From: an uncultured bacterium
GTDB lineage: Bacteria > Krumholzibacteriota > Krumholzibacteriia > LZORAL124-64-63
DNA: 64,000 bases
Direction: 5' to 3'
NCBI GenBank assembly: GCA_963727525.1
Contig: CAVSGO010000005.1
Span: forward strand, 512,001 to 576,000
Shown here: in pieces, positions 1 through 64,000 of the stretch
How the letters are laid out: the number at the start of each line of letters is the position of its first letter
Position numbering within the stretch: the stretch's first letter is position 1
Program-made: the position numbers and the translations under genes
The notes under the pieces: model-generated
Database searches by the model: none
Seen by the model: only the letters and a program-made list of their open reading frames with translations
Told to the model about the DNA's origin: nothing

Positions 1-2
1 AC

Positions 3-455
3 GGCGTCCGGCGCGGTGCCGTCCTCGAAGAGTTCGAGGTCGGGCTGATGCCCGTAGTTGAGCTGGAAATCTGCCGAGCCCTTGAGCGCGATCACCAGCG
101 TGTCGCCGGCAGCGATCGTCATCCCGTCGGGGAAGCGGCAGTGGAAGTTGCCCGACGAGCTGGCGCCGACGCCACCGTCCTGGACGATGGTCCAGTAGAA
201 CCTGTCGAGCGAGACGTCCTGCGTGGTGGCGATGTAGACGTCGGAAAGATCGACGTCGGCGGCGGTCGGATTGGCGATCTCGATGAACGGACTGCCGTAG
301 TACGTGGGCGGCCGCGGTTCCCGCTCCCTCACAACGATTTCCGTGAGGACGAGATGGTCGGCTGCGGCCCGGACGACGGGCACGACCGCGAGGCCGCTGA
401 CCACCGCCAGGACCAGACCGAGGGTCCGCGGCGTGAGACGACGGCAAGATGTCAT
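3..455 (-). CDS. Secreted lamin-tail-domain-like protein, partial (runs off the left edge; not in ORF track)
   Basis: Manual translation from ATG at 455 with AAGGAG RBS: MTSCRRLTPRTLGLVLAVVSGLAVVPVVRAAADHLVLTEIVVRE...SPFIEIANPTAADVDLSDVYI...FPDGMTIAAGDTLVIA. Signal peptide plus LTD-like 'lvitEi..FIEiaNpt..vDLs' pattern; no stop before the edge. Confidence 0.75.
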   Translation of the reverse strand, partial: MTSCRRLTPRTLGLVLAVVSGLAVVPVVRAAADHLVLTEIVVREREPRPPTYYGSPFIEIANPTAADVDLSDVYIATTQDVSLDRFYWTIVQDGGVGASSSGNFHCRFPDGMTIAAGDTLVIALKGSADFQLNYGHQPDLELFEDGTAPDA

Positions 456-566
456 CGGGACACTCTCCTTCGGAGGCTTCTGCGCAATGAGGACGCTTAG
501 GATAGTTGGGGGGGTGGGGCCAGGCAAGTCGTTAATCTCCCGCATGCCGTGGTCCGCGCGCTGCGA

Positions 567-1040
567 TCAGGCGGGAAAACGGCTCTCGGTCTCGGCGAGG
601 GCGTCGCGCAGGTCGTCGGGGCTCTCGGCCTTACGCAATGCCGACAGGAGCTGACCGCTACGCACGAGGCGGGTGAGGCGGGCCAGCACCCGCAGCATCT
701 GGCGCGGATCGTCGCGCGGGCCGACGATGAGGATGACGACGTCGACCGGCAACGCATCGTCGCCGTCGGGATCGGGGGCGAGCGGGGTGACGAGGGTGGC
801 CAGGGCGAGGTGAACGCGGTCGACGCCCGCGAACCGGGCATGTGGCAGCGCTAGACCTTCTCCCACCGACGTGGAACTCTCCTCCTCGCGGCGAAGGATC
901 TCCTCGACCAGGGCTTCGGGCTCCTTCAGGCCCAGGGAGGCGACGAGGGCCGACACCAGCAGACGCATCAACTCGGCGCGGTCGTGGCACTCGAGCCGCG
1001 GCAGGAATGCCCCTTCTGTTGTATAGTCCACCAGCTTCAT
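567..1040 (-). CDS. PTS EIIA domain protein (fructose/nitrogen-regulatory type)
   Basis: RE..ST..GEGLALPHAR phospho-His motif; start trimmed to MKLVDY at 1040. Confidence 0.85.
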   Translation of the reverse strand: MKLVDYTTEGAFLPRLECHDRAELMRLLVSALVASLGLKEPEALVEEILRREEESSTSVGEGLALPHARFAGVDRVHLALATLVTPLAPDPDGDDALPVDVVILIVGPRDDPRQMLRVLARLTRLVRSGQLLSALRKAESPDDLRDALAETESRFPA

Positions 1041-1103
1041 GGCACCGAACTTATAGGGGCAGAGGCGTCCTGTCCAGTTTCCCACGGGAGTTCAGGGATT
1101 TTC

Positions 1104-2624
1104 GTGCACGATCCATTCGCACCGCTGGTTCGCAAGAAGCGACTGGCCGCGGCCCTCGCCGGGCTCGGTCGTCGCGTGCAACGACCATGGCGACCGTCCC
1201 GTATCGCGCCGGGACGCGCCGGACCCCCCAACCTGTTGATCATCGGCGTCGACACGCTGCGCTGGGACCACCTGAGCCTCGCCGGCTACCCCCGACCCAC
1301 CTCGCCGCGGCTGGACACGCTGGCGCGGGGCGGTTGCGTCTTCACCGACGTCATGGCGGCGGCGCCCTGGACCCTGCCTTCCTTCGCCAGCGCCCTCACC
1401 GGGCTGATGCCGGGCCTGCACGGGGGCCGCCTCGTGGGCGCGTTGCGCAACATGGACGAGCAACCGCCGCAGCGGCTGGACGACCGCGTGGTCTCGCTGG
1501 CCGGCCACCTGCGCCGGCACGGCTACCGTACCGCCGCGTTCTACGCCAACGCCTACTTCACGTTCGGTCTGGCCGAGAGCTTCGACGACCATACGTACGT
1601 CAACCTGCCCGCGGCCGAGGTCTGCGCCCGGGCCGCCGACTGGATGCGCCGCCATGGCGACCGGCCCTTCGTCTGCTTCCTGCTGCTCAACGACCCCCAT
1701 GAACCCACCACGCCGCCGCCCGCGGACCTGCACGCCATGCTCACCACGCTCGCGGACGCCGAACCGCAGCCGTCGCCCGAGCGGCTGCGCGGCCTGGCCA
1801 CCTGGGGCAGCCCCGGGTCGCCGGATTCCCACCTCGGTCTCTCGCCGTGGCCGCTACCGGAGTCGATCCGGCATCTGCAGCGACTCAAGGTCGCGATCTA
1901 CGACGCCACGATCCGTGCCGTCGACCGCGCCATCGGCGACCTCGCCGACCAGCTCGCACGCTGGCATCTGGACACCTGCACGATCACCACGGTGTTCAGC
2001 GACCACGGGGAGGAGTTCCTCGACCACGCGGCCGAAGCCCATGCCTGGGGCCACGATCCCCGCCGGATACGCGGCATCGGGCATGGCCACACGCAGTTCC
2101 AGGAGCTGCTGCACGTGCCGTGGCTGAGCTGGGGCCCGGGAGTCCCGGTGGGCACGGTCTGGGAGCGGCCAGTGTCGCTGTGCGATCTCGCCCCCACCCT
2201 GCTCGACTGGTCGGGCAACCCGCCCCTGCCACTACCCGCACCGGCGTGTACGGGACTGGTGGGACAGTCGCTGGCACCGCTGGTCGGCGCACCCGACGAC
2301 GTGACGATCGCCGGGCGCTGGCTGCTGGCCGAGGCCCTCGCGTTCGGCCCCGACCTCGTGGCGGTGCGCCGCGGCCGCTGGAAGCTCATCGCCCATCGCG
2401 ACGGACGCCCCCTCGGGCTCTACGACCTCGCGGACGACCCCACAGAGCGCGACGACCGGCAGCACCTGCACGCCGATATCCTGCGCGATATGCAGGGCCA
2501 CCTCTCGCGGTGGCGTCAGGCTACCGGCAAGGCCGACCCGGCGCCCCCGGGCAAATCGGCGGCCTGGAGCGACTTCGACGACGAGGTGCGCAAGCGATTG
2601 CGGGATCTGGGCTATGGGGAGTAG
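1104..2624 (+). CDS. Sulfatase-like hydrolase/transferase (alkaline phosphatase superfamily)
   Basis: PNLLIIGVDTLRWDHL, PWTLPSFASALTG, DPHEP, SDHGEEF, GHGH..ELLHVP motifs; probable GTG start at 1104. Confidence 0.85.
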   Translation: MHDPFAPLVRKKRLAAALAGLGRRVQRPWRPSRIAPGRAGPPNLLIIGVDTLRWDHLSLAGYPRPTSPRLDTLARGGCVFTDVMAAAPWTLPSFASALTGLMPGLHGGRLVGALRNMDEQPPQRLDDRVVSLAGHLRRHGYRTAAFYANAYFTFGLAESFDDHTYVNLPAAEVCARAADWMRRHGDRPFVCFLLLNDPHEPTTPPPADLHAMLTTLADAEPQPSPERLRGLATWGSPGSPDSHLGLSPWPLPESIRHLQRLKVAIYDATIRAVDRAIGDLADQLARWHLDTCTITTVFSDHGEEFLDHAAEAHAWGHDPRRIRGIGHGHTQFQELLHVPWLSWGPGVPVGTVWERPVSLCDLAPTLLDWSGNPPLPLPAPACTGLVGQSLAPLVGAPDDVTIAGRWLLAEALAFGPDLVAVRRGRWKLIAHRDGRPLGLYDLADDPTERDDRQHLHADILRDMQGHLSRWRQATGKADPAPPGKSAAWSDFDDEVRKRLRDLGYGE

Positions 2625-3070
2625 GTCGGGCCGAGGCTCGGCAGGAGCGCGTCCAGTATCCGTCCGTGATCGAAGGCGAGTGGCGGCAGGGCGTCGAGGG
2701 GGAACCAATCGGCCGCAGCGGCGTCGTCGCCGCCCACGACCGGCGGCGCCTCGCCGTCGAGTTCGACCACGTAGACCACCGACACGGTGTGGCCGCGCGG
2801 ATCGCGGTCCGGAGCGCCGAAGGTGTGGAACTGGCGCAGAGCGAGTCCGTCCAGCCCGGTCTCCTCGCGGAGTTCGCGCGCCACGGCGAGATCGGGATCC
2901 TCCCCGTAATCCACGAACCCTCCCGGGAGCGCCCACTGGCCCGCGAAAGGGTCGCGGCCGCGCTGCACGAGCAGCACGCGGTCGCGCCCTGTCGCCTCCG
3001 CCGCGCCCTCACGGCAGAGGACGACCGCGTCGACGGTCAGGGCCGGTCTGCGGTAACCGTCATCGCTCAC
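2612..3070 (-). CDS. NUDIX hydrolase
   Basis: WALPGGFVDYGEDPDLAVARELREETGL Nudix box, RDPRGH, LAFDH; GTG start overlaps the STAS gene stop (GTGA). Confidence 0.9.
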   Translation of the reverse strand: MSDDGYRRPALTVDAVVLCREGAAEATGRDRVLLVQRGRDPFAGQWALPGGFVDYGEDPDLAVARELREETGLDGLALRQFHTFGAPDRDPRGHTVSVVYVVELDGEAPPVVGGDDAAAADWFPLDALPPLAFDHGRILDALLPSLGPTYSP

Positions 3071-3417
3071 TTCGAGTCGACCGCAAACGACGCCAGCGCG
3101 GCTTCCTGGGTGTCGAACGTGTCGAAGACGAGCTTGAGCTGGGTCACGTTCAGGATGTTGTCGATCCGCTCGCTCACCGCACAGATCTTGAGGCGGCCGT
3201 CGTTCTTCTTGAGCGTATGGAAGGCCGAGACCAGGATGCCCAGCCCGGTGGAGTTGATCCACGTGACCTTGGACATGTTCATCAGGATATCGACGTGCCC
3301 CTCCTTGATCAGGGTCTTCACCTCGCCCTGCAACTTCTCGTAGTCGGGACCACCCATGATCTTGCCGCCGAGATTCAGAACCATGACCTCGCCCATATTC
3401 TGCTTCGAGATGTTCAT
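3067..3417 (-). CDS. STAS-domain anti-sigma factor antagonist
   Basis: MNISKQNMGEVMVLNLGG...VTWINSTGLGILV (phospho-Ser motif); RBS upstream. Confidence 0.9.
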   Translation of the reverse strand: MNISKQNMGEVMVLNLGGKIMGGPDYEKLQGEVKTLIKEGHVDILMNMSKVTWINSTGLGILVSAFHTLKKNDGRLKICAVSERIDNILNVTQLKLVFDTFDTQEAALASFAVDSK

Positions 3418-3590
3418 CGCTGACTCCCTTGGACACGCTCCGGCTGTCTCCGCCCGTAGATTCGGCGCAATGCGTAGAATGGGGAGAAACGACGTCCAGC
3501 GCAACCCTCGACTGGACCTCCCCGGGGCGGTTTTGGTACATTGGCATCAACTGCCACGACCCCCGTGGATGCGTCGGGAGGACGCGAACC

Positions 3591-5054
3591 ATGCCCACCG
3601 TGCGTCCCGCTGTCCTTGCCGGCACCTGGTACCCCGCCCAGCCGGGGCCACTGCGCAATCACGTCGCCTCGTACCTCGCCATGAGTGAACGCAGCGACCA
3701 GCCGCAGGGCAAGCCCAGGATCGCCGTGGTCCCGCACGCCGGCTACCGGCACAGCGGACCCACCGCCGGCAAGCTCTACGGCCTGCTCGCCGGATTTGCC
3801 TACGACGCGGTATTCATCCTCGCGCCGAGCCATCGCGCGCGTCTGCGGCGCGCCGCGCTGTCGAGCATGACAGCGTATGCCACGCCGCTCGGCGAGGTGC
3901 CCGTGGCCGTGGATATCGTGCAGACGCTGGCGGCCACGCCGTACTTCGACATCGACGACGGCGCCCACGCGATGGAGCACGCGGTGGAAATCCAGCTGCC
4001 GCTGCTGCAGTGCGCGCTGCCGGCCGGCACGCCGATCGTCCCCATCCTCGTCCCCCATCTCGACCGCGCGTCGCGGCTGCACACTGCCGGCACCCTCGAC
4101 CCCTGGCGGGATGCCCGGCATCTGTTCCTCATCTCGAGCGATTTCACCCACTATGGCGACGAGTACGGCTTCGTGCCGTTCACGGATGACGTACCGCAGC
4201 GGATCGAACAGCTCGACACGGGGGCGATCCTGAAGATCCTGGCTCACGACAGCGACGGGCTCATCGAGTACGGCTCGGCCACCGGCATCACGATGTGCGG
4301 CCTCGACGCCGCGGCCGTCGTGCTGCTGGGCGCGCCGCCGGCCGGCTACGAGGCCGCGCTCCTCGGCTACGCGCGAAGCGCCGACGACGATCCCGGCGCG
4401 ACGATGTCCGTGAGCTACGCCGCCATCGTACTCTGCGCCGACGACGACGCCGTCGCCCCTGGCGCCACGCCGGGGCCGGCCGCATTCACACCGCCGGAAC
4501 GCGCGTTCCTGCTCGACCTGGCGCGGGCGGCCGTCACCGCGGCGGCGCGCGGGCACACCGCCCCATCGGCCGCGAGTTTCGCCGCGATGCGCGGCATCGC
4601 CCTCGGGACCGCGCTCCAGGCACGGCGGGGCGTTTTCGTCACGCTCAACGACCGCGGCGGGCACCTGAGAGGCTGCATCGGCACGATCGAGGGCGAGCTT
4701 CCAGTGGTCGATGCGGTGGTCGACAGCGCCACCGGCGCCGCCCTGGCCGACCCACGATTCGTCCCGCTGCGCGAGTCCGAGCTTGACGGGACCACGATCG
4801 AGGTTTCCATACTGACTCCCACGCGGGCGGTGCCCGGCCCGCAGGCGATCGAGATCGGCCGGCACGGGATCGTGCTGCGCAAGGGAAGGCGCAAGGCCGT
4901 GTTCCTACCTCATGTCGCGCCGCAGCAGGGCTGGGACCTCGCGACGACTCTCGACCATCTGGCCATCAAGGCGGGCCTGGCGGCCGACGGTTGGCGCAAC
5001 GGAAGCGAATTCCACGTTTTCGAGGCCGAAATCCTCGGCGAGGAGCGGGATTGA
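3591..5054 (+). CDS. AmmeMemoRadiSam system protein B (MEMO-like) fused to protein A (AMMECR1-like)
   Basis: N-half RPAVLAGTWYP, PHAGY..SG, EHAVEIQLP, SSDFTHYG, TMCG; C-half GVFVTL...LRGCIG, DPRF, IEVSIL, GRHGI, FLPHV, KAGL. Confidence 0.92.
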   Translation: MPTVRPAVLAGTWYPAQPGPLRNHVASYLAMSERSDQPQGKPRIAVVPHAGYRHSGPTAGKLYGLLAGFAYDAVFILAPSHRARLRRAALSSMTAYATPLGEVPVAVDIVQTLAATPYFDIDDGAHAMEHAVEIQLPLLQCALPAGTPIVPILVPHLDRASRLHTAGTLDPWRDARHLFLISSDFTHYGDEYGFVPFTDDVPQRIEQLDTGAILKILAHDSDGLIEYGSATGITMCGLDAAAVVLLGAPPAGYEAALLGYARSADDDPGATMSVSYAAIVLCADDDAVAPGATPGPAAFTPPERAFLLDLARAAVTAAARGHTAPSAASFAAMRGIALGTALQARRGVFVTLNDRGGHLRGCIGTIEGELPVVDAVVDSATGAALADPRFVPLRESELDGTTIEVSILTPTRAVPGPQAIEIGRHGIVLRKGRRKAVFLPHVAPQQGWDLATTLDHLAIKAGLAADGWRNGSEFHVFEAEILGEERD

Positions 5055-5177
5055 ATGCCGGCACGTGAAAATCGTTTGTTCGCGGAGGGCTGTGGGGCTA
5101 TTTTGGGCGGTCGGCAAGATGCCGCCGCGAACGTCCCCGATCCCCCGCTACCTAGCCCGAACCCGGTGACGGAGAGC

Positions 5178-6356
5178 ATGGGCCTTCTGGACAAGTGCCG
5201 GAAATTCCGGACCGCCCGCGACCTGATGGACGCAGGGCTCTACAATTACTTTCGCACCATCGAATCGGCCCAGGAGAACACGGTCCGGTATAAAGGTCAC
5301 GAAGTCATCATGCTGGGCAGCAACAACTACCTGGGGTTGACCAATCATCCCAAGGTGAAGGAAGCGGCCCAGCTGGCCATCGCCAAGTACGGCACGGGTT
5401 GCGCGGGTTCACGTTTCCTCAACGGCACGCTCGACATCCACGTGGAGCTCGAGCAGAAGCTCGCCGCCCTCGTGGGCAAGGAGCGCGCCCAGCTCTTCTC
5501 CACGGGATTCTTCGCGAACCTGGGCACCATCTCCACCATCGTGGGCCGCAACGACGTGGCCATCGTCGACCGCACCGACCATGCCTCCATCATCGACGGC
5601 ACCCGCATGAGTTTCGGCCGCGTGGCGAAGTACAAGCACCAGGACATGGAGAGCCTGGAGTACCTGCTGCAGCGCGAGCGGGAGACGGACAAGCTGGTCA
5701 TCGTCGACGGCGTGTTCTCCATGGAGGGCGACATCGCGCGCCTGCCGGACATCGTCGCGCTGTCCAAGCAGTACGGCGCGCAGACCATGGTGGACGATGC
5801 GCACGGCCTTGGTGTGCTCGGTGACCATGGGCGCGGCACCTGCAACCATTTCGGGCTCACCGACGACGTCGACATCATCGTCGGAACCTTCAGCAAGAGC
5901 CTGGCCTCCGTGGGTGGCTTCGTGGCGGCCGACGCCGACACGATCCACTACATCCAGCACCTCGCCCGTGTGCTCATCTTCTCGGCCAGCCCGCCGCCCG
6001 CGTCGGTGGCCTCGGTCTCGGCCGCCATCGACGTGATGCTCGAGGAAGACTGGCGACACGAGGCCCTGTGGCGCAACACGCACATCATGCTGGAGCGGCT
6101 GCGCGGCGCCGGCTTCGATACCGGCCCCAGCGAGACGCCGGTGATCCCCGCCGTCGTCGGCGACGACCAGATCGCCTTCAAGATGTGCGTGCGCTGTTTC
6201 GATGAGGGCGTGTTCATCAACCCGGTGGTGTCGCCCGCCGTGGAACCGGGGCATGCGCTGATCCGGCTCAGCCTCATGGCCACTCACACCGAGGACGAGA
6301 TCCACAAGGCCATGGACATCATGACGAAGGTGGGCAAGGACCTCGGGGTGGTCTGA
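5178..6356 (+). CDS. spt: Serine palmitoyltransferase-like alpha-oxoamine synthase (PLP)
   Basis: GSNNYLGL, GTGCAGSRFLNGT, DHASI, VDDAHG, GTFSKSLAS (PLP Lys motif typical of bacterial SPT); context with ceramide synthase/reductase-like genes. Confidence 0.8.
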   Translation: MGLLDKCRKFRTARDLMDAGLYNYFRTIESAQENTVRYKGHEVIMLGSNNYLGLTNHPKVKEAAQLAIAKYGTGCAGSRFLNGTLDIHVELEQKLAALVGKERAQLFSTGFFANLGTISTIVGRNDVAIVDRTDHASIIDGTRMSFGRVAKYKHQDMESLEYLLQRERETDKLVIVDGVFSMEGDIARLPDIVALSKQYGAQTMVDDAHGLGVLGDHGRGTCNHFGLTDDVDIIVGTFSKSLASVGGFVAADADTIHYIQHLARVLIFSASPPPASVASVSAAIDVMLEEDWRHEALWRNTHIMLERLRGAGFDTGPSETPVIPAVVGDDQIAFKMCVRCFDEGVFINPVVSPAVEPGHALIRLSLMATHTEDEIHKAMDIMTKVGKDLGVV

Positions 6357-6383
6357 ACGCCGCCCCACCGCCCGTACGACCTC

Positions 6384-6422
6384 CGACCCCCGGTCCCCGA
6401 TCGGGGGTCGCGTCTTTGTTTC
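6384..6422 (+). terminator. Candidate intrinsic terminator after spt
   Basis: CGACCCCCGGT...ATCGGGGGTCG stem followed by CGTCTTTGTTT. Confidence 0.5.
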
Positions 6423-6511
6423 TCCGACCCCGGCAGTTGACGATTGTCCCGTGACGCGGTAAGTCTTTGTCCTGCACCACACGCCCGTCGTCCACGAACC
6501 AGGGAGCCGTC

Positions 6512-7642
6512 ATGCCCATCGCTATTGAGCCCGTGCGCAGCAAGGCCGATCTCGACGCGTTCCTGCGCGTCCCCTACACGGTGTACGGGATCGACCATCC
6601 GCAGTACGTCTATCCGCTGCTCGGGCACATGAAGCAGTTCCTCGATCCGCAGAAGAATCCGTTCTTCCGCCATGCGGAGACCGAGAAGTGGATCGCGCGG
6701 GACGAAGGCGGCAAGGTGGTAGGTCGCATCGCGGCGGCCGTCGACCACACGAGCAACCAGTACCACGATGAGCTGGTGGGATTCTTCGGCTTCTACGAGT
6801 GCACGGACGACCTTGCCGTGGCGCACGCCCTGCTGGGTACCGCCCGGCGCTGGATCGCCGATCACGAACTGGCGACCATGCGGGGCCCGGGCTGCTTCAC
6901 CACCAATCACGACTACCTCGGCCTGCTCGTGCAGGGCTACGACGAGCGGCCGCTCATCGGCATGCCATGGCAGCCGCCCTACTACCAGCAGCATTTCGAG
7001 GATTTCGGCTTGCAGAAATCCAAGGATCTTTGGGCCTGGGACATCCACCCCGCCGACAACGTCATCCCCGAGCGCATCGTGCGCTTCTCCGAGCGCATCA
7101 AGGCGCGGCAGACGTTCACCATCCGTCGCTTCCGCATGAAGAAGTTCTGGGAGGACGTGGAGACGGTGCGCGAGATCTACTCGGCCGCCTGGGCCGACAA
7201 CTGGGGTTTCGTACCCATGGACGAGGTGGAGTTCCGGTACGCCGCCAAGGACATGAAGAGCATGGTCGACCCGGGCTTCCTCCTCATCGCCGAGATCGGC
7301 GACGAACCCATCGGTTTCTGCATGACCACCCAAGACTTCCACGAGGCCATGTACCCGCTGAAAGGTCGACTGCTGCCGTTCGGATGGTTGAAATTCCTGC
7401 TCGCTAAGGGCAAGATCAAGCGGGCGCGCACATTGCTGCTGGGGGTCAAGCCGGAACACCGGTCGAGGGGAGTCGACGTGCTCCTGGTCTACGAGACGAT
7501 GAAGTACGGCATCGGGCGCGGCATCAACCGCAGCCAGTGCTCGTGGATCCTCGAGGACAATGTCGGCATGAACCGCATCCTCGAGAACTACGGCGCCACC
7601 GTATCCAACGTGTATCGTATCTACGAAATGCCGGCCCCATGA
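6512..7642 (+). CDS. GNAT-fold protein resembling bacterial ceramide synthase (bCerS)
   Basis: NPFFRHA, VVGRIAA, GFFGFYE, RGP, GLLVQGY, PPYY, WADNWGFVPM, LGVKPEHR, SWILEDN..M motifs; directly downstream of spt. Confidence 0.75.
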   Translation: MPIAIEPVRSKADLDAFLRVPYTVYGIDHPQYVYPLLGHMKQFLDPQKNPFFRHAETEKWIARDEGGKVVGRIAAAVDHTSNQYHDELVGFFGFYECTDDLAVAHALLGTARRWIADHELATMRGPGCFTTNHDYLGLLVQGYDERPLIGMPWQPPYYQQHFEDFGLQKSKDLWAWDIHPADNVIPERIVRFSERIKARQTFTIRRFRMKKFWEDVETVREIYSAAWADNWGFVPMDEVEFRYAAKDMKSMVDPGFLLIAEIGDEPIGFCMTTQDFHEAMYPLKGRLLPFGWLKFLLAKGKIKRARTLLLGVKPEHRSRGVDVLLVYETMKYGIGRGINRSQCSWILEDNVGMNRILENYGATVSNVYRIYEMPAP

Positions 7643-8688
7643 GCGCGGGCGGGACGCGCTCTCCCACGCCCGAAGCCGGTGGGATGATCGCCGTCACCGG
7701 CGCCACCGGGTTCCTCGGCAGCCATATCTGCGACATCCTGATGCAGCGCGGCTATCGCATCCGCGCGGCCGCGCGCGCCACGAGCGACCTGCGCTGGCTG
7801 CGCGGCAAGCCGATCGAGGTGGCGACGGTGGACCTCGCGGACAGCGCCCGCGTGCGCGCGTTCGTGACAGCCTGCGATGCCGTCGTGCACTGCGCCGGCC
7901 GCGTGTCCGGGTCCGGCGAGGACGACTACCAGCAAGCCAACGTCGTGCCCACGCGGACTCTGCTGGAAGCGGCGTCGCTCGAACGCGCGCCGGGCTGCTT
8001 CGTCTACGTCTCGTCGCTGGCCGCGCACGGTCCGGCGGGGCCGCAGGCGCCGGCGACCGAGGACGGTCCGCTGCAGCCCGTCTCGGCCTACGGCCGGAGC
8101 AAGCGCGACGCCGAATCCCTCGTGCACGGGCGCCCCTGGCCGTTTCGCGTGGTGACGCTGCGGCCGCCGTCCCTCTACGGCCCGCGCGACCGTGAATTCC
8201 TGCCGCTCTTCAAGGCCGCCAGCCGCGGCTGGACGGCGACCCTGGGCAACTTGCAGGCCATCTCCCTCGTGGACGGACGCGACGCGGCGAGCGCTGCCGT
8301 GTCGCTGATGGAGACACCGGATACGCACGGCGCCTACTTCGTCGACGACGGCGTCGACGAGGACGGCAAGGAGGCGGCACGCCGGCGCCTGGCCTGGGGC
8401 TACACCTGGGACGAGATCCACTACGCCCTGGCCGTGGTCTGGCGACGACGCGTGCGCGAGCTGACTCTGCCCATGCCGCTGCTGCGCGCTGCGGCGGTCG
8501 TGATGCCCTCGCGCTGGCGTCGGTCGGCCGCCCTGCTGAGCGACGACCGGCTGCGGGATCTCGGCGCCCAGGGCTGGGTGTGCAGTGCGGCCCGGCTGCG
8601 CCGCGAGACCGCCTGGCGCCCCCGCCACGACCTGGTCGCTGGATTCCAGGACACGCGCGATTTCTTCGAGCGCAACGGATGGTTGTGA
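7639..8688 (+). CDS. NAD-dependent epimerase/dehydratase-family SDR, likely ceramide reductase (CerR-like)
   Basis: VTGATGFLG Rossmann motif, VSSLAA, YGRSK (YxxxK), RPPSLYGPRDRE; ATGA overlap with the upstream gene (alternative start 7684). Confidence 0.75.
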   Translation: MSAGGTRSPTPEAGGMIAVTGATGFLGSHICDILMQRGYRIRAAARATSDLRWLRGKPIEVATVDLADSARVRAFVTACDAVVHCAGRVSGSGEDDYQQANVVPTRTLLEAASLERAPGCFVYVSSLAAHGPAGPQAPATEDGPLQPVSAYGRSKRDAESLVHGRPWPFRVVTLRPPSLYGPRDREFLPLFKAASRGWTATLGNLQAISLVDGRDAASAAVSLMETPDTHGAYFVDDGVDEDGKEAARRRLAWGYTWDEIHYALAVVWRRRVRELTLPMPLLRAAAVVMPSRWRRSAALLSDDRLRDLGAQGWVCSAARLRRETAWRPRHDLVAGFQDTRDFFERNGWL

Positions 8689-9617
8689 TGCGCGGAGCCC
8701 TGGCGGCGCAGCAGCCCTGGCGGCGCGCGGTCGACCGCTGGGCCGTGGTCTACGTCCTGGTGACGGGGCTGCTACCGCTCCTGGATCCGGCGGTGTTCAG
8801 CGAGGTCCCCACCGGCCCCCCTCTGGGCCTCGGCCCGCACATCGCCCTGCATCTCGGGCTCGCCGCCTTGCTCTGGGTGCTCCCTCCCTGGCTGCGCAGT
8901 CGCGAGTCGTTCGCGCCGCGCTTGCTGGCCGAGATCACCGTACCGCTGCTCTTTCCGCTCTTCTATAGCGAGCTGGCCTACCTCGGCCAGATCTACTTCA
9001 ACGTGAACGCGAGCTTCGACCCCTGGCTCATCGACATCGAACAATCGATCTTCGGGGGCCAGCCCAGCCTGCTCTGGTCCGAGCGCATGCCGTGGCCCTG
9101 GCTGCACGAGTACTTCGAGTTCGCGTACTTCAGCTACTACCTCTTCGCCGCCGGCGCGCTCTTCATGATCTGGCGCCTGGGCGACGCCACGCGCGACGAA
9201 CGCTGGCGGCACACGACCGGCATGGTGCGCGACCTCGTGGCCGTCATGCTCACGTGCTATGCGTGGTACATCGTGTTGCCGGTGTGGGGGCCGAAGTACT
9301 TCGCGAAGATCGGCGTTGCCGGCCCGGTGGAGGTAGGCGGCGGCATCTTCACGAGGATCATGCACTATATCCACGCCCACGGCGCCCTGCACGGCGCGGC
9401 GTTCCCCAGCTCGCACGTGGCGGGCTCGATGGTACCTTGGTGGTGGACGTGGCGGCTCTTCCCACGGCAGCGCTGGTGGACAACCGCCCTCTGGCTCTCG
9501 CTCTGCGCGTCCATCATCTACTGCCGCTATCACTATGGCGTGGATCTGATCGGTGGGGTGCTCTGGGGGGCCCTCGTCATCGGAGCGTCGCGGCGTTTTC
9601 GGGACTTTTCCAGTTGA
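8688..9617 (+). CDS. Membrane PAP2-superfamily phosphotransferase/phosphatase (Aur1/IPC-synthase-like)
   Basis: Multiple hydrophobic segments; AAFPSSHVA and YCRYHYGVDL (His/His/Asp triad); TGATG coupling to the upstream gene. Confidence 0.8.
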   Translation: MRGALAAQQPWRRAVDRWAVVYVLVTGLLPLLDPAVFSEVPTGPPLGLGPHIALHLGLAALLWVLPPWLRSRESFAPRLLAEITVPLLFPLFYSELAYLGQIYFNVNASFDPWLIDIEQSIFGGQPSLLWSERMPWPWLHEYFEFAYFSYYLFAAGALFMIWRLGDATRDERWRHTTGMVRDLVAVMLTCYAWYIVLPVWGPKYFAKIGVAGPVEVGGGIFTRIMHYIHAHGALHGAAFPSSHVAGSMVPWWWTWRLFPRQRWWTTALWLSLCASIIYCRYHYGVDLIGGVLWGALVIGASRRFRDFSS

Positions 9618-9641
9618 ATTTGTCTATCGATTAGCTACAAT
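9614..9641 (+). promoter_or_regulatory. Candidate sigma70-type promoter for a small RNA
   Basis: TTGAAT-N16-TACAAT in an AT-rich patch, with no plausible plus-strand gene downstream. Confidence 0.5.
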
Positions 9642-9647
9642 GGTGCC

Positions 9648-9696
9648 GGTGCCCGGCTGGGTTTCTCCCTCCAATCCCCCGACTTGGTCGGGCACC
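9648..9696 (+). ncRNA. Candidate small RNA hairpin with C/U-rich (anti-SD-like) loop
   Basis: 14-bp stem GGTGCCCGGCTGGG/CTTGGTCGGGCACC with 4 G-U pairs that form only on the + strand; loop TTTCTCCCTCCAATCCCCCGA; starts 6 nt after the -10 box. Confidence 0.45.
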
Positions 9697-9710
9697 ACCC
9701 GACAGTTCTC

Positions 9711-9751
9711 GCGCGTCAGGCGGCCCTCCGGGCCGCCTTCGTGCTACGCGC
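9711..9751 (-). promoter_or_regulatory. Candidate SECIS hairpin of the zinc-ribbon gene
   Basis: After TGA: G-GCGCGT-AGCACGA-AGGCGGCCC-GGA-GGGCCGCCT-G-ACGCGC; loop 23 nt from UGA, no U-tract. Confidence 0.6.
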
Positions 9752-9941
9752 CTCAGCTGAAGCCGCTACCGCAAGACGGCCCACCTTCGCCGCCGCCGGT
9801 GGCGAAGGTCGACAGGGCGCGCTCCACGTCGTGCGACGCGCACTGCGGGCACTGGGCCTCGCCGGCCTCCATCTCCGCGAATGTGAGGATGTCCTCGAAC
9901 GACGTGCCGCACGCGCGGCAGCTGAATTCGAAGATCGGCAT
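9744..9941 (-). CDS. FmdB-family zinc-ribbon protein, probable C-terminal selenoprotein (..CGSGFS-U-GA)
   Basis: MPIFEFSCRACG...CPQCAS (two CxxC), AGGAGG RBS; TGA at 9753-9755 followed by GGC GCG TAG and a SECIS-like hairpin. Without recoding the CDS ends at 9753. Confidence 0.75.
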
Positions 9942-9973
9942 GAATCCTGTCCTCCTGCTGTCGAACTCCCGGA

Positions 9974-10123
9974 TCACTGTCCGGACTTGGTTTCTTTCGG
10001 TTTCTTGTGCGGGTCTCCGACCTCGCAGACGTCCGCCGCTCAGCCCGGGCGGAAACCGAGCCGCGGCAGGATCACGTTGACCACCACGAGGTAGGCCACG
10101 ATGAAGATGATCAGCTTGATCAC
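9974..10123 (-). CDS. Small single-TM protein with in-frame TGA, probable selenoprotein (not in ORF track)
   Basis: GAGGAG RBS + GTG; MIKLIIFIVAYLVVVNVILPRLGFRPG-[TGA 10040-10042]-AADVCEVGDPHKKPKETKSGQ-stop; GC-ending codons throughout the first 27 codons. Confidence 0.65.
10008..10027 (-). promoter_or_regulatory. Candidate SECIS hairpin of the small membrane protein
   Basis: TGCG-A-GGTC-GGA-GACC-CGCA; loop 21 nt from UGA; same C(GGA)G loop as the other candidate. Confidence 0.6.
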
Positions 10124-10154
10124 GGTCCGGCTCCTCTTCGATCGTCCATCTACA

Positions 10155-10180
10155 GTCAACTATCTGCAAATCTAGTTAAC
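10155..10180. promoter_or_regulatory. Imperfect palindrome, candidate repressor operator
   Basis: GTCAACTA-N10-TAGTTAAC (1 mismatch) just downstream of the minus-strand -10 box. Confidence 0.4.
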
Positions 10181-10184
10181 CCTT

Positions 10185-10212
10185 AATTTATCGGTTTTAG
10201 CCGCCCTGTCAA
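10185..10212 (-). promoter_or_regulatory. Sigma70-type promoter of the two small genes
   Basis: Minus strand TTGACA-N16-TAAATT, divergent from metG. Confidence 0.6.
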
Positions 10213-10305
10213 GCTCCCCGGGGCCCCTCTTGCCGCGGCCTTCGCCATGGTGTTTACTTCCAGCCCGATCCAAGAACGCCGATCACCTCGACGCCGGGAG
10301 ACCCC

Positions 10306-12009
10306 GTGAGCCCGTTCCAGCGCACCCTCGTGACCGCCGCCCTGCCCTACGCGAACGGTGACATTCATCTCGGCCACATCGCGGGCGCCTACCTGCCGCC
10401 CGATATCTATGTGCGCTACCTGCGCTTGCGCGGACGACCGGTGCTTTTCATCTGCGGCACCGACGAGTACGGCGTGCCCATCACCCTGGCCGCCGAGAAG
10501 CTCGGCATCACGCCCAAGGCGCTGGTGGACCGCAACTACGTGACGATCCGCGATTCCTTCGCCGGCCTGGGCATCGCTTTCGACAACTTCTCCCAGACCA
10601 GCCGCGCGATCCACACCGAGACCAGCCAGGCGTTCTTCCTCGATCTGCACGGTCAGGGCGTGCTGAAGCAAAAGTCGACCCAGCAGTTCTTCAGCCCCAG
10701 CCAGAAGCGCTTCCTGGCCGACCGCTACATCGAGGGCACCTGCCCACGCTGCCACAAGCCGGGCGCCCGCGGCGACCAGTGCGAGTCGTGCGGTTCGTCG
10801 CTCGATCCCACCGACCTTATCGATCCGCGCGACGTCCTGCACGGCGAACCCCTGGAACTGCGAGAGACCACGCACTGGTTCCTGCCCCTGGGCGACTGGC
10901 AAGAACAACTCGAGGCGTTCATCACCAGTCATCCCGAGTGGAAGGACAACGTCCAGCAGTACTGCCGCTCCTGGCTGACCGAGGGTCTCGAGGACCGCGC
11001 CGTCACGCGCGACATCTCCTGGGGCGTGCCCGTGCCCCTGCCCGACCACGAGGGCAAGGTGCTCTACGTGTGGTTCGACGCGCCCATCGGCTACATCTCC
11101 TCCACGCGCGAATGGGCCATCGCGCAGGGCGACCCCGAAGCGTGGCGGCTGTGGTGGCAGGATCCGGCCACGCGCCTGGTGCACTTCATCGGCAAGGACA
11201 ACATCGTCTTCCACACCCTCATGTTCCCGGCCATGCTCATGGCCCACAGCGAGCCCTGGGTGCTACCCGACAACGTGCCCGCGAACGAGTTCCTCAACCT
11301 CGAGGGCCGCAAGCTGTCCACCAGCCGCGGCTTCGCGGTGTGGCTGCCGGATTACCTCGCGAAGTTCCAGCCGGATCCTCTGCGTTACACCTTGGCGCGC
11401 AACCTGCCCGAGACCCGCGACATGAACTTCACGTGGGAGGGCTTCCTCGCCCGCAACGACAACGAGCTGGGAAACAACTTCGGCAACCTGATCAACCGCG
11501 TCCTCACGTTCATCCACAAGTACTTCGACGGGAACGTGCCCGCGTGGGACCCGTCGCGGCATCAGGACATGGACACGCGCGCCCTCGCCGAGGTGACGGC
11601 GCAGCGCGAGCGATGGGCCGAGCACCTCGAAAAGTTCGAGGTGAAGGCCGCCATGGAGTGCGCCTTCGCCGCCGGTCAGTTGGGCAACCGCTACTTCGAC
11701 GAATCGGCCCCCTTCACCAGCCGCAAGACCGACCTCGCCCGCTGCGCCCACAGCCTGGGCGTGGCTGTGCAGATCCTTCGCCAGCTCGCCGTGATGCTGG
11801 CCCCTGTGTGTCCATTCGCCATGGAAAAGCTCTGGGGCTGGCTGGGCATGAGTACGCCGCTCTTCGACGGCGCCTATGACGAGGGCCTGCAAGACATCCC
11901 GGCGGGCCGCCCTCTCGGCAAGCCGGAGATCCTCTTCCCCCGCCTCGACCCCGCCCTCGTGCAGGCCGAGATCGACCGGCTAAACGCGCTGGTGGCGGAG
12001 CAGGAGTAG
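10306..12009 (+). CDS. metG: Methionyl-tRNA synthetase (no C-terminal tRNA-binding domain)
   Basis: TAALPYANG.IHLGH, GTDEYG, RGDQCE.CG, YVWFDAPIGY, FIGKDN, KLSTSRG. Confidence 0.97.
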   Translation: MSPFQRTLVTAALPYANGDIHLGHIAGAYLPPDIYVRYLRLRGRPVLFICGTDEYGVPITLAAEKLGITPKALVDRNYVTIRDSFAGLGIAFDNFSQTSRAIHTETSQAFFLDLHGQGVLKQKSTQQFFSPSQKRFLADRYIEGTCPRCHKPGARGDQCESCGSSLDPTDLIDPRDVLHGEPLELRETTHWFLPLGDWQEQLEAFITSHPEWKDNVQQYCRSWLTEGLEDRAVTRDISWGVPVPLPDHEGKVLYVWFDAPIGYISSTREWAIAQGDPEAWRLWWQDPATRLVHFIGKDNIVFHTLMFPAMLMAHSEPWVLPDNVPANEFLNLEGRKLSTSRGFAVWLPDYLAKFQPDPLRYTLARNLPETRDMNFTWEGFLARNDNELGNNFGNLINRVLTFIHKYFDGNVPAWDPSRHQDMDTRALAEVTAQRERWAEHLEKFEVKAAMECAFAAGQLGNRYFDESAPFTSRKTDLARCAHSLGVAVQILRQLAVMLAPVCPFAMEKLWGWLGMSTPLFDGAYDEGLQDIPAGRPLGKPEILFPRLDPALVQAEIDRLNALVAEQE

Positions 12010-12078
12010 GAGCGGGTCATCCAGCTCCGAGGTGCCGGTGGCACGGTCTTGATCGACCGTCTTTGAACGGCGTGAAGA

Positions 12079-12101
12079 GGCCCCGGGCGAAACCCGGGGC
12101 C
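12079..12101. terminator. Hairpin between convergent genes
   Basis: GGCCCCGGG-CGAAA-CCCGGGGCC perfect 9-bp stem. Confidence 0.6.
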
Positions 12102-12141
12102 GAAACGAGAAGACGAAAGGTGCTTGAAGGGCCCCTCCGTA

Positions 12142-15012
12142 TCAGCGGACGAGCGTCATCTTGCGCGTCAGCACCTCCCCCTCAGCGTCCAGTCGATAGA
12201 GATACACGCCCGTGGCGACGGAATGGCCATGGCTATCCTCGCCGAGCCATACGGCCTCGTGGCGTCCCGCAGGCAGGTCGCCGTGCACGAGGGTGGTGAC
12301 GAGCCGACCACTAATATCGTACACGTCCAGCGCAACGGGGCCAGCCTGCGTCAGGGCAAAGCGAATCTTCGTCACGGGGTTGAAGGGATTGGGTTGAGCG
12401 GCGGCAAGCGCGAGCGCAACCGGCAGATCGTGATCGCCCGCCGCCGTCGGGTAGGGCGTGGTCGACGGCACACCGATGAAGTCGACGAATACGTCGAGTC
12501 CCTCGCTCGCCGTCAAGACGAGCTGGAAGCCCGTCGTCGGCGCCAGCGAGGTGAGATCGAGATCGATCGGACTCGTGTCCGTCACCGGAATGGTGAATGT
12601 ATCTCCCGTGGTGGGACAGTCGATGACGAGATCGCCCGGATTCTCCACGGACGCGATGCGAACCACCACACCCAGGTTCGCCCAGAAGTCATTCCAGACC
12701 GGGATCGGGTGGTTCAGCGTGAGCGACCGCACACCGGTCGGGGTATCGCTCAGGCGCCGGGGCACGCTCGCCAGGTTGATGCCGAGGGAACCGTCGATCG
12801 AGACGTCGGGCCCGGCCGGATTGCCGAACTCACCCTCGCTACCGTCGGTACCGCCCAGCGAGAAGCCGCCGTAGTCCTCCTCGTTGCTTGGCGTGCTGTC
12901 GTCACCCGTGCCGGCCGCGACGATCTCCACCCCGAGGGTGTTGGGGACATACGCGCCCTCGTACTTGTAGTCGTCGTCGTTGTGGATGGCGATCGTCACA
13001 GGGTAGTCGTACGGATTCACCCACTCGCGCGTCTCGTCGTTGTTGTTGTTCCAGACCTCCACTTCCACCCACTCGGGAGGATCGACGGTCCGGTCGAGGC
13101 GATAGACCCGGACGTTCTGGCACCGCGAGTATCCGCCACCAAAGGTGATCTTGAGCTTCTTGCCGGGCGGTATGGTGCGCTCGAACCACTCGCAGTATTT
13201 ATGGTACGTGTGCGTGTCGGGGACGGCGGTGACCGTGTCGTCATAGCTTTCCGAGAAGGCAGCCTCCACGATGGCCACCGCGGCCACCGGATCGGCGCCG
13301 GGTGCGGGTTCGATCCACCCATCGAGGCCCGGCAGATGGATGATGCCGCCGCCCAGCTCGTCGATGTCGCTGGTCTCCTGCTTCGTGCCGGTGCTGTCTT
13401 CCTGCGCCGTGTCGTGCTTGTAGCTGACTTTCGGCACGCCGTTCACGGTGTGGGTCCCGGTGACGACGACAGCATGGCCGCCGTCGCGACGCAGCGTGTC
13501 ATTGTAGATGTAGTAGAACCCCACGCCGAGCTCCACATCCTCCCCGTGCGCCGATTCGGACTCGATCCAGCCACGGTCGGGGAACGCGGTGTCCGCCCCA
13601 TCACTGTCGGTCGCTTGCGACTCGCCCGTGGAACTGGCGACGTTGCCCTCGACGCTCTTGGCCTGGTATTTCACATGGATCGGCAATCCGTACGCCTCGA
13701 TGAAGTCGAGCTTGGCCTTGATGATGTCTTCAGGACCAGCGCCTTGCCGGGCCAGGCGGTTCATGAGATTGCTCAGCTGCTCGAAGGTCTCGCGCAGACC
13801 GGGCGGGAAGTCGATTTCCGGATGCTTGTTCTTCAACCAGGTCAGGCTGTTGGCACACGCGGCCGGCGCGCATCCGTTCCAGTCGGTGGTGGACATGGTG
13901 CTATCGAGCTGCACGTTCGGCATGTCGCACCCGATGAAACTGTTGACCTCGATCTCCAGCGGCAGCGCGGAGGGCAACCACCAGCGGGCAGCACTCACGT
14001 CGATCGCCGGAGACACGCTCGCGCCCGTCAGGCCGTGCGTCTCCACGCGTTCCTGCTGGACGGACGCCGGCCCCTGCATGGCCAGGCTGTTGTACCAGTC
14101 GGTGACCTGATCGTCGTTGAGGGGATCCGCGGTGATCGTGTAACCGTAGACCATGTCCGGCACCACGATGCCGTTCGTGATGGTCATGCCATTCATGGGG
14201 AACCGTACATCGAACGACTCCAGAGGCGGTCCCATGCCAGCTCCCGGCACCAGCATGTTGCGGACGATCCACTCGGCAGTCGTCGAGATGTCCGGGACGT
14301 ATGCCGCCATGTTGAGAAAGCCCATCGCCGGCGGCACCTCGAAGTCGAGGCTCACGCGGCCGATGCTGGAGTTCGGGACGTCTCCGTAGCCCTCGTAACC
14401 GAAAGTCAGCTGTGCGAACGAGACATCGAATTGTGGCGGCGGCACACCGTAGTCGAGGCGAAGCTGGTACGTACCACAATCGCCGCCCCAGCCGTCGACA
14501 ACGATGAAATACGGAATGCCGGCCACGACCGGCAGCGCATCGATGCGTGACACCCATGCGCCACATGGATCTCCGGGTCGGTAGTAGTCATCGTTGCAGG
14601 CCACCGGATTGCCCGGCGTGTAGGCTCCCGCGTAGACGAAGATCTTGGTGTCGTAATCACTGCCGCACAGATCGATCGTGAGCAGGTGATCCTCCTGCGG
14701 CACGTACACGTAGACGACGTCGGGCGACGTCGACCCCGTGGAGGGACACGCCTCGTCGTAGTCGTCGATGTGACTGCAGGTGAAGCCGGTATCGAGGAAC
14801 GGCAAGACCTCGACGAACTGGGCGTCTTGGATGGTCTCGCCTCCATCACGGGTTCCCCCGCCCGCGACGGTATGATGCACGGGATGCGACTTCGGCATGG
14901 TCGGGACGGCGGTCGCGTTCGCCAGCGGCGGACGATCGGCCGGCGTGGCGGCCATGGCCCCGGCCGCCACCGCGAGAACGAGCAGGGAATACACGAGTAA
15001 ACCACGTGTCAT
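12142..15012 (-). CDS. Secreted multidomain protein: PPC-like N-domain, putative papain/C39-like Cys protease core, C-terminal FlgD-Ig sorting domain
   Basis: Signal peptide; NGCAPAACANSLTW, GGHAVVVTG, YKHD; C-terminal QPNPFNPVT...W.GED..G..VATGVYLYRL...KMTLVR. Confidence 0.75.
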   Translation of the reverse strand: MTRGLLVYSLLVLAVAAGAMAATPADRPPLANATAVPTMPKSHPVHHTVAGGGTRDGGETIQDAQFVEVLPFLDTGFTCSHIDDYDEACPSTGSTSPDVVYVYVPQEDHLLTIDLCGSDYDTKIFVYAGAYTPGNPVACNDDYYRPGDPCGAWVSRIDALPVVAGIPYFIVVDGWGGDCGTYQLRLDYGVPPPQFDVSFAQLTFGYEGYGDVPNSSIGRVSLDFEVPPAMGFLNMAAYVPDISTTAEWIVRNMLVPGAGMGPPLESFDVRFPMNGMTITNGIVVPDMVYGYTITADPLNDDQVTDWYNSLAMQGPASVQQERVETHGLTGASVSPAIDVSAARWWLPSALPLEIEVNSFIGCDMPNVQLDSTMSTTDWNGCAPAACANSLTWLKNKHPEIDFPPGLRETFEQLSNLMNRLARQGAGPEDIIKAKLDFIEAYGLPIHVKYQAKSVEGNVASSTGESQATDSDGADTAFPDRGWIESESAHGEDVELGVGFYYIYNDTLRRDGGHAVVVTGTHTVNGVPKVSYKHDTAQEDSTGTKQETSDIDELGGGIIHLPGLDGWIEPAPGADPVAAVAIVEAAFSESYDDTVTAVPDTHTYHKYCEWFERTIPPGKKLKITFGGGYSRCQNVRVYRLDRTVDPPEWVEVEVWNNNNDETREWVNPYDYPVTIAIHNDDDYKYEGAYVPNTLGVEIVAAGTGDDSTPSNEEDYGGFSLGGTDGSEGEFGNPAGPDVSIDGSLGINLASVPRRLSDTPTGVRSLTLNHPIPVWNDFWANLGVVVRIASVENPGDLVIDCPTTGDTFTIPVTDTSPIDLDLTSLAPTTGFQLVLTASEGLDVFVDFIGVPSTTPYPTAAGDHDLPVALALAAAQPNPFNPVTKIRFALTQAGPVALDVYDISGRLVTTLVHGDLPAGRHEAVWLGEDSHGHSVATGVYLYRLDAEGEVLTRKMTLVR

Positions 15013-15152
15013 GGTCGTGCCTCCGGATCTGGTGGGAACGTCGATCTCCGGAGTAGAGACCGGTCAGTGATACCGGCAGCCTATCATAACACGAGTTTTT
15101 TTGTCGTAATAGATTTCCGTATGATGCATACGCACCGCAACGGCGGGTCCGA

Positions 15153-16667
15153 TCAGCGCACCAGTGTCAGTTTTCCCACCTGTGACTGCCCTTCGGCAAC
15201 CACGCGGTAGAAATACGTACCGCTGGGCAAGGCGCGGCCGTGGCGGTCGACGCCGTTCCAGGTGAACTCCTGCGGGCCCGCATCGAGGCCGCCCACGTAC
15301 AGCTCGCGGATGAGGCGGCCGGCGAGATCGACGATGGTGAGCGACACGTGCGCACGTCGCGCGAGCGAGAAGGCGATCTTTACCTGCGGGTTGAACGGGT
15401 TCGGGTAGGCCTGCGCGTGGCTCACCAGGGACGGCGTCTCCTCGACGCCGAGAGCCTCGGGGATGAAGAAGTCGAAGTTCACGAGGCCCAGCGACGGATC
15501 GTCCACCTGGTGCCAGATGCTGTCCTCCACCTCCGCGGCCGTGTACGCCGCCCAGAAATTGCCCTGCGCCATCTGCGGCAATGGTGTGTTGTTGTAGAAG
15601 CCGTAGATCTCGCCGCCGAGGCCGTTGTCCATGATGAAGTTGTTGCCGTCGTCGCCGGGGAATTCGTTGGTCAGGTCGCCCAGGTTCGGTTGCCCGCCGT
15701 TGATCGCCGCCACGCCGTACCAGTGCCCCACGATGAGGTTGTCCACGAGGATGGGCGCGTTGCTGCCGTTGCAGGCCACGCCGAAGCCCCAGTTCACCGT
15801 GTCGGGGTGGATGTTGTTGTTGCGGATCCGGTTGCCGATGATGGTCGGGTTTGCGCCCGTCGAGTAGCAGAGGATGCCGTAGCCGCAACCCTCGATGCGG
15901 TTGTCCTCGATCACCGCGTTGCTGGACGCCCACACCGAGATGCCGCCGCTCATCTGATGGCCGCTGCCGAGGATGGTGCAGCCGCGGATCGTGGGGGAGT
16001 TCACGCCCTGCAGCCCGATGTTGAAGTACGGGTAGGGCGACGTGTTCTGGATGTTGTTGTTCTCGAGGGTGCAGTCCTCGAACAGGGGCGACGACGTGAG
16101 CGTGATCGTCACCGTGCGCTGCTGATTGTCGCGCATGGTGCAGCGCCGGATGGTGCCGTTGGCCGACGCGAAGTCGAAGGCTCGGTTCAGGCAATCGTGG
16201 ATCAGGCAATCCTCGACGAGGGGATCGGCGCCAAAGACATCGACGGCGATGTCGGCGAAGGCGATGTCGCAGTGCGCGAGGTGCAGTTCGGAACCGGCGA
16301 TGGTGTCCTGGAAGTCGATGCCGCGCCAGGCGCCGGGCGTGGCGGCCTGCGAGGTGAGTGCGATGGGCGCGCCCAGGGTACCCACGGCCACGAAGCTGCC
16401 GTTCACCGTCAGCCCCATGACACCGCTCGTGTCCAGGAAAGTGAGCGTGGCCCCGGCCGGCACGGTCACCCGGTCGCCCACCGTGATCAGTACCGAGTCG
16501 TGGAACTCGTAGGCCCCCGAGCCACCGGTCACCGCACCGCCCGAACTGGCGACGAGGTCGTCGAGGCTCCAGTTCACGCCCAGCCCGGGCGTGGCGTATT
16601 CGGCGTGCGCACCGGCCGCGAAGAGCACGAGCGCGAACACGAGAGCAACGGGGCGAGCACACCGCAT
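15153..16667 (-). CDS. Secreted right-handed beta-helix protein with FlgD-Ig C-terminal domain
   Basis: Signal peptide; repeated PxIxxCxIxxN strands; YPNPFNP...WNGVD..G..LPSGTYFYR. Confidence 0.8.
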   Translation of the reverse strand: MRCARPVALVFALVLFAAGAHAEYATPGLGVNWSLDDLVASSGGAVTGGSGAYEFHDSVLITVGDRVTVPAGATLTFLDTSGVMGLTVNGSFVAVGTLGAPIALTSQAATPGAWRGIDFQDTIAGSELHLAHCDIAFADIAVDVFGADPLVEDCLIHDCLNRAFDFASANGTIRRCTMRDNQQRTVTITLTSSPLFEDCTLENNNIQNTSPYPYFNIGLQGVNSPTIRGCTILGSGHQMSGGISVWASSNAVIEDNRIEGCGYGILCYSTGANPTIIGNRIRNNNIHPDTVNWGFGVACNGSNAPILVDNLIVGHWYGVAAINGGQPNLGDLTNEFPGDDGNNFIMDNGLGGEIYGFYNNTPLPQMAQGNFWAAYTAAEVEDSIWHQVDDPSLGLVNFDFFIPEALGVEETPSLVSHAQAYPNPFNPQVKIAFSLARRAHVSLTIVDLAGRLIRELYVGGLDAGPQEFTWNGVDRHGRALPSGTYFYRVVAEGQSQVGKLTLVR

Positions 16668-16786
16668 GAGACGACCTCCAGCGACGGGTTCCTGGGCGAC
16701 GGGTGACAGTATAACACAGGGGCCGACCCGGCGTCAGCGCCAGGCCGGCCCCCGTGATCGGGGCCATTCAACTTCCGGAACCGCTA

Positions 16787-17845
16787 CTAGAACAGCGCCT
16801 TCACTGTCGACCAGCTCGCCGGCTCGGTGGCCACGGCGGGCTCGAGGCCGGTGAACCAGCAGATGTAGTCGTACGCCTGCGGCGCGTCGCCGGACGGCGG
16901 ATCGAAGGTCGTGGGTCCGGTCCAGAACCACACGACCTCGCCCTGCGCGTATCCGGTCAGCGTGAGCGGCGCCGTCTCGCACGGGCCGCACGTGACGTTC
17001 TGGACGACGGCCACGTCGTTGCAGTCCTGCGGATAGAGCTCGAACAGGTAGAGCGCTTGCTCAGCGTCGCCCGTCACTTCGATGGAGCCGCCGGGACCCA
17101 TGGTCAGCGCGAACCAATCGGTGTCGCGATAGCTCGCCCCGGCATTACTGTGGTACCAGCCGCTGACGCCGCAGAGCACGGCCTCGCCCGCGAGGTCGCC
17201 CGCGATGGGTTGCAATGCCGGGTCGGGGTGCACGCCGCATCCGCCGTTGTACACGTCCACGTAGCCGTTCTCGATGGGCGGCTCCCCCTCGGGCACACCG
17301 TTCGCCGGGCACTCCAGGGCGCAAGGCGAGAACATCGTGACGTCGAGCTGGTAGTCGCCGAACGAGCCGCCGTAGCCGTCGACGATGATGTAATAAGTCT
17401 CACCCGCCGACACGGCCACGTCCTCCACGCGCGACGAGTACGCGAAGCAGGGATCGCCGAAGTAGAAATCGTCGTTGCAGGCAAGGAGCGCGAGGCTGCT
17501 GTCGTAAACGTAGACTTTCGTGTCATAGCTCGAGTTGCAGAGGTCGGCGGTGATGGCTCCCGTCGCGGTGGGCGTGTACGCATACACGACGTCGGGCGAG
17601 GTGGAACCCGTGTAGGGGCAGACCTCGTCGTAGTCATTGGTGTAGCCGGCCGTGGTGCCCGTGTCGCTGAAAGGCAGCGCGTCGATCACGAAGGCATCGG
17701 CGATGGTGTCGCCGCCCTGGCGGAGCACCGGCACATTCTCCGGCACGACCGGCGTGCCCTTGACGGGCGCCTGGCGTCCGAAGTCGAGGGCCAGGGCCGG
17801 CACGGCGAGCGCGGCCACGATAAGGATCGTGAGCAAGGTACGCAT
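16787..17845 (-). CDS. Secreted acidic Cys-containing protein with PPC-like domains and C-terminal SWSTVKALF tail
   Basis: AGGAGG RBS, signal peptide; N-domain paralogous to that of 12142..15012; ends VATEPASWSTVKALF. Confidence 0.8.
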   Translation of the reverse strand: MRTLLTILIVAALAVPALALDFGRQAPVKGTPVVPENVPVLRQGGDTIADAFVIDALPFSDTGTTAGYTNDYDEVCPYTGSTSPDVVYAYTPTATGAITADLCNSSYDTKVYVYDSSLALLACNDDFYFGDPCFAYSSRVEDVAVSAGETYYIIVDGYGGSFGDYQLDVTMFSPCALECPANGVPEGEPPIENGYVDVYNGGCGVHPDPALQPIAGDLAGEAVLCGVSGWYHSNAGASYRDTDWFALTMGPGGSIEVTGDAEQALYLFELYPQDCNDVAVVQNVTCGPCETAPLTLTGYAQGEVVWFWTGPTTFDPPSGDAPQAYDYICWFTGLEPAVATEPASWSTVKALF

Positions 17846-17990
17846 AGTGATGTCCTCCTATTTCGTGGATGCGTATTAAAAAGTCCGCAACGATAGCACG
17901 ATGATATAATGAAATCGCATCAATCGGGGAGACAGAATCGACGGGTGACACGAGAAAAGACATGATATGCCGTGGTGCCAGCAACGCGGC

Positions 17991-18986
17991 TCAGACGACG
18001 ACCTCACCCTCATCGAGCACGGGACGCGCCGTACCCTCGGAGGCGATGGCCGTGATGGTGGGCCGGTGCACGAGGTAATCGACGTGCAGGCGGGAGCGAT
18101 TTTTACCGCCCGGGATGCCGTCGTTGTCGCCGAAGGCGATGTGGCAGGTGCGCAGAGCCTTCTCGTCCTCGAGCATGCGGCCGACGAGGCGGGCACCCGG
18201 ATTCAGCCCGATCCCCAGCTCGGCGATGACGGCAGCGCCCCCATCGGTGTCCATATAGCCCCGCACGCGGGCCCGCCAGTCGGCATCGTCGCAACCCACC
18301 TCGATGACGCGTCCGTCGCGCACCTCCAGGGTGATCGGAGCCGTCGGTAGACCGTCGCCCCCCACTGGACCGTCGACCACGATCACGCCCTGCGCTCCAT
18401 GCTCCACCGGCGCGCAGTAGATCTCGCCGCACGGCAGGTTCACACCCATGGCGACCGTGGCCTGGAGGTCGCTGACGAAGGCGCGATCGGTGATGTCGAA
18501 GGTGATGTTGGTGCCGGAACCAGCCGTGATGCGTACGCGCGCCGCTCCGGCGAGTGCCGCCATGAGAGCGTCGGCGCGTCGGTGCATGGCGGCGTAATCA
18601 ACGTCGAGGGAGCCGCCCGTCATCATGCCTTCCGTGATGCCGGGGCAGTGACCCAGACGGATCGTCCCACGCGACTCGATGGCGTGCATCCACCGGATGC
18701 GCACGGGTACCTCGGCGGTATCGCCGTCGAGCACGTTCACCACCACGTTGACGCCGTCGAGCGCGGCCGTCATCCCGTCGGGGAGGGCGGCGAGCGGGCG
18801 GCCGATGGCGGGAAGGTCGAACGTCCTGACGTGGCACCCGCTCGCCTCGGCCGCGGCGACGAATGCGTCGGGGCAGTCACCGCAGCGCGCGTCACACACC
18901 ACGAGGACGCGATCATCGGACGTGAGGCCGAGCGCCGCGACCATCGCACGGCGGGCGGCGTGTATCATCGCAGGCGTGATAGCCAT
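17991..18986 (-). CDS. Aminopeptidase, thermophilic metalloprotease (M29)-like
   Basis: NLPCGEIYCAP, G.IVVDG, IAELGIGLNP, LEDEK..TCHIAFGDN...GG.N.S.LHVD. Confidence 0.85.
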   Translation of the reverse strand: MAITPAMIHAARRAMVAALGLTSDDRVLVVCDARCGDCPDAFVAAAEASGCHVRTFDLPAIGRPLAALPDGMTAALDGVNVVVNVLDGDTAEVPVRIRWMHAIESRGTIRLGHCPGITEGMMTGGSLDVDYAAMHRRADALMAALAGAARVRITAGSGTNITFDITDRAFVSDLQATVAMGVNLPCGEIYCAPVEHGAQGVIVVDGPVGGDGLPTAPITLEVRDGRVIEVGCDDADWRARVRGYMDTDGGAAVIAELGIGLNPGARLVGRMLEDEKALRTCHIAFGDNDGIPGGKNRSRLHVDYLVHRPTITAIASEGTARPVLDEGEVVV

Positions 18987-19059
18987 GATCCTCTCCCTGG
19001 TCGCGTGGGGACGGCCTGCATACGGCGGCTCGTCGATGAAGTTGCCGGGCGTTCGAAAT

Positions 19060-21216
19060 TCAGCGCACGAGTGTGGCGCGCTGCCAGGACGTGCGTCCAT
19101 CGGCGGCGAGCCGGAGCAAGTACACGCCGCTCGCCACGGGGCGCCCCACGGCGTCGTCGCCGCGCCACGTGAGCGCGTGCGCACCGGCCGGGAGATCGCC
19201 GTCGGCCAGCGTCGCCACCAGGCGCCCGCGCAGATCGTGCACCGTCAGGCGCACGGGCCCCGCGCTGGCCAGCGAGAAGGCCAACGTCGTGGCGGGATTG
19301 AAGGGATTCGGATATGGCGGCGCGAACCACGAGGCGGGTCGCGGCAGGTCCGGGGCCGCGCTGGTCCAGGCGGTGTCGTCGCGGATGACGAGTCCTCCCC
19401 CCTCGACGCTGATGGTGTAAGCCAGGCCATCGCTGGCGGCGAGAGCCTCCGTGCCGCTCGGATCGTCGTATCCGCCCACGATCGCCGGCTGGCCCGGCGT
19501 GGCGATGTCGACGATACGCGCACCGCGGTGGGTCTGCACCCACAGCCGCGAGCCGGCCACCATGAGCGCCGACGGATAGCGCACGCTGACGTGGGCCACG
19601 GGCTGCAACCCATGTGGACCGCCGGGTACGTACTCGCCCACCACGCTGCGCGTGGCAATGAACACGCGGCCGTCCGCCACGGCGATGTCGGCCACGGTGT
19701 CCACGTCCACCGCGCCGATCTGCAATGGCGTGTCGAGATCGCGGATACCGTAGAGGCGCACCTCCTGGTGCGCGTAGTCCCACACCCCGAGCAACGATCC
19801 CTGCAGCGAGACGAACCCCGGCCGCGTGGCCAGCACGGCCGCACGCCGCGGCGCGGCGGGATCGCTGACGTCGTAGAGCTGGATGCCCAGGCCATGGCAC
19901 ACAGCGAGGCGGTCGCCGTCGAGTCGACAAGCCGCGCGCGAACCGGGCATCGTATTGCGGATCTTGGCGATGACGCGGGGCAGGGCGGGATCGCTGACGT
20001 CGTAGAGCCAGATCGAAGCGGAATCGCAGCACGCCAGCCTGCCGCCGTTGAGGGCGGGCTCCCCGAACGGTCCCTTGAGCATATCGGCGAGCAGCCGGGG
20101 TCGGGCCGGATCCCGCGCGTCGATGAACACGAGGTCGTGCTCGGCGGACGTGCGTCCCACGACGATGCCGTGTTCCATCACCGCGTCGCCGAGACGGCCG
20201 ACCTGCGTGCGCACCGCCAGCAGCGTGGGCGGCGCGTCGTACTCGGGCCACGCATAGGTGCGCAGACTGCCGCCTTCCAGCACGAACACCGCGCCAGGCG
20301 TGGCGGCCAGGCCAGCGACCAGCGCCGGATGCACGGCACCCGGCCGCGGCGCCGCGGGATCGGCGAAGGAAAAGGCCTGCAGACCACCCTGGCGCGTCCC
20401 CAGGAGCAGCAGGTCGCCGGCGCGGGCGAGGCTCGTGTGCGCGGCGTCGGCAGACACGCCCGCCGGTTGCACCGAGAGCGTCACCGGCGTCAGCGGGCCG
20501 TTGAACCCGTAGGTCGCCAGCTCGGGACCTGCCGGCCCCTCCTGCGCGACCACGAGCGTCGTGCCCACGGCCAGCATCGCGTCGATGCGCGCGGCCGGCA
20601 GCGTGAGCGTGCCCAGGTCGACCGGCAGCGTCGGTTGCGTCACGTCGATGGCGTGCAGGCGCGACGCCCCGTCCACAAGATAGAGCACGTCGCCGATCGT
20701 CGCGGGCCAGCGATAGCCGTCGAACTCCCCGATGAACAGCCCGGCGCCGAACGTCGGGTCGCCGGGATTCTCGAGATCGTAGGCGAAACAGACAGTGTCG
20801 TCGCACAGGTAGGCCGCGCCGCCGCGCAGTGTGAGCGTGTCGTAGAAGTAAGGCGCGAAACCGGTGTACACGGCATCCACGACACCGGGATCGCGCAGGT
20901 CGAGGAGCGTGGCTCCAGAGGTGACGATGCTCTGTGCACCGATCAGCAGGCCGTCGTCGTAGGCCACGTGGTCAAGCAGGCAGGTCGTGACCCGGAACTC
21001 GCTTGCGAGCGTCGGCGCCTGCGGATCGGTCACGTCGCGGACCACACCGCGCGCGCCGGCAAATTCGAGAACCGTGTGATCGTCGAGTGCGAGGGGAGTG
21101 CCCACGAAATCGGACCCGAGCAAGACGACGTTCATCGTGGTGACGCTGGCCTCGGCCAGACAGACGGGCGCCGCAACGATCAGTGCGAACAGCGTGAACG
21201 AGCCCCGGAAGGTCAT
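19060..21216 (-). CDS. Secreted LVIVD-repeat beta-propeller protein with FlgD-Ig C-terminal domain
   Basis: Repeated (L/Y)DVSDPxxP units; YPNPFNP...WRGDD..G..VASGVYL. Confidence 0.8.
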   Translation of the reverse strand: MTFRGSFTLFALIVAAPVCLAEASVTTMNVVLLGSDFVGTPLALDDHTVLEFAGARGVVRDVTDPQAPTLASEFRVTTCLLDHVAYDDGLLIGAQSIVTSGATLLDLRDPGVVDAVYTGFAPYFYDTLTLRGGAAYLCDDTVCFAYDLENPGDPTFGAGLFIGEFDGYRWPATIGDVLYLVDGASRLHAIDVTQPTLPVDLGTLTLPAARIDAMLAVGTTLVVAQEGPAGPELATYGFNGPLTPVTLSVQPAGVSADAAHTSLARAGDLLLLGTRQGGLQAFSFADPAAPRPGAVHPALVAGLAATPGAVFVLEGGSLRTYAWPEYDAPPTLLAVRTQVGRLGDAVMEHGIVVGRTSAEHDLVFIDARDPARPRLLADMLKGPFGEPALNGGRLACCDSASIWLYDVSDPALPRVIAKIRNTMPGSRAACRLDGDRLAVCHGLGIQLYDVSDPAAPRRAAVLATRPGFVSLQGSLLGVWDYAHQEVRLYGIRDLDTPLQIGAVDVDTVADIAVADGRVFIATRSVVGEYVPGGPHGLQPVAHVSVRYPSALMVAGSRLWVQTHRGARIVDIATPGQPAIVGGYDDPSGTEALAASDGLAYTISVEGGGLVIRDDTAWTSAAPDLPRPASWFAPPYPNPFNPATTLAFSLASAGPVRLTVHDLRGRLVATLADGDLPAGAHALTWRGDDAVGRPVASGVYLLRLAADGRTSWQRATLVR

Positions 21217-21224
21217 CGGCCCCT

Positions 21225-23219
21225 CTATTTCGCCAGCACCACCCTCCGCGATAGTATGCGCTCGTTCGTGACGAGCTGCACCAGGTAAACGCCTGCGGCG
21301 ACGGCGTGGTCGCTGTCATCGCGCCCATCCCAGGTGAGTGTCTGCCATGTCCCGGCCGCCGCATCGGCGAACAGGGTGCGCACGCGGCGGCCGCGCAGAT
21401 CCACCACACGGCAGGCGGCCTGGGCGCCCGCCGGCGCCCGCCAGCGCAACGAGGTGCGAGGGTTGAAGGGGTTGGGATACGCCGCCTGCAGCGCGGCGAT
21501 CCCGGCCGGTGGGGCCGACGCGGGGCCCGGCTGCGTGGCGAAACGGACGCTGGATCCGTCGGCCAGCGTGAGTGCCACGTCGTAGAGGAACCGCGCGTCG
21601 AGAGGGGCACCGGTGTCGATGCCGCTGAAGGCGTCGCCCGTCCAGGCAACGCCGCCCACGGCCGTACGCGCCGCCACCTGGTCGTCGTCGCCGAGTACGA
21701 GGCGAGTGACGGCCACGGCCGCCACGTCGCCCACCGGCACCGCGCACCGGAAGCGCAGGACCACGTCGAGATCGGGCGTCCAGTCCGCGCTCCAGAGCGT
21801 GAGTATCGCCGGCGTGGCTTCGCCGGAACTGGACCACACCTTCACCCACCCCGCGGTGGCGGAGTTGACGACGTTGCCGCTCGGCGCACCGACGGCGTAA
21901 TCGGCATAGGTGTCGCCGTCGAAGTCACCCGCCGCGGCGACCCACCAGCCGAAGCGGTCGCCGGGCGCGGTGCCGTTCACCAGCAGTTCGTGCGTCACCT
22001 GCGGCAGCGACGACGCGCTGCCGTACGAGCTGGAGCCGCCGGGGTAGATCACGGCGAGTCCCGCCTGCGCACCCAGACCGGCCACGGCATTGGGCGCGCC
22101 GATCAGCAGGTCGGCGTACGTGGCCCCCTCCACATCGCCCACGCCGGCAAGGCTGAAGCCCAGCCAGTCGTTCGCCGCAGCTCCGTTCACGGTGCGGTCG
22201 GCGTTGCCGTCAGCGCTGCTGCCACCGTAGAACACCTCCACGCGGCCGGCATCCGCGCCTCCCGTGTTGTCGAGCGGCGCGCCCACGGCCACGTCGTCGT
22301 AGCTGTCGTTGTTCCAGCGTCCGGCACCCGCCACCGCGTAGCCGAACTCGTTATCTGCGGTGCTGGTGGCGTTGCTGGTGAGCGTGAGGTCGGATGCCGC
22401 GTTGGGCCCCGGATTGGCTGCGGTGGTGCCGGCGAAGACATAGGCTGCGCCCTCGCGCAGGCCGGCGCCGGTGCCGTTGCTGGGCGCGCCCACCACGGCA
22501 CAGCGCGCGGTGCCGCCGAGGAAGTTGCCCGTTCCGGCCACCGACCAGCCGAAGCGCTCGTAGGCCAGGGCGCCGGTCAGGATGAGGTCGGGCGCCGCGC
22601 CGATACCGCTGTTCGAGCCATAGAACACGTAGGCCGCGCCGGCCTCCACGCCGGTGCGGTCGCTGTACGGCGCACCCACGATGAAGTCGTCGCGTCCATC
22701 ACCGTTGAAGTCGCCCAGCGCGGCGATCGCGAAGCCAAACTCCTCACCGCCGGCCGTGCCCTCGAGGATGCGGTCAGCCTGGGCCGGCGTGGACGGCAGG
22801 GGCGTACCGCCGTAGAAGACATAGACGCGTCCAGCGTCGGTCCCCGCGGCGTCGGCGAGGGGCGCGCCAATGGCGAAATCGCCCACACCGTCGTGGTTCA
22901 CGTCGCCGATGGCGGCCACGGCCCGGCCGAACGACTCGCCACCGGTCCCGGACCACACCTGGAAGGCATTCACCGTGAGATCCACCCCGCCAAGCCACAG
23001 GAATGCCCGGCCGCTGTCGCCGCCGTAGCCGGGTGAACCCACGAGAAGCTCGTCGCGGCCGTCGCCGTTCTGGTCGGCCACGCCGGCGGCGCAGGCACCG
23101 AAGTCCTGGCCGTCGACGCCGGCGGCGTCGCGCAGGATGACAGCCCGGGCACTCGGAGCGGTGGCAAGGCCGAACCCGAGGGCCGAGAGCGCCAGGGCGG
23201 TGAAGAAACGAGCGACCAC
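21225..23219 (-). CDS. Secreted FG-GAP/integrin-alpha-repeat protein with FlgD-Ig C-terminal domain
   Basis: Seven FG...GDxNxDGxxD..VGAP-type repeats; YPNPFNP tail; GTG start at 23219 with GGAGG (alternative ATG 23249). Confidence 0.85.
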   Translation of the reverse strand: MVARFFTALALSALGFGLATAPSARAVILRDAAGVDGQDFGACAAGVADQNGDGRDELLVGSPGYGGDSGRAFLWLGGVDLTVNAFQVWSGTGGESFGRAVAAIGDVNHDGVGDFAIGAPLADAAGTDAGRVYVFYGGTPLPSTPAQADRILEGTAGGEEFGFAIAALGDFNGDGRDDFIVGAPYSDRTGVEAGAAYVFYGSNSGIGAAPDLILTGALAYERFGWSVAGTGNFLGGTARCAVVGAPSNGTGAGLREGAAYVFAGTTAANPGPNAASDLTLTSNATSTADNEFGYAVAGAGRWNNDSYDDVAVGAPLDNTGGADAGRVEVFYGGSSADGNADRTVNGAAANDWLGFSLAGVGDVEGATYADLLIGAPNAVAGLGAQAGLAVIYPGGSSSYGSASSLPQVTHELLVNGTAPGDRFGWWVAAAGDFDGDTYADYAVGAPSGNVVNSATAGWVKVWSSSGEATPAILTLWSADWTPDLDVVLRFRCAVPVGDVAAVAVTRLVLGDDDQVAARTAVGGVAWTGDAFSGIDTGAPLDARFLYDVALTLADGSSVRFATQPGPASAPPAGIAALQAAYPNPFNPRTSLRWRAPAGAQAACRVVDLRGRRVRTLFADAAAGTWQTLTWDGRDDSDHAVAAGVYLVQLVTNERILSRRVVLAK

Positions 23220-23417
23220 GACGAAACCTCCCGGGAAATCACGGGCCATTGAGGTGGATTTTCGGCCACCAATCGGTCCATCTCTTGCTATATATGGCCT
23301 AAAGGCCTTTCTATGCGGCGCCGATCCTTGCAGAAAGACCTTGATCGCCGAGCGTCGCTGCTGCCATTGTAGGCTGAACCGGGGCGGCTAGAAACGGATT
23401 TCGCCGAGGAATTTTGC

Positions 23418-24830
23418 ATGCGCACAAATGGACTCATCGCGGCTGCCCTGCTCATCCTGGGTGGCGTTGCAATTTTCGTGACCAATACGCCGGAATCCGA
23501 TCCGGCGGCCCCCACGGGGGCCCAGACGGCGTCGATCGCCAACGGCATGGGCGGCCCTGCGGAGATGCCGCTGCCGGAGATCCCGGTCGATATGCAAGGC
23601 CCGGATGGCTTCACCGCTGCCGATAGCACGGTCCCTGGTGACGAGGATCTGGTCATCGGCCGCAAGCAGACCTTCTACGAAGCCATGCAGGCCCACGGCG
23701 TGGGCCACACCGACATCATGGCCCTCGTGAAGGCCGTCAAACCCTTCCGCAACCTCAAGTCGGTACACGCCGGCGAACACTTCCGCGTGGCGACCGATGC
23801 CGACGGCCAGCTCACCTCATTCGGCTTCGACCTCGACCTCGAGAGCTGGATACGCTACGTACGGACGGGCAACACCTTCGAGCAGGAGCAGGGCAGTTAC
23901 CCGGTGGAGCACCGCGTATGCGGCGTGTCGGGCACGATCGCCAGCAGCCTGTACGCGAGCCTGCAGGGCGTGAGCGCCCCCCTCGACCTGGCCCCCAAGA
24001 TGACTGACGTGCTCGGCTGGGACGTCGATTTTCAGCGCGACGTGCGCAAGGGCGACACCTTTCGCATCCTCTACGAAGAGGTGTGGAAGAACGGGACCTT
24101 CGTGCGTACCGGCCCCATCCTCGCCTGCGCGTATGGTCGCAGCGACCGGACGCTGAGCGCGTACCGGTACCTCACCGGCGACGGCAATCCGGGCTACTAC
24201 GACACCGACGGCAAGAACCTGCAGAAGGCCCTCATGCGTGCTCCGCTGAACTACTCGCGCATCAGCAGCGGGTTCAGCTACGCGCGCCGCCACCCCGTGC
24301 TCGGCAGGGTGATGCCCCACCTGGGCATCGACTACGCCGCACCCATCGGCACCCCCGTGTGGGCCGCCGGCAATGGCACCATCATCGACATCGGCCGCAA
24401 GGGCGGCAATGGCCGCTACATCCGCATCCAGCACACGAATCGCGAATACGAGACCTACTACCTGCACCTCTCGCGCTTTGCGAAGAACATGCACCGGGGC
24501 ACTCACGTGCACCAGGGTCAGGTCATCGGCTACGTGGGAGCCAGCGGCTATGCCACAGGCCCCCACCTCGACTTCCGCGTGAAGCGCGGCGGCACCTTCG
24601 TGAATCCCCGCAAGCTCAAGCTTCCGGCCGCCGAACCCGTCCCCGGCGACGAGCGCGCCGTCTTCGACTCCCAGCGCGACCTCTATCAGTGGGCCCTCGC
24701 GGATCTTCCCGACACCACGAGCCCCGAGACGCTCACGGCCCTGAGTCCCTCCACCCCGCCGCACTGGAACGCCGAGGCCTACGTCGCCGCGAGCATTCCG
24801 GCCGCGGTGCGGGCCGTGGCCGAGGACTAG
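23418..24830 (+). CDS. M23 family peptidoglycan DD-endopeptidase (MepM-like)
   Basis: N-terminal TM; RRHPVLG..HLGIDYAA..GTPV, YLHLS, ATGPHLDF. Confidence 0.92.
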   Translation: MRTNGLIAAALLILGGVAIFVTNTPESDPAAPTGAQTASIANGMGGPAEMPLPEIPVDMQGPDGFTAADSTVPGDEDLVIGRKQTFYEAMQAHGVGHTDIMALVKAVKPFRNLKSVHAGEHFRVATDADGQLTSFGFDLDLESWIRYVRTGNTFEQEQGSYPVEHRVCGVSGTIASSLYASLQGVSAPLDLAPKMTDVLGWDVDFQRDVRKGDTFRILYEEVWKNGTFVRTGPILACAYGRSDRTLSAYRYLTGDGNPGYYDTDGKNLQKALMRAPLNYSRISSGFSYARRHPVLGRVMPHLGIDYAAPIGTPVWAAGNGTIIDIGRKGGNGRYIRIQHTNREYETYYLHLSRFAKNMHRGTHVHQGQVIGYVGASGYATGPHLDFRVKRGGTFVNPRKLKLPAAEPVPGDERAVFDSQRDLYQWALADLPDTTSPETLTALSPSTPPHWNAEAYVAASIPAAVRAVAED

Positions 24831-25085
24831 CGCACGAGCATCTCCACTAATCCATGGGTCTCACTGCATTTCTATGCTAGGATTGCAGTTAGCTGATGCA
24901 AGCGGGCGCGGACCGTCCTCATTCAATCCAGGGGAATCTGTCCTGCGCGCGGCGACGCATCAACGGCGGGCGGGAGTGACCCTTTGATCGACGTGATTGC
25001 CAATCCATGCGCCAGGAGGGTACTCCTCGCGGTGGGACAAGCCATGACCTGCCGCCTGACGCCGCGTCAGCGGCCCGTTTGTTAG

Positions 25086-26291
25086 ATGGTTCCGGTGCCG
25101 GTGCCCGCGTTGCTCCTGGGCCAGGGGCTCACGCTCCTGGGAACGGTCCGCTGCTTCGGCCGCGCCGGCATACCCGCCTACGTGCTCACCGAGAGAGACC
25201 ACCTCGCCGTTACCTCGCGCTGGTATCGCCGCTGGCCCGGCGCGAGCATCGCGCCCTACGACTACACCGGGCTGACCGCCGTGCTGAGGAGGCTGGATCT
25301 GGAGCGCGCCGTCCTCGTGCCGTGCTCCGATCGCTGGGCCGAGGCGGTGGGCCACCTGGACGGCGACCTGGCTCGCCGATTCCCGAGTGTGGTCGCCGCG
25401 ACCGACGTGATCGAGATGCTGGTCGACAAGGGACGCTTCGGCCACCTGCTGACCGACGCCGCCATTCCCCATCCCCGCACCGTCGAGGTGAGTGCGCCGG
25501 CCGATCTCGACGGCGTCTCCGACGAGTTCCTCGCCGACGCCTTCCTCAAACCGCGCGATTCCGTGGCGTTCTATGACCGCTTCGGGCGCAAGGCCTTCGA
25601 TTTTGGCACGCGCGCCGAGGCGTCCGCGTTGCTGGAACGGACCCACGACCTGCGCCTGGCCATGCTCCTGCAGGAGTACATCCCCGGCCCGGCCGACCAC
25701 CACTATTTCATCGACGGTGTCGTGGCTCGAGAGGGCGGTGGCTTCCTGGTGCTCTTCGCGCGGCGGCGCCTGCGTATCCACCCGCCACGGTTCGGCAACA
25801 GCACGGCCCTGGTCAGCGTGCCGCTCGCCGAGGTCGACGGCGCGGTGGCCTCACTGGAAACCCTCGTGGCGCGGCTCGAACTGCGGGGCATCTTCAGCGC
25901 CGAGTTCAAGCGCGACGCCCGCGATGGCCGGTTCAAGCTGCTCGAGGTCAACCCACGTCCGTGGTGGTACGTCGAGTACGCCGCAACCTGCGGCGCCGAC
26001 GTCTGCGGGCCCGCCTTTCATGATGCGCTAGGCGCACCCGTCGCCGCGGCCGCGCCGTACAGGGTCGGCGTCCGGCTCGTCTACCCCTATTATGACTGGC
26101 CGGCGTGGCGACGCGGCGGAACGGCACAACAGGGCTCGTGGCCGTCGCTATTGAGATTCTGGATGGGCGCCACGCAACCGGAGTGGCGTCGCGACGATCC
26201 CTGGCCCGGTGTCACGGCGCTCGCGCAGCTCACGCGCGGCTGGATGCGGCGACGTGTGCGGCGCCTGATGCGAGGACGCAGCGGTGGGTAG
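25086..26291 (+). CDS. ATP-grasp carboxylate-amine ligase (D-aspartate-ligase-like)
   Basis: LVPCSD, DKGRF, FLKP, QEYIPG, EFKRDARDG.FKLLEVNPR. Confidence 0.85.
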   Translation: MVPVPVPALLLGQGLTLLGTVRCFGRAGIPAYVLTERDHLAVTSRWYRRWPGASIAPYDYTGLTAVLRRLDLERAVLVPCSDRWAEAVGHLDGDLARRFPSVVAATDVIEMLVDKGRFGHLLTDAAIPHPRTVEVSAPADLDGVSDEFLADAFLKPRDSVAFYDRFGRKAFDFGTRAEASALLERTHDLRLAMLLQEYIPGPADHHYFIDGVVAREGGGFLVLFARRRLRIHPPRFGNSTALVSVPLAEVDGAVASLETLVARLELRGIFSAEFKRDARDGRFKLLEVNPRPWWYVEYAATCGADVCGPAFHDALGAPVAAAAPYRVGVRLVYPYYDWPAWRRGGTAQQGSWPSLLRFWMGATQPEWRRDDPWPGVTALAQLTRGWMRRRVRRLMRGRSGG

Positions 26292-27321
26292 GGACCTGAC
26301 GACACGCATTCTGCGCGACGACGAGTACGAAACCTGGAACCGGTTCGTGGCTGAATCGCCGGCCGGCTCGCCGTACGCCAATACGGACTATCTCGACGTC
26401 CTCTGCTCCGTGGGCGGCGGCCGCTTCCGGGTGCTCGTCGCCGAGCAGGGCGGCGAGATCGCCGGCGGCATCGCCCTCTACGAACGCGGTTCGCGCTGGG
26501 GCGTGATCCTGGAGCCGCGCCTGCTCCTGCAGTACAACGGCTTCGTCCTACGTACACCGCGGTCGCAGTACCCCTCCGAGATCACCGCGTTCGACGTCAA
26601 GGTGCTCACCGCCCTCGGCGAGGTCATCGCCCGCACGCCGTACGCGCTCCGCGCCGTCAAGAGCCGCTCGCCTGTCGCGGATGGCCGGGCCCTCGAGCAG
26701 CTCGGCTGGAACATCTGGCCCACGTACACCTATGTCGTGCCCCTGGATGACCTGGAGCGCCAGTGGGGTCTGGTGGAACGGAACCTGCGCCGGCTCGTGA
26801 AGCGCGCCGAGCAGGAAGGGCTCGTCTGTACCGAGGACGACGACTTCGACGCCTTCTACCGCCTGCACCGGGACACTCACCAGCGCAAGGGCGCCCCGCT
26901 CTACCTGCCCGAAATCGCGTTCCGCACCTTTGTCGAGCGCCTGCGCGCCCTGGGCTACTGCCGCCTCTTCCACGCCCGCACGGCCGATGGCCGGTCCATC
27001 GCCTCGCAACTCGTCCTGGTCGGCGCCCATCCGGTCTCGCACACGGTGTCCGCGTCGGCCGACGGCGAGCTGCAGAAGCTGGGCGCGAACCCGTTCCTAC
27101 GCTGGCGAGCCTTCGAGGCGCTCGCAGCCGCCGGGTCGGTGGCCAACGACCTCACGGACGCGTCGCTTAACCCCGTCACCCACTTCAAGAGCCAGCTCGG
27201 CGGTCGCCTGGAGACTTGCCTCGCCGCGGTGGCGCCGCGCAGCCGCAAAGTGCGCGCGGGCCACGCCGCGGAGAACCTCGCGCGCCGGATCCTCGCGCCG
27301 TTGCGGCGGGGTGGCGCATGA
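26284..27321 (+). CDS. FemAB-like GNAT acyltransferase
   Basis: WNRFV..SP, YTYVVPL, RRLVKRA, HFKSQLGG; overlaps neighbouring genes. Confidence 0.75.
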   Translation: MGRDLTTRILRDDEYETWNRFVAESPAGSPYANTDYLDVLCSVGGGRFRVLVAEQGGEIAGGIALYERGSRWGVILEPRLLLQYNGFVLRTPRSQYPSEITAFDVKVLTALGEVIARTPYALRAVKSRSPVADGRALEQLGWNIWPTYTYVVPLDDLERQWGLVERNLRRLVKRAEQEGLVCTEDDDFDAFYRLHRDTHQRKGAPLYLPEIAFRTFVERLRALGYCRLFHARTADGRSIASQLVLVGAHPVSHTVSASADGELQKLGANPFLRWRAFEALAAAGSVANDLTDASLNPVTHFKSQLGGRLETCLAAVAPRSRKVRAGHAAENLARRILAPLRRGGA

Positions 27322-29045
27322 GCGCGCTATACGGGGCCGAGTTGCTGGCGACCGCGCTCGAGCGCGCCGGCGTGACCCACGTGTTCGGCCTGCCCGGCAC
27401 GCAGAACGCGGCGCTGTTTCCCGCCCTCGCCCGCACGTCCATACGCGTGGTGATGACCGGCAGCGAGCTGATGGCCGCGTTCATGGCCAACGGCTTCTTC
27501 CGCGCCGGTGGCGGCGTGCCCGTGGTGGCTGCCATCCCCGGCCCCGGATTCACCTATGCGCTGACAGGTTTCGCGGAGGCGGCGCACGATAGCGCCGCGC
27601 TCGTGCTCCTGACCGGAGTGCCGGGCCACCGCGAAGGCAAGCGCTTCGACCTTCAGGCGCTCGACCAGGTGGGCATGGTTCGGGGCCTGGCGAAGCGCAC
27701 GCTCAGGCTCGATCAGGTCGAGGATACCATGCCCGTCGTGGCGGATGCCTTGTCCGCCGCCACCTCTCGCGGCCCGGGCCCCGTGCTGCTGGAGGTGGAC
27801 CATGGCCTGCTCGTGGCACCGGCACCTGCCGACGCGCAATCCGGCTTCATGGTCGAACCGCTCGCCCGTGCCGACGACGCCGAGCTCGGCAAGATCGTGG
27901 TCGCCCTGCGCGCGGCGCGCCGGGTCGTGGTGATCGCGGGACAGGGCACTGCGGACTGTGCGGACGACCTGGCGGCGTTCGTCGCACGCCGGCCATCGAT
28001 GGTCATGACGACGGTGTCGGCCCGCGGCGTGCTGCCAGAATCGCATCCGTGGTCGCTCGCCCACGACTTTCTCGCCTGCAGCGTGGCGGAGACCAATCGC
28101 CTGCTCGCCGAGGCCGATCTCGTGCTCGTGCTGGGCTGCCGCACCTCGCACAACGGAACGGGTGGGTACGGGCTGCAGTTGCCCGAGGCATGCACCGTGC
28201 ACGTGGATCTCGATCCGGACGTGCTCGGCGCGAACTATACGCCACGCTGGGCCGTGCGCGCCCCGGTCGCCGACGTCCTGACGCGCCTGCTCGCCGCGCT
28301 CGCCAAGGGCGAACCGTGCGGCTCCGACTGGTCGCCGGACGACGTGGCGCGGTGGTGCCGGTCGCTGCGGGAGAACTGCGTCGACCATCCGCCCGAGCCG
28401 GCGTTTCCTGGCGTGCCGGAAGGGACGGCCGCGGCGTTCTTCGCGGCGCTCCAGTCGGTGTTGCCGGACAACGCGATCCTCGTGACCGACACCGGCCTCC
28501 ACCAGATCATGGCCCGCACCCATCTGCGCGTGGAGCACCCGCGGGGCCTGCTCGTCCCCGCCGACTTCCAGTCGATGGGTTTCGGGCTGCCGGCGGCGAT
28601 CGGCGCCGCGCTCGCCGCGCCACGTCGCCGGGTCGTGGCCATCCTGGGCGACGGCGGCCTGATGATGGCGGGCCTCGAGCTCGCCACGGCCGTGCGCGAG
28701 CGCGTCGACCTCACTGCCATCGTACTGTGCGACGGCCACCTCGGTCAGATCCGCGCCCAGCAGATCGGTGCCGGCGCCGGCGAGGCCGCGGTGGCGCTCG
28801 CCGGTCTGGATCTCGCCGCCCTGGCCGCCACCACGGGGGCTCGGTACGAGAGCGTCGCCGGCGACGCGGCGGCCGACCTGAGCCGCGCACTCGCGACGAA
28901 GGGTGTCGTGCTGGTCGCGGTGCCCCTGGGCGACTCGCAGGCCATGCGCCGCGCGCAGTGGCGAGGCAAGGCGCGCGGCAAGGCGCGGCGATTCCTGGGG
29001 CGCCGCGGCATCGATATCGTGCGCAAGCTTCTGCGCCGTCCCTAG
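27318..29045 (+). CDS. Thiamine-pyrophosphate-dependent enzyme (acetolactate synthase-like)
   Basis: VFGLPG, E..AAFMA, PGPGF, SMGFGLPAAIGA, GDGG TPP motif; ATGA overlap. Confidence 0.9.
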   Translation: MSALYGAELLATALERAGVTHVFGLPGTQNAALFPALARTSIRVVMTGSELMAAFMANGFFRAGGGVPVVAAIPGPGFTYALTGFAEAAHDSAALVLLTGVPGHREGKRFDLQALDQVGMVRGLAKRTLRLDQVEDTMPVVADALSAATSRGPGPVLLEVDHGLLVAPAPADAQSGFMVEPLARADDAELGKIVVALRAARRVVVIAGQGTADCADDLAAFVARRPSMVMTTVSARGVLPESHPWSLAHDFLACSVAETNRLLAEADLVLVLGCRTSHNGTGGYGLQLPEACTVHVDLDPDVLGANYTPRWAVRAPVADVLTRLLAALAKGEPCGSDWSPDDVARWCRSLRENCVDHPPEPAFPGVPEGTAAAFFAALQSVLPDNAILVTDTGLHQIMARTHLRVEHPRGLLVPADFQSMGFGLPAAIGAALAAPRRRVVAILGDGGLMMAGLELATAVRERVDLTAIVLCDGHLGQIRAQQIGAGAGEAAVALAGLDLAALAATTGARYESVAGDAAADLSRALATKGVVLVAVPLGDSQAMRRAQWRGKARGKARRFLGRRGIDIVRKLLRRP

Positions 29046-29101
29046 CGGACGCGGCAATGACAACTCCACGAGCACCGATCTGATTGTTAATGCTGGAACA
29101 T

Positions 29102-29127
29102 CTTACAACCGGCTGTAAGTTTTTATT
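29102..29127 (+). terminator. Candidate intrinsic terminator
   Basis: CTTACA-ACCGGC-TGTAAG followed by TTTTTATT. Confidence 0.45.
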
Positions 29128-29193
29128 CCCTGAGACAAGTAATATCATGAAAGTTGAGAAACTTGCAGCGTCACGCCGCACTCTGCCTATGGT

Positions 29194-30093
29194 CTACCCA
29201 CGCAGTCGCAGGACCGGCCGGGCCAGCGTGCGCGCCAGGCCGACCCAGCTCGACGGCACCAGCGGATCCATCCCGATGCTCCGCCAGTAGTAGCCGAGCC
29301 CCCGCCGCCAATCATGCCGTGCGTAGACGCCACCGCGTTGCGCGTAGCTGTAGGCGAGGGCGGCGCGCACCGCCGACCGCGGGATCCCGTCGCCATGGCG
29401 CGCCAGAAAATCCGCGAGAAGCTTCTCGCAGCAATCCAGCCGCACGAGCGCCTGCCGCGACATCTGATCGCCATGCCCGATCCGGTAGTGCATGAGCCGC
29501 TCGTCCACCCAGTCGAATTCGCAGCGCAGCGAGAGCCGCAACCATAGATCCCAGTCGATCGCCATGGCGAGAGTCTCGTCGAATCCCGCCACCTGCTCTA
29601 GCAGATCGCGCCGGACCACGGCTGACGAGAAGGGGATCATGTTGTCGAAGAGCAGCGCCGTCGTGAGGTCGCCCGCGCGCGGCACACGATGCCGCGTCGG
29701 CTCCGGCGGCACGCGCGTGGAACCGTCGGCCGCGAGAAACAGCCCGCGGGAGTAGACCACCCCCACCTCGGGCCGATCGAACAGCGGCACCTGCTTTTCC
29801 AGCTTCGCGAGATCCCAGCGATCATCCGCATCGAGAAACGCCACGAGGGGATGCGTCGCGAGCCGGATGCCGTGGTTCTTGGCCGCCGACTGCCCCGCGT
29901 TGCTCTGGCGGACGTACCGGAACCGCGCGTCATCGAACCAGCGCGCCGCCACCTGCGGCGTGTCATCGGTGGACCCGTCGTCGATGAGCACCACCTCGAC
30001 GTCGCGGTGCGTCTGGCCAAGCGCCGACTCCACGGCATCGGGCAGGAACCGGGCGTAGTTGTAGCACGTCACCACGATGCTCACGGGTGTCAC
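29194..30093 (-). CDS. Glycosyltransferase family 2
   Basis: VSIVVTCYN, DDGSTD, FLDADD, DWDLWLR. Confidence 0.93.
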   Translation of the reverse strand: MTPVSIVVTCYNYARFLPDAVESALGQTHRDVEVVLIDDGSTDDTPQVAARWFDDARFRYVRQSNAGQSAAKNHGIRLATHPLVAFLDADDRWDLAKLEKQVPLFDRPEVGVVYSRGLFLAADGSTRVPPEPTRHRVPRAGDLTTALLFDNMIPFSSAVVRRDLLEQVAGFDETLAMAIDWDLWLRLSLRCEFDWVDERLMHYRIGHGDQMSRQALVRLDCCEKLLADFLARHGDGIPRSAVRAALAYSYAQRGGVYARHDWRRGLGYYWRSIGMDPLVPSSWVGLARTLARPVLRLRG

Positions 30094-30151
30094 GTTCTAC
30101 CTCCGGGGTCAGTATACCACGGCGCCGAGAACGCTCCTTGCCGCAGCGTCG

Positions 30152-31600
30152 TCACTCCGCTTCCAGCAGATCCCTCAGATTCCGCAGCGTGACCAGGATC
30201 TCGTCGGGGAGGCGCAGGAGCTTGCCGGTGGCAGGGTCCCAGACCGCGGCGCGGTCGTCGGCCACCAAGCGGCCGATGACGACCTGGAACCGATGTCCGT
30301 CTGGAGACCAGGCGGTGATGGTGGTGCGCCGCTCCGGCGCGAGCGGGTCGCCTGGCGACGGGTCGAGGACCGCGGTGGCGGGGAGGCGGTCGAGGGTGAC
30401 CTGGACGTCGTGGACGTAGTTGTTGCCGATCGCCTGGGCCATGCGCAGGTGGTAACCAGGGGGATCGGTGGCACGCCAGGCGCCGGCGGAGTCGGGGCGG
30501 GCGCGGCCCCAGAGCACGGGAGCGCCGGGCTGATCGAGGTGGAAGGAGTCGGCGGTCGCCAGACGGAAGGTGAAGGCACCCATGTCAACGAGGGCGGATG
30601 CGGGCAGTTCCACGGTGTTCAGGGCCGTGGACGACGTCTTCAGCACCGTCCGCAGCCGGCGCACCCACAATTCGTGATCGGGCTGGCCCTCGCCCAGGTC
30701 GACCACGTACGGCTGATCGGGCCGCGAGCCGAGCACCAGGGTCACCCGGCGGTAGAACGGATCGAGTCCCACCTGCGCGGGGAAGCCGGGATCCGCATCC
30801 AGCGGCAGGAACTCCTTCACCACGTTCGCGCTCACCTCGTAGACGAGGCTGGCCAGCGCACGGCTGTCGCCGAGCAGCCAGGTGACGCCGTTCTCCTCGC
30901 GGCGCCGGTCCTCGTAGAGCGACTGGTAGCGGGCGATGGCGGCGCCATATACGGCGACACCGGCGTCAGGCACGCGCACCCACCAGCGACCGTCGTGGCG
31001 CGCGATCACGGTGGCATGGGTGGCGCCGCGGCCACGCAGGCGCAGTGTATCCACGTCATCGCGCGCGAACGGCGGCAGGATGGTGGTCATCCGCACGCCA
31101 TCGGGCAATTCATTCCACAGGTCGTGCAGAGCCGCGGTCACGGGAAACACGCCGCTGCGGCCAAGGCCGCGGGCGTAGCAGAGGCCGGTCACGGGATTGA
31201 CGGCGCCGAAGGCAAGGCGCAGCGGCGTGCCGTCGGTGAAGTGCAGCGCGATCTCGAGCGAACCTTCGCCCCCGAAGCCGAAGCGGCTCGCGTCCTCCAC
31301 CGAGCCGGGGATGACGGCCCCGCCGGTGGCATCGGTGAGCGAGCCGAGGTAGCGCGCCACGCGGGTGGAATCGACATAGTCGGTCACGGCGCCGGTGAGG
31401 CGCCAGTGCGTACCCTCGTGCTCGACGGTGGTCGTACCCACCGGCTTGCGGATCTCCATGGCCGTGAGCCGCTCTGGCAGGCGTGCCAGGAGCGCGCCGC
31501 CCGCGTCGGGGCCCGTGGCGCCCGTCCCGCCGCCCGACCAGCGCCAAAGCGCCACTGCCGCCACGAGCACGATCGGGATCAGGACGATACGCCAGCGCAT
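30152..31600 (-). CDS. DUF4340-like periplasmic ABC-transporter accessory protein
   Basis: N-terminal anchor; repeated W...D...L..L...FGL...FG units; last gene of the GldA/F/G-like operon. Confidence 0.65.
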   Translation of the reverse strand: MRWRIVLIPIVLVAAVALWRWSGGGTGATGPDAGGALLARLPERLTAMEIRKPVGTTTVEHEGTHWRLTGAVTDYVDSTRVARYLGSLTDATGGAVIPGSVEDASRFGFGGEGSLEIALHFTDGTPLRLAFGAVNPVTGLCYARGLGRSGVFPVTAALHDLWNELPDGVRMTTILPPFARDDVDTLRLRGRGATHATVIARHDGRWWVRVPDAGVAVYGAAIARYQSLYEDRRREENGVTWLLGDSRALASLVYEVSANVVKEFLPLDADPGFPAQVGLDPFYRRVTLVLGSRPDQPYVVDLGEGQPDHELWVRRLRTVLKTSSTALNTVELPASALVDMGAFTFRLATADSFHLDQPGAPVLWGRARPDSAGAWRATDPPGYHLRMAQAIGNNYVHDVQVTLDRLPATAVLDPSPGDPLAPERRTTITAWSPDGHRFQVVIGRLVADDRAAVWDPATGKLLRLPDEILVTLRNLRDLLEAE

Positions 31601-31610
31601 ATGATCCCCC

Positions 31611-33902
31611 TCAGCGCCTTCGCCGGTGGCGCAGCACGATTCCCACGCTCACGCCCCCTACGAGCAACGGCCACCCCAGCGCGCAGATCCAGCCGATCAG
31701 CACCGATCGTCGGTGCTCCAGCAGCAACGGCTGGAAGCTGCCTCGCCGCGCGCGCAGGTTGATCAGGACGTCCTCCTGTACGAGCCAGTTGACCATGTTG
31801 AGCAGGAGGTCGCGATTGCCGTAGAGATCGAGATTGGCATTGGAGATGAACTCGCTGTTGCCAACCACGACCAGCCTTCCGGACTGCTGTTCCCCAAAGA
31901 GCGACTCGCCGGCCTGCTCCCGGAGGTCGCGCTTTCGCATGGCGCGGTTTATCTGGTCGGGCATGCTCTGCGATTCGGGCACGTCGCGGCGCGGGCCGTC
32001 GGCGACGCGTTCGCTTCCGGTGGAATCGGCGCTCGCGATCTCCAGGGCCACGGCCAGGGGCAGCGGCCCGAGCAGGTCGCGGCCATTCTGGAAGATGGGC
32101 TTGCCGGAGAACTTGGTGTCGGGATCGCGGTCGCCCCAGGCGCCCTGCTCGCTGAGCAGGAACACCTGGCCGCTGATGCGGGGCAGCGACGCCTGCACCG
32201 GATGCAGCGATTGCGCCATGGGCAGCACGGTCGCCACGCCATGCATCGATTCCACGATCGGGTGGTCGGTGTAGCCACGGTCCACCACCACCGCCGACCG
32301 CAAGCCCACGCCCGCGAGATCCGACTGCTCACGCGTGGCGACGATGACGTCGCCCTCGAGCTTGACGTTGTAATCCTGCGTCCACGCGCGCACCGACTCC
32401 GGCGTGGGCGGGTCGCAGAGCACGAGCATCGCGCCGCCGCGGTCGAGGTAGGCGTCGAGGGCCGCCAGCTCGCCCGACGAGAAGTCGAGCTTGGGGCCGG
32501 CGATGATCAACAGATCGAAGTTGCGCGGCACCTCGAGGCGGTCGGGCAGCAGCAGCGAACGGAGCTGGTAGCCATTGGCGGCGAGCAGGTCGGCCACGGA
32601 CGAGTAACCGGCACGCTGGGTACCGTCGAGCAGGTGCTCGCCGTGGCCCAGCACGTAGCCCACGGTGGGGCGAGTGTTGGTGGCAAGCCGGTAGATCATG
32701 TTGATGAGTTGCCCCTCGTCGGGCTCGAGCATGCCCTGGCGGCGGTCGCCCACCTGCACCACCACGGTGCGCGCCACTGCCACACGATCCTGCTTCACCA
32801 GCTCGGGCTCGCTCTCGGGATCGATCATCCGGTAGTGCACGCGCGACGAGCGATTGGAAAGCGACTGCAGCAGTACCTCCATGCCGCTGCGCGCGGGATC
32901 CAGCGGCTGGTAGAATGCGCGGATCTCCACGTTGTCCACCGGCGCCACGCGATCGGTGCCCGGTACGGGCAACGGCTGGTCGAGCGCATCGAGCACCTGC
33001 ACCGTCTGCGGGGCCAGGCTATAACGGCTGTTGGGCGTGAGATCCACGGCCAGAGGCCGCCGTATCGCCACGATCTGCGCGAAGATGGCCACCCCGAGCA
33101 GCACCAGTGTCGGCCACCAGCCGCGCAGCCGCCGGCGCGCCGGTTGCTTGGTGCCGCCGAGCACGGCCGTCGCCGCCGCCAGGCCCACCACGGTGAGTCC
33201 CACGTAATAAACGACGTCGCGCGAATCGATCGTGCCGCGCGAGAAACGCACGAAGTGGTCGCCCAGCGCCAGTTCCTGAGCGATGCGAGCCATCAGCCCG
33301 GGCAGGTGCGGCGCCAGGGCCCCCATCACGAACAGCGCGATGCCACTGCCGAAACTGAGGACGTAGCTCACCACCTGGTATGGGAAGAGCGCCGAGAACA
33401 CCAGTCCCCAGGCCGACACCGCCGCACTCACGAGCACGAGGCCGAGGGCCGCCACCAGCACGGGGCCCACCTCCGGCTTGCCCAGCACGCTCACGACGCC
33501 GAAATAGAATCCGCTGGCAACGATGAGCACCACGGCCACCGCCACGGCCGAGAGCCACTTGCCCAGGACCCAGGTGCGGTCGGGCACCGGCCAGCTCATG
33601 ATCAGATCGAAGCGACCGGATCGTAGTTCCCCGCTGAGCAACCGCATCGTGACGGCCGGCAGCAGGAAGAGCAGGAAGATGATCATGTCGGTGACGAGCG
33701 GCCGGAACACGCCCTCGGTGAAATTGAGGAAGCCGCCGCGCCCGCTGCGCACGGCCACCAGGCTCGACTCGGCGTAGCCCAGCAGGAAGAGCGTGAAGAA
33801 CAGACCGGCGAGGGCCAGGAAGCCGATGATCACCACCGGCGCCATCGCGCTGTGGAAGAAGGCCGCGATCTCGCGCCGCGCGATCGCCAGCGTCTGCTTC
33901 AC
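31611..33902 (-). CDS. ABC-2 permease (GldF-like) fused to GldG-like auxiliary domain
   Basis: IARRE..AFF.S, PAVTMRL..E.RSG, VLGK, F.RG.ID.RDV.YY; then DLT...YSL, GHGE, RLVVVGN, N.DL..N.VNWL; GTGA overlap. Confidence 0.88.
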   Translation of the reverse strand: MKQTLAIARREIAAFFHSAMAPVVIIGFLALAGLFFTLFLLGYAESSLVAVRSGRGGFLNFTEGVFRPLVTDMIIFLLFLLPAVTMRLLSGELRSGRFDLIMSWPVPDRTWVLGKWLSAVAVAVVLIVASGFYFGVVSVLGKPEVGPVLVAALGLVLVSAAVSAWGLVFSALFPYQVVSYVLSFGSGIALFVMGALAPHLPGLMARIAQELALGDHFVRFSRGTIDSRDVVYYVGLTVVGLAAATAVLGGTKQPARRRLRGWWPTLVLLGVAIFAQIVAIRRPLAVDLTPNSRYSLAPQTVQVLDALDQPLPVPGTDRVAPVDNVEIRAFYQPLDPARSGMEVLLQSLSNRSSRVHYRMIDPESEPELVKQDRVAVARTVVVQVGDRRQGMLEPDEGQLINMIYRLATNTRPTVGYVLGHGEHLLDGTQRAGYSSVADLLAANGYQLRSLLLPDRLEVPRNFDLLIIAGPKLDFSSGELAALDAYLDRGGAMLVLCDPPTPESVRAWTQDYNVKLEGDVIVATREQSDLAGVGLRSAVVVDRGYTDHPIVESMHGVATVLPMAQSLHPVQASLPRISGQVFLLSEQGAWGDRDPDTKFSGKPIFQNGRDLLGPLPLAVALEIASADSTGSERVADGPRRDVPESQSMPDQINRAMRKRDLREQAGESLFGEQQSGRLVVVGNSEFISNANLDLYGNRDLLLNMVNWLVQEDVLINLRARRGSFQPLLLEHRRSVLIGWICALGWPLLVGGVSVGIVLRHRRRR

Positions 33903-34864
33903 GGCTGCTCCTTCGCGCTGCTGCCGCGCTCGGGCCTCACCGGCCGCTCGCCGCCGGTGAGGCGCAGGAAGAGATCCTCGAGCGTGGGGCCGTGGTCCTC
34001 CATGCGCTGCAGCCGGCCGCCCGCCGCGAGCAGAGCATCCACGAGCCGCGGTTTGACCTCCGCAGGATCGCCCAACACCACGACCTCGGCTCCGTCGTCG
34101 GTGGGCCGCGCCGACGCCACACCCGCCACGGCACCGAGCGCCGCGAGCACGGCATCGCGCGCGCCGTCCCAGGTGAGGGTCACGACATGGTGCTGATCGC
34201 GCAACTGCGTCAGGCTGGATGCACGTTCCTCGCACACGAGACGGCCACGATCCAGGATGAGCACGCGGTCGCACACCTGGCTCACCTCGGTAAGGATGTG
34301 GCTGGACAGCAGCACCGTCTTGTGGCCGCGGAACTCGCGGATCAGCTCGCGGATCTCGACGATCTGGTGGGGATCGAGGCCGGCGGTGGGTTCGTCGAGG
34401 ATCAGCACCGGCGGATCGCCCACCAGCGCCTGCGCCAGCCCCACCCGCTGGCGGTAGCCCTTCGACAGGTGCCCCACGAGCTTGTGCCGCACGTCGCCAA
34501 TGCCCACCTGCTCGGCGATGGCGTCGAGTTGCGACTCGCGTTCGCCGCGCGGCACGCCCTTGAGATCGGCGACGAAGCGCAGCAGGTCGAGCACCGGTGT
34601 TTCGGGATAGAGAGGCGCATTTTCGGGCATGAAGCCGATGAGGCGACGCACCGCGAGCGATGCCGTCTGCACATCCTCGCCCCCCACGCGTACGCGCCCG
34701 GCCGTGGGCGCCAGACTACCGGTGATGATCTTCATGCACGTGGACTTGCCCGCGCCGTTGGGACCGAGGAATCCGGCCACCTCGCCCACCTCCACGACGA
34801 AGCTCACCCCATCGAGTGCGAGGGTGTCGCCGTAGCGTCGGCTGAGGTGGTCGACCTCGATCAT
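33899..34864 (-). CDS. ABC transporter ATP-binding protein (GldA-like)
   Basis: GPNGAGKST, LSKGYRQRVGLAQA, ILDEPT.GLDP.Q, SSHIL. Confidence 0.93.
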   Translation of the reverse strand: MIEVDHLSRRYGDTLALDGVSFVVEVGEVAGFLGPNGAGKSTCMKIITGSLAPTAGRVRVGGEDVQTASLAVRRLIGFMPENAPLYPETPVLDLLRFVADLKGVPRGERESQLDAIAEQVGIGDVRHKLVGHLSKGYRQRVGLAQALVGDPPVLILDEPTAGLDPHQIVEIRELIREFRGHKTVLLSSHILTEVSQVCDRVLILDRGRLVCEERASSLTQLRDQHHVVTLTWDGARDAVLAALGAVAGVASARPTDDGAEVVVLGDPAEVKPRLVDALLAAGGRLQRMEDHGPTLEDLFLRLTGGERPVRPERGSSAKEQP

Positions 34865-34874
34865 CGGGATACCG

Positions 34875-35879
34875 TCAAGCCGTCCACCGCAGGAGCGTGG
34901 CGCCCCACGTGAAGCCGGCGCCGAAACTGCACAGCACGACCCAGTCGCCCTTGGCGACGCGACCCTCATCCTGGGCCACGCGCAGGGCCGACGGGATGCT
35001 CGCGCTCGTCGTGTTGCCGAAGCGGTCGATCGTGATCATGACCTGCTCCTCGCTGAGACCGACGCGCTTGGCCACGGCCTCGATGATGCGCAGGTTCGCC
35101 TGGTGTGGCACGAAGAGGCGCACATCCTCGCTCTTGAGCCCGTTGCGCTCCAGGATATCCCGCGTCACCTCGGTCATGCCCTTGACGGCGTACTTGTAGA
35201 CCTCGCGGCCGTGCTGGTAGATCTGGTGCATCTTCGCATCGACGGTCTCGTGGGTCGCCGGATGTCGGCTACCGCCACCCGGCATGTAGAGGTACTCGGC
35301 TCCGATGCCGTCGATGTGATTGATGTGATCGACGATACCCTGCTCACCCTCGGCCAGGCGCTCGAGGATCACCGCCGCCGCGCCGTCGCCAAAGAGGATG
35401 CAGGTGTTGCGATCGGTGTAGTCGACGATCGACGACATCACCTCGCTGCCGATGACGACGGCCTTCTTCACGGCGCCGGTCTCGACCTGCGCCCGCGCCG
35501 TCTGCAACGCGAAGACGAAGCCACTGCAGGCCGCCACGAGATCGTAGCCCCACGCGTTCACGAGCCCCAGCTCGCGCTGAATGAGGCAGCAGGTGGAGGG
35601 GAAGAGCATGTCCGGCGTCACGGTGGGCACGACGACGAGGTCGATCTCCTCCGGGGCTACCCCCGCGGCCGCCATCGCCTTCTTCGCCGCCAGCGCTCCG
35701 TGCACCGAGGCACCGGTGCCCGGTTCGACGAGGTGGCGTTCGCGAATTCCCGTGCGTTCCACGATCCACTGGTCGTTGGTCTCGACCATCTTCTCGAGTT
35801 CGGCGTTGGTCAGCACCCTTTCCGGGAACGACATGCCGACGCCGGTGATCCCGGCCGAATGAAGCGTCCGTGCTGGCAT
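34875..35879 (-). CDS. fabH: 3-oxoacyl-ACP synthase III
   Basis: WIVERTGIRER, AACSGF, LFGDGA, PHQANLRII, GNTTSAS, FGAGFTWG. Confidence 0.95.
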   Translation of the reverse strand: MPARTLHSAGITGVGMSFPERVLTNAELEKMVETNDQWIVERTGIRERHLVEPGTGASVHGALAAKKAMAAAGVAPEEIDLVVVPTVTPDMLFPSTCCLIQRELGLVNAWGYDLVAACSGFVFALQTARAQVETGAVKKAVVIGSEVMSSIVDYTDRNTCILFGDGAAAVILERLAEGEQGIVDHINHIDGIGAEYLYMPGGGSRHPATHETVDAKMHQIYQHGREVYKYAVKGMTEVTRDILERNGLKSEDVRLFVPHQANLRIIEAVAKRVGLSEEQVMITIDRFGNTTSASIPSALRVAQDEGRVAKGDWVVLCSFGAGFTWGATLLRWTA

Positions 35880-35996
35880 GGTGTCCTTTCCGTCACGGCG
35901 ATGCGCCGCGGCTGGTGGCGCCTTCCCCGTAAGACGTTACGGAATGATCGGGGAATCGGGCACAAAAATCCAGAATAAAGGCCGCCGTGGAACGCT

Positions 35997-36030
35997 GCGA
36001 GGGTCTCCGCTCGCTGGCAGAGACCCTCGC
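35997..36030. terminator. 11-bp inverted repeat after rplQ (candidate terminator)
   Basis: GCGAGGGTCTC-N12-GAGACCCTCGC; no U-tract. Confidence 0.45.
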
Positions 36031-36057
36031 TGGCGTCATGGCGCGGCACGGAAGGCC

Positions 36058-36606
36058 CTAGGCGTCCTTCTCGTCCGTGGATTCGGGTGCCTGCTCGTCC
36101 GGGGATTCAGGCGCCTGCTCGTCGGCAGCGCGTTCCTTCTCCTCGGCCGCCTCGACGAGCGCCGCCTTCGCCTCCGCCTTCTCCTCGGCCTTGAGGATGC
36201 GGCGGGCACGCTTGCGCTTGAGGCTGTCCGACACCGTCATCTTCACGGTGGTGCCCACCAGTTCGAGAATGGCCATCTCCGCATTGTCGCCCTTGCGGTT
36301 CCCGTTCAGGCGCATGATGCGGGTATAGCCTCCCGGCCGCTCTGCGAAACGCGGGCCGATCTCCTCGAACAGCTTCTTGAGCACCTGCGGATCGTTGATC
36401 TTGCGCGCCGCCATACGACGGGCGTGCAGATCGCCACGCTTCGCGAAGGTGATGAGCTTCTCGGCGACCGACCGCGCCTCCTTGGCCTTGGGCACCGTCG
36501 TCTGGATCCGCTCGTGCTCGAAGAGCGCCGTGACCAGGTTTCGGTACAGCATGGCCCGATGGGCAGCCGTGCGGTTCAGCTTTCGTCCGCTGACATTGTG
36601 ACGCAT
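36058..36606 (-). CDS. rplQ: 50S ribosomal protein L17 with acidic C-terminal extension
   Basis: MRH...KLNR..AHR, RPGGYTRI. Confidence 0.97.
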   Translation of the reverse strand: MRHNVSGRKLNRTAAHRAMLYRNLVTALFEHERIQTTVPKAKEARSVAEKLITFAKRGDLHARRMAARKINDPQVLKKLFEEIGPRFAERPGGYTRIMRLNGNRKGDNAEMAILELVGTTVKMTVSDSLKRKRARRILKAEEKAEAKAALVEAAEEKERAADEQAPESPDEQAPESTDEKDA

Positions 36607-36618
36607 GGTCTTCCGTCC

Positions 36619-37617
36619 TTATTCCGCGGTACGCGACTTGACCCGCTGCGAGACTTCCTCGGGGAAGCTCATGCCGAAGGTCAGCCCCATACCGTCGAGG
36701 ATCTCGGCGATCTCGTTCAAGCTCTTACGACCGAAATTGCGAAACTTCAGCATCTCGCCCTCGGTCTTCGTCACCAGATCGTAGAGGGTCTTGATGTTTC
36801 CGGATTTGAGGCAGTTCGCCGACCGCACCGACAGCTCTAGCTCTTCGACGTTGCGGGCCAGCAGATCCACCTGCCGCTCCTGTTCCTCGTCGACCTCGAC
36901 CTCCTGCGCATCGATCGGCGCCTCGTCGAAGTTGATGAAGACCTGGAAATGATCCTTGAGGATCTTCGACGCGAAGCCCACCGCATCTTCGGGCTTTACC
37001 GCGCCGTTGGTCGTGATGTCGACCACCAGTTTGTCATAGTCGGTGCGCTGCCCCACGCGCGTGTCTTCCACGCGGTAGGCCACCTTGCGAATCGGCGAGA
37101 AATTGGCATCCATGCGAATGACGCCGATCACCTCGTCGGGAATCTCGTGCACCTCGCGATCCACGTAGCTACGGCCCACGTCCACGAAGAGACGGGCCGA
37201 GAACTTGCCGGCATCGGTGATGTGGCAGATCACCAGGTCGGGGTTGCGGATCTCGAGGTCCGGATGGCCCTGGATCATCCCGGCCGTCACGGGACCCGGT
37301 TCGCTCACCTCGAGCGTCGCCCAGCCGGACGGCGCGTCGGACAGCTCGAACACCACTTCCTTGAGATTCAGGACGATGTCCGTCATGTCCTCGAGAACGA
37401 AGGGCAGCGTGCTCATCTCATGCTGCACGCCCTCGATGTGCACGGCCGTGATCGCGTGCCCGTGAATGCTGGACAGCAGCGTGCGCCGCAGGGCATTGCC
37501 CAGCGTCTGGCCGAAGCCACGCTCGAGCGGCGCGATCGAGAGCGAGGCGAAGGTGCTGGTCTGCGAATCCCGGTCGACCTTCACACCCTCGGGCATCATC
37601 ATGTTCACCCAACGCAT
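36619..37617 (-). CDS. rpoA: RNA polymerase alpha subunit
   Basis: PLERGFG.TLGNALRR, RVGQRTDYDKL, LELSVRSANCL. Confidence 0.98.
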   Translation of the reverse strand: MRWVNMMMPEGVKVDRDSQTSTFASLSIAPLERGFGQTLGNALRRTLLSSIHGHAITAVHIEGVQHEMSTLPFVLEDMTDIVLNLKEVVFELSDAPSGWATLEVSEPGPVTAGMIQGHPDLEIRNPDLVICHITDAGKFSARLFVDVGRSYVDREVHEIPDEVIGVIRMDANFSPIRKVAYRVEDTRVGQRTDYDKLVVDITTNGAVKPEDAVGFASKILKDHFQVFINFDEAPIDAQEVEVDEEQERQVDLLARNVEELELSVRSANCLKSGNIKTLYDLVTKTEGEMLKFRNFGRKSLNEIAEILDGMGLTFGMSFPEEVSQRVKSRTAE

Positions 37618-37652
37618 ACGTATTCCATCCCTTCCGCTGTGCAGCCCGGAAC

Positions 37653-38285
37653 TTAAACCTTCGAATAGAGCTCCACGATCAGGTTTTCCTGAATGGGGAT
37701 GGGCAGGTCGGTGAGCTGAGGCTCGGCGACCAGCTTGCCTTCGAGCTTCTTGTCGTCAGCGTCGACGAACGCCAGCCGATCGCGCTTGTTCGCGTTCTTC
37801 ACGGCCTCGGCGACCATCGGGATGTTCCGGCTCTTCTCACGGACAGCGACCACCTGACCCAGCCGCAACTGCATGCTCGGGATGTCACAGACCACGCCTT
37901 CGACCGCCACATGCTTGTGGCGAACGAGCTGGCGCGCCGCCGAACGCGAGGGCGCAAAGCCCAGGCGGTAGACGACGCTGTCGAGCCGCTTCTCGAGGAG
38001 GTTGAAGAGGTTCTCACCCGTCGGACCCTGGCGCCGGTTGGCCTCTGCATAGTAGAGACGGAACTGGCGCTCGAGCACGCCGTAAATGGCGCGCACCTTC
38101 TGCTTCTCTCGGAGCTGAAGCTTGTAGTCCGAGGGTTTACGCCCGCGGCGACGGCCATGCTGCCCCGGCCCATACGGCCGGCGCTCGATGGCGCAACTGC
38201 TGCTGAAGCAGCGCTCGCCTTTCAGGAAGAGCTTCATCCCCTCACGGCGGCAAAGCTTGCACTTCGCCTCGGTATACCTAGCCAT
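37653..38285 (-). CDS. rpsD: 30S ribosomal protein S4 (Zn-binding type)
   Basis: MARY...CKLCRREG, QLREKQK, RLDSVVYRLG. Confidence 0.98.
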   Translation of the reverse strand: MARYTEAKCKLCRREGMKLFLKGERCFSSSCAIERRPYGPGQHGRRRGRKPSDYKLQLREKQKVRAIYGVLERQFRLYYAEANRRQGPTGENLFNLLEKRLDSVVYRLGFAPSRSAARQLVRHKHVAVEGVVCDIPSMQLRLGQVVAVREKSRNIPMVAEAVKNANKRDRLAFVDADDKKLEGKLVAEPQLTDLPIPIQENLIVELYSKV

Positions 38286-38346
38286 CGAGTGGTACCTCCC
38301 ACGGCGTCGCGGGGTCCTGTCGCCCCGACGCCGTTCGTGTCAGAAA

Positions 38347-38748
38347 CTAGAGGCGGCGGCGCTTCTTCGGCCGACAGCCATTGTGCGGGATCGCCGTACA
38401 GTCCTTGATCCGCGCCACCTCGAGGCCCTCGGCCTTGAGGCTGCGGACCGCGGCCTCGCGGCCGGACCCGGGACCCTTGATCCAGACCTCGACCTTCCGC
38501 ATACCGGCGGACAGCACCTCCTGGGCGCAGAACCGGGCGGCGAGCTGGGCGGCAAAGGCGGTCGATTTGCGACTGCCCTTGTACCGACCCTGGTGCCCAC
38601 CCGACGACCAGGTGATCACGTTGCCCTGCATGTCGGTGATCGAGACGAGCGTGTTGTTGAAACTCGACTTGATGTGGGCCACGCCCACCGAGTCCAGCTT
38701 CTTCTTCTTCTGGCGGACCTTGCCGCGCTTGTCCTTGGCCGTGGCCAC
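38347..38748 (-). CDS. rpsK: 30S ribosomal protein S11
   Basis: [23 protein letters not shown] start with AGGAGG. Confidence 0.97.
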
Positions 38749-38763
38749 TGGCAACCTCCTGCC

Positions 38764-39132
38764 TTACTTCTTCTTGGCACCCGGCCGAGCCCGGGGGCCC
38801 TTGCGCGTGCGAGCATTGTTCTTGGTGTTCTGTCCCCGCACGGGCAGCTTGCGACGGTGGCGCAGGCCCCGATAGCAGCCGATATCCATCAGACGCTGGA
38901 TATTCATGCTGACTTCCGTGCGCAGCGTACCTTCCACCTGATAATCCTTGTCGATGATCCCGATGATCCGACGGGTCTGCTCCTCGTTGAGGTCCCTCGT
39001 CTTCGTCTCGGGACTGATATCCGCCTTGCGGCAGATATCGAAAGCCCGGTGGGGGCCGATCCCGAAGATGTAGGTAAGGGACGTCGCGACCCGCTTCTCA
39101 TTCGGAATGTCGACGCCAGCAATTCGCGCCAC
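38764..39132 (-). CDS. rpsM: 30S ribosomal protein S13
   Basis: ARIAGVD, YRGLRH..LPVRGQ.TK.NARTRKG. Confidence 0.98.
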
Positions 39133-39150
39133 TTAAGGCTCCTTTCGTCC

Positions 39151-39264
39151 TCAACCCTGGCGCTGACTGTGCCGGCGGTTGATGCAAATCACCCGCACGA
39201 CGCCTTTGCGCCGAATGATCTTGCACTTCGGGCAGATCTTCTTCACGGAACTGCGAACCTTCAT
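39151..39264 (-). CDS. rpmJ: 50S ribosomal protein L36 (not in ORF track)
   Basis: Manual translation [37 protein letters not shown]. Confidence 0.97.
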
Positions 39265-39313
39265 TGCGACCACTCCTCGACGGCGCCCAGAGTACTCTGT
39301 CTGAACGGCGCTC

Positions 39314-39532
39314 CTACTTGTACCGATACGTGATGCGCCCGCGGGTCAAGTCATAGGGCGACAGCTCGACCGTGACCTTGTCTCCCGGCAGGATGCGGAT
39401 GAAGTGCATGCGCATCTTGCCCGACACGTGTGCGAGTACCACGTGCTTGTTCTCCAGCTCGACCCGGAAATTGGCGTTGGGCAGCGCTTCGATCACCGTA
39501 CCCTCGACGCTGATTCCCTCTTCCTTCGCCAT
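39314..39532 (-). CDS. infA: Translation initiation factor IF-1
   Basis: MAKEE..., SGKMR..IRILPGD.V.VE.SPYDL. Confidence 0.98.
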
Positions 39533-40312
39533 TCAAATCTCCCCTGCGTCGGCCCATCGGGGGCGATTGGTGAGGACCTGCGTCCCCTGCTCAGTCACGG
39601 CGACCGTGTGCTCGAAATGCGCCGACAGCTTGCGGTCGGCCGTCACCACGGTCCATTTGTCCGCCAGGGTCACGACACGCTTCGTGCCCTGGTTGATCAT
39701 CGGCTCGATCGCGATCACCAAGCCCACCTCCAGCGAGGGGTCGGGCGAGGTGAAGCAGCGGTAGTTGGGCACCTGCGGATCCTCGTGCATCTGCTGGCCG
39801 ATGCCATGGCCAACCAGCGTCTCCACCACCGAGAATCCGTTCGCCGTCGCGTGCGCCTCCACCGCAGTGCCGATCACCGACAGCCGCTTCCCCGCTTCCA
39901 CCGACGCGATCGCGCGCCACAGGCATTCCTCGGTCACCTGCAGCAGCTTCGTCGACTCCGGCGAGATCTCGCCCACCGGCAGCGTCTCCGCGCTGTCAGC
40001 GTGCCAGCCGTCGTGGATCAGGCCGATATCGATCCCGACGACGTCGCCATCCTTCAGGGGCCGGTCGCCCGGAATCCCATGCACGACCTGCTCGTTCACC
40101 GAGATGCAGGCCGAGGCCGGAAAGCCATTGTATCCCTTGAACGATGGGATACAGCCCGCATCGCGAATCATGCCCTCGAGCGCGGCGTCGAGGTCGCCCG
40201 TCGTCACGCCGGGCTTCACTAGGTCTCTCACCGCCATGAAGACCTCGGCCAGGATCTTCCCGCTGGCCGCCATCCTGGCAATCTCGTCGGGCGTCTTCAA
40301 ACGGATCTGCAC
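39533..40312 (-). CDS. map: Methionine aminopeptidase type I
   Basis: CISVNEQVVHGIP, GHGIG..MHEDP, AIEPMI, SAHFEHT; GTG start. Confidence 0.96.
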   Translation of the reverse strand: MQIRLKTPDEIARMAASGKILAEVFMAVRDLVKPGVTTGDLDAALEGMIRDAGCIPSFKGYNGFPASACISVNEQVVHGIPGDRPLKDGDVVGIDIGLIHDGWHADSAETLPVGEISPESTKLLQVTEECLWRAIASVEAGKRLSVIGTAVEAHATANGFSVVETLVGHGIGQQMHEDPQVPNYRCFTSPDPSLEVGLVIAIEPMINQGTKRVVTLADKWTVVTADRKLSAHFEHTVAVTEQGTQVLTNRPRWADAGEI

Positions 40313-40313
40313 C

Positions 40314-40958
40314 TTACCCCAGGACACGCTGAATCCTCTCGGCCACGTCCGCCGGGGTGCCATTCCCCTCGATCGTCCGCAGCGGGTAGGTTTCGCCAAG
40401 CCGGGCCGCCGCCGGCGCCGTCTTCTCGTGATACACGGCGAGGCGATTGCGAATCGTCGCCTCCTGATCGTCCGGGCGCTGATAGAGCGCCTTCTCACCG
40501 CACACCGGGCAACGGCCAGACACGCCGCCGGCCACCGTCTCGCGGCTCGCCACGGCGCCGCAAGCCTTGCACGTGAGCCGCCGGCCCAGGCGTTCGACGA
40601 TGAGGTCATCGTCGACCTCGACCAGCAGCACCGTGTCGATCGACTGCGCGATGCGCGCCAGCAGGGCCGCGAGGCCGTCGGCCTGGGCGACCGTGCGCGG
40701 AAACCCATCGAGCAACCACCCGCCGCGTACATCCTCATCCTGCAGACGGTCGGCGATGAGGGCCATCATGAGCGCGTCCGGCACGAGATCGCCCGCTTCG
40801 AGGATCGCTTCCACCTGCTTGCCCAGCACGGTGCCGCGATGCACGGCGCGCCGCAGCATGTCGCCGGAGGAGATGTGCACCAGCACATACTTCTCGGCGA
40901 TGCCGCTGGCCTGCGTCCCCTTGCCGCCTCCCGGCGGGCCCATGATCACGACGTTCAT
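40314..40958 (-). CDS. adk: Adenylate kinase (Zn-LID type)
   Basis: GPPGGGKGTQ, LDGFPRT, CKACG...CPVCG, R.DD. Confidence 0.97.
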   Translation of the reverse strand: MNVVIMGPPGGGKGTQASGIAEKYVLVHISSGDMLRRAVHRGTVLGKQVEAILEAGDLVPDALMMALIADRLQDEDVRGGWLLDGFPRTVAQADGLAALLARIAQSIDTVLLVEVDDDLIVERLGRRLTCKACGAVASRETVAGGVSGRCPVCGEKALYQRPDDQEATIRNRLAVYHEKTAPAAARLGETYPLRTIEGNGTPADVAERIQRVLG

Positions 40959-40980
40959 TCCTTCACCACGCTCATGCTCG

Positions 40981-42279
40981 CTAGCGGCGCGCCCGCAGGC
41001 GGCCCTTGGCCATGAAACCGTCGTAGTGCCGCATCAGGAGGTGCGACTCGATCTGCTGCAATGTATCCAGGGCCACACCCACGACGATCAGCAGTCCCGT
41101 GCCGCCGAAGTAGAACGGCACGTTCAGGAAGTTGATCATCATGTCGGGCAGGACCGCGATCACCGCCAGGAATACGGCGCCCGGCAGCGTGACGCGGGTC
41201 AGCACGCGGTCGATGTACTCGGCCGTCTTCTTGCCAGGACGCACGCCCGGGATGAAGCCGCTGTTCTTCTTCATGTTATCCGCCAGATCCACCGGGTTCA
41301 GGATGACCGCGGTGTAGAAGTAGGCGAACAGGATGATCAGCGCCGAGTAGATGATCACATAGATCGGACTCGAATGTCGGAACGCACCGGCGATGGTTCC
41401 CCAGAAGTTGCTGTTGGGAAAGAACCCGCCCAGCGTCGCCGGGAACATGATGATCGACTGCGCGAAGATGATCGGGATCACGCCGGCGGTGTTCACGCGC
41501 AGCGGGATGTGGGTGCTGGCGCCGCCGTAGACGCGCCGCCCGACGATCTTCTTTGCGTACTGCACCGGAATCCGCCGCTGGCCCTGCGTGATGGCGATGA
41601 TGCCAGCGATCACGCCGATCATGAAGACGAGGATGATCGCCAGCTTGGCCCAGTGCATCTCACCGCTGCGCATCTGCTCGAGCGTACGCAGAATGTCGGC
41701 CGGATAGCGCGCGATGATGCCGATGAAAATGATCAGCGAGATGCCGTTGCCGATGCCACGTTCGGTGATCTGCTCGCCCAGCCACATCACGAGCACGGTG
41801 CCCGTGGTCAGCGTGAGGATGAACATGAGCTTGAACGCCAGTCCGGGCGACGCCACGACGCCGAGGCTCTCGACAGCGAAACTCATGCCGAAGGCCTGAA
41901 CGAGCGCGAGACCCACGGTCCCATACCGTGTGTATTGGTTGATCCGTTTACGCCCTTCCTCGCCTTCCTTCGCGAGCTTCTCGAAGTACGGCACCACGGC
42001 CTGCAGTAGCTGCAGGATGATCGACGCGCTGATATACGGCATGATGCCCAGCGCGAACACGGTGGCGTTGTGCAGGTTGCCGCCGGAGAACATGTCGTAC
42101 AATCCGGCCAGCGAACCCTGCAGCCCCGAAAAGAACTGCGCAAGCGCCACGCGATCGATGCCCGGCACCGGGATGTGGCTGCCCAGTCGATAGATGGCCA
42201 GAATCAGGGCCGTGAACAGGATCCGCCGCTTCAGTTCGGGGATCTTGAACATCGACTGGTAACTGCGGGTGATATTCAA
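40981..42279 (-). CDS. secY: Preprotein translocase SecY
   Basis: ALGIMPYISASII, GIGNGISL, FIPGVRPG, FGGT.LLIVV. Confidence 0.98.
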   Translation of the reverse strand: MNITRSYQSMFKIPELKRRILFTALILAIYRLGSHIPVPGIDRVALAQFFSGLQGSLAGLYDMFSGGNLHNATVFALGIMPYISASIILQLLQAVVPYFEKLAKEGEEGRKRINQYTRYGTVGLALVQAFGMSFAVESLGVVASPGLAFKLMFILTLTTGTVLVMWLGEQITERGIGNGISLIIFIGIIARYPADILRTLEQMRSGEMHWAKLAIILVFMIGVIAGIIAITQGQRRIPVQYAKKIVGRRVYGGASTHIPLRVNTAGVIPIIFAQSIIMFPATLGGFFPNSNFWGTIAGAFRHSSPIYVIIYSALIILFAYFYTAVILNPVDLADNMKKNSGFIPGVRPGKKTAEYIDRVLTRVTLPGAVFLAVIAVLPDMMINFLNVPFYFGGTGLLIVVGVALDTLQQIESHLLMRHYDGFMAKGRLRARR

Positions 42280-42331
42280 AGCAGTGTTTCCTTTGCTCGG
42301 CTAGCGTCGCGCGCCGCCTCGATCCTCATTC

Positions 42332-42781
42332 TCACCCGGTCACGGTCACGCTGCCGCCGACGGTTTCCACCGCCTTGATGGCTGCCTCGCTGGCTTTCGT
42401 CACCTCGACCTGGAGCGACTTCTCGATCGTGCCCCGGCCGAGCAGCTTCACCGGCTGCCCGGGGTGCTTGATCAGACCGGCTTCGGCCAGCGCGTCTGCA
42501 TTGATCTTGTCGCCAGCGTTGAACCGTGCCTCGAGCTGATCGAGGTTCACGAGCTGGAAGGTCTTCTTGAAGATGTTCGTGAAGCCGCGCTTCGGCAGAC
42601 GCCGGTTCAGCGGCATCTGACCACCCTCGAACCAGGGCGGGACGCCGCCGCCGGAACGCGCCTTCTGGCCCTTATGGCCGCGTCCGCCAGTCTTGCCCTG
42701 TCCGGATGCGGGGCCACGGCCTCGCCGCTTGGTGTTGCGCGTCGCCCCCGCGGGGGCGCCGATATCGTTCAGCTTGAGCAT
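42332..42781 (-). CDS. rplO: 50S ribosomal protein L15
   Basis: GRGHKGQ.ARSG, FEGGQMPL.RRLPKRGF. Confidence 0.98.
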   Translation of the reverse strand: MLKLNDIGAPAGATRNTKRRGRGPASGQGKTGGRGHKGQKARSGGGVPPWFEGGQMPLNRRLPKRGFTNIFKKTFQLVNLDQLEARFNAGDKINADALAEAGLIKHPGQPVKLLGRGTIEKSLQVEVTKASEAAIKAVETVGGSVTVTG

Positions 42782-42782
42782 G

Positions 42783-42971
42783 TCACTGCACCTCTTCCAC
42801 GTTCACGAGGTGACGCACCTTCTGCACCATGCCGCGGATCGCCGGCGTGTCGTTGTGGATCACCGTCATCTGATGGTGCCGCAGCCCGAGCGCCGCGATG
42901 ACCCGTCGGTGCGGCCAGGGCCGCCCGACGATACTCCTGATCTGCGTGATCTTCAGTTTCTTGTCACTCAT
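42783..42971 (-). CDS. rpmD: 50S ribosomal protein L30
   Basis: KITQIRS.VG...LGL...IRGM..KV.HLV; synteny. Confidence 0.95.
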
Positions 42972-43713
42972 CGCTGGTCGCCTCCTGGTCAGCGGCCGGC
43001 TCGGCCTGAGGGGCCGACTCGGTCGGCGCGACCGGCTTGGCCTTCGCCGCCTTGGCTTGACCGGGGACGGCGAGGCCCAGCACCTCGGGAACGGTGATGC
43101 CGCGCTTGGCCGCGAATTCCTCCACGCGCCGGAGCTGCCGCAAGCCGTCGATGGTCGCCTTCACCACGTTGTTGGGGTTGCGCGACCCGAGCTGCTTGGT
43201 CAGGATGTTGCGGATGCCGGCGGCTTCGATGATGGCGCGCACGCCACCCGCAGCGATCACGCCTGTACCAGCCACGGCCGGCTTCAACAGCACGCGGCTG
43301 GAGCCGAACACGCCCGTGACCGCGTACGGGATGGTGTCCTTGAGAACGGGCACCGACATCTGGTTGGCGCGAGCAGCCTCGCTGGCCTTGCGGATGGCGT
43401 CGGAGATCTCGTTCGCCTTGCCCATCGCCACGCCCACACGGCCCTTGCCGTCGCCGACGGTGACGATCGCACTGAAGCTGAAGCGCCGACCGCCCTTGAC
43501 CACTTTGGCCACGCGGTTGATGTTGATCACGTTCTCGAGCAAGTCCGGACCGTCGGACGAGCGGTCGCGATCGCGTCGATTGCCATCACGGCCGCCGGGC
43601 CCGCCGGGCCCTCCCGGCCCGCCACGTCGATCGCCGCGTCCGGCACCGGGACCTCCGCGCCGAGGGACTTGACCGCCACGACCGCCGGTATTGGTGTTCT
43701 GCATGTCCGCCAT
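42964..43713 (-). CDS. rpsE: 30S ribosomal protein S5 with Gly/Arg-rich N-terminal extension
   Basis: [22 protein letters not shown]. Confidence 0.97.
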
Positions 43714-43761
43714 CGGAATACTGCTCCTGTCGTCTGGCAGCCGGCAATGCCGGCCGGCCTG

Positions 43762-44136
43762 CTAGAACTCGAGTCCACCGTCGCGGGCGCCCTGGGCCAG
43801 CGCCTCGACACGCCCGTGGTACAAGTAACCGTTGCGATCGAACACGACGGCCGCGACGCCCTTCTCTTTCGCGAGTTCGGCCAGGCTGTGGCCCACGCGA
43901 TAGGCGAGCGCGCGCTTGCCCGTCATGCCCTCCGGCAGTGTCGTCTCGCCCGCCTTCTTGCTGTCGCACCACACGAGCGTGCGACGGGTGTCGTCATCCA
44001 CGATCTGCGCGTAGATGTGGCGGTGACTGCGGAATACCGACAGGCGCGGCTTGGTCGCGGATCCGTGCAGGCCCTTGCCTACGCGCCGCTTGCGCTTGAC
44101 CCAGGCGCCATGCCTCGTGACACTGAACTGACTCAT
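43762..44136 (-). CDS. rplR: 50S ribosomal protein L18
   Basis: PRLSVFRS, FDRNGYLYHGRV. Confidence 0.97.
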   Translation of the reverse strand: MSQFSVTRHGAWVKRKRRVGKGLHGSATKPRLSVFRSHRHIYAQIVDDDTRRTLVWCDSKKAGETTLPEGMTGKRALAYRVGHSLAELAKEKGVAAVVFDRNGYLYHGRVEALAQGARDGGLEF

Positions 44137-44160
44137 CTTCGTCCTCCCGACCCGGCGCCA

Positions 44161-44700
44161 CTACTTGCCGGCGGCCTTGCCGGCCTTCCTCTGGATGATC
44201 TCGTCGGAGTATCGGATGCCTTTGCCCTTGTAGGGTTCCGGCTTGCGGTAGGCTCGGATCTCCGCGGCCACCTGTCCTACTTTTTGCTTATCGATCCCCG
44301 AGATCTGGATCCGCGTGGGCTCCGGCGTGACCACCGTGATGCCCTCAGGGATCTTGTACTCGAGGGGATGGCTGAACTGGAGCTGCAGATCCAGCACGTC
44401 GCCCTTGACCGCGGCACGGTAGCCGACACCCTCGATCAGCAGGGTGCGGGACCAGCCCTCGGTGACACCCGTGATCTGATTCGCGATCAGGGCGCGCACG
44501 AGCCCGTGGCGAGCCCTCATCGGCTTGCTCTCGTTCGGCCGCTCGATGACGAGCCGGCCACCATCCTGATTGATCGTCAGGCCGGTGGGGATGTGCTGAC
44601 GCATCTCGCCCTTGGGGCCCTTCACCACGGACTCGTTGCCCTGGATGGTGACGGTTACCCCGCCGGGAATCTCTATGGGTTTTTTTCCTACGCGCGACAT
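44161..44700 (-). CDS. rplF: 50S ribosomal protein L6
   Basis: MSRVGK, GVGYRA, PEPYKGKGI. Confidence 0.98.
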   Translation of the reverse strand: MSRVGKKPIEIPGGVTVTIQGNESVVKGPKGEMRQHIPTGLTINQDGGRLVIERPNESKPMRARHGLVRALIANQITGVTEGWSRTLLIEGVGYRAAVKGDVLDLQLQFSHPLEYKIPEGITVVTPEPTRIQISGIDKQKVGQVAAEIRAYRKPEPYKGKGIRYSDEIIQRKAGKAAGK

Positions 44701-44780
44701 ACTTCGACTCCTTGGCGGCCTGAAGGCTCACGACGGCAGGACGTAGCTTGACGGCCCGACGTTGCTAGACGGCCTGTCCG

Positions 44781-45188
44781 CTACCAGACCTCGCACACCA
44801 CTTCGCCGCCGATACCGCGCTGGCGACACTGGTGGCCCGTGAGAATACCCTGATTGGTCGACAAGATCGAGATCCCGTAGCCTCCGCAGACCTTCGGGAT
44901 GCTGTCCTTGCCGGCGAAGATGCGTCGCCCCGGGCGACTCACGCGCCGGATGCCCTCGATGACGCCGATGCGCTTGCCTTCGCGATCGAAATACTTGAGG
45001 TGCAGACGCAGCGACCCTTGCGCATTGTCGGAGACCTCGTCGAACTTCATGATGTAACCCTGTTGCTCGAGGAGCTGCGCGATGGCCCGCTTCGTGCCCG
45101 AAGCCGGTACGTCCACCTTTCGGTGACCGGCCTGGATGGCGTTCCGAATCCGCGACAGCATATCCGCAATGGGATCGGTCATGCTCAT
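44781..45188 (-). CDS. rpsH: 30S ribosomal protein S8
   Basis: MSMTDPIADML.RIRN, SRPG.R, GGEV.C.VW. Confidence 0.97.
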   Translation of the reverse strand: MSMTDPIADMLSRIRNAIQAGHRKVDVPASGTKRAIAQLLEQQGYIMKFDEVSDNAQGSLRLHLKYFDREGKRIGVIEGIRRVSRPGRRIFAGKDSIPKVCGGYGISILSTNQGILTGHQCRQRGIGGEVVCEVW

Positions 45189-45210
45189 GCTACCTGACTC
45201 CTTCTGCCCG

Positions 45211-45396
45211 CTACCAGCTGGCCTTCTTGACGCCCGGGATGTCACCCGAGAGGGCGAGCTCCCGGAAGCAGATGCGACAGAGACCGAATTTACGGATGTA
45301 GGCCCGCGGGCGACCGCAGCGGCGGCAGCGGTTATAGGCCCTGACCTTGAACTTGGGCGGCCGGCTGGCCTTCGCGATCAGTGACTTTCTGGCCAA
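45211..45396 (-). CDS. rpsN: 30S ribosomal protein S14 (type Z, Zn-binding)
   Basis: RCRRCGR...CRICFRE...KASW. Confidence 0.97.
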
Positions 45397-45411
45397 AACA
45401 ATTTCCTCCCA

Positions 45412-45963
45412 CTACGCACGCCGGAACGGCACACCCAGCAACTTCAGAAGTTCGCGTCCCTCTTCGTCATTACTGGCGGTGGTGACGATGGTCACATTCA
45501 TACCCCGAGGTTCGTCGACCTTGTCGTAGTCGATCTCGGGGAAGATCAACTGGTCCTTCAAGCCGAGCGTGTAGTCGCCGCTTCCACTGAACTTCGCCGG
45601 CACGCCGCGGAAGTCGCGGATGCGCGGCAGCGCGATGTTGATGAAGCGGTCGAGGAACTCCCACATCCGTTCGTCACGCAGCGTGACGCGGGCGCCGATC
45701 GGCATGCCGGCGCGCACCTTGAAGTTCGAGATGGACTTACGGGCACGGGTCTTGACGGCCTTCTGCCCGGTGATCTTCTCGAGGTCCGCGACCGCGTTCT
45801 CCAGCAGCTTCGGGTTCTGCGGCGCGCGTCCGAGTCCCATGTTGAGCACGACCTTCACCGGCTTCGGGACCTGCATCGCGCTCTGGTACTGGAACTTCTC
45901 ATGCAGCGCGGGCACGACGTCACCTTCGTAAACCACCCGCAGCCGCGGCTTGCTCTTGGCCAT
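45412..45963 (-). CDS. rplE: 50S ribosomal protein L5
   Basis: [21 protein letters not shown]. Confidence 0.98.
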
Positions 45964-46002
45964 TTCTCCTACCTCCCGACGCGATCAAGTCGTTCAGACA
46001 TC

Positions 46003-46317
46003 TCAGTCGCTCAGCATTTCGCCGCTCTTCTTGCTCACCCGAGCACGGCTGCCGTCCGACAGGATCGCCTTGCCGATTCGCGTCGGCTGCTTCGTGTTGG
46101 GACAGACCAGCATGACGTTGGAAGCGTTGATCGGCGCCTCCTTCTCGATGATGCCGCCCTGCGGACTGTCCTGATTCGGACGCTGGTGCCGCTTGATCAG
46201 ATTGATCTTCTCGATGATGACGCGGTTGGCGTTCGGAAAGACCTTGAGCACCGCGCCTTCCTTGCCCTTGTCGTTGCCCGCCATGACACGGACCCTGTCA
46301 CCCTTCTTGATCCGCAT
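46003..46317 (-). CDS. rplX: 50S ribosomal protein L24
   Basis: IKKGD.V.V.AG.DKGK, EAPI..SNV. Confidence 0.97.
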   Translation of the reverse strand: MRIKKGDRVRVMAGNDKGKEGAVLKVFPNANRVIIEKINLIKRHQRPNQDSPQGGIIEKEAPINASNVMLVCPNTKQPTRIGKAILSDGSRARVSKKSGEMLSD

Positions 46318-46688
46318 CACCAGACCTCCGGCGCCAGCGAAACAATCTTCATGAACTTGCGATCACGCAGCTCGCGGGCCACCGGCCCGAAGATGCGCGT
46401 CCCGATGGGCTCCTTGCCCTCACTGTCCAGAACGACGGCCGCGTTCTCGCTGAACCGGATGTACGAACCATCCTTGCGGCCGATTTCCTTCCGTGTGCGC
46501 ACCACCACGCACTTGATGACTTGCCCCTTCTTGACGTTGCCATTCGGGATGGCCGTCTTGACGGCGGCGACGATCACGTCACCGACGCGGGCATAACGAC
46601 GACCCGTGCCACCGAGTATACGGATGCACATCGCCGTCTTGGCGCCGGAGTTGTCTGCGATGTTGAATCGCGTGTATTCCTGAATCAT
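46317..46688 (-). CDS. rplN: 50S ribosomal protein L14
   Basis: MIQ...[25 protein letters not shown]. Confidence 0.98.
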
Positions 46689-46709
46689 GTTCCCGTTCCT
46701 CCGGCCAGA

Positions 46710-46973
46710 TTACTTGGCCCGCTCCAGAACCTCTGCTACCCGCCAGCGCTTCGTCTTCGAGAGAGGCCGGGCGGACATGATCTTGACGACGTCACCGATC
46801 TGGCACGAGTTCTCCTCGTCATGCGCGACCAGCTTGGACGACTGCGTGACGATCCGCTTGTAGAGCGGATGCGGGAACCGGCGGCTGATCCGCACGATCA
46901 CGGTCTTCTCCATCTTGTTGGAGACGACCGTGCCAATCCTGACCGCCCTCAGGTTACGTTCGGTGTTGGCCAT
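46710..46973 (-). CDS. rpsQ: 30S ribosomal protein S17
   Basis: G.VVS.KM.KT, HPLY, RPLSKTKRW. Confidence 0.97.
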   Translation of the reverse strand: MANTERNLRAVRIGTVVSNKMEKTVIVRISRRFPHPLYKRIVTQSSKLVAHDEENSCQIGDVVKIMSARPLSKTKRWRVAEVLERAK

Positions 46974-47013
46974 GTTTCTCTACTCCTTGCCACCCGTCGC
47001 CGGGGGCGCACCG

Positions 47014-47223
47014 TTATCCCTGGGCGGCGGCACGCCGCTTCTCGTTGATCACCGTCTTGATCGTCGCGAGCTCGCGCCGCGCGTTGCGGACGGACAGCGG
47101 ATTGTCGATCTGACGCAGCTTCAACCGCATGCGCAGATTCATCACCTCTTCGGCCTTCTCCCGCTCGATCGCGATGAGATCCTCGACCGCGAGATCGCGG
47201 TAGTCGTGCGCTTTCTTCGACAT
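47014..47223 (-). CDS. rpmC: 50S ribosomal protein L29
   Basis: NLR....Q..NP...R..RR..A.IKT; synteny. Confidence 0.92.
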   Translation of the reverse strand: MSKKAHDYRDLAVEDLIAIEREKAEEVMNLRMRLKLRQIDNPLSVRNARRELATIKTVINEKRRAAAQG

Positions 47224-47226
47224 CGG

Positions 47227-47643
47227 TCACTCTCCATGCTGACGGCTGACGATCCGCGTCTTGAACGGAAGCTTGGCGGCGCCCAGGATCAGGGCCTCCT
47301 TGGCCAACTCCGGCGATACGCCGTCGATCTCGTAGATGATGCGTCCCGGCTTGATCACCGCGACCCAGTACTCCGGTGCGCCCTTGCCTTTGCCCATACG
47401 GGTCTCGGCGGGCTTCAGGGTGATCGGCTTGTCCGGAAAGACCCGGATCCACACCTTACCCAGTCGCTTCATCTTGCGGGTGATGGCGACACGCGCGGCC
47501 TCGATCTGCCGGCTCTTCATCCAGCCCGGCTCGATGGCCTGCAGGCCGTAGTCGCCGAAGGCCACCGTCGTTCCGCGCGTGGCGAGACCGCGGCGACGGC
47601 CCTTCATCATTTTCCGGAACTTTGTGCGCTTCGGCATCAACAT
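47227..47643 (-). CDS. rplP: 50S ribosomal protein L16
   Basis: [24 protein letters not shown]. Confidence 0.98.
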
Positions 47644-47727
47644 GGTTCGTTTACCTCTCTCACCTGGGCGCGCTTGGCGCCCTCGGACCGTACGTCGACG
47701 GTGGTCTAGCTCTTCTGTCCCGGACGA

Positions 47728-48402
47728 CTAGCTTCGTTCCCTGACGACCTGGGCCCGCATCTGTTCCTTGTACTCGGACGGGAAGATCTCGCCCTTGCAG
47801 ATCCACACCTTGACGCCGATGGTGCCGTAGGCCGACTTGCCCACCGACGTACCGTAGTCGATGTCCGCGCGCAGTGTGTGCAGAGGCACGCTACCGTCGG
47901 CATAGCTCTCAACACGCGCCATCTCGGCGCCGCCGAGGCGGCCGGCGCAACGCACGCGGATGCCGCGGGCGCCCATGCGCATCGCCGTGGAGATCGCTTT
48001 CTTCATGGCGCGACGGAAGGAGACGCGATTGGCGAGCTGCACCGCGATGTGATCCGCCACCAGCGGGGCGCTCAGTTCCGGCTTCTTCACTTCCTCGACA
48101 TCCAACTTCACGCTCTTGCCGATCATCTTCTGCAACTCGGCCCGCAGCTGGTCCGCCTGCGCGCCCTTGCGCCCGATCACGACACCCGGCCGGCTCGTCG
48201 CGACGATGATGTTCACCTTCTCGCGGAAACGCTTGATCTTGATCGAGGCCAGCCCGGCAGCTCCGACCCGCGCAGAGATGTACTTGCGCAGGAGGATGTC
48301 CTCGTTCAGCCAGTCCGCGAAACTCTTGGCGCTGAACCAGGTGGAGTTCCAGTCCTTGACGACCCCGAGCCGAAATCCGACCGGATGCGTTTTCTGACCC
48401 AT
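47728..48402 (-). CDS. rpsC: 30S ribosomal protein S3
   Basis: [32 protein letters not shown]. Confidence 0.98.
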
Positions 48403-48419
48403 GATCTAATCTTCCTCCG

Positions 48420-48767
48420 CTAGTCCAAAGTCTGGACGACCACCTTGATGTGGCTCATCCGCTTCAAGATTCCAAATGCGCGCCCCTGCGACCGCGGCTG
48501 GATGCGCTTCATCGTCGGCCCTTCGTCGATCCGGATCTCCTTCACCAGCAGCTCGTCATCCGCGAGCTTGGCGCCCGTGGTGACCTGCTGCTGCACGTTG
48601 GCGCGGGCCGAGAGGATGGTCTTGCGCACCAGCGGCGACGCCTTCTTCGGCGTCAAAGCCAGGATGCCCAGAGCTTCCTGCACGGTCTTGCCTCGCACGA
48701 GGTCCGCCACCAGACGGGCCTTCTTGGACGAGATCAGGATGTAGCGGGAGACGGCAGTTGCCTCCAT
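48420..48767 (-). CDS. rplV: 50S ribosomal protein L22
   Basis: S..KARLVADLVRG, DEGP..KR..PR..GRA. Confidence 0.96.
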   Translation of the reverse strand: MEATAVSRYILISSKKARLVADLVRGKTVQEALGILALTPKKASPLVRKTILSARANVQQQVTTGAKLADDELLVKEIRIDEGPTMKRIQPRSQGRAFGILKRMSHIKVVVQTLD

Positions 48768-48789
48768 CTCGTCAACCTCCAACCGTTCG

Positions 48790-49059
48790 CTACTTCTTCT
48801 TCTTGCTGGTGTGGCCACGATACGTGCGTGTGGGCGCGAACTCGCCCAGCTTGTGGCCAACCATGTTCTCCTGGACATAAACGGGCACGAACTGCTTGCC
48901 ATTGTGCACCGCAATCGTGTGTCCCAGGAACTCGGGCACGATCGTCGAGCGACGCGACCAGGTCTTCACGACCCGCTTCTCGCTCTTCGAGTTGAGCGTG
49001 CTCACTTTCGTGACCAGATGGCCGTCGACGAACGGGCCCTTCTTGATCGATCTCGCCAT
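48790..49059 (-). CDS. rpsS: 30S ribosomal protein S19
   Basis: RS.KKGPF, TWSRRS, GHKLGEF. Confidence 0.98.
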
Positions 49060-49098
49060 GCCTACCGTATCCTCCGTCGCGTATACCGCTTGGGCGGC

Positions 49099-49929
49099 CT
49101 ACTTGTTGACCTTGCGCCGGCGCACGATGAAGGCGTCGGACGGCTGCTTCTTGCGCGTCTTGTAACCTTTGGTGGGCTTGCCCCACGGCGTGGTCGGATG
49201 CCGGCCGCCGCTCGTGCGGCCTTCACCACCTCCGTGCGGATGGTCCACCGGATTCATCGCCACGCCGCGCACGGTGGGGCGGAAGCCCAGCCAGCGCGTA
49301 CGGCCAGCCTTGCCGCTGACCACGTTCTCGTGCTCGGAGTTGCCGACCTCGCCGATCGTCGCATAGCAGTTCTTGTGTACCATGCGCACCTCGCCGCTCG
49401 GCAAACGCAGGGTGACGCGGTCACCCTCCTTCGCCATGAGCTGCGCGTAGGCACCGGCGCTGCGCACGATCTGGCCGCCGCGGCCGATGTTCAGCTCGAC
49501 GTTGTGCACCAGCGTTCCCAGCGGGATCCGCTCGAGCGGCAGCGCGTTGCCCGCGTTGTACGACGCATCCGGCCCGGCGACCACGGTGTCTCCGACGTTG
49601 AGGCCCTTCGGCCGGATGATGTAGCGCTTCTCGCCGTCGGCATAGACCAGGAGCGCGATCCGGGCACTGCGATTGGGATCGTACTCGATCGCCACGACTC
49701 GCGCCGGAACTTCCAGCTTGTTGCGCTTGAAGTCGATCTTGCGGTAGCGCCGCTTGTGGCCGCCGCCGCGGTGCCGAACCGTGATCCGACCGGTATTGTT
49801 GCGGCCGCCCTTCTTGTTGAGGGGCTCCAGCAACGACTTCTCCGGCTCCGTCTTCGTGATCTCGCCGAAGTCGGCGACGGTCCGGAAACGCTGGGTCGGC
49901 GTCCTTGGCTTGAGCTTTCTGATGGCCAT
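49099..49929 (-). CDS. rplB: 50S ribosomal protein L2
   Basis: [24 protein letters not shown]. Confidence 0.98.
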
Positions 49930-49964
49930 CTCTCTCGTCTCCTCTGCCCCGGCCCGGGGAATTC

Positions 49965-50011
49965 GTCGAACGAATCTGGACCTGGTCGAACGGGTCTAGA
50001 CCTGGTCGAAC
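49965..50011. repeat. 20-nt-period tandem repeat at the rplW 3' end
   Basis: TCT(G/A)GACCTGGTCGAAC at 49975 and 49995, plus a third GTCGAAC at 49965. Confidence 0.7.
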
Positions 50012-50286
50012 AAATCGATCGTATCGCCCTCGGCGAGGGTCACGATGGCTTTCTTCCAGTCCGCGCGCTTGCCGGAAAACCGGCCCTGCCGCTTGATCTT
50101 GCCCAGCACGTTCATGGTGGTGACTTCGAGCACCTTCACACCGAAGTAATGCTCCACCGCCTGCCGCACCTCGTGCTTGTTCGCGTGCGGATGCACCTCG
50201 AAAATGTACTTGTTGTCCCGCTCACGCAGGAACGCGCAGCGCTCGGTGATCAGCGGCTTGCGCACTACCTGGCTCAGGTCTTTCAT
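49996..50286 (-). CDS. rplW: 50S ribosomal protein L23
   Basis: PLITE, F.V...ANK, WKKAIVTL. Confidence 0.96.
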   Translation of the reverse strand: MKDLSQVVRKPLITERCAFLRERDNKYIFEVHPHANKHEVRQAVEHYFGVKVLEVTTMNVLGKIKRQGRFSGKRADWKKAIVTLAEGDTIDLFDQV

Positions 50287-50909
50287 GCGAACACCTCCGC
50301 CGCGGTGTCCAGTGCGCTCTGCATGAACACCAGGTTGTCGGCCCAGAGGATGGTGTAAGCGTTCAACTCGTCGCTCCTCAGGACGCGCACGCCCTTCAGA
50401 TTGCGCCAAGACTTGAACAGCGTGTCGCCCTGGCCGGTGAGTACCACCAGCGTGTGCCGACCTTCCAGCGACATCGACGCGAGCAGCTTCGCCATGCGCG
50501 ACGTCTTGGGCGCGTCGAGGCTGAAATCCTCGATCACGGCCACACGCTCGCTGGCCGCGCGATCGCTGAGAGCCGACTTCAACGCCAGGCGCTTGATCTT
50601 GCGCGGCAGCACGTAGCCGTAATCGCGCGGATGCGGCCCGTGGGCACGGCCGCCACCGACGCGGCTCGCGCTGCGGATCTGACCCATGCGGGCCCGACCG
50701 GTGCCCTTCTGGCGGAACATCTTCGACTTCGAACCGACCACCTCGGCCCGCGTCTTGGTGTCATGCGTGCCCTGACGCTGGTTTGCCAGGTAGCAGCGGA
50801 CGGCCTCGTACAGGGCCTGTCGATGCACTGGCTGCTCGAAGAGGGCCGCCGGCAGATCCACCGTGCCCTTCTGCTCGCCCGTGCTCGTGAATAGCTTCGC
50901 CGTTGCCAT
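50283..50909 (-). CDS. rplD: 50S ribosomal protein L4
   Basis: RQGTH.TK.R, RQKGTGRAR. Confidence 0.97.
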   Translation of the reverse strand: MATAKLFTSTGEQKGTVDLPAALFEQPVHRQALYEAVRCYLANQRQGTHDTKTRAEVVGSKSKMFRQKGTGRARMGQIRSASRVGGGRAHGPHPRDYGYVLPRKIKRLALKSALSDRAASERVAVIEDFSLDAPKTSRMAKLLASMSLEGRHTLVVLTGQGDTLFKSWRNLKGVRVLRSDELNAYTILWADNLVFMQSALDTAAEVFA

Positions 50910-50945
50910 GATCTCGACCTCGTCTCGCCGGTTGATCCGGACGTC

Positions 50946-51566
50946 CTACCGGCAGGGCCGGATGAACACGACTCCATTGCGATGGCCGGGCACACTGCCA
51001 CGCACCATCAGAAGGTTGCGCTCTTTGTCGATCTCGACGACCACCAGGTTCTTCTTGGTTTCCCGCTTGTTGCCGTACTGGCCCGCCATGGGGTGACCCT
51101 TGAGCACGCGGCCCGGGAATTCGCACATGGCGATGCCGCCCGGCTCGCGCACGTTCTTGGAACCATGCGACGACGGGCCCCGGTGCTGACCATGCCGCTT
51201 GATGCGTCCCGAGAAGCCGCGCCCCTTGGTGGTGCCCACCACGTCGACCTTCAGCGCGCCCTCGAGCACCGACAGATCGACGACGTCGCCCAGCTTGAAG
51301 GCACTCTTGCCGTCGAGTCGATACTCGCACAGAGTCCGCAGCGGCTCGCAGCCCGCCTTGCGGAAGTGCCCCTGCATCGGCATGGGCGTGTTCTTGGGCT
51401 TCTTCTTGCCGAAGCCGAGCTGCACGGCGCTGTAACCGTCGCGAGCGTCCGTCCGGACCTGGGTAACCACGCAGGGTCCAGCCTCGATCACCGTCACGGG
51501 CACCGCGCGACCGTCTTCCATGAAGCGGCGGGTCATGCCGAGCTTCTTGCCGATCAGTCCGATCAT
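50946..51566 (-). CDS. rplC: 50S ribosomal protein L3
   Basis: GKKLGMT, DGY.AVQ, KGRGF.G, GSVPG. Confidence 0.97.
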   Translation of the reverse strand: MIGLIGKKLGMTRRFMEDGRAVPVTVIEAGPCVVTQVRTDARDGYSAVQLGFGKKKPKNTPMPMQGHFRKAGCEPLRTLCEYRLDGKSAFKLGDVVDLSVLEGALKVDVVGTTKGRGFSGRIKRHGQHRGPSSHGSKNVREPGGIAMCEFPGRVLKGHPMAGQYGNKRETKKNLVVVEIDKERNLLMVRGSVPGHRNGVVFIRPCR

Positions 51567-51599
51567 TGTCTCGCTCCCTTACTCTCGCCCAGGGCGGAG

Positions 51600-51908
51600 T
51601 CAGGCCTTGATCTCTACATCCACGCTCGCCGGTAGCGTCAGCTTGCGCAGAAACTCCGTGGTCTGCGGCGTCGAGTTCTCGATCTCGATCAACCGCTTGT
51701 GGATCCGAATCTCGAACTGCTCGCGGGACTTCTTGTCCACGTGCGGCGAGCGCAGAACCGTGTACACCGAGCGTCGCGTCGGCAAGGGAATCGGTCCGCG
51801 TACGAGCGCGCCCGTCTTGAGCACGGTCGCCACGATGACCTCCGCCGACTTGTCGAGCACCGCGGCCTCATAGGCTCGCAGCTTGATCTTGATCTTCTGA
51901 CGCGCCAC
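51600..51908 (-). CDS. rpsJ: 30S ribosomal protein S10
   Basis: [20 protein letters not shown]. Confidence 0.98.
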
Positions 51909-52039
51909 ACCTGCTCCTTTGCGATGGCTACTCCAGCATCGCCTTCCGGTCCCGTCTGACAGGGCATGCCGGATGGCGCCTGCTCACCTGTCGCGTGTCC
52001 GAGGCGGGGCAGCGGGATGCCGCCCCTGTCGGTTCCGCT

Positions 52040-53233
<1,194 letters not shown>

Positions 53234-53260
53234 GACCGGCAACCTCCTCGCGGGGCGTTC

Positions 53261-55342
53261 CTACGCGCCCACGTACAGCCGCGTGATATTCGCGGCGATC
53301 TTATCCGGCACGCGTTCATAGCGCGCCAGCTGCATGGTGTACACGCCCCGCCCCTGGGTCAACGACCGGAGCTGGGTGGCGTACCCGAACATCTCGATGA
53401 GCGGCACTTCTGCCTGGACGGTGCGATCCTCGCGGATCCGCTCCATGCCGGTGATCTTGCCCCTCTTGGCATTGAGGTGACCCGTGACCTCGCCCAGATA
53501 GGACTCCGGCACGACCACCTCGACATGCATGACCGGCTCGAGCAGAACCGGCCCGGCGTCGCGCGCGCCGTTCCAGAAAGCTTCGCTGGCGGCATACGCG
53601 AAATCCGCCGCCATCGACTCACCCTCGGCCTGCGCCGCACCCAGGACCGTGATCTGCAGATCCACGAGAGCGTATCCCGCCAGAATCCCGGTCTCGGCCG
53701 CTTGTCGGGCGCCGCCCTCGATCGCAGCCACGAACTCGGCCGGCAGGGCGTCCGGTCCGAGCTTGTTCGTGAAGCCCACACCAGTACCGTATTCGCCCGG
53801 CGCCAGCCCCAGCTTCACTTTGGCGTAGTTGCCGCGCCCCACGAGCTCCCGCCTGTGCTCGAACTCGTACTCCACAGCCTTGGTGATGGTCTCGCGGAAA
53901 GCCACCTGGGGCCGCCCCACGTTGCAGGCCACCTTGAATTCGCGCTGCAGGCGATCGGCGATGATCTCCAGATGCAGCTCGCCCATGCCCCAGATCACGG
54001 TCTGCCCGCTGTCGGGATCGATCTTCACCTGGAAGGTGGGATCCTCGTAGCTGAGCGCCTGCAGGGCATCGCCGAGCTTGTCACCGTCGGCCTTGGTGCG
54101 CGGCTCGATGGCCACGTAGATCACCGGCTCGGGGAATGTCATCGCCTCGAGCAGGATCGGCGCCTCCAGGTCCGACAACGTCGAGCCCGTACGCAGTTCC
54201 TTCGGCCCGACGAGCGCCACGATGTCGCCGGTGCGGGCCTCGGGCAGCTCCTCGCGCTTGTCGGCGTGCATGCGGAAGAGCTTCTGCACGCGCTCGCGCT
54301 TGCCGGTGGTCACGTTCAGGGCCACCTTGCCGGCCTCGAGCGAGCCGCTGTACACGCGGGCGAAGGCCAGCGTGCCGGCGTGCTGGTCGGTGACCAGCTT
54401 GAAGACGAGCGCGCTCAGCGGCGCGTCATCATCGGGATCGCGGCTGATGGCCTCGCCGGTGCGGGGATCGGTACCCTTCACGGCCGGACGGTCGAGCGGC
54501 GACGGCAGGAAATCCACCACGCCGTCGAGCAGACGTTGCACGCCCTTGTTCTTGAGGGCCGAGCCGCAGAACACCGGCACGAGTTCGTCGCGCAGGGTGC
54601 CCAGGCGCAGAGCCGCCCGGAGCTGATCGACGCTGGGCTCCTGCTCGGCGACGAACAGTTCCATGACGCTCTCGTCGATCTCCGCGGCGGCCTCCACCAG
54701 TGCCGCGCGGGCCCGGGCCACCTCGTCGCTCATCTCGGCCGGCACAGGGACCTCGTCCCACGTGGCGCCCAGGTCCTCGTCGTGGGAGACGAAGGCGCGC
54801 ATCTCGATGAGGTCCACCACACCGCGGTACGCGTCCTCGGCACCGATAGGCAGTACCACGGGCACCGGCCGCGCGTGCAGGCGATCCTTCATCATCTGCA
54901 CCACGCGCCAGAAGTCGGCGCCCAGGCGATCCATCTTGTTGACGAAAGCGAGGCGCGGCACGCTGTACTTGTCGGCCTGTTTCCACACGGTCTCGCTCTG
55001 CGGCTCCACGCCGCCGACACCGCAGAACACCGCCACAGCCCCATCCAGGACGCGCAAGCTGCGTTCGACTTCGACCGTGAAGTCCACGTGCCCCGGCGTG
55101 TCGATCAGGTTGATCCAGTGATCGCGCCATTGGGTCGTCGTGGCGGCCGAGGTGATCGTGATGCCGCGCTCCTTCTCCTGCTCCATATAGTCCATCTGGG
55201 CGGCGCCGTCATCGACCTCGCCTGGCTTGTGCACACGGCCGGTATAGAACAGGATCCGCTCAGTCGTCGTCGTCTTACCGGCGTCGATATGAGCCATGAT
55301 CCCGATATTCCGGACCCTGGACAGTGCCACCTTGCGACTCAC
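53261..55342 (-). CDS. fusA: Elongation factor G (divergent domain IV)
   Basis: [33 protein letters not shown]; position in the str operon. Confidence 0.95.
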
Positions 55343-55536
55343 GCAAGTCTCCCAGCTGCGCGACGGTGGAAAAACTTCCACCCGCGACAAAATGACGCGC
55401 GCAGGACCATGCCGGTCTGCACGACTCCCTTGCCTCTAGCCCCCTCGCATCCGTGCGCGGGTGGCGTGATCAGGCTATTGCGATGTTTCGATCCGTCTGC
55501 TTTGTCCAGCGCTGTAGGAACGAACGAGAGGGACCT

Positions 55537-56007
55537 TTACCAACGGCAGTGGGCGAACGCCTTGTTCGCATCAGCCATGCGGTGGGTATCCTCGCGCTTC
55601 TTGATAGACGGTCCTTCGTTCTTTGCTGCCAGCATGAGCTCGGCCGCGAGCCGTTCCGCAAAGGTGTGCTCGGGCCGGGTTCGCGCGAATCCAATGATCC
55701 ACCGCAGGGCCAGCTGGGTCCGCCGCTCGGGTCGGACTTCCACCGGCACCTGGTAGGTGGCGCCACCGATTCGCCGAGACTTCACCTCGACACCCGGTTT
55801 CACGTTGTTCAGAGCCGAGCGGAAGATATCGATGCCTTCCTGCCCCGTCCTATCCTTGATGAGGTCGAAGGCGCCATAGATCGACCGCTCCGAAGTGCTG
55901 CGCTTGCCATCGAACATGGTATAGTTGATCAGCTTCGTCACCAGCACATCACCGTGACGGGGGTCGGGCGGGAGATTTCGCCTCTCCGGGGAACGACGTC
56001 GCGACAT
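55537..56007 (-). CDS. rpsG: 30S ribosomal protein S7
   Basis: SRRIGGATYQVP, MADANKAFAH. Confidence 0.98.
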   Translation of the reverse strand: MSRRRSPERRNLPPDPRHGDVLVTKLINYTMFDGKRSTSERSIYGAFDLIKDRTGQEGIDIFRSALNNVKPGVEVKSRRIGGATYQVPVEVRPERRTQLALRWIIGFARTRPEHTFAERLAAELMLAAKNEGPSIKKREDTHRMADANKAFAHCRW

Positions 56008-56035
56008 CTGTCCAGCTCCTGCTACTTGCTCGAGA

Positions 56036-56413
56036 CTACTTATTCTTGGGCCGCTTGGCCCCGTACTTCGAACGACCGCGGCGCCGACCGTCCACACCGG
56101 ACGCATCCTGAGTACCGCGGATGATGTGGTATCGCACACCCGGCAGATCCTTCACACGGCCGCCGCGCACGAGCACGATGCTGTGCTCCTGCAGGTTGTG
56201 ACCCTCGCCGGGGATGTAGGCCGTCACCTCGATGCCGTTGGTCAGACGCACGCGTGCGATCTTGCGCAGCGCGGAATTCGGCTTCTTCGGCGTCTGGGTG
56301 TACACGCGGGTGCACACGCCCTTGCGCTGCGGGCACGACTGCAGGGCCGGGCACTTGCTCTTCGTTTCCGGCGCGGTACGGCCCTTGCGGACCAACTGAT
56401 TCAGTGTCGGCAA
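56036..56413 (-). CDS. rpsL: 30S ribosomal protein S12
   Basis: [22 protein letters not shown]. Confidence 0.99.
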
Positions 56414-56521
56414 GACTCTTGCTCCTGCTCACGCGCCCGCAAACGGGCGGGCGGAAAAACTCGACAGACACGGACAACCGCGGCAGGGCACTTCTCTGGC
56501 CGCTTGCCGCGCAAGGGACGA

Positions 56522-56550
56522 ATGATAGTGAGGCTGGCGGTCTATGTCAA
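56522..56550 (-). promoter_or_regulatory. Sigma70-type promoter of the str operon
   Basis: Minus strand TTGACA-N17-TATCAT upstream of rpsL. Confidence 0.8.
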
Positions 56551-56574
56551 GCACCGCCAGCCCGTTTTCAGTCC

Positions 56575-59500
56575 TTACTCCAGAGCGCTCTCGGCCTCGG
56601 ACTCCAGATCGTACACGCCCGCTTCCTGCTGGACGGCGGACATGGCCTCGAGCTGCTCCACGGCGTCGAGGATATGAATGTCCTCGACCTCGGGATCTTC
56701 CACCGCCAGACCCTTGAACCGGTTCATACCGGTCCCGGCGGCGATGAGGTGCCCCATGATGACGTTCTCCTTCAAGCTCCGCAGCTCGTCGCGCTTGCTG
56801 CGGGTGGCCGCGTCGGTCAGCACCCGGGTCGTTTCCTGGAAACTGGCCGCACTGATGAAGGAATCCGTAGTCAGGCTCGCCTTGGTGATACCCAGCAGGA
56901 GCGGTTCGAAGGTCGCCGGTTCCAGCTCGGGCTCGCCGCGCTCGCGCAGCCTGGTATTCTGCTGCAGGATCTCGAGATTCGCCTCGTCCACGCCCTTCTT
57001 CGGCACCTGCTCGCCCTCGAGGAACGGCGTGTCGCCGGGGTTGAGGATCGCCACTTTCTGCAGCATGCGCGAGACGATGATCTCGATGTGCTTGTCGTTG
57101 ATCTTCACACCCTGCAGCCGGTAGACCTCCTGGATCGCGTTGACCAGATAGGTCTGCACGGCGCCGACACCCTTGATCGCCAGGATGTCCATCGGGTTGA
57201 TCGGACCCTCCGTGAGGCGGTCGCCGGCCACCACCCGCTCACCCTCGTAGGTGCGCACGTGCTTGCCGTGAGGGATCAGGTACTCCTTCTCCACACCGCT
57301 CTCGCCGCGTACCACGATTCGGCGCAGGCCGCGGGTCGTGCCACGGAACTCCACGACGCCGTCCAGTTCGGTGACGGTGGCCGTGTCGCGCGGGCGCCGG
57401 GCCTCGAAGAGCTCGGCCACACGCGGCAGACCGCCCGTGATGTCGCCACTCTGGGCCACCTCGCGCGGGATCTTCACCAGGTGCGTACCGGCCGACACCT
57501 CCTCGCCGTCCTGCACCAGCAGGAAGGCCCCGGTGGGGATGATGTACTCGCCCACCTTGCGGCCGCTCTTGGCAGCCACGATGCGGATGGCGGGGTGGAT
57601 GCCCTTGTCCATGGGCTCGGTGATCACCGGCTGCTTCATCTTCGAGCGTTCGTCGAGCTCCTCGCTCAGGCTGATGCCCGGGATGATGTCGACGTACTCC
57701 ACCACACCGACCTTCTCGCTCAGGATGTAGTCGGCGAACGGGTCCCACTCGAAGATCGGCGCGCCGGCTTCCACCTGTTGATTGGCGCCCGCCAGCACCT
57801 TGGCACCATATGGCAGCGTCATGTGGCTGCGCGTGGTCCCATCGCCCTTCACCAGCGAGATCTCGCCCTTGCGGCCGATCGAGATCATGTCGCCATGATC
57901 GTTCTTGACCAGCTTCACTTCCTTGTTGAACACGATCTTGCCCGCTGCAGCCGCACTCTTGACATTCTGCTCGACAATACGGCTCGCCGTACCACCGATG
58001 TGGAACGTCCGCAGAGTGAGCTGCGTGCCCGGCTCGCCGATCGACTGCGCCGCCATCACGCCCACCGGCTCGCCAATGTCCACCAGCTTGTCCTCGGCCA
58101 GGTTGTAGCCGTAGCACAGGGCGCAGACGCCGCGCTTGCTCTCGCAGGTGAGCACCGAACGCACGGTCACCAGCTCGACGCCCGCATCCTCGATGCGATC
58201 GGCGACCTCCTTGGTGATGAGCTGGCCGGCCTCCACGAGTACGTTGTCGTGCGCGTCGAACACGTCGTCGGCGGAAGAACGGCCGATGATGCGCTCGGAC
58301 AGGCCCTCGATCGTCTTCTCGCCTTCCTTCAGAGCCGACATGTCGATGCCGCGCAGCGTGCTGCAGTCGATCTCGTTGATCACGATATCCTGCGCCACGT
58401 CCACGAGACGGCGCGTCAGGTAACCGGCATCGGCCGTCTTGAGGGCCGTGTCGGCCAGTCCCTTGCGGGCGCCGTGCGTGGAGATGAAGTACTCGAGCAT
58501 CGTCAGACCCTCGCGGAAGTTCGCGATGATCGGCTGCTCGATGATCTCGCCGAAACCGCCCGTGATCTTCTTCTGCGGCTTGGCCATCAGACCGCGCATA
58601 CCCGCGAGCTGCTTGATCTGGTCGGCCGAGCCTCGCGCGCCCGACGCGTTCATCATGTACACCGGATTGAAGCCCTGGTCGTACTGCGCGAGATGGTCGA
58701 ACATGCGGTCGCGCACCTCATTGGTCACCTGCGTCCACTTGTCGATCACCTTGTTGTAGCGCTCGCGGTTGGTGATGATGCCCTTGCGGTGCTGGTCGAC
58801 GATGCCCTCCACCACCCGCTGCGCCTCGGAGATGATATCGAGCTTCTCGGGCGGGATGAGGATGTCGTCGATGCCGATCGAGATGCCGCCCTCGGTCGCA
58901 TGGTGGAAACCCAGTTCCTTGAGCCGGTCGAGGAAATTCATGCACGCCGTGGTGCCCAGGCGGTGGTGCACCTGGCCCACGATCTGCGCCAGCGGCTTCT
59001 TGCCGAGCGGACGGTTCACGAACTCCATGCCCACGGGCAGGATCTGGTTGAACATGAGGCGACCCACGGTGGTCTCCAACATGCCCGTCTCCGGGAACCG
59101 CACCTTGATGCGCGCGTGCTTGGTCACCAGGCCGGCGTCGTACGCCGCCAGCGCGTCGTCCGTGCCGGCGAAGATCTTCCCCTCGCCCCGGTCGCCGGTG
59201 CGGTCGAGCGTGAGGTAGTAGCAGCCGAGCACCATGTCCTGGCTCGGCGTGGCGATGGGCTCGCCGCTCGCCGGCGAGAGGATGTTCAGGGGCGACAGCA
59301 TGAGCAGCCGCGCCTCGAGCTGCGCCTCGTAGCCCAGCGGCACGTGCACGGCCATCTGGTCACCGTCGAAGTCGGCGTTGAACGCCGTACACACCAGCGG
59401 ATGGATGCGGATCGCCTTGCCCTCGATGAGCACCGGTTCGAAAGCCTGGATGCCCAGGCGGTGCAGCGTCGGGGCGCGGTTCAGCAGCACCGGGTGGTCG

Positions 59501-60747
59501 CGAATGATCTCCTCGAGGATGTCCCAGACCTCGGGGCGCTCCTGCTCCACGAGCTTCTTGGCGCTCTTGACGGTCTGGACGTATCCCTTCTCCTCCAGCT
59601 TGCGGATGATGAAGGGCTTGAACAGTTCCAGCGCCATGCTCTTGGGCAGGCCGCACTGGTAGAGCTTGAGCTCCGGTCCCACCACGATCACCGAACGGCC
59701 CGAGTAGTCGACGCGCTTGCCCAGCAGGTTCTGGCGGAAACGCCCCTTCTTGCCCTTGATCATGTCGCTGAGCGACTTCAGCGGCCGGTTGCCCTGCCCC
59801 TTCACCGCGCGCGACCGCCGGCCGTTGTCGAAGAGCGCGTCCACGGCCTCCTGCAGCATCCGCTTCTCGTTGCGCAGGATCACGCCGGGCGCCTTGATCT
59901 CGATGAGCTTCTTCAGGCGGTTGTTGCGATTGATCACGCGCCGATACAGGTCGTTCAGATCGCTCGTGGCGAAGCGCCCGCCATCCAGCGGCACCAGCGG
60001 TCGCAGATCGGGCGGCAGCACGGGCACGCAGTCGAGGATCATCCAGTCCGGCTGATTGTTCGACTGGCGGAACGCGTCCACGACCTTGAGCCGCTTGAGC
60101 TCCGACTTCTTGCGCTGTACCGACGTCTCGGTCTTGATCTTCCCGCGCAGGTCCTGGTCGAGAGCATCGAGGTCGAGACCGGCCAGCAGCGCACGGATCG
60201 CCTCGGCGCCCATGTCCATGGAGCACTCCCAGTCGGGGTGCTCCTCCTTCATCTCCCACCAGTCCTCGTCGCTGATGATGTCGCCGACCTTCATGTCGGT
60301 GTTGCCGGGATCCACGATCACGCTCGACTCGTAGTAGAGCACGCGCTCGAGATCCTTCAGCTTCATGTCCAGCAACTGACCGATGCGGCTGGGCAAGCCC
60401 TTGAAGAACCAGATGTGCGCGATGGGCACGGCCAGTTCGATGTGACCCAGCCGCTCGCGGCGCACCTTGCTCTGCGTCACTTCGACGCCGCACTTGTCGC
60501 AGACGATCCCGCGGAACCGGATGCGCTTGTACTTGCCGCAGTTGCACTCCCAGTCCTTCACGGGACCGAAGATGCGCTCACAGAAGAGCCCGTCCTTCTC
60601 CGGCTTGAAGGTCCGGTAATTGATCGTCTCCGGCTTCGTGACCTCGCCGTAGCTCCACTCCCGGATCTTGTCCGGCGACGCGAGCTGGATCAAGATCGCG
60701 CTGCTGTCCTGATGGCGGGTGTCGTCTCGCTGCCTCAGTCCGAGCAT
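56575..60747 (-). CDS. rpoC: RNA polymerase beta' subunit
   Basis: NADFDGDQM catalytic motif, Zn-finger, GEPGTQLT. Confidence 0.99.
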
Positions 60748-60796
60748 TGTCTATCCTCCTCGCCGACGCGCTCCACGCAACGTCGGCTGCGGGCGT

Positions 60797-64000
<3,204 letters not shown>

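Follow-up and report, generated by a model that had tools for sequence, protein, structure and literature searches.

Two adjacent small genes of a Krumholzibacteriia genome as a candidate selenoprotein operon

Do two small genes on the minus strand of a Krumholzibacteriia genome, each interrupted by an in-frame TGA, encode two selenoproteins, and if so, what might the pair do? The window in which they lie (64,000 nt of contig CAVSGO010000005.1) had initially been annotated from its letters, with the claim that one promoter precedes two RBS-led genes, each having a TGA close to a Cys (U-x4-C in the first, C-x5-U in the second), an open continuation to a second stop, and a downstream hairpin with a GGA loop. 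All of these elements can be recognized in the sequence (Table 1): the TTGACA-16-TAAATT promoter match, the GAGGAG and AGGAGG ribosome-binding sites, both interrupted frames and both hairpins, whose loops lie 21 and 23 nt past their UGAs, the second hairpin falling just outside the interval originally assigned to the operon. The promoter-like site, whose function is putative, agrees with the sigma-70-like consensus at 10 of 12 positions, and the region contains two promoter-like sites compared with a mean of 0.2 in shuffles. Among sequencing runs, none of RNA was listed as containing the locus, and a single DNA run was, with a 0.11 share. On the comparisons described below, we consider it likely that the locus is a two-gene operon, both of whose products carry one Sec at UGA; this judgement covers the two being selenoprotein genes jointly and is separate from our view of their function.

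Table 1. Features of the candidate operon, numbered from the first letter of the window
Feature	Positions	Strand	Basis or placement
Promoter-like site, TTGACA (10212-10207) + 16 nt + TAAATT (10190-10185)	10185..10212	-	Consensus match
Shine-Dalgarno GAGGAG, gene 1	10131..10136	-	7 nt before GTG at 10123
Gene 1, 49-residue membrane-anchored selenoprotein candidate	9974..10123	-	Translation, orthologues, Cys homologues
SECIS-like hairpin of gene 1, GGA loop 10018-10016	10009..10026	-	Pairing, compensatory change, Sec/Cys contrast
Shine-Dalgarno AGGAGG, gene 2	9951..9956	-	9 nt before ATG at 9941
Gene 2, 65-residue FmdB-family zinc-ribbon selenoprotein candidate	9744..9941	-	Translation, TIGR02605/PF09723, orthologue tails
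GC-rich 9-bp hairpin 3' of gene 2, GGA loop 9729-9727	9718..9738	-	Candidate 3' UTR SECIS, possibly also operon terminator

In both genes the UGA would be recoded by the ordinary bacterial SelB/SECIS route. The components of that route, which the initial annotation had proposed looking for, are all present in the same genome: selA, selB and selD (388.8, 302.2 and 365.2 bits for the respective proteins) and selC, the tRNA-Sec scoring 70.4 bits and being called by ARAGORN as SeC with anticodon tca. The genome's own SelD also has an in-frame TGA. As SelA was found in 200 of the 208 genomes of the class (Candidatus Krumholzibacteriia), the machinery is nearly universal there, and its presence is consistent with recoding but non-discriminating; for the same reason, the presence or absence of SelA across the class was set aside as an uninformative test of the selenoprotein reading.

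Sec codon, Cys forms and hairpin of gene 1

Gene 1 runs for 27 codons from its GTG to the first TGA (10042-10040), which is followed by 21 open codons and a second stop, also TGA (9976-9974). The Sec codon is that of residue 28, and the product is predicted to have one N-terminal membrane helix and, directly after it, a conserved P-R-L-G-x-x-P-G/T-U-x4-C loop that leads into a short charged tail. The structure model consists of a helix (residues 2-21) and a loop, with the remainder as coil. A PDB sequence search with gene 1 gave no match, nor did it match any NCBIfam selenoprotein model when the proteins of the window were compared at E <= 1.

The TGA column is shared by 12 of 12 genera, and the Cys five residues on is invariant. 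A gene 1 profile matches 87 of 91 same-family genomes (55 of 55 when only those of high quality are considered), with TGA in all 89 matches, and it matches 147 of the 208 genomes of the class. When a DNA pattern permitting TGA, TGC or TGT was used instead, 59 loci were retrieved, of which four chance matches were dropped (three from Micromonospora, one from Myxococcales); all 55 true members have TGA. The initial annotation had named homologues with TAA or TAG at this position, and no conservation beyond it, as evidence against its reading; the gene 1 homologues carry TGA there, neither TAA nor TAG being seen, and conservation extends past it, with the frame open for at least 15 codons in 12 of the 12 orthologues that were read through fully. 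The TGA, the open frame that follows and the hairpin are found again in more than 140 related genomes, although these genomes are not independent of one another and the raw counts therefore overstate the significance.

A second line of evidence comes from Cys forms. Among the best 150 of 204 matches obtained in a search of 1.84 billion representatives, 89 are continuous open reading frames with Cys at the U column and the second Cys retained, and an alignment of 12 Sec and 27 Cys forms shows that the P, G, U/C and C columns are invariant; this Sec/Cys alignment would single out the residues that matter for function in a small membrane protein of wide distribution. Homologues of gene 1 that contain W or G were also noted, and these residues may themselves correspond to TGA codons. 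Another 37 of the best 150 end exactly at the U column, and the best 120 of the 889 database matches to gene 2 all end at the residue before its TGA, which directly bears out the earlier suggestion that gene callers miss or truncate the genes. A Cys form of gene 1 also sits in an unnamed protein-atlas cluster (score 0.85), which we mention as a lead only.

The third line of evidence is the gene 1 hairpin, which has a 7-bp stem and would act from within the coding sequence, in the codons for C-E-V-G-D-P here and for C-S/E-I/V-G-D-R/P in the family. Its loop is identical to that of the genome's selD hairpin, in which the distance from UGA to loop is 20 rather than 21 nt; the bSECISearch model is said to place the loop 16-37 nt from the UGA. 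Over the stem, 96.7% of 399 cells are paired, and 13 cells show compensatory change, with AU-to-GC exchange between the Ile/Val and Asp codons (ATC-GAT 44, GTC-GAC 13, ATC-GAC 4). The hairpin criterion (7-bp stem, GGN loop) is passed by 54 of 61 Sec forms but by only 6 of 63 Cys forms; as background, a comparable hairpin follows 67 of 1170 ordinary long ORFs in this genome that end in TGA (5.7%). An Rfam scan of positions 9000-11000 in E-value mode detected no SECIS family, its only matches being four weak ones attributable to chance. Together these features, the abundant Cys-for-Sec homologues among them, are those by which selenoproteins are classically recognized, and gene 1 almost certainly encodes one, as judged from sequence.

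The C-terminal TGA of gene 2

Gene 2 reads from its ATG through 62 codons to a TGA (9755-9753), followed by Gly-Ala and a TAG stop (9746-9744), so that the candidate Sec is residue 63. The protein scores 57.6 bits against TIGR02605 (cut-off 31.3) and 47.9 bits against PF09723 (cut-off 34.4), and FmdB-family models are matched by 11 of 11 gene 2 orthologues. The two CxxC pairs of the zinc ribbon (C8, C11, C31 and C34) are invariant, all four ligand positions being Cys codons in the same 11 sequences, and the TGA is located in the C-terminal tail. In the structure model, a folded ribbon core (residues 1-46) is followed by a disordered Gly-rich tail (47-62); a PDB sequence search yielded generic zinc ribbons only. 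The product would be an FmdB-type four-Cys zinc ribbon whose flexible, Gly-rich arm terminates in C-G-x-G-(G)-F-S/T-U-G/A(-x). We also note that a related genome encodes a paralogue whose tail is rich in both Cys and Gly, which is an analogy only, and that a reading of the FmdB tail as a RiPP precursor was set aside, there being no adjacent gene for a modifying enzyme in the window.

The case for recoding lies in how this tail ends. The first stop is TGA in 67 of 67 gene 2 orthologues (56 of 56 complete ones and, in five other families, 11 of 11 divergent ones), and in all of them a second stop follows after 1-3 sense codons, whereas only 6.8% of the 1170 long ORFs in this genome that end in TGA have another in-frame stop at most four codons on. 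The second stop shows no such constraint: its usage (TGA 29, TAG 24, TAA 3) is near the genome background of 59/35/5%. Of the 56 codons that follow the TGA, 55 specify Gly or Ala, even though seven different codons are used, and the U-x(1-3)-stop layout holds across tails that cannot otherwise be aligned (GPT-U-GGC, GGG-U-GF, KPT-U-GI). Loci left out of the count were L029, which has no in-frame stop, L083, with an aberrant 130-codon frame, L046 and L050, which run off their contigs, and L074, with 118 nt downstream only.

These regularities suggest that gene 2 is very probably a selenoprotein gene as well. The proposal that both genes encode selenoproteins is therefore upheld by TGA conservation in the two of them, by the Cys forms and hairpin of gene 1, and by the tail layout of gene 2. 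As the Sec of gene 2 is so near the C-terminus, any hairpin that recodes its UGA has to sit past the stop, which makes gene 2 a candidate for a naturally occurring SECIS that works from the 3' untranslated region. A Sec at this position would also offer a concrete, testable chemical role for the FmdB C-terminal tail.

Gene coupling, possible function and alternative readings

The two genes are closely coupled. Their order, which the initial annotation had proposed checking, is conserved: in 60 of 61 loci gene 2 begins 70-165 nt past the TGA of gene 1. Across the 208 genomes of the class both are found in 142, gene 1 only in 5, gene 2 only in 15 and neither in 46. When 125 high-quality Krumholzibacteriia genomes were searched, gene 1 was detected in 95 and gene 2 in 105, and the pair therefore belongs in any account of selenium use in this uncultured group. 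No FmdB gene was found after the Cys form of gene 1 in 80 metagenome loci (a pattern search in which many flanks were short), which indicates that the pairing is lineage-specific.

The initial annotation had read the pair as a small redox/metal module, a putative role for which support comes only from gene neighbourhoods. Among 65 loci encoding the Cys form of gene 1, a zf-HC2 anti-sigma factor is a neighbour in 32, a rhodanese with a YgaP-type membrane domain in 25-29, and DsbD_TM together with thioredoxin in 9; one gene 1 homologue is fused to a thioredoxin domain. These associations make the function of the gene 1 family testable. They lead us to favour, tentatively, a membrane-proximal thiol/selenol relay handling sulfane sulfur or redox equivalents, in which the juxtamembrane U-x4-C loop of gene 1 would cycle between selenol/thiol and selenenylsulfide, and the zinc-ribbon protein would exchange with it through its mobile Cys...Sec arm. 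A more elaborate version, rather doubtful as a whole, would have the membrane-tethered loop swap a selenenylsulfide, a persulfide or a selenium atom with the Cys...Sec arm, under thiol-stress or ArsR-type control, with the single gene 2 hairpin serving as both SECIS and transcription terminator. Were this the case, the gene 1 product, a single-pass peptide of ~50 residues, would be among the smallest membrane selenoproteins.

The same pair might instead bind and hand off soft metals or metalloids (Hg, Cu, Cd, As), with Sec and Cys as ligands rather than as parts of a redox relay. Such a role would be compatible with the ArsR/SmtB metalloregulator (NF033788, 72-78 bits) that separates gene 1 from gene 2 in three genomes, all belonging to one Krumholzibacteriia family, with the zinc-binding fold of gene 2, which weakly resembles HypA, and with the statement in a 2026 review that Sec in UXX-star and Sao proteins may be a metal ligand (PMC13188914). 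However, the interposed regulator also scores on the model of the sulfite sensor BigR (47.6-51.5 bits, below the cut-off) and so does not decide between metal and redox; the neighbours of the Cys forms of gene 1 are thiol- and sulfur-redox proteins, not metal pumps; and no transporter adjoins the operon within the window, its neighbours there being metG and a PAP2-family gene. We therefore regard a metal hand-off role as unlikely, and retain the thiol/selenol relay as the favoured, if tentative, reading.

The hairpin behind gene 2 raises a different alternative, in which gene 1 alone encodes a selenoprotein. Gene 2 would then stop at its TGA to give a protein of 62 residues with a G-F-S C-terminus, the hairpin would be the intrinsic terminator of the operon, and the second stop would be a back-up against read-through. 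A strict SECIS-like hairpin is found in 37 of 56 gene 2 loci, compared with the 5.7% background, and the remaining 19 fail the criterion. About 15 of the 56 hairpins are followed by a T-run (there is none in this window), and in about 10 loci the strong hairpin is found around 38 nt past the TGA, preceded by a weak one or by no other; the gene 2 hairpin, which is indistinguishable from a terminator, may be only a terminator. TGA is, moreover, the commonest stop of this genome (59%), and no Cys-form orthologue of gene 2 appears among the best 120 of the 889 matches, so that the alignment of TGA with Cys that the initial annotation had looked to as confirmation is seen for gene 1 and not for gene 2. 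Set against this are the four properties of the tail described above: an unvarying first stop ahead of a background-like second one, the second stop within 1-3 codons in every orthologue, a Gly or Ala codon that is kept after the TGA while its third base varies, and a layout that outlasts the alignable sequence. Termination of gene 2 at its TGA is, on balance, improbable.

In a last alternative, neither TGA is recoded: gene 1 would be a leader or membrane micro-peptide of 27 residues, and the conserved stretch behind it would form a regulatory RNA hairpin, for example an attenuator that controls gene 2. This would suit the location of that hairpin, which has a short ORF on one side and the following gene on the other, and its failure to match an Rfam family, but the reading is strongly disfavoured, to the point of being scarcely credible, by the continuous Cys-form ORFs, by the open frame past the TGA, by the resemblance of the hairpin to the genome's selD SECIS and by its near absence from the Cys forms.

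Comparison with known selenoproteins

If both genes are recoded, two selenoprotein forms hidden by current annotation would be added, that of gene 1 being without a family name. Neither form is in the 2026 selenoprotein catalogue; supplementary lists (deep-Sep Table S2, BSepDB, GOS) may include one. The closest relative by domain is a selenoprotein of the FmdB family that was predicted in metagenomic data of the Global Ocean Sampling (Zhang and Gladyshev, 2008; PMC2398784), for which Table 1 of PMC13188914 lists TIGR02605 and the motif UxxU. It shares with gene 2 its domain family (TIGR02605/PF09723), its small size and a Sec encoded by UGA. In the metagenomic form, however, Sec occupies a zinc-ligand position in the CxxC knuckle in place of Cys (CxxU or UxxU), whereas the knuckle of gene 2 is all Cys in 11 of 11 sequences and Sec lies 1-3 residues from the C-terminus of a disordered tail. 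Gene 2 would thus give a new Sec position in a very common zinc-ribbon family that is functionally unassigned.

A Sec a few residues from the C-terminus, with a hairpin that necessarily lies past the stop, is also seen in the UXX-star and KCU-star families (NF041114, NF041211 and NF033934 of NCBIfam, named in Table 1 of PMC13188914). The proteins of the window nevertheless match none of these models at E <= 1 and the fold differs, and it is on these grounds that we set them apart; nor are the three models among the 25 of 42 matched families listed for the 11 gene 2 orthologues. NF041197, a dual CXXC motif small (seleno)protein, resembles gene 2 in being small and in having two CxxC motifs and Sec, but it is touched by only 2 of the 11 orthologues, at a best E-value of 0.043, and is not matched at E <= 1 by the window's own proteins; gene 2 is not a member.

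Mammalian thioredoxin reductase carries a flexible C-terminal Gly-Cys-Sec-Gly arm. When the enzyme was made in E. coli with an engineered SECIS after the stop, the bacterial element reportedly functioned in the untranslated region directly behind the stop codon. Gene 2 likewise combines a flexible C-terminal arm with a Cys and a near-terminal Sec, although there is no homology between the two: the Cys and Sec of gene 2 are spaced by five or more residues, and its arm extends from a 46-residue zinc ribbon rather than from a flavoenzyme.

Operons with several selenoprotein genes are themselves known, among them grdA-grdB, Sao and Tso (PMC13188914, section 9), and the ArsR/SmtB regulator interposed in one Krumholzibacteriia family is weakly TsoR-like (38.8-44.8 bits against a cut-off of 115). 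The operon described here resembles these in grouping selenoprotein genes, but its candidate products are unrelated to theirs and it consists of two very small genes only.

A two-gene operon and the decoding capacity of its host

Gene 1, which would encode a 49-residue single-helix peptide, and gene 2, which would encode a 65-residue zinc ribbon, are arranged as listed below. The initial annotation had described them as a hidden operon of two selenoprotein genes, and on re-reading of the sequence its layout proved correct (a promoter-like match, two genes each led by a ribosome-binding site, in-frame TGAs and hairpins with GGA loops at the listed distances); the range that it assigned to the operon, 9744-10212, contains both genes but stops just short of the gene 2 hairpin.

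Features of the operon and its surroundings in the window
Feature	Positions	Strand or orientation	Details
metG	10306-12009	divergent from operon	one operon boundary
Promoter-like match, TTGACA-16-TAAATT	10212..10185	minus	sigma-70-like consensus match, 10/12 positions
Gene 1	10123-9974	minus	GAGGAG ribosome-binding site upstream; GTG 10123, 27 codons to TGA 10042-10040, 21 further open codons to TGA 9976-9974
Gene 1 hairpin		minus	GGA loop begins 21 nt after TGA
Gene 2	9941-9744	minus	AGGAGG ribosome-binding site upstream; ATG 9941, 62 codons to TGA 9755-9753, Gly-Ala, TAG 9746-9744
Gene 2 hairpin	9738-9718	minus	GGA loop begins 23 nt after TGA
Second promoter-like match, TTGAAT-16-TACAAT	9614-9641	plus	9/12 positions; 3' end of PAP2 gene, antisense into operon
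PAP2-family membrane-protein gene	8580-9617	convergent with operon	other operon boundary

The source genome (4.66 Mb on 8 contigs, completeness 96.67%, 66.8% G+C) has all of the Sec machinery for which a search had been proposed: a tRNA-Sec (70.4 bits; SeC with anticodon tca according to ARAGORN), SelA (388.8 bits), SelB (302.2 bits) and SelD (365.2 bits). The selD gene (locus L018, G000:C8:225636-226547, outside the window) has its own in-frame TGA and itself encodes a selenoprotein (S-A-G-U-A-A-K). As an internal SECIS reference we used the selD hairpin (C-C-A-G-G / GGA / C-C-U-G-G), whose loop begins 20 nt after the UGA as compared with 21 nt in gene 1. Judged by this gene complement, the source organism is clearly predicted to decode Sec. 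Because SelA is nearly universal in the class Krumholzibacteriia (200 of 208 genomes, and 125/125 of those of high quality), the machinery is consistent with the selenoprotein reading and non-discriminating within the class. The records of the relatives, all of them MAGs, are titled Candidatus Krumholzibacteriia or Krumholzibacteriota, some with other labels.

Conservation of the gene 1 TGA and hairpin

A DNA search of 40 relatives returned 12 orthologous gene 1 loci from 12 genera. All 12 have TGA at the identical column, and the sequence past it, which the initial annotation had proposed to check, is conserved too; the shared motif is L-P-R-L-G-x-x-P-G/T-U-x4-C-S-I/V-G-D-R, with P, R, G, P, U, C, G and D unchanged throughout. 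The profile built from these orthologues, used for the family, class and protein-library searches, found gene 1 in 87 of 91 genomes of its own family (55/55 of high quality), with an in-frame TGA in 89/89 matches there, and in 147 of the 208 genomes of the class. A DNA pattern that accepted TGC and TGT as well as TGA at the decisive codon was run on 185,579 species genomes. It yielded 59 loci, 55 of them true gene 1 members, and each of these 55 has TGA. The AlphaFold2 model consists of a confident helix over residues 2-21 and coil beyond.

The hairpin, with its stem of C-U-C-G-A-U-C / G-A-U-C-G-G-G and GGN loop, lies within the codons for C-S-I-G-D-R. In a set of 57 distinct sequences, pairing holds for 96.7% of the 399 cells, versus 24-57% in slid controls, and two-sided changes occur in 13 cells, a number reached by none of 500 shuffles. 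Covariation links the first position of the Ile/Val codon to the silent third position of the Asp codon (ATC-GAT 44, GTC-GAC 13, ATC-GAC 4, GTC-GAT 0). A strict SECIS-like criterion demanded a stem of 6 bp or more that includes 4 or more G-C pairs, and a loop that starts at position 17-30 (the T of TGA being 0) and has G among its first two bases. Of 61 Sec forms, which have TGA at the critical column, 54 passed, as against 6 of 63 Cys-form genes, in which the sequence downstream of the Cys codon was scored, and 67 of the 1170 ordinary ORFs of the source genome that end in TGA. In an alignment of 12 Sec and 27 Cys forms, the Cys forms do not keep the S-I-G-D-R stretch, as would be expected if RNA, not protein, constrains it. 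By every computational criterion, gene 1 is regarded as a selenoprotein gene.

The zinc-ribbon gene and its coupling to gene 1

The product of gene 2 belongs to the FmdB family of zinc ribbons (TIGR02605, 57.6 bits; PF09723, 47.9 bits) and is modelled as a folded core (residues 1-46) with a disordered tail (residues 47-62). Of 61 distinct loci with gene 1, 60 have an FmdB gene whose start lies 70-165 nt beyond the gene 1 TGA; in the other one, only 118 nt are available downstream. The set analyzed comprises 56 complete orthologues, four having been dropped (two run off contig ends, one lacks an in-frame stop and the last has an aberrant frame). In the latter two loci, L029 (genome G002) and L083, gene 2 leaves the family frame, with no stop for hundreds of codons and an aberrant 130-codon frame, respectively; gene 1 is intact in both, and frameshifts or assembly errors are the likely cause.

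The first stop is TGA in 56/56 complete orthologues, after G-F-S/T/G or G-P-T, and one (32 cases), two (21) or three (3) sense codons separate it from the second; in all but one of the 56, the codon that follows TGA specifies Gly or Ala, with four and three different codons in use, respectively. Eleven divergent orthologues from families f3, f4, f5, f6, f7 and f9 of the class have unalignable tails, including GPT-U-GGC, GGG-U-GF, KPT-U-GI, GGG-U-APL and GFT-U-SP, and the same layout of TGA and nearby stop, which brings the TGA-first count to 67/67. Among 1977 crude long ORFs of the source genome, stop usage is 59% TGA, 35% TAG and 5% TAA, and a further in-frame stop occurs within four codons of 80 of 1170 TGA stops (6.8%); the second stops of gene 2 match this background (TGA 29, TAG 24, TAA 3), whereas the first stops deviate. 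The best 120 of 889 database homologues, which carry the labels 'zinc ribbon domain-containing protein' or 'FmdB family', are all truncated at the TGA in their annotation, with GFT, GFS, GFG, AFT or GFA as the last residues, and no Cys-form orthologue is among these 120.

Under the strict criterion, the GC-rich hairpin of gene 2 scores as SECIS-like in 37 of the 56 loci, compared with a background of 5.7%. Since a T-run follows it in about 15 of the 56 loci, and about 10 have a strong hairpin near 38 nt with a weak one or none before, it may be a terminator, a SECIS or both. In engineered expression of thioredoxin reductase in E. coli, a bacterial SECIS reportedly works from untranslated sequence just after the stop.

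The phyletic patterns of the two genes agree across the 208 genomes, gene 2 being scored as present at E <= 1e-7: 142 genomes have both, 5 gene 1 only (three of these through weak matches, E > 0.001), 15 gene 2 only and 46 neither, all counts being inflated by kinship among genomes. Gene 2 had no match in five high-quality genomes of f2 and f4, and 5/5 control genomes matched.

Genomes with each gene, by family of the class
Family	Gene 1	Gene 2
f1	86/90	85/90
f2	0/7	1/7
f3	40/43	39/43
f4	0/23	3/23
f5	3/12	7/12
f6	4/10	4/10
f7	5/8	7/8
f8	1/1	1/1
f9	7/13	9/13

In one gene-2-only genome of f4 (G176, locus L222), a divergent helix peptide with a TGA, missed by the gene 1 profile, lies upstream of gene 2; it reads ...G-I-V-G-T-U-G-V-N-R-G-P-V-G-P-D-R..., without Cys five residues after U. 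Genomes G071 (contigs C156, C184) and G103 (C6, C7) each carry two pairs of the genes on different contigs, for which duplication, strain mixture or contamination is possible. In three f9 genomes (G200, G201 and G196; loci L212, L224 and L225), an ArsR/SmtB regulator (NF033788, 72-78 bits) stands between gene 1 and gene 2; it resembles BigR, and TsoR of the Tso selenoprotein operon, at scores below threshold.

Cysteine homologues, possible function and known selenoproteins

Against 1.84 billion protein representatives, the gene 1 profile gave 204 matches at E <= 0.001, of which the best 150 were classified. Cys occupies the U column in 89 of these 150, uninterrupted proteins of about 45-100 residues from lineages other than Krumholzibacteriia, with the motif L-P-x-x-G-V/I-P-T-C-M-S-G-x-C. 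Another 37 stop exactly at the U column; gene callers thus truncate gene 1 as they do gene 2, as the initial annotation had suspected. The column holds W in 17 and G in 2 (P0123 and P0132 are among these 19), and other residues in 5; W and G there probably stand for TGA, read under codes 4 or 25 in gene calling, in which case the Sec form would reach further lineages. Only P20, G23, U/C28 and C33 are invariant in the alignment of 12 Sec and 27 Cys forms, and Pfam and NCBIfam have no model that matches the Sec or the Cys form. A protein atlas cluster of the Cys form is commonest in Planctomycetota, a lead only.

The neighbourhood of the Cys form is conserved across metagenome loci (L128-L207), and an FmdB gene follows it in 0 of 80. 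In 65 distinct loci, a same-strand gene for a zf-HC2 anti-sigma factor lies upstream in 32, and the genes downstream encode a fusion of rhodanese with a YgaP-type membrane domain (25-29), a cytochrome bd-I-like protein that has a cytochrome c domain (18) and DsbD_TM plus thioredoxin (9). One metagenomic homologue of 208 residues, P0179, has a C-terminal thioredoxin domain (TIGR01068, 105.7 bits), which may be a genuine fusion or an artefact of wrongly joined gene calls. These neighbours and this homologue, together with the f9 regulator, the C/U-x4-C loop by the membrane helix and the flexible arm that bears Cys and the candidate Sec, lead us to propose, tentatively, that genes 1 and 2 could form a membrane-proximal thiol/selenol relay (selenenylsulfide or sulfane-sulfur). 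Its main functional rival, a pair that hands off soft metals, appears unlikely.

The operon is a real feature that very probably comprises two previously unannotated selenoprotein forms with ordinary bacterial decoding, which upholds the initial selenoprotein reading and should interest workers on selenoproteins and small proteins. Neither a single-helix U-x4-C peptide nor an FmdB protein with C-terminal Sec is among the 119 families in Table 1 of a 2026 review (PMC13188914), and the products of genes 1 and 2 are not matched by the 'UXX-star', 'KCU-star' and 'dual CXXC' models of NCBIfam. A text search of the literature, including passages of deep-Sep and BSepDB, returned nothing relevant in the text it covered, and a listing in Haft and Tolstoy 2025 or in supplements is possible. 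Ocean metagenomes yielded a predicted FmdB-family selenoprotein in 2008 (PMC2398784), which reviews list as U/CxxU or UxxU. As that protein is described, its Sec lies in the CxxC knuckle, whereas all four knuckle residues of gene 2 are Cys and its candidate Sec is near the C-terminus.

Follow-up and report, generated by a model that had tools for sequence, protein, structure and literature searches.

Two SECIS-like hairpins beside two candidate selenocysteine codons in adjacent genes of an uncultured Krumholzibacteriota-lineage bacterium

Two short hairpins with the same GGA loop, each preceded by a TGA triplet, are found close together in a stretch of 64,000 nucleotides from an uncultured bacterium (positions 512,001 to 576,000 of contig CAVSGO010000005.1; hereafter, the window), and they raise the question of whether the two TGA triplets end translation or specify selenocysteine (Sec). 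The initial annotation had taken the hairpins for the recognition element of SelB and had proposed a shared, lineage-specific consensus, C(GGA)G, that could be used to enumerate the selenoproteome of this lineage. The features concerned are listed below.

9718..9738, minus strand: hairpin 1, candidate SECIS of the FmdB-type gene, located in its 3' UTR, with a 9-bp G+C stem and the GGA loop at +27..+29, counted from the U of the UGA
9747..9941, minus strand: FmdB-family zinc-ribbon gene (gene 2), with ATG at 9941, an in-frame TGA at 9755..9753 as candidate Sec codon 63, then Gly-Ala and the real stop, TAG, at 9746..9744
9977..10123, minus strand: membrane-peptide gene (gene 1) of 49 codons, with GTG at 10123, an in-frame TGA at 10042..10040 as candidate Sec codon 28 and the real stop, TGA, at 9976..9974
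10008..10027, minus strand: hairpin 2, a candidate SECIS within the membrane-peptide coding sequence, whose GGA loop doubles as the Gly36 codon at +25..+27, counted likewise from the U of the UGA
10185..10212, minus strand: promoter-like site (TTGACA, 16 nt, TAAATT) upstream of the two-gene unit, scoring 10/12 in a consensus scan and a consensus match only

Both hairpins are real and lie on the minus strand; they share the GGA loop and the C-G closing pair, as had been noted. Hairpin 1 (9738..9718) reads AGGCGGCCC-GGA-GGGCCGCCT, nine perfect base pairs capped by a GGA triloop, and hairpin 2 (10027..10008) reads TGCG-A-GGTC-GGA-GACC-CGCA, i.e., 4 bp, a bulged A and 4 bp. A TGA is situated directly 5' of each of them (9755..9753 and 10042..10040, respectively), and the distance from the A of the UGA to the first G of the loop is indeed nearly equal, 23 nt for hairpin 1 and 21 nt for hairpin 2. 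The bulge on the 5' side, also part of the initial description, is present in hairpin 2, whereas for hairpin 1 a 5' internal loop results only when an outer helix of its 61-nt fold is taken into account. The predicted energy of hairpin 1 is -18.6 kcal/mol, and its 61-nt region has a z-score of -2.0, with 9 of 200 shuffles folding as well. For hairpin 2, the minimum free energy (MFE) structure of the isolated 20-mer is the one given above (-9.4 kcal/mol); the MFE structure of its 61-nt region is a different fold (z = -0.5, 59 of 200 shuffles being as good). The window contains 42 GGA triloop hairpins with a stem of at least 4 bp, eight of which have the C-G closing pair. Within the window alone, both hairpins are not above chance, and their significance comes from related genomes: in G+C-rich DNA, a SECIS hairpin is not recognisable from one genome and is identified instead by the invariant TGA, the variable second stop and the covariation among orthologues.

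The same applies to searches with the hairpin itself. In a scan of the window, trinucleotides were checked for a downstream hairpin with a G[G/U] loop at +20..+28; when a stem of at least 5 bp was required, such hairpins followed 43 of 1,550 TGA (2.8%), 19 of 452 TAG and 0 of 128 TAA triplets, compared to 2.8% for any position, so TGA was not enriched. With a stem of at least 6 bp, there were 15 TGA sites, and a coding frame was found upstream of the zinc-ribbon TGA only (GC3 0.90). Weak 5-bp hairpins behind the real stops of the 61 predicted genes were distributed as TGA 2/28, TAG 2/26 and TAA 0/7. A covariance model (R1) of the 37 orthologous zinc-ribbon hairpins produced 68 matches in the window at E<=10, among which hairpin 1 was third (20.3 bits), behind two matches without an upstream TGA, and hairpin 2 was missed. 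Since neither the pattern scan nor the covariance model was specific in the window, the hairpin has to be rejected as a stand-alone tool for enumerating the selenoproteome. Rfam searches at gathering thresholds revealed nothing in the window; tRNA scans found no tRNA, hence no tRNA-Sec, in the window or in the 45 related loci described below, and there were no selA, selB or selD among the 30 window ORFs scanned.

The comparison set consisted of 45 loci anchored on MetG (68–85% MetG identity), many of them titled Candidatus Krumholzibacteriota or Krumholzibacteriia. The small ORF is present in 38 and the FmdB gene in 37 of these loci, and the sequences are related, which means that copy counts do not represent independent events. 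Neither gene was found near metG in 35 MetG loci from other phyla (49–54% identity). Genes 1 and 2 are adjacent and co-oriented, with the read-through stop of gene 1 located 6–7 nt upstream of the gene 2 ATG in four loci (L011, L012, L014 and L021), and the related loci have a conserved A+T-rich block upstream of the two-gene unit.

The product of gene 2 belongs to the FmdB family; it scores above the curated cut-offs of TIGR02605 (E 8.4e-16, 57.8 bits, cut-off 31.3) and PF09723 (E 1.1e-12, 48.1 bits, cut-off 34.4) and contains the N-terminal ribbon of CxxC, 17–20 residues and CxxC, with all four ribbon Cys residues kept. In the window, the tail of the protein would read ...SCGSGFS-U-GA. A word-index search with this single sequence found only the protein itself, a profile being needed to detect relatives, and at E<=1 the extended zinc-ribbon proteins did not match NF041114, NF041211 or NF033934. 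The TGA of gene 2 is kept in 37 of 38 copies, the 38th (L019) being frameshifted with the block retained. A second in-frame stop follows one codon on in 20 copies and two codons on in 17, and the type of this stop is mixed (TGA 19, TAG 17, TAA 1). The codons between the two stops encode Gly (GGC, GGT, GGA) or Ala-Ser, and the latter is spelled GCC-AGC, GCG-TCC, GCA-TCC, GCG-AGT or GCA-AGT; the use of both Ser codon families indicates selection on the residues. The best 120 of 2,875 database relatives of the zinc ribbon all end in ...GF[T/S/A], exactly at the position before the candidate Sec.

An improbable, if the most serious, alternative is that hairpin 1 marks only the 3' end of the operon, acting either as an intrinsic terminator with a poor U-tract or as an mRNA-stabilising hairpin of the kind usual in G+C-rich genomes, that the zinc-ribbon TGA is a true stop and that gene 1 alone, or neither gene, encodes a selenoprotein. 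Hairpin 1 does resemble Rho-independent terminators in being G+C-rich and in its location after the last gene, between convergent genes, and its orthologues in L023 and L027 are followed by U-runs; in addition, G+C-rich hairpins with an equal covariance-model score occur inside other window genes. There is no Cys form of the tail among the best 120 of the 2,875 zinc-ribbon database relatives, so within this sample gene 2 is without the Sec/Cys pairing that gene 1 has (see below). Unlike terminators, however, hairpin 1 is not followed by a T-run in the window (its tail is GACGCGCGAGAA), U-runs are absent in 35 of 37 copies, and a consensus terminator scan gave no site at hairpin 1 or at hairpin 2. 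A plain stop would hardly have remained TGA in all but one of the copies while the next stop varied, nor would it be expected to have another in-frame stop one or two codons further on in 37 of 37 copies, or to keep Gly or Ala-Ser behind it through synonymous changes.

A mere 3' end also does not account for the conservation of the loop sequence, the strand bias and the distance to the UGA. The hairpin is found in 37 of 37 copies, with 35 loops of the type (C)G[G/U]N in an energy-only search, and in all copies the sense strand of the loop is rich in G. The UGA and the loop are separated by 16–23 nt in 36 of 37 orthologues (32 nt in L009), which places the first loop G at +20 to +27 in 36 of 37; over the orthologues of both hairpins, loops begin 16–24 nt beyond the UGA, with this one exception. 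The energy-chosen folds range from -3.5 to -19.5 kcal/mol, 27 of 37 having -7.5 kcal/mol or better. Double-sided changes were observed in all nine stem pairs (54 cells), and none of 500 shuffles reached the observed covariation; the windows of this alignment (A4) were picked by maximal pairing around a G[G/T]N centre, which inflates the percentage paired. The roles of a SECIS and of a 3' end are not mutually exclusive, and hairpin 1 may additionally end or stabilise the transcript.

Gene 1, preceded by the Shine-Dalgarno sequence GAGGAG upstream of its GTG, is open for 27 codons as far as the first TGA and, if the TGA is read through, encodes a transmembrane helix followed by the motif PRLGFRPG-U-AADV-C-EVGD. 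TGA is the first stop in each of the 39 copies, the frame beyond it stays open, and the second stop varies between TGA (15), TAG (15) and TAA (9); P20, G23, U28, C33 and D37 are invariant. No Pfam or NCBIfam model matched the peptide family, and a word-index search with the single sequence gave no match, so a profile was needed. The profile search against 1.84 billion representatives revealed 171 matches at E<=1e-3, of which 149 were analysed. In the column of U, these homologues have Cys (87), the end of the protein (39), W (15), G (2), L (2) or another state (4), and the second Cys is present in all 110 homologues that reach its column. The peptides thus show the pattern of a Sec/Cys family, with Cys at the UGA column in 87 of 149 homologues and conservation on both sides, and this Cys, together with the invariant downstream Cys, argues that the region after the TGA is protein-coding in the peptide family. 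The peptide is part of a wide, unnamed [C/U]-x4-C family, one member of which (P0221) is fused to thioredoxin. One Cys-form homologue falls into a 'hypothetical protein' cluster that is commonest in Planctomycetota (score 0.88), an observation that can be used as a lead only.

Hairpin 2 is uniform in its position, the loop starting at +25 (21 nt after the UGA) in 38 of 39 orthologues; 37 of 39 fold with -7.5 kcal/mol or better, and the loops are GGN in 37 copies, GCA in one and GUG in one. RNAalifold found the 4-bp core with its triloop de novo, and the covariation score was reached by none of 500 shuffles. It could be supposed that this hairpin is a by-product of the conserved peptide or a chance fold, and that the conservation after the TGA comes from something else, e.g., a leader peptide with a regulatory function and an RNA element behind it. 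The z-score of only -0.5 for the 61-nt context and the eight C-GGA-G hairpins of at least 4 bp in the window are compatible with a chance fold, and the stem bases double as codons of conserved residues, as a by-product would require. Nevertheless, the synonymous positions follow the pairing. Columns 25 and 33 pair as GC in 21 copies and as AU in the other 18, with no broken case; the A or G begins the Ile or Val codon, and opposite it stands the third, synonymous base of an Asp codon. GAT is used in all 18 copies of the Ile type (AUC), against 142 of 669 Asp codons (21%) in metG of the same genomes. Likewise, a change from CGG to CGA turns a U-G pair into U-A and so keeps the pairing. A leader peptide, in turn, is difficult to reconcile with the Cys at the TGA column and the invariant downstream Cys described above, and we consider this whole explanation very unlikely.

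The remaining alternative, that the UGA is read as Trp, Gly or Cys through a reassigned code or near-cognate suppression, without Sec machinery, could draw on the W and G at the TGA column of the database homologues, but it can practically be dismissed. Gene callers that apply tables 4 and 25 render TGA as W and G, and the DNA of the W, G and truncated homologues presumably has TGA at this place. The code is standard, as TGA is the ordinary stop of 26 of 59 predicted window genes, including those of FabH and serine palmitoyltransferase, which match their models to the end, and Sec is what both the Cys-aligned column and the hairpin of bSECIS type indicate.

Taken together, the retention of TGA, the open frame or variable second stop, the Cys homologues (for gene 1), the compensatory changes, the spacing and the loop pattern make the SECIS reading of both hairpins well supported at the level of sequence. 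The two hairpins are probably bacterial SECIS elements serving two adjacent, co-oriented genes with one selenocysteine codon each, and these genes most likely encode two uncatalogued selenocysteine-containing proteins. The earlier identification of the SelB element thus stands as far as the SECIS-like nature of both hairpins is concerned; we infer SelB binding and the actual insertion of Sec, as well as any joint role of the two Sec/Cys pairs in redox or metal handling. At the UGA, SelB carrying Sec-tRNA(Sec) would bind the hairpin that starts 12–14 nt downstream and presents G-G/U in its loop, and the UGA would be read as Sec, not as a stop. Gene 1 would then yield a single-pass membrane peptide of 49 residues in which a U-x4-C pair comes just beyond the helix; the SECIS of this gene is inside the coding sequence, so the same bases would also spell C-[E/S]-[V/I]-G-D. 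Gene 2 would yield a zinc ribbon of the FmdB type whose Gly-rich tail ends in C-G-x-G-G-F-[T/S]-U-G(-x)-stop, where Sec is 2–3 residues from the end and the SECIS is therefore in the 3' UTR.

The proposed consensus fared less well. Only 6 of 39 orthologous hairpins of the peptide set and 6 of 37 of the zinc-ribbon set have the exact C(GGA)G, other loops including GGN, GUG, GUU, GUA, CGGGA and CGUGC; the actual consensus is C-G-[G/U]-N-(G), i.e., the published general bacterial SECIS pattern. It is not lineage-specific either, as N1-G-[G|U]-N-N2 at 16–37 nt from the UGA is the general bacterial SECIS (bSECIS) model in the part of PMC13188914 that defines it. The RNA element is an ordinary bacterial SECIS, and it is the genes marked by it that are new: Sec forms of both families are absent from the 119-family prokaryotic selenoprotein catalogue of 2026, as given in Table 1 of PMC13188914. 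In current annotation, the zinc ribbon is cut off at the UGA, with database entries ending in ...GGFT, and the 27-codon peptide is mostly missed or shortened. If confirmed, the finding would demonstrate selenocysteine use in an uncultured phylum of the FCB group, on which no statement was found in the main texts of the papers searched. Perhaps, and this is offered tentatively, the genes constitute an unrecognised two-selenoprotein module across Candidatus Krumholzibacteriota, in which a membrane-anchored peptide (U-x4-C at the inner membrane face) and a soluble zinc ribbon (C-x6-U-G in a flexible Gly-rich tail) might pass electrons or bound metal or chalcogen between their selenol/thiol pairs; the module might also be the first evidence of selenocysteine use in the phylum.

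In the SECIS of E. coli fdhF, a short apical hairpin begins about 11 nt after the UGA; its loop contains G and U, and its 5' side carries a bulged base. The hairpins described here have similar spacers, of 12 and 14 nt, and the bulge recurs in hairpin 2 as an A; in contrast to fdhF, they possess triloops or pentaloops, and there is no sequence similarity. As set out in the relevant part of PMC13188914, the bSECIS model includes, besides the loop pattern and the spacing given above, an apical loop of 3–9 nt with G in its first two positions, an upper stem of 4–16 bp and an MFE of -7.5 kcal/mol or lower. Both window hairpins and most of their orthologues comply with all these constraints, and nothing structural distinguishes them from the model as presented there; the exact C(GGA)G of the window is one variant among many, and hairpin 1 lies wholly in the 3' UTR.

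Among the proteins, thioredoxin reductase has a GCUG tail with Sec near the C-terminus. The selenoprotein families UXX-star and KCU-star, as listed in Table 1 of PMC13188914, have Sec 1–3 residues before the stop. The predicted product of gene 2 shares with all of these the Sec near the stop, the flexible tail and a nearby Cys, and differs from them in its domain. FmdB-family selenoproteins from Global Ocean Sampling, in which Sec replaces Cys of the CxxC zinc-ribbon motif, are described in a section of PMC2398784 and appear as UxxU in Table 1 of PMC13188914. They belong to the same family (TIGR02605) and are, like the protein studied here, predicted selenoproteins; compared to that description, the candidate Sec of gene 2 leaves the ribbon Cys residues in place and is situated in the C-terminal tail, C-G-x-G-G-F-[T/S]-U-G. 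By the convention used in the corresponding part of PMC13188914, this different position of Sec would make the gene 2 proteins a distinct FmdB subfamily.

Genes 1 and 2, listed below, are short and co-oriented (translated from the minus strand) and form one unit. Both hairpins described in the initial annotation are present at the listed positions, on the minus strand, each located 3' of a gene-ending TGA:

10306..12009, metG, divergent from the two-gene unit
10212..10185, minus strand, sigma-70-like site (TTGACA, 16 nt, TAAATT) found by a consensus scan
GTG 10123 to TGA 10042..10040, minus strand, small hydrophobic ORF of 27 codons (gene 1, membrane peptide), GAGGAG before the start
10027..10008, minus strand, hairpin 2, TGCG-A-GGTC-GGA-GACC-CGCA
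ATG 9941 to TGA 9755..9753, minus strand, FmdB-family zinc-ribbon gene of 62 codons (gene 2; TIGR02605, E 8.4e-16; PF09723, E 1.1e-12)
9738..9718, minus strand, hairpin 1, AGGCGGCCC-GGA-GGGCCGCCT

The TGA of gene 1 is followed after 12 nt by hairpin 2, and that of gene 2 after 14 nt by hairpin 1; the distances from UGA to the loop start are 21 and 23 nt, respectively. Reading through the TGA adds 21 codons to gene 1, up to TGA 9976..9974, and only Gly-Ala to gene 2, followed by TAG 9746..9744. A second 3' UTR hairpin, GTCGGGT-GGT-GCCCGAC (9676-9696, minus strand), is found some 20 nt 3' of hairpin 1 and has no T-run.

On the window data alone, the hairpins are not above chance. In a 61-nt context, the z-score against shuffles is -2.0 for hairpin 1 and -0.5 for hairpin 2, where the minimum free energy (MFE) fold differs from the structure originally drawn; that structure is the MFE fold of the isolated 20-mer (-9.4 kcal/mol), and hairpin 1 by itself has -18.6 kcal/mol. 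The window contains 42 GGA-triloop hairpins whose stems have 4 bp or more, eight of them with a C-G closing pair, and scans of the window with Rfam and for tRNAs gave no matches.

Single-sequence protein searches with either gene's product returned the self-match only, and MetG was therefore chosen as the anchor of the genome scan that gathered the relatives. The close set comprises 45 loci with MetG identity of 68-85% (L001-L043, L057 and L068), many of them titled Candidatus Krumholzibacteriota or Krumholzibacteriia; the Krumholzibacteriota titles agree with the T9SS, Gld and sphingolipid genes of the window. Farther along the window, T9SS-tailed proteins and homologues of GldA, GldF and GldG are encoded, which fits an FCB-group organism; a fusion of AmmeMemoRadiSam system proteins B and A (3429-5051, plus strand) ends in a TGA directly abutted by the ATG of a serine palmitoyltransferase-like gene (5055-6353, plus strand). 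In the close set, tblastn detected the small ORF at 38 loci and gene 2 at 37, the sequence of L043 stopping short of the latter. Both genes are missing from L016, L017, L020, L022, L028, L040 and L041, where the sequence upstream of metG is no longer than 2,830 nt, so that no absence is claimed for these seven. In the remaining 35 loci, from other phyla (MetG identity 49-54%), neither gene was found near metG.

The read-through stop of gene 1 and the start of gene 2 are 6-68 nt apart. In L011, L012, L014 and L021 this stop lies merely 6-7 nt before the zinc-ribbon ATG, and no separate Shine-Dalgarno motif is visible; such a junction points to translational coupling, for which the UGA would have to be read. 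An A+T-rich block, roughly ...TAGTCAATGAGTTAYGCAGATA..., is conserved 40-60 nt ahead of the small-ORF start in many orthologous loci (e.g., L002, L003, L005, L009, L018, L031, L057 and L068); the corresponding region of the window (10140-10215, minus strand) reads GCAGATAGTTGACT, and the block, with the sigma-70-like site, may be a promoter or operator.

All 39 copies of gene 1 have TGA as the first stop, a start codon with a Shine-Dalgarno-like motif 26-30 codons ahead of it, and a frame that stays open for 15-45 codons past it, which is no evidence by itself because chance alone would give such a length at 67% G+C; the second stop varies (TGA 15, TAG 15, TAA 9). With TGA read as selenocysteine (Sec, U), P20, G23, U28, C33 and D37 are invariant in the alignment, and the motif is P-[RK]-[LF]-G-x2-3-U-x4-C-[SE]-[VI]-G-D. 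For the small ORF, the decisive evidence is a profile search against 1.84 billion representatives, with 171 matches at E<=1e-3, of which 150 were listed and 149 analysed. The match left out, P0124, a protein of 4,897 residues taken for a repetitive protein, had the top score for the peptide profile, with 18 stretches all confined to profile positions 27-47. In the U column, the 149 homologues have Cys (87), the protein end (39), W (15), G (2), L (2) or other residues (4), and the second Cys is present in all 110 that are long enough to include it. TGA is translated as W under genetic code table 4 and as G under table 25, and for this reason the homologues with W, G or a protein end are probably further TGA forms. 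W occurs, e.g., in P0126, P0136, P0137, P0155 and P0159, and G in P0133 and P0146 (17 homologues in all); the Sec codon may have misled the automatic choice of genetic code. The profile result is the usual Sec/Cys signature of a selenoprotein family.

Model searches found no Pfam or NCBIfam model for this peptide family, and the only match of an Atlas look-up with a Cys-form homologue was an unnamed cluster, to be taken just as a lead. In P0221, a Cys-form homologue of 208 residues, the peptide is joined to a whole thioredoxin (WCGPC; TIGR01068, E 1.2e-30), which hints at a thiol-disulfide link; alternatively, the join could be a gene-calling fusion of neighbouring genes.

The loop of hairpin 2 is the Gly36 codon (GGN in 37 of the 39 copies, GCA and GUG in one each) and starts at +25, counted from the U of UGA, in 38 of 39 copies, L004 having one extra codon. 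RNAalifold predicted the 4-bp core de novo, and local folds reach -7.5 kcal/mol or lower in 37 of 39 copies. The pair between the first base of the Ile/Val codon and the third base of the Asp codon is either G-C (21 copies) or A-U (18), with no copy in which it is broken; the 18 AUC copies all have GAT, which is synonymous with GAC and makes up 142 of the 669 Asp codons in metG of the same genomes. L034 and L035 have GUC with GAC, and their nearest relatives L025 and L036 have AUC with GAU; therefore, this switch is not a single event. The stem is 7 bp without interruption in Ser-type copies, where a change of CGG to CGA turns U-G into U-A and keeps the pair; Glu-type copies, including that of the window, have 4 bp, a bulged A and 4 bp.

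Of 38 gene 2 copies, 37 have TGA as the first stop. In L019 (2680-2905, minus strand) the Gly-rich tail is frameshifted, probably by an assembly indel in a low-complexity run, and GGCTTCACC-TGA-GGC-TAG persists in another frame. The residues ahead of the TGA are conserved as C-G-x-G-G-F-[T/S]; F61 does not vary, and C57 is found in at least 90%. One codon separates the stops in 20 copies, always Gly (GGC 13, GGT 6, GGA 1), and two in 17, encoding Gly-Val, Gly-Ala, Gly-Ser, Ser-Val or Ala-Ser; Ala-Ser has five spellings (GCC-AGC, GCG-TCC, GCA-TCC, GCG-AGT, GCA-AGT) that use both Ser codon families. The nearby second stop of mixed identity (TGA 19, TAG 17, TAA 1) and the synonymous codons before it are the pattern that would be expected of read-through past TGA. 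The best 120 of 2,875 database relatives (E<=1e-3) all end in ...GF[T/S/A] and, where named, are annotated as ordinary zinc-ribbon proteins of 66-73 residues; no Cys form of the tail was found among them.

An energy-only search with no loop constraint found a hairpin of 5-10 bp after gene 2 in 37 of 37 copies, with the loops GGA, GGG, GUG, GUU, GUA, GGUC or C-G-[G/U]-N-N in 35 and the first loop G at +20 to +27 in 36 (at +36 in L009). Loop-anchored windows contain double-sided changes at all nine stem pairs (54 cells) and a covariation reached by none of 500 shuffles; 80.8% of cells are paired versus 35-51% with the partner slid, a percentage inflated by picking windows for maximal pairing. 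The sequences are, in addition, related to one another. In all copies, it is the sense strand that carries the G-rich loop. U-runs directly follow the hairpin only in L023 (1095-1154, minus strand; UUUUUUUUU) and L027 (2828-2887, minus strand; UUUUAUUUU), where it could double as an intrinsic terminator; hairpin 1 of the window lacks a U-run, and the terminator scan gave no site there. A reassigned code is excluded, as TGA is the ordinary stop of 26 of the 59 predicted window genes, among them those for FabH and serine palmitoyltransferase, both of which end at the normal place.

The pattern shared by the two hairpin sets is G-[G/U]-N behind a closing C, in many cases with a G after it; stems have 4-10 bp, and the UGA-to-loop distance is 16-24 nt, except in L009 (32 nt). 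This pattern exactly matches the general bacterial SECIS model as outlined in PMC13188914 (loop 3-9 nt; stem 4-16 bp; spacing 16-37 nt; G at the first two positions of the loop, in most cases as N1-G-[G|U]-N-N2; MFE <= -7.5 kcal/mol), and both hairpins are therefore read as SECIS elements. Together with TGA conservation, covariation and spacing, this gives the SECIS interpretation good support in gene 1 and makes it probable in gene 2; insertion of Sec at both UGAs and binding of SelB are inferred. The ribosome would pause at the UGA, and the hairpin would recruit SelB with Sec-tRNA(Sec); the element would lie inside the coding sequence in gene 1 and in the 3' UTR in gene 2, because no more than one or two residues would follow Sec there.

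The lineage-specific C(GGA)G consensus of the initial annotation did not hold, its exact form occurring in no more than 6 of the 39 hairpin 2 orthologues and 6 of the 37 hairpin 1 orthologues and the broader pattern being that of the general model (PMC13188914). Nor can the hairpin alone enumerate a selenoproteome, as it had been expected to: the pattern follows 43 of 1,550 TGA trinucleotides in the window, a rate equal to that over all positions (2.8%), and 19 of 452 TAG trinucleotides, and weak hairpins follow 2 of 28 real TGA stops and 2 of 26 TAG stops. With stems of at least 6 bp, 15 TGA sites remain, with an upstream coding frame at the zinc-ribbon TGA only. A covariance model built from the 37 hairpins after the zinc-ribbon gene gave 68 window matches, with hairpin 1 third, behind two with no TGA upstream, and hairpin 2 unlisted. 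What does work is a coding-frame TGA combined with TGA conservation in orthologues, a variable second stop and covariation.

Searches of full texts on Krumholzibacteri* with selenocysteine and on bacterial zinc-ribbon selenoproteins or SECIS gave nothing relevant; supplements, outside the search, may list candidates. The small membrane [U/C]-x4-C peptide is missing from Table 1 of a 2026 review (119 families and subfamilies; PMC13188914). The same review names families with Sec just ahead of the stop, 'UXX-star' and 'KCU-star', whose models did not match the extended proteins at E<=1. FmdB-family selenoproteins predicted from ocean metagenomes carry Sec inside the ribbon CxxC motif, as described in PMC2398784, and are tabulated as U/CxxU and UxxU (PMC9312934, PMC13188914); unlike the ocean proteins, gene 2 keeps the four ribbon Cys and would have Sec in its tail. 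Read as SECIS elements, the hairpins are further examples of an already known kind, and what they mark appears to be two uncatalogued Sec forms, adjacent to each other, in an uncultured phylum.

Follow-up and report, generated by a model that had tools for sequence, protein, structure and literature searches.

A putative selenocysteine-encoding gene for a small single-pass membrane protein, with an in-frame TGA shared across bacterial phyla

The window, which is the whole stretch of DNA that was analysed, is 64,000 nucleotides long. The gene described here lies on its minus strand at positions 10123..9974, directly upstream of a gene of the FmdB family. The features of the locus are listed below.

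10185..10212, minus strand: putative sigma-70-like promoter (TTGACA, 16 nt, TAAATT), placed by consensus match only
10131..10136, minus strand: ribosome-binding site GAGGAG with a 7-nt spacer to the GTG, read directly
9974..10123, minus strand: putative selenoprotein gene, which starts with GTG, has 49 codons (the 28th for Sec) and closes with the terminal TGA 9976..9974, assigned by comparison with orthologues
10123..10121, minus strand: GTG start codon, read directly
10067..10120, minus strand: predicted transmembrane helix, residues 2-19, IKLIIFIVAYLVVVNVIL, hydrophobic; sequence read directly, topology predicted
10043..10066, minus strand: conserved motif LPRLG.xPG (LPRLGFRPG in the window), directly after the helix
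10040..10042, minus strand: TGA, residue 28, probable Sec codon (32 of 32 loci in the phylum; Cys in homologues; Sec machinery in the genome)
10025..10027, minus strand: TGC, residue 33, candidate partner Cys of a U-x4-C motif, invariant in alignment A5
9977..10024, minus strand: charged C-terminal tail EVGDPHKKPKETKSGQ, read directly
10009..10036, minus strand: SECIS-like hairpin, window copy, placed by folds and by the register of the family
9956..9951, minus strand: AGGAGG upstream of the FmdB gene
9753..9941, minus strand: FmdB-family zinc-ribbon gene, 62 aa, over the cut-offs of TIGR02605 and PF09723
9718..9738, minus strand: G+C-rich hairpin AGGCGGCCC-GGA-GGGCCGCCU, 15 nt past the FmdB stop, read directly

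Upstream of the in-frame TGA the protein reads MIKLIIFIVAYLVVVNVILPRLGFRPG. Beyond it 21 codons remain open (AADVCEVGDPHKKPKETKSGQ) before the second stop, TGA 9976..9974, which is 32 nt from the ATG (9941) of the FmdB-family gene. Orthologues have their start codon at the equivalent position, 2-3 residues upstream of the helix. The putative promoter agrees with the consensus at 10 of 12 positions, and the region has two such sites versus 0.1 expected from shuffles; a transcript from it would begin about 55 nt upstream of the GTG. The gene metG is divergent from the pair formed by the small gene and FmdB. The initial annotation of this DNA had given GAGGAG, a GTG start, a hydrophobic helix, TGA at codon 28, a Cys five residues on and a second stop before the next gene, and this layout was exact.

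The window DNA has a G+C content of 65%, both other frames are likewise open over the stretch of the small gene, and the RNA fold of the 103 nt past the TGA is no better than shuffles (z = -0.32). The window sequence alone is thus not beyond chance, and it is the comparison with other genomes that makes a small gene with an in-frame TGA more than chance. A small hairpin, CCGGA[CAGUGA]UCCGG (window 9969-9984), holds the terminal TGA of the small gene in its loop, and its stem was flagged as terminator-like on the opposite strand by a terminator scan. Elsewhere in the window, an ORF of 956 residues (12142-15012, minus strand) has a C-terminal end that appears to resemble a type IX secretion C-terminal sorting domain.

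The neighbouring 62-residue protein scored 57.8 bits against TIGR02605 (cut-off 31.3) and 48.1 bits against PF09723 (cut-off 34.4). FmdB was found directly downstream of the small gene in all 32 distinct loci of the organism's own phylum, with a gap of 5-68 nt, and at only 1 of 80 loci outside it. Within the phylum the small gene is probably co-transcribed with the FmdB-type zinc ribbon from its own promoter, and the hairpin at 9718..9738, which lacks a U-run and went unflagged in the terminator scan, is possibly the end of a two-gene transcript. The FmdB protein is separate and soluble, and unrelated to the small membrane protein. Its residues C8, C11, C31 and C34, which form two CxxC pairs, are invariant across 27 sequences (alignment A4). 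Outside the zinc ribbon the FmdB proteins of the phylum (27 relatives and the window, A4) have a tail rich in glycine, in which one Cys is nearly invariant and which closes with GGCGxGGF[TS]. At one relative (L021:1502-3007) the FmdB frame extends for about 500 low-complexity residues instead of stopping after about 65, probably owing to a lost stop or an assembly error. Rare Sec forms of the FmdB family from ocean metagenomes are mentioned in PMC2398784; the 'fmdB' of PMC4807772 is a formylmethanofuran dehydrogenase and is irrelevant to the zinc-ribbon FmdB.

A DNA search with subsequent tblastn placed the same small frame ahead of FmdB in the window's own genome and in 11 relatives from other genera, 12 genomes altogether. 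All 12 have a stop at the equivalent position with similarity continuing beyond it; the first stops are all TGA and the second stops are mixed. The read-through peptides were aligned (alignment A1), and a profile built from A1 matched 147 of the 208 genomes of the phylum (about 70% of species). By family, the carriers number 86/90 (f1), 40/43 (f3), 5/8 (f7), 7/13 (f9), 1/1 (f8), 4/10 (f6), 3/12 (f5), 0/7 (f2) and 0/23 (f4). Each of the matches listed contains a TGA, except for one weak match of 19.7 bits. Inside the frame, all 32 distinct loci have TGA at this codon and none has TAA or TAG there, versus terminal stops of TAG (15), TGA (12) and TAA (5); the difference in usage gives a Fisher p of 2e-8, calculated over relatives that are not independent of one another.

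Unbiased profile searches of other phyla gave a similar picture. Among the Acidobacteriota, 43 of 151 sampled genomes (about 28%) carry the family, with TGA in 43 of 44 matches, the remaining match spanning the helix only; among the Planctomycetota the figures are 13 of 151 genomes and TGA in 13 of 13 matches. Further carriers belong to the Verrucomicrobiota, Akkermansiaceae, Desulfobacterota, delta-proteobacterial groups, Spirochaetota/Leptospirales, Obscuribacterales, Chloroflexota, Gemmatimonadetes, Zixibacteria, SAR324, Binatia and others. A related-locus search based on A1 found no stretch conserved enough, so a degenerate DNA pattern was used instead, with one genome per species, and returned at least 120 loci. 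This pattern allows no codon but TGA, TGC or TGT at the site and demands a following ATG, so its counts are no test for TAA or TAG, for which the profile searches serve. For the 120 other-phylum loci listed, 119 sites were obtained (105 TGA, 13 TGC/TGT, 1 TGG). At least one carrier is an isolate, Tautonia sp. JC769 (locus L090, TGA form).

A search of 5.8 billion proteins returned 354 matches, and 60 of the best 120 of these were read. The column of the TGA holds Cys in 48, W in 6 and Ser in 1, and 5 are stubs that end just before it; the stubs produced by gene callers for this family have 26-44 residues. The 48 Cys homologues are full-length proteins of 41-96 residues with the pattern ..RWVLPRLGVPT-C-MSGxC... 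The six with W are P0005, P0010, P0012, P0016, P0018 and P0118. P0016 corresponds to locus L066, the DNA of which has TGA both at the Sec site and at a second W, so that its W arose because the gene caller read TGA as Trp; some public gene calls use a TGA=Trp code on these contigs. Decoding of TGA as Trp or Gly (codes 4 or 25) was rejected, because TGA terminates the FmdB gene of the window and 12 of the 32 small genes. The ESM Atlas gave only a lead, 123 clustered entries that are annotated as 'hypothetical protein' and have no other name (score 0.86). Alignment A5 contains 49 sequences (32 own-phylum TGA forms and 17 Cys forms); the U/C28 column and C33 are invariant in it, as are P20, G23 and P26. 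The Cys forms of Planctomycetota have extra Cys (CMSGGCCGPSAC, CMSGSCSTGC).

Codon usage past the UGA was compared among the 100 listed other-phylum TGA forms. The Cys at +5 is encoded by TGC in 54 and by TGT in 35 and is missing in 11, and the residue at +2 is Ser from both codon families (at least 47 TCN and 17 AGC). These codons lie outside the stem, and their variation suggests selection at the protein level past the UGA. Within the own phylum, two changes in the spacing between UGA and Cys are of 3 nt each, i.e. whole codons. The conservation after the Cys (S-I-G-D-R, D-V-E-S-R-R) is mostly the hairpin read as codons and therefore proves nothing on translation. The tails of the relatives are variable and charged, run for 15-39 codons from the UGA and are poorly conserved past the hairpin. 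In other phyla the +1 frame and the reading frame stay open over about the same length, and in the own phylum the +1 frame is open further. GC3 is moderately higher than GC2 (0.75 vs 0.50 in the own phylum, 0.59 vs 0.49 in others), and differences between close pairs at codon positions 1, 2 and 3 number 27, 34 and 43, a slight excess at position 3. The tail sequence thus appears to carry a weak coding signature.

According to section 5 of PMC13188914, the bacterial SECIS (bSECIS) model has a loop of 3-9 nt with G in the first two loop positions, a stem of 4-16 bp, a distance of 16-37 nt after the UGA and an MFE of -7.5 kcal/mol or lower. As judged from predicted folds, the hairpin of the family fits this published model. 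The TGA forms have a stem of about 7 pairs and a G-first triloop at a fixed distance, 21-23 nt after the UGA. The own-phylum hairpin reads CUCGAUC[GGN]GAUCGGG, its loop beginning at nt 25 as GGN in 27 of 32 loci, and an example from other phyla is ACGUCGA[GUC]UCGACGU with the loop at nt 27 (loop GUC in 42 and loop start at nt 27 in 50 of the 100 listed TGA forms). The bSECIS constraints together with at least 5 unbroken pairs were found in 31 of 32 own-phylum loci and 96 of the 100 other TGA forms listed, versus 5 of 13 Cys forms and 181 of 660 shuffles. With a stem of 7 or more pairs these four figures become 28/32, 60/100, 0/13 and 32/660, respectively. The hairpin is kept whatever gene lies downstream.

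Pairing was also assessed by covariation. In the 100 listed other-phylum forms all 7 pairs change on both sides and 70.3% of the cells pair, versus 53.1% in shuffles (0 of 500 reach 70.3%) and 28-44% with a slid partner. The own-phylum stem is 96.4% paired, with one pair A-U in 22 and G-C in 9. The tested stem was named from single-sequence folds of the same sequences, so that the pairing counts are favoured, and the slid and shuffled controls were run for this stem. RNAalifold returned no consensus structure for the 100-sequence alignment because about a quarter of the hairpins are in another register. No Rfam family matches the region (best E = 0.27, unrelated).

The copy in the window is the weakest of the 32 in the phylum and the sole one to fail the 5-pair test: its longest unbroken run is 4 pairs, which becomes 6 if a bulged A is allowed. 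In the register of the family it reads CG(A)GGUC[GGA]GACCCG at 10025..10010, with the loop at nt 25-27 counted from the U of the UGA; the minimum-energy fold is instead 10036..10009 with the loop AGGU. It barely agrees with the bSECIS model (GGUC[GGA]GACC, spacing 21 nt, -14.1 kcal/mol over 48 nt from the UGA). Its sequence is also the most divergent of the phylum, AADVCEVGDP versus the consensus GPxxCSIGDR, and the window's own copy may conceivably be in decay.

The window genome (4.66 Mb, 8 contigs) has selA (462 bits), selB (302 bits) and selD (365 bits), all over the curated cut-offs, and a tRNA-SeC identified by ARAGORN. From this gene complement, the organism is able to decode UGA as Sec. 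Its selD (G000:C8:225636-226547, locus L010) is itself a selenoprotein gene with one in-frame TGA (..FAKSAG-U-AAKLAPG..), and the selD hairpin CCAGG[GGA]CCUGG, with loop nt 24-26 after the UGA, has the same type and place of loop as the small gene. Across phyla, selA exceeded its cut-off in 15 of 15 genomes with TGA forms versus 3 of 13 with Cys forms (Fisher p = 2e-5), where the TGA-form genomes were picked across phyla, the Cys-form genomes are those of all 13 listed loci, and absences are soft, genome completeness not being given. Within the window's class selA does not discriminate, as it is present in 40 of 41 genomes.

Taken on the comparative evidence, positions 10123..9974 (minus strand) are very probably a genuine Sec-encoding gene of this small membrane-protein family, with a probability of roughly 0.88. 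The initial annotation had proposed read-through of the UGA into a TM-anchored microprotein with a U-x4-C motif, and this is supported by the invariant TGA, the Cys homologues, the hairpin and the Sec machinery; its further idea of a redox motif at the membrane surface stays at the level of a proposal. Its question whether codon 28 is always TGA or TGY is answered by TGA in 32 of 32 distinct loci of the own phylum and Cys in the full-length homologues, and the downstream Cys, the conservation of which it had left to be checked, is invariant in the 49 sequences of A5 and present in 89 of the 100 listed other-phylum TGA forms. Homologues that stop at this position with mixed stop codons had been named as the refuting case, and the opposite was found, namely a uniform TGA inside the frame and mixed stops at its end.

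Comparison across genomes indicates that codon 28 is recoded in the standard bacterial way, with SelB and Sec-tRNA brought in by the hairpin that follows the codon. For the protein itself the following mode of action may be proposed. The helix would anchor the protein with the N-terminus outside and the tail in the cytoplasm: its N-terminal side is acidic or neutral and its C-terminal side carries Arg and Lys, which by the positive-inside rule, an established principle, predicts a cytoplasmic tail. Sec28 and Cys33 would then be located a few residues from the cytoplasmic face of the membrane, where they could cycle between the selenol/thiol and the selenenylsulfide or jointly bind a soft metal, presumably acting on or with a larger partner. 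For a redox or metal role of the small protein we would give even odds.

The gene neighbourhood bears on this role. A survey outside the own phylum took in 100 flanking ORFs (108 others lay beyond it), which came from about half of the loci retrieved, and no universal partner gene was found among the 100 ORFs scanned. The neighbours include thioredoxin/DsbD, three pyridine-nucleotide disulphide oxidoreductases, OsmC, a P-type ATPase and a permease of the ABC-3 metal type. A gene similar to cytochrome bd subunit I (PF01654) is located just downstream at four loci of Planctomycetota (L060, L061, L064 and L078; three Cys forms and one TGA form); cytochrome bd oxidases have tiny single-helix subunits. 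At a locus of candidate division CSSED10-310 (L101:615-1150) the frame of the TGA form is open into a thioredoxin-like domain (..VDFWAAWCAPC..) and Arg replaces the Cys at +5; the locus holds a natural fusion or, alternatively, a thioredoxin gene that abuts in frame.

A true selenoprotein in which Sec and Cys serve metal or selenium/sulphur handling (chelation of a soft metal, or delivery to a partner) and do not form a redox couple is a tenable reading, which we place somewhat below even odds. The C-x4-C spacing differs from the CxxC usual for redox pairs, the Cys forms of Planctomycetota have additional Cys, the neighbour in the own phylum is a four-Cys zinc ribbon with C-terminal GGCGxGGF[TS], and a P-type ATPase and the ABC-3 metal-type permease occur as neighbours elsewhere. 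Thiol redox chemistry is indicated instead by the thioredoxin/DsbD, pyridine-nucleotide disulphide oxidoreductase and OsmC neighbours in other phyla and by the L101 read-through frame that enters a thioredoxin domain.

It is improbable that the UGA is a true stop, in which case the product would be a membrane peptide of 27 residues and the hairpin would serve to stabilise the transcript, to attenuate it or to control the gene downstream. The 'protein' conservation past the codon is indeed mostly accounted for by the hairpin, the tail is under weak constraint with other frames open too, TGA often serves as a stop in these genomes (12 of 32 terminal stops), and gene callers do record stubs of 26-44 residues. 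Yet continuous Cys homologues align over the codon with the same C-x4-C spacing, no TAA or TAG occurs in the 32 loci, and the listed matches of the profile searches that span the site all have a TGA except the one of 19.7 bits. Further points against a stop are the synonymous variation of the +5 Cys and +2 Ser codons outside the stem, the retention of the hairpin irrespective of the downstream gene, and the finding of TGA forms only in genomes with selA (15 of 15). That there are two cistrons, a helix peptide stopping at the UGA and a second, hydrophilic peptide restarting at TGA-ATG, has next to no chance and was rejected: ATG follows the TGA in 100 of the 100 listed other-phylum forms, for which the search pattern required it, but in 27 of 32 own-phylum loci the TGA is followed by GGN or GCN (GCG in the window), so that no restart codon exists there, the Cys forms carry the same Met within one continuous frame, and the link to selA is left unexplained.

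If the small gene is read as encoding a selenoprotein, its mechanism of recoding is textbook material, which its protein is not. It resembles other bacterial selenoprotein genes, e.g. the organism's own selD, in the in-frame TGA, the small G-first loop 21-23 nt downstream, the existence of Cys homologues, the dependence on selA/selB/selC/selD and the agreement with the bSECIS constraints. Searches of Pfam and NCBIfam with the window protein and 8 Cys homologues gave no family at E <= 1 beyond chance-level matches to the helix. A catalogue in a review of May 2026 has 119 selenoprotein families, nearly all with a model identifier (PMC13188914, Table 1), and this table, taken as a whole, contains no single-pass microprotein and no entry with a U-x4-C motif. 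The small protein (43-70 residues, one helix) differs from the catalogued selenoproteins in being far smaller than most of them and in matching no model, whereas most of the 119 families are identified by Pfam/NCBIfam models. In the passages of BSepDB (111 families) and deep-Sep that were compared, the word 'membrane' is absent, and a full-text literature search returned no description of such a family. A groundwater-MAG study (ref. 66 of PMC13188914) is cited there as holding unvalidated candidates. The family was likely missed because the UGA comes after only 27 codons and the protein is too short for significant tblastn pairs of Cys and Sec forms.

In architecture the small protein is also like the eukaryotic proteins SELENOK and SELENOS. 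These have a single-pass anchor and a short, charged and probably disordered segment in the cytosol that carries Sec next to the C-terminus, with the eukaryotic SECIS in the 3' UTR; in SELENOS, Cys and Sec form a selenenylsulfide. Nothing but the architecture is alike: the Sec of the small protein would lie next to the membrane, and the small protein has no Pfam match to SELENOK or SELENOS at E <= 1. Other small membrane proteins, such as the 'FeoB-associated Cys-rich membrane protein' and the CydX-type small subunits of cytochrome bd, share with the protein described here an N-terminal helix and a short Cys-bearing tail, about 30-60 residues in total. The protein described here differs in matching no NCBIfam or Pfam model at E <= 1, and we know of no Sec forms in the FeoB-associated Cys-rich or CydX-type families.

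On balance we favour the view that the small protein belongs to an undescribed, very common family of single-pass membrane selenoproteins of 43-70 residues (helix, LPxxG.PT/G, U-x4-C), of which no member had been recognised before, a bacterial counterpart of SELENOK/S that was missed by all pipelines. It would then be among the smallest selenoproteins and, among those of bacteria, apparently the first to consist of a single membrane anchor that places Sec beside the bilayer. As even a product that stops at the UGA has the entire membrane helix, selenium could switch the output of the gene between this helix alone and a helix that bears a reactive Sec/Cys head. Genes with very short frames before the UGA are a blind spot of gene callers and selenoprotein finders alike. 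With Cys forms in existence and at least one isolate among the carriers, the family would offer a small and tractable object for the role of Sec at the membrane surface, and, as it is common across phyla, selenoproteome counts for soil and sediment bacteria would be short by one gene.
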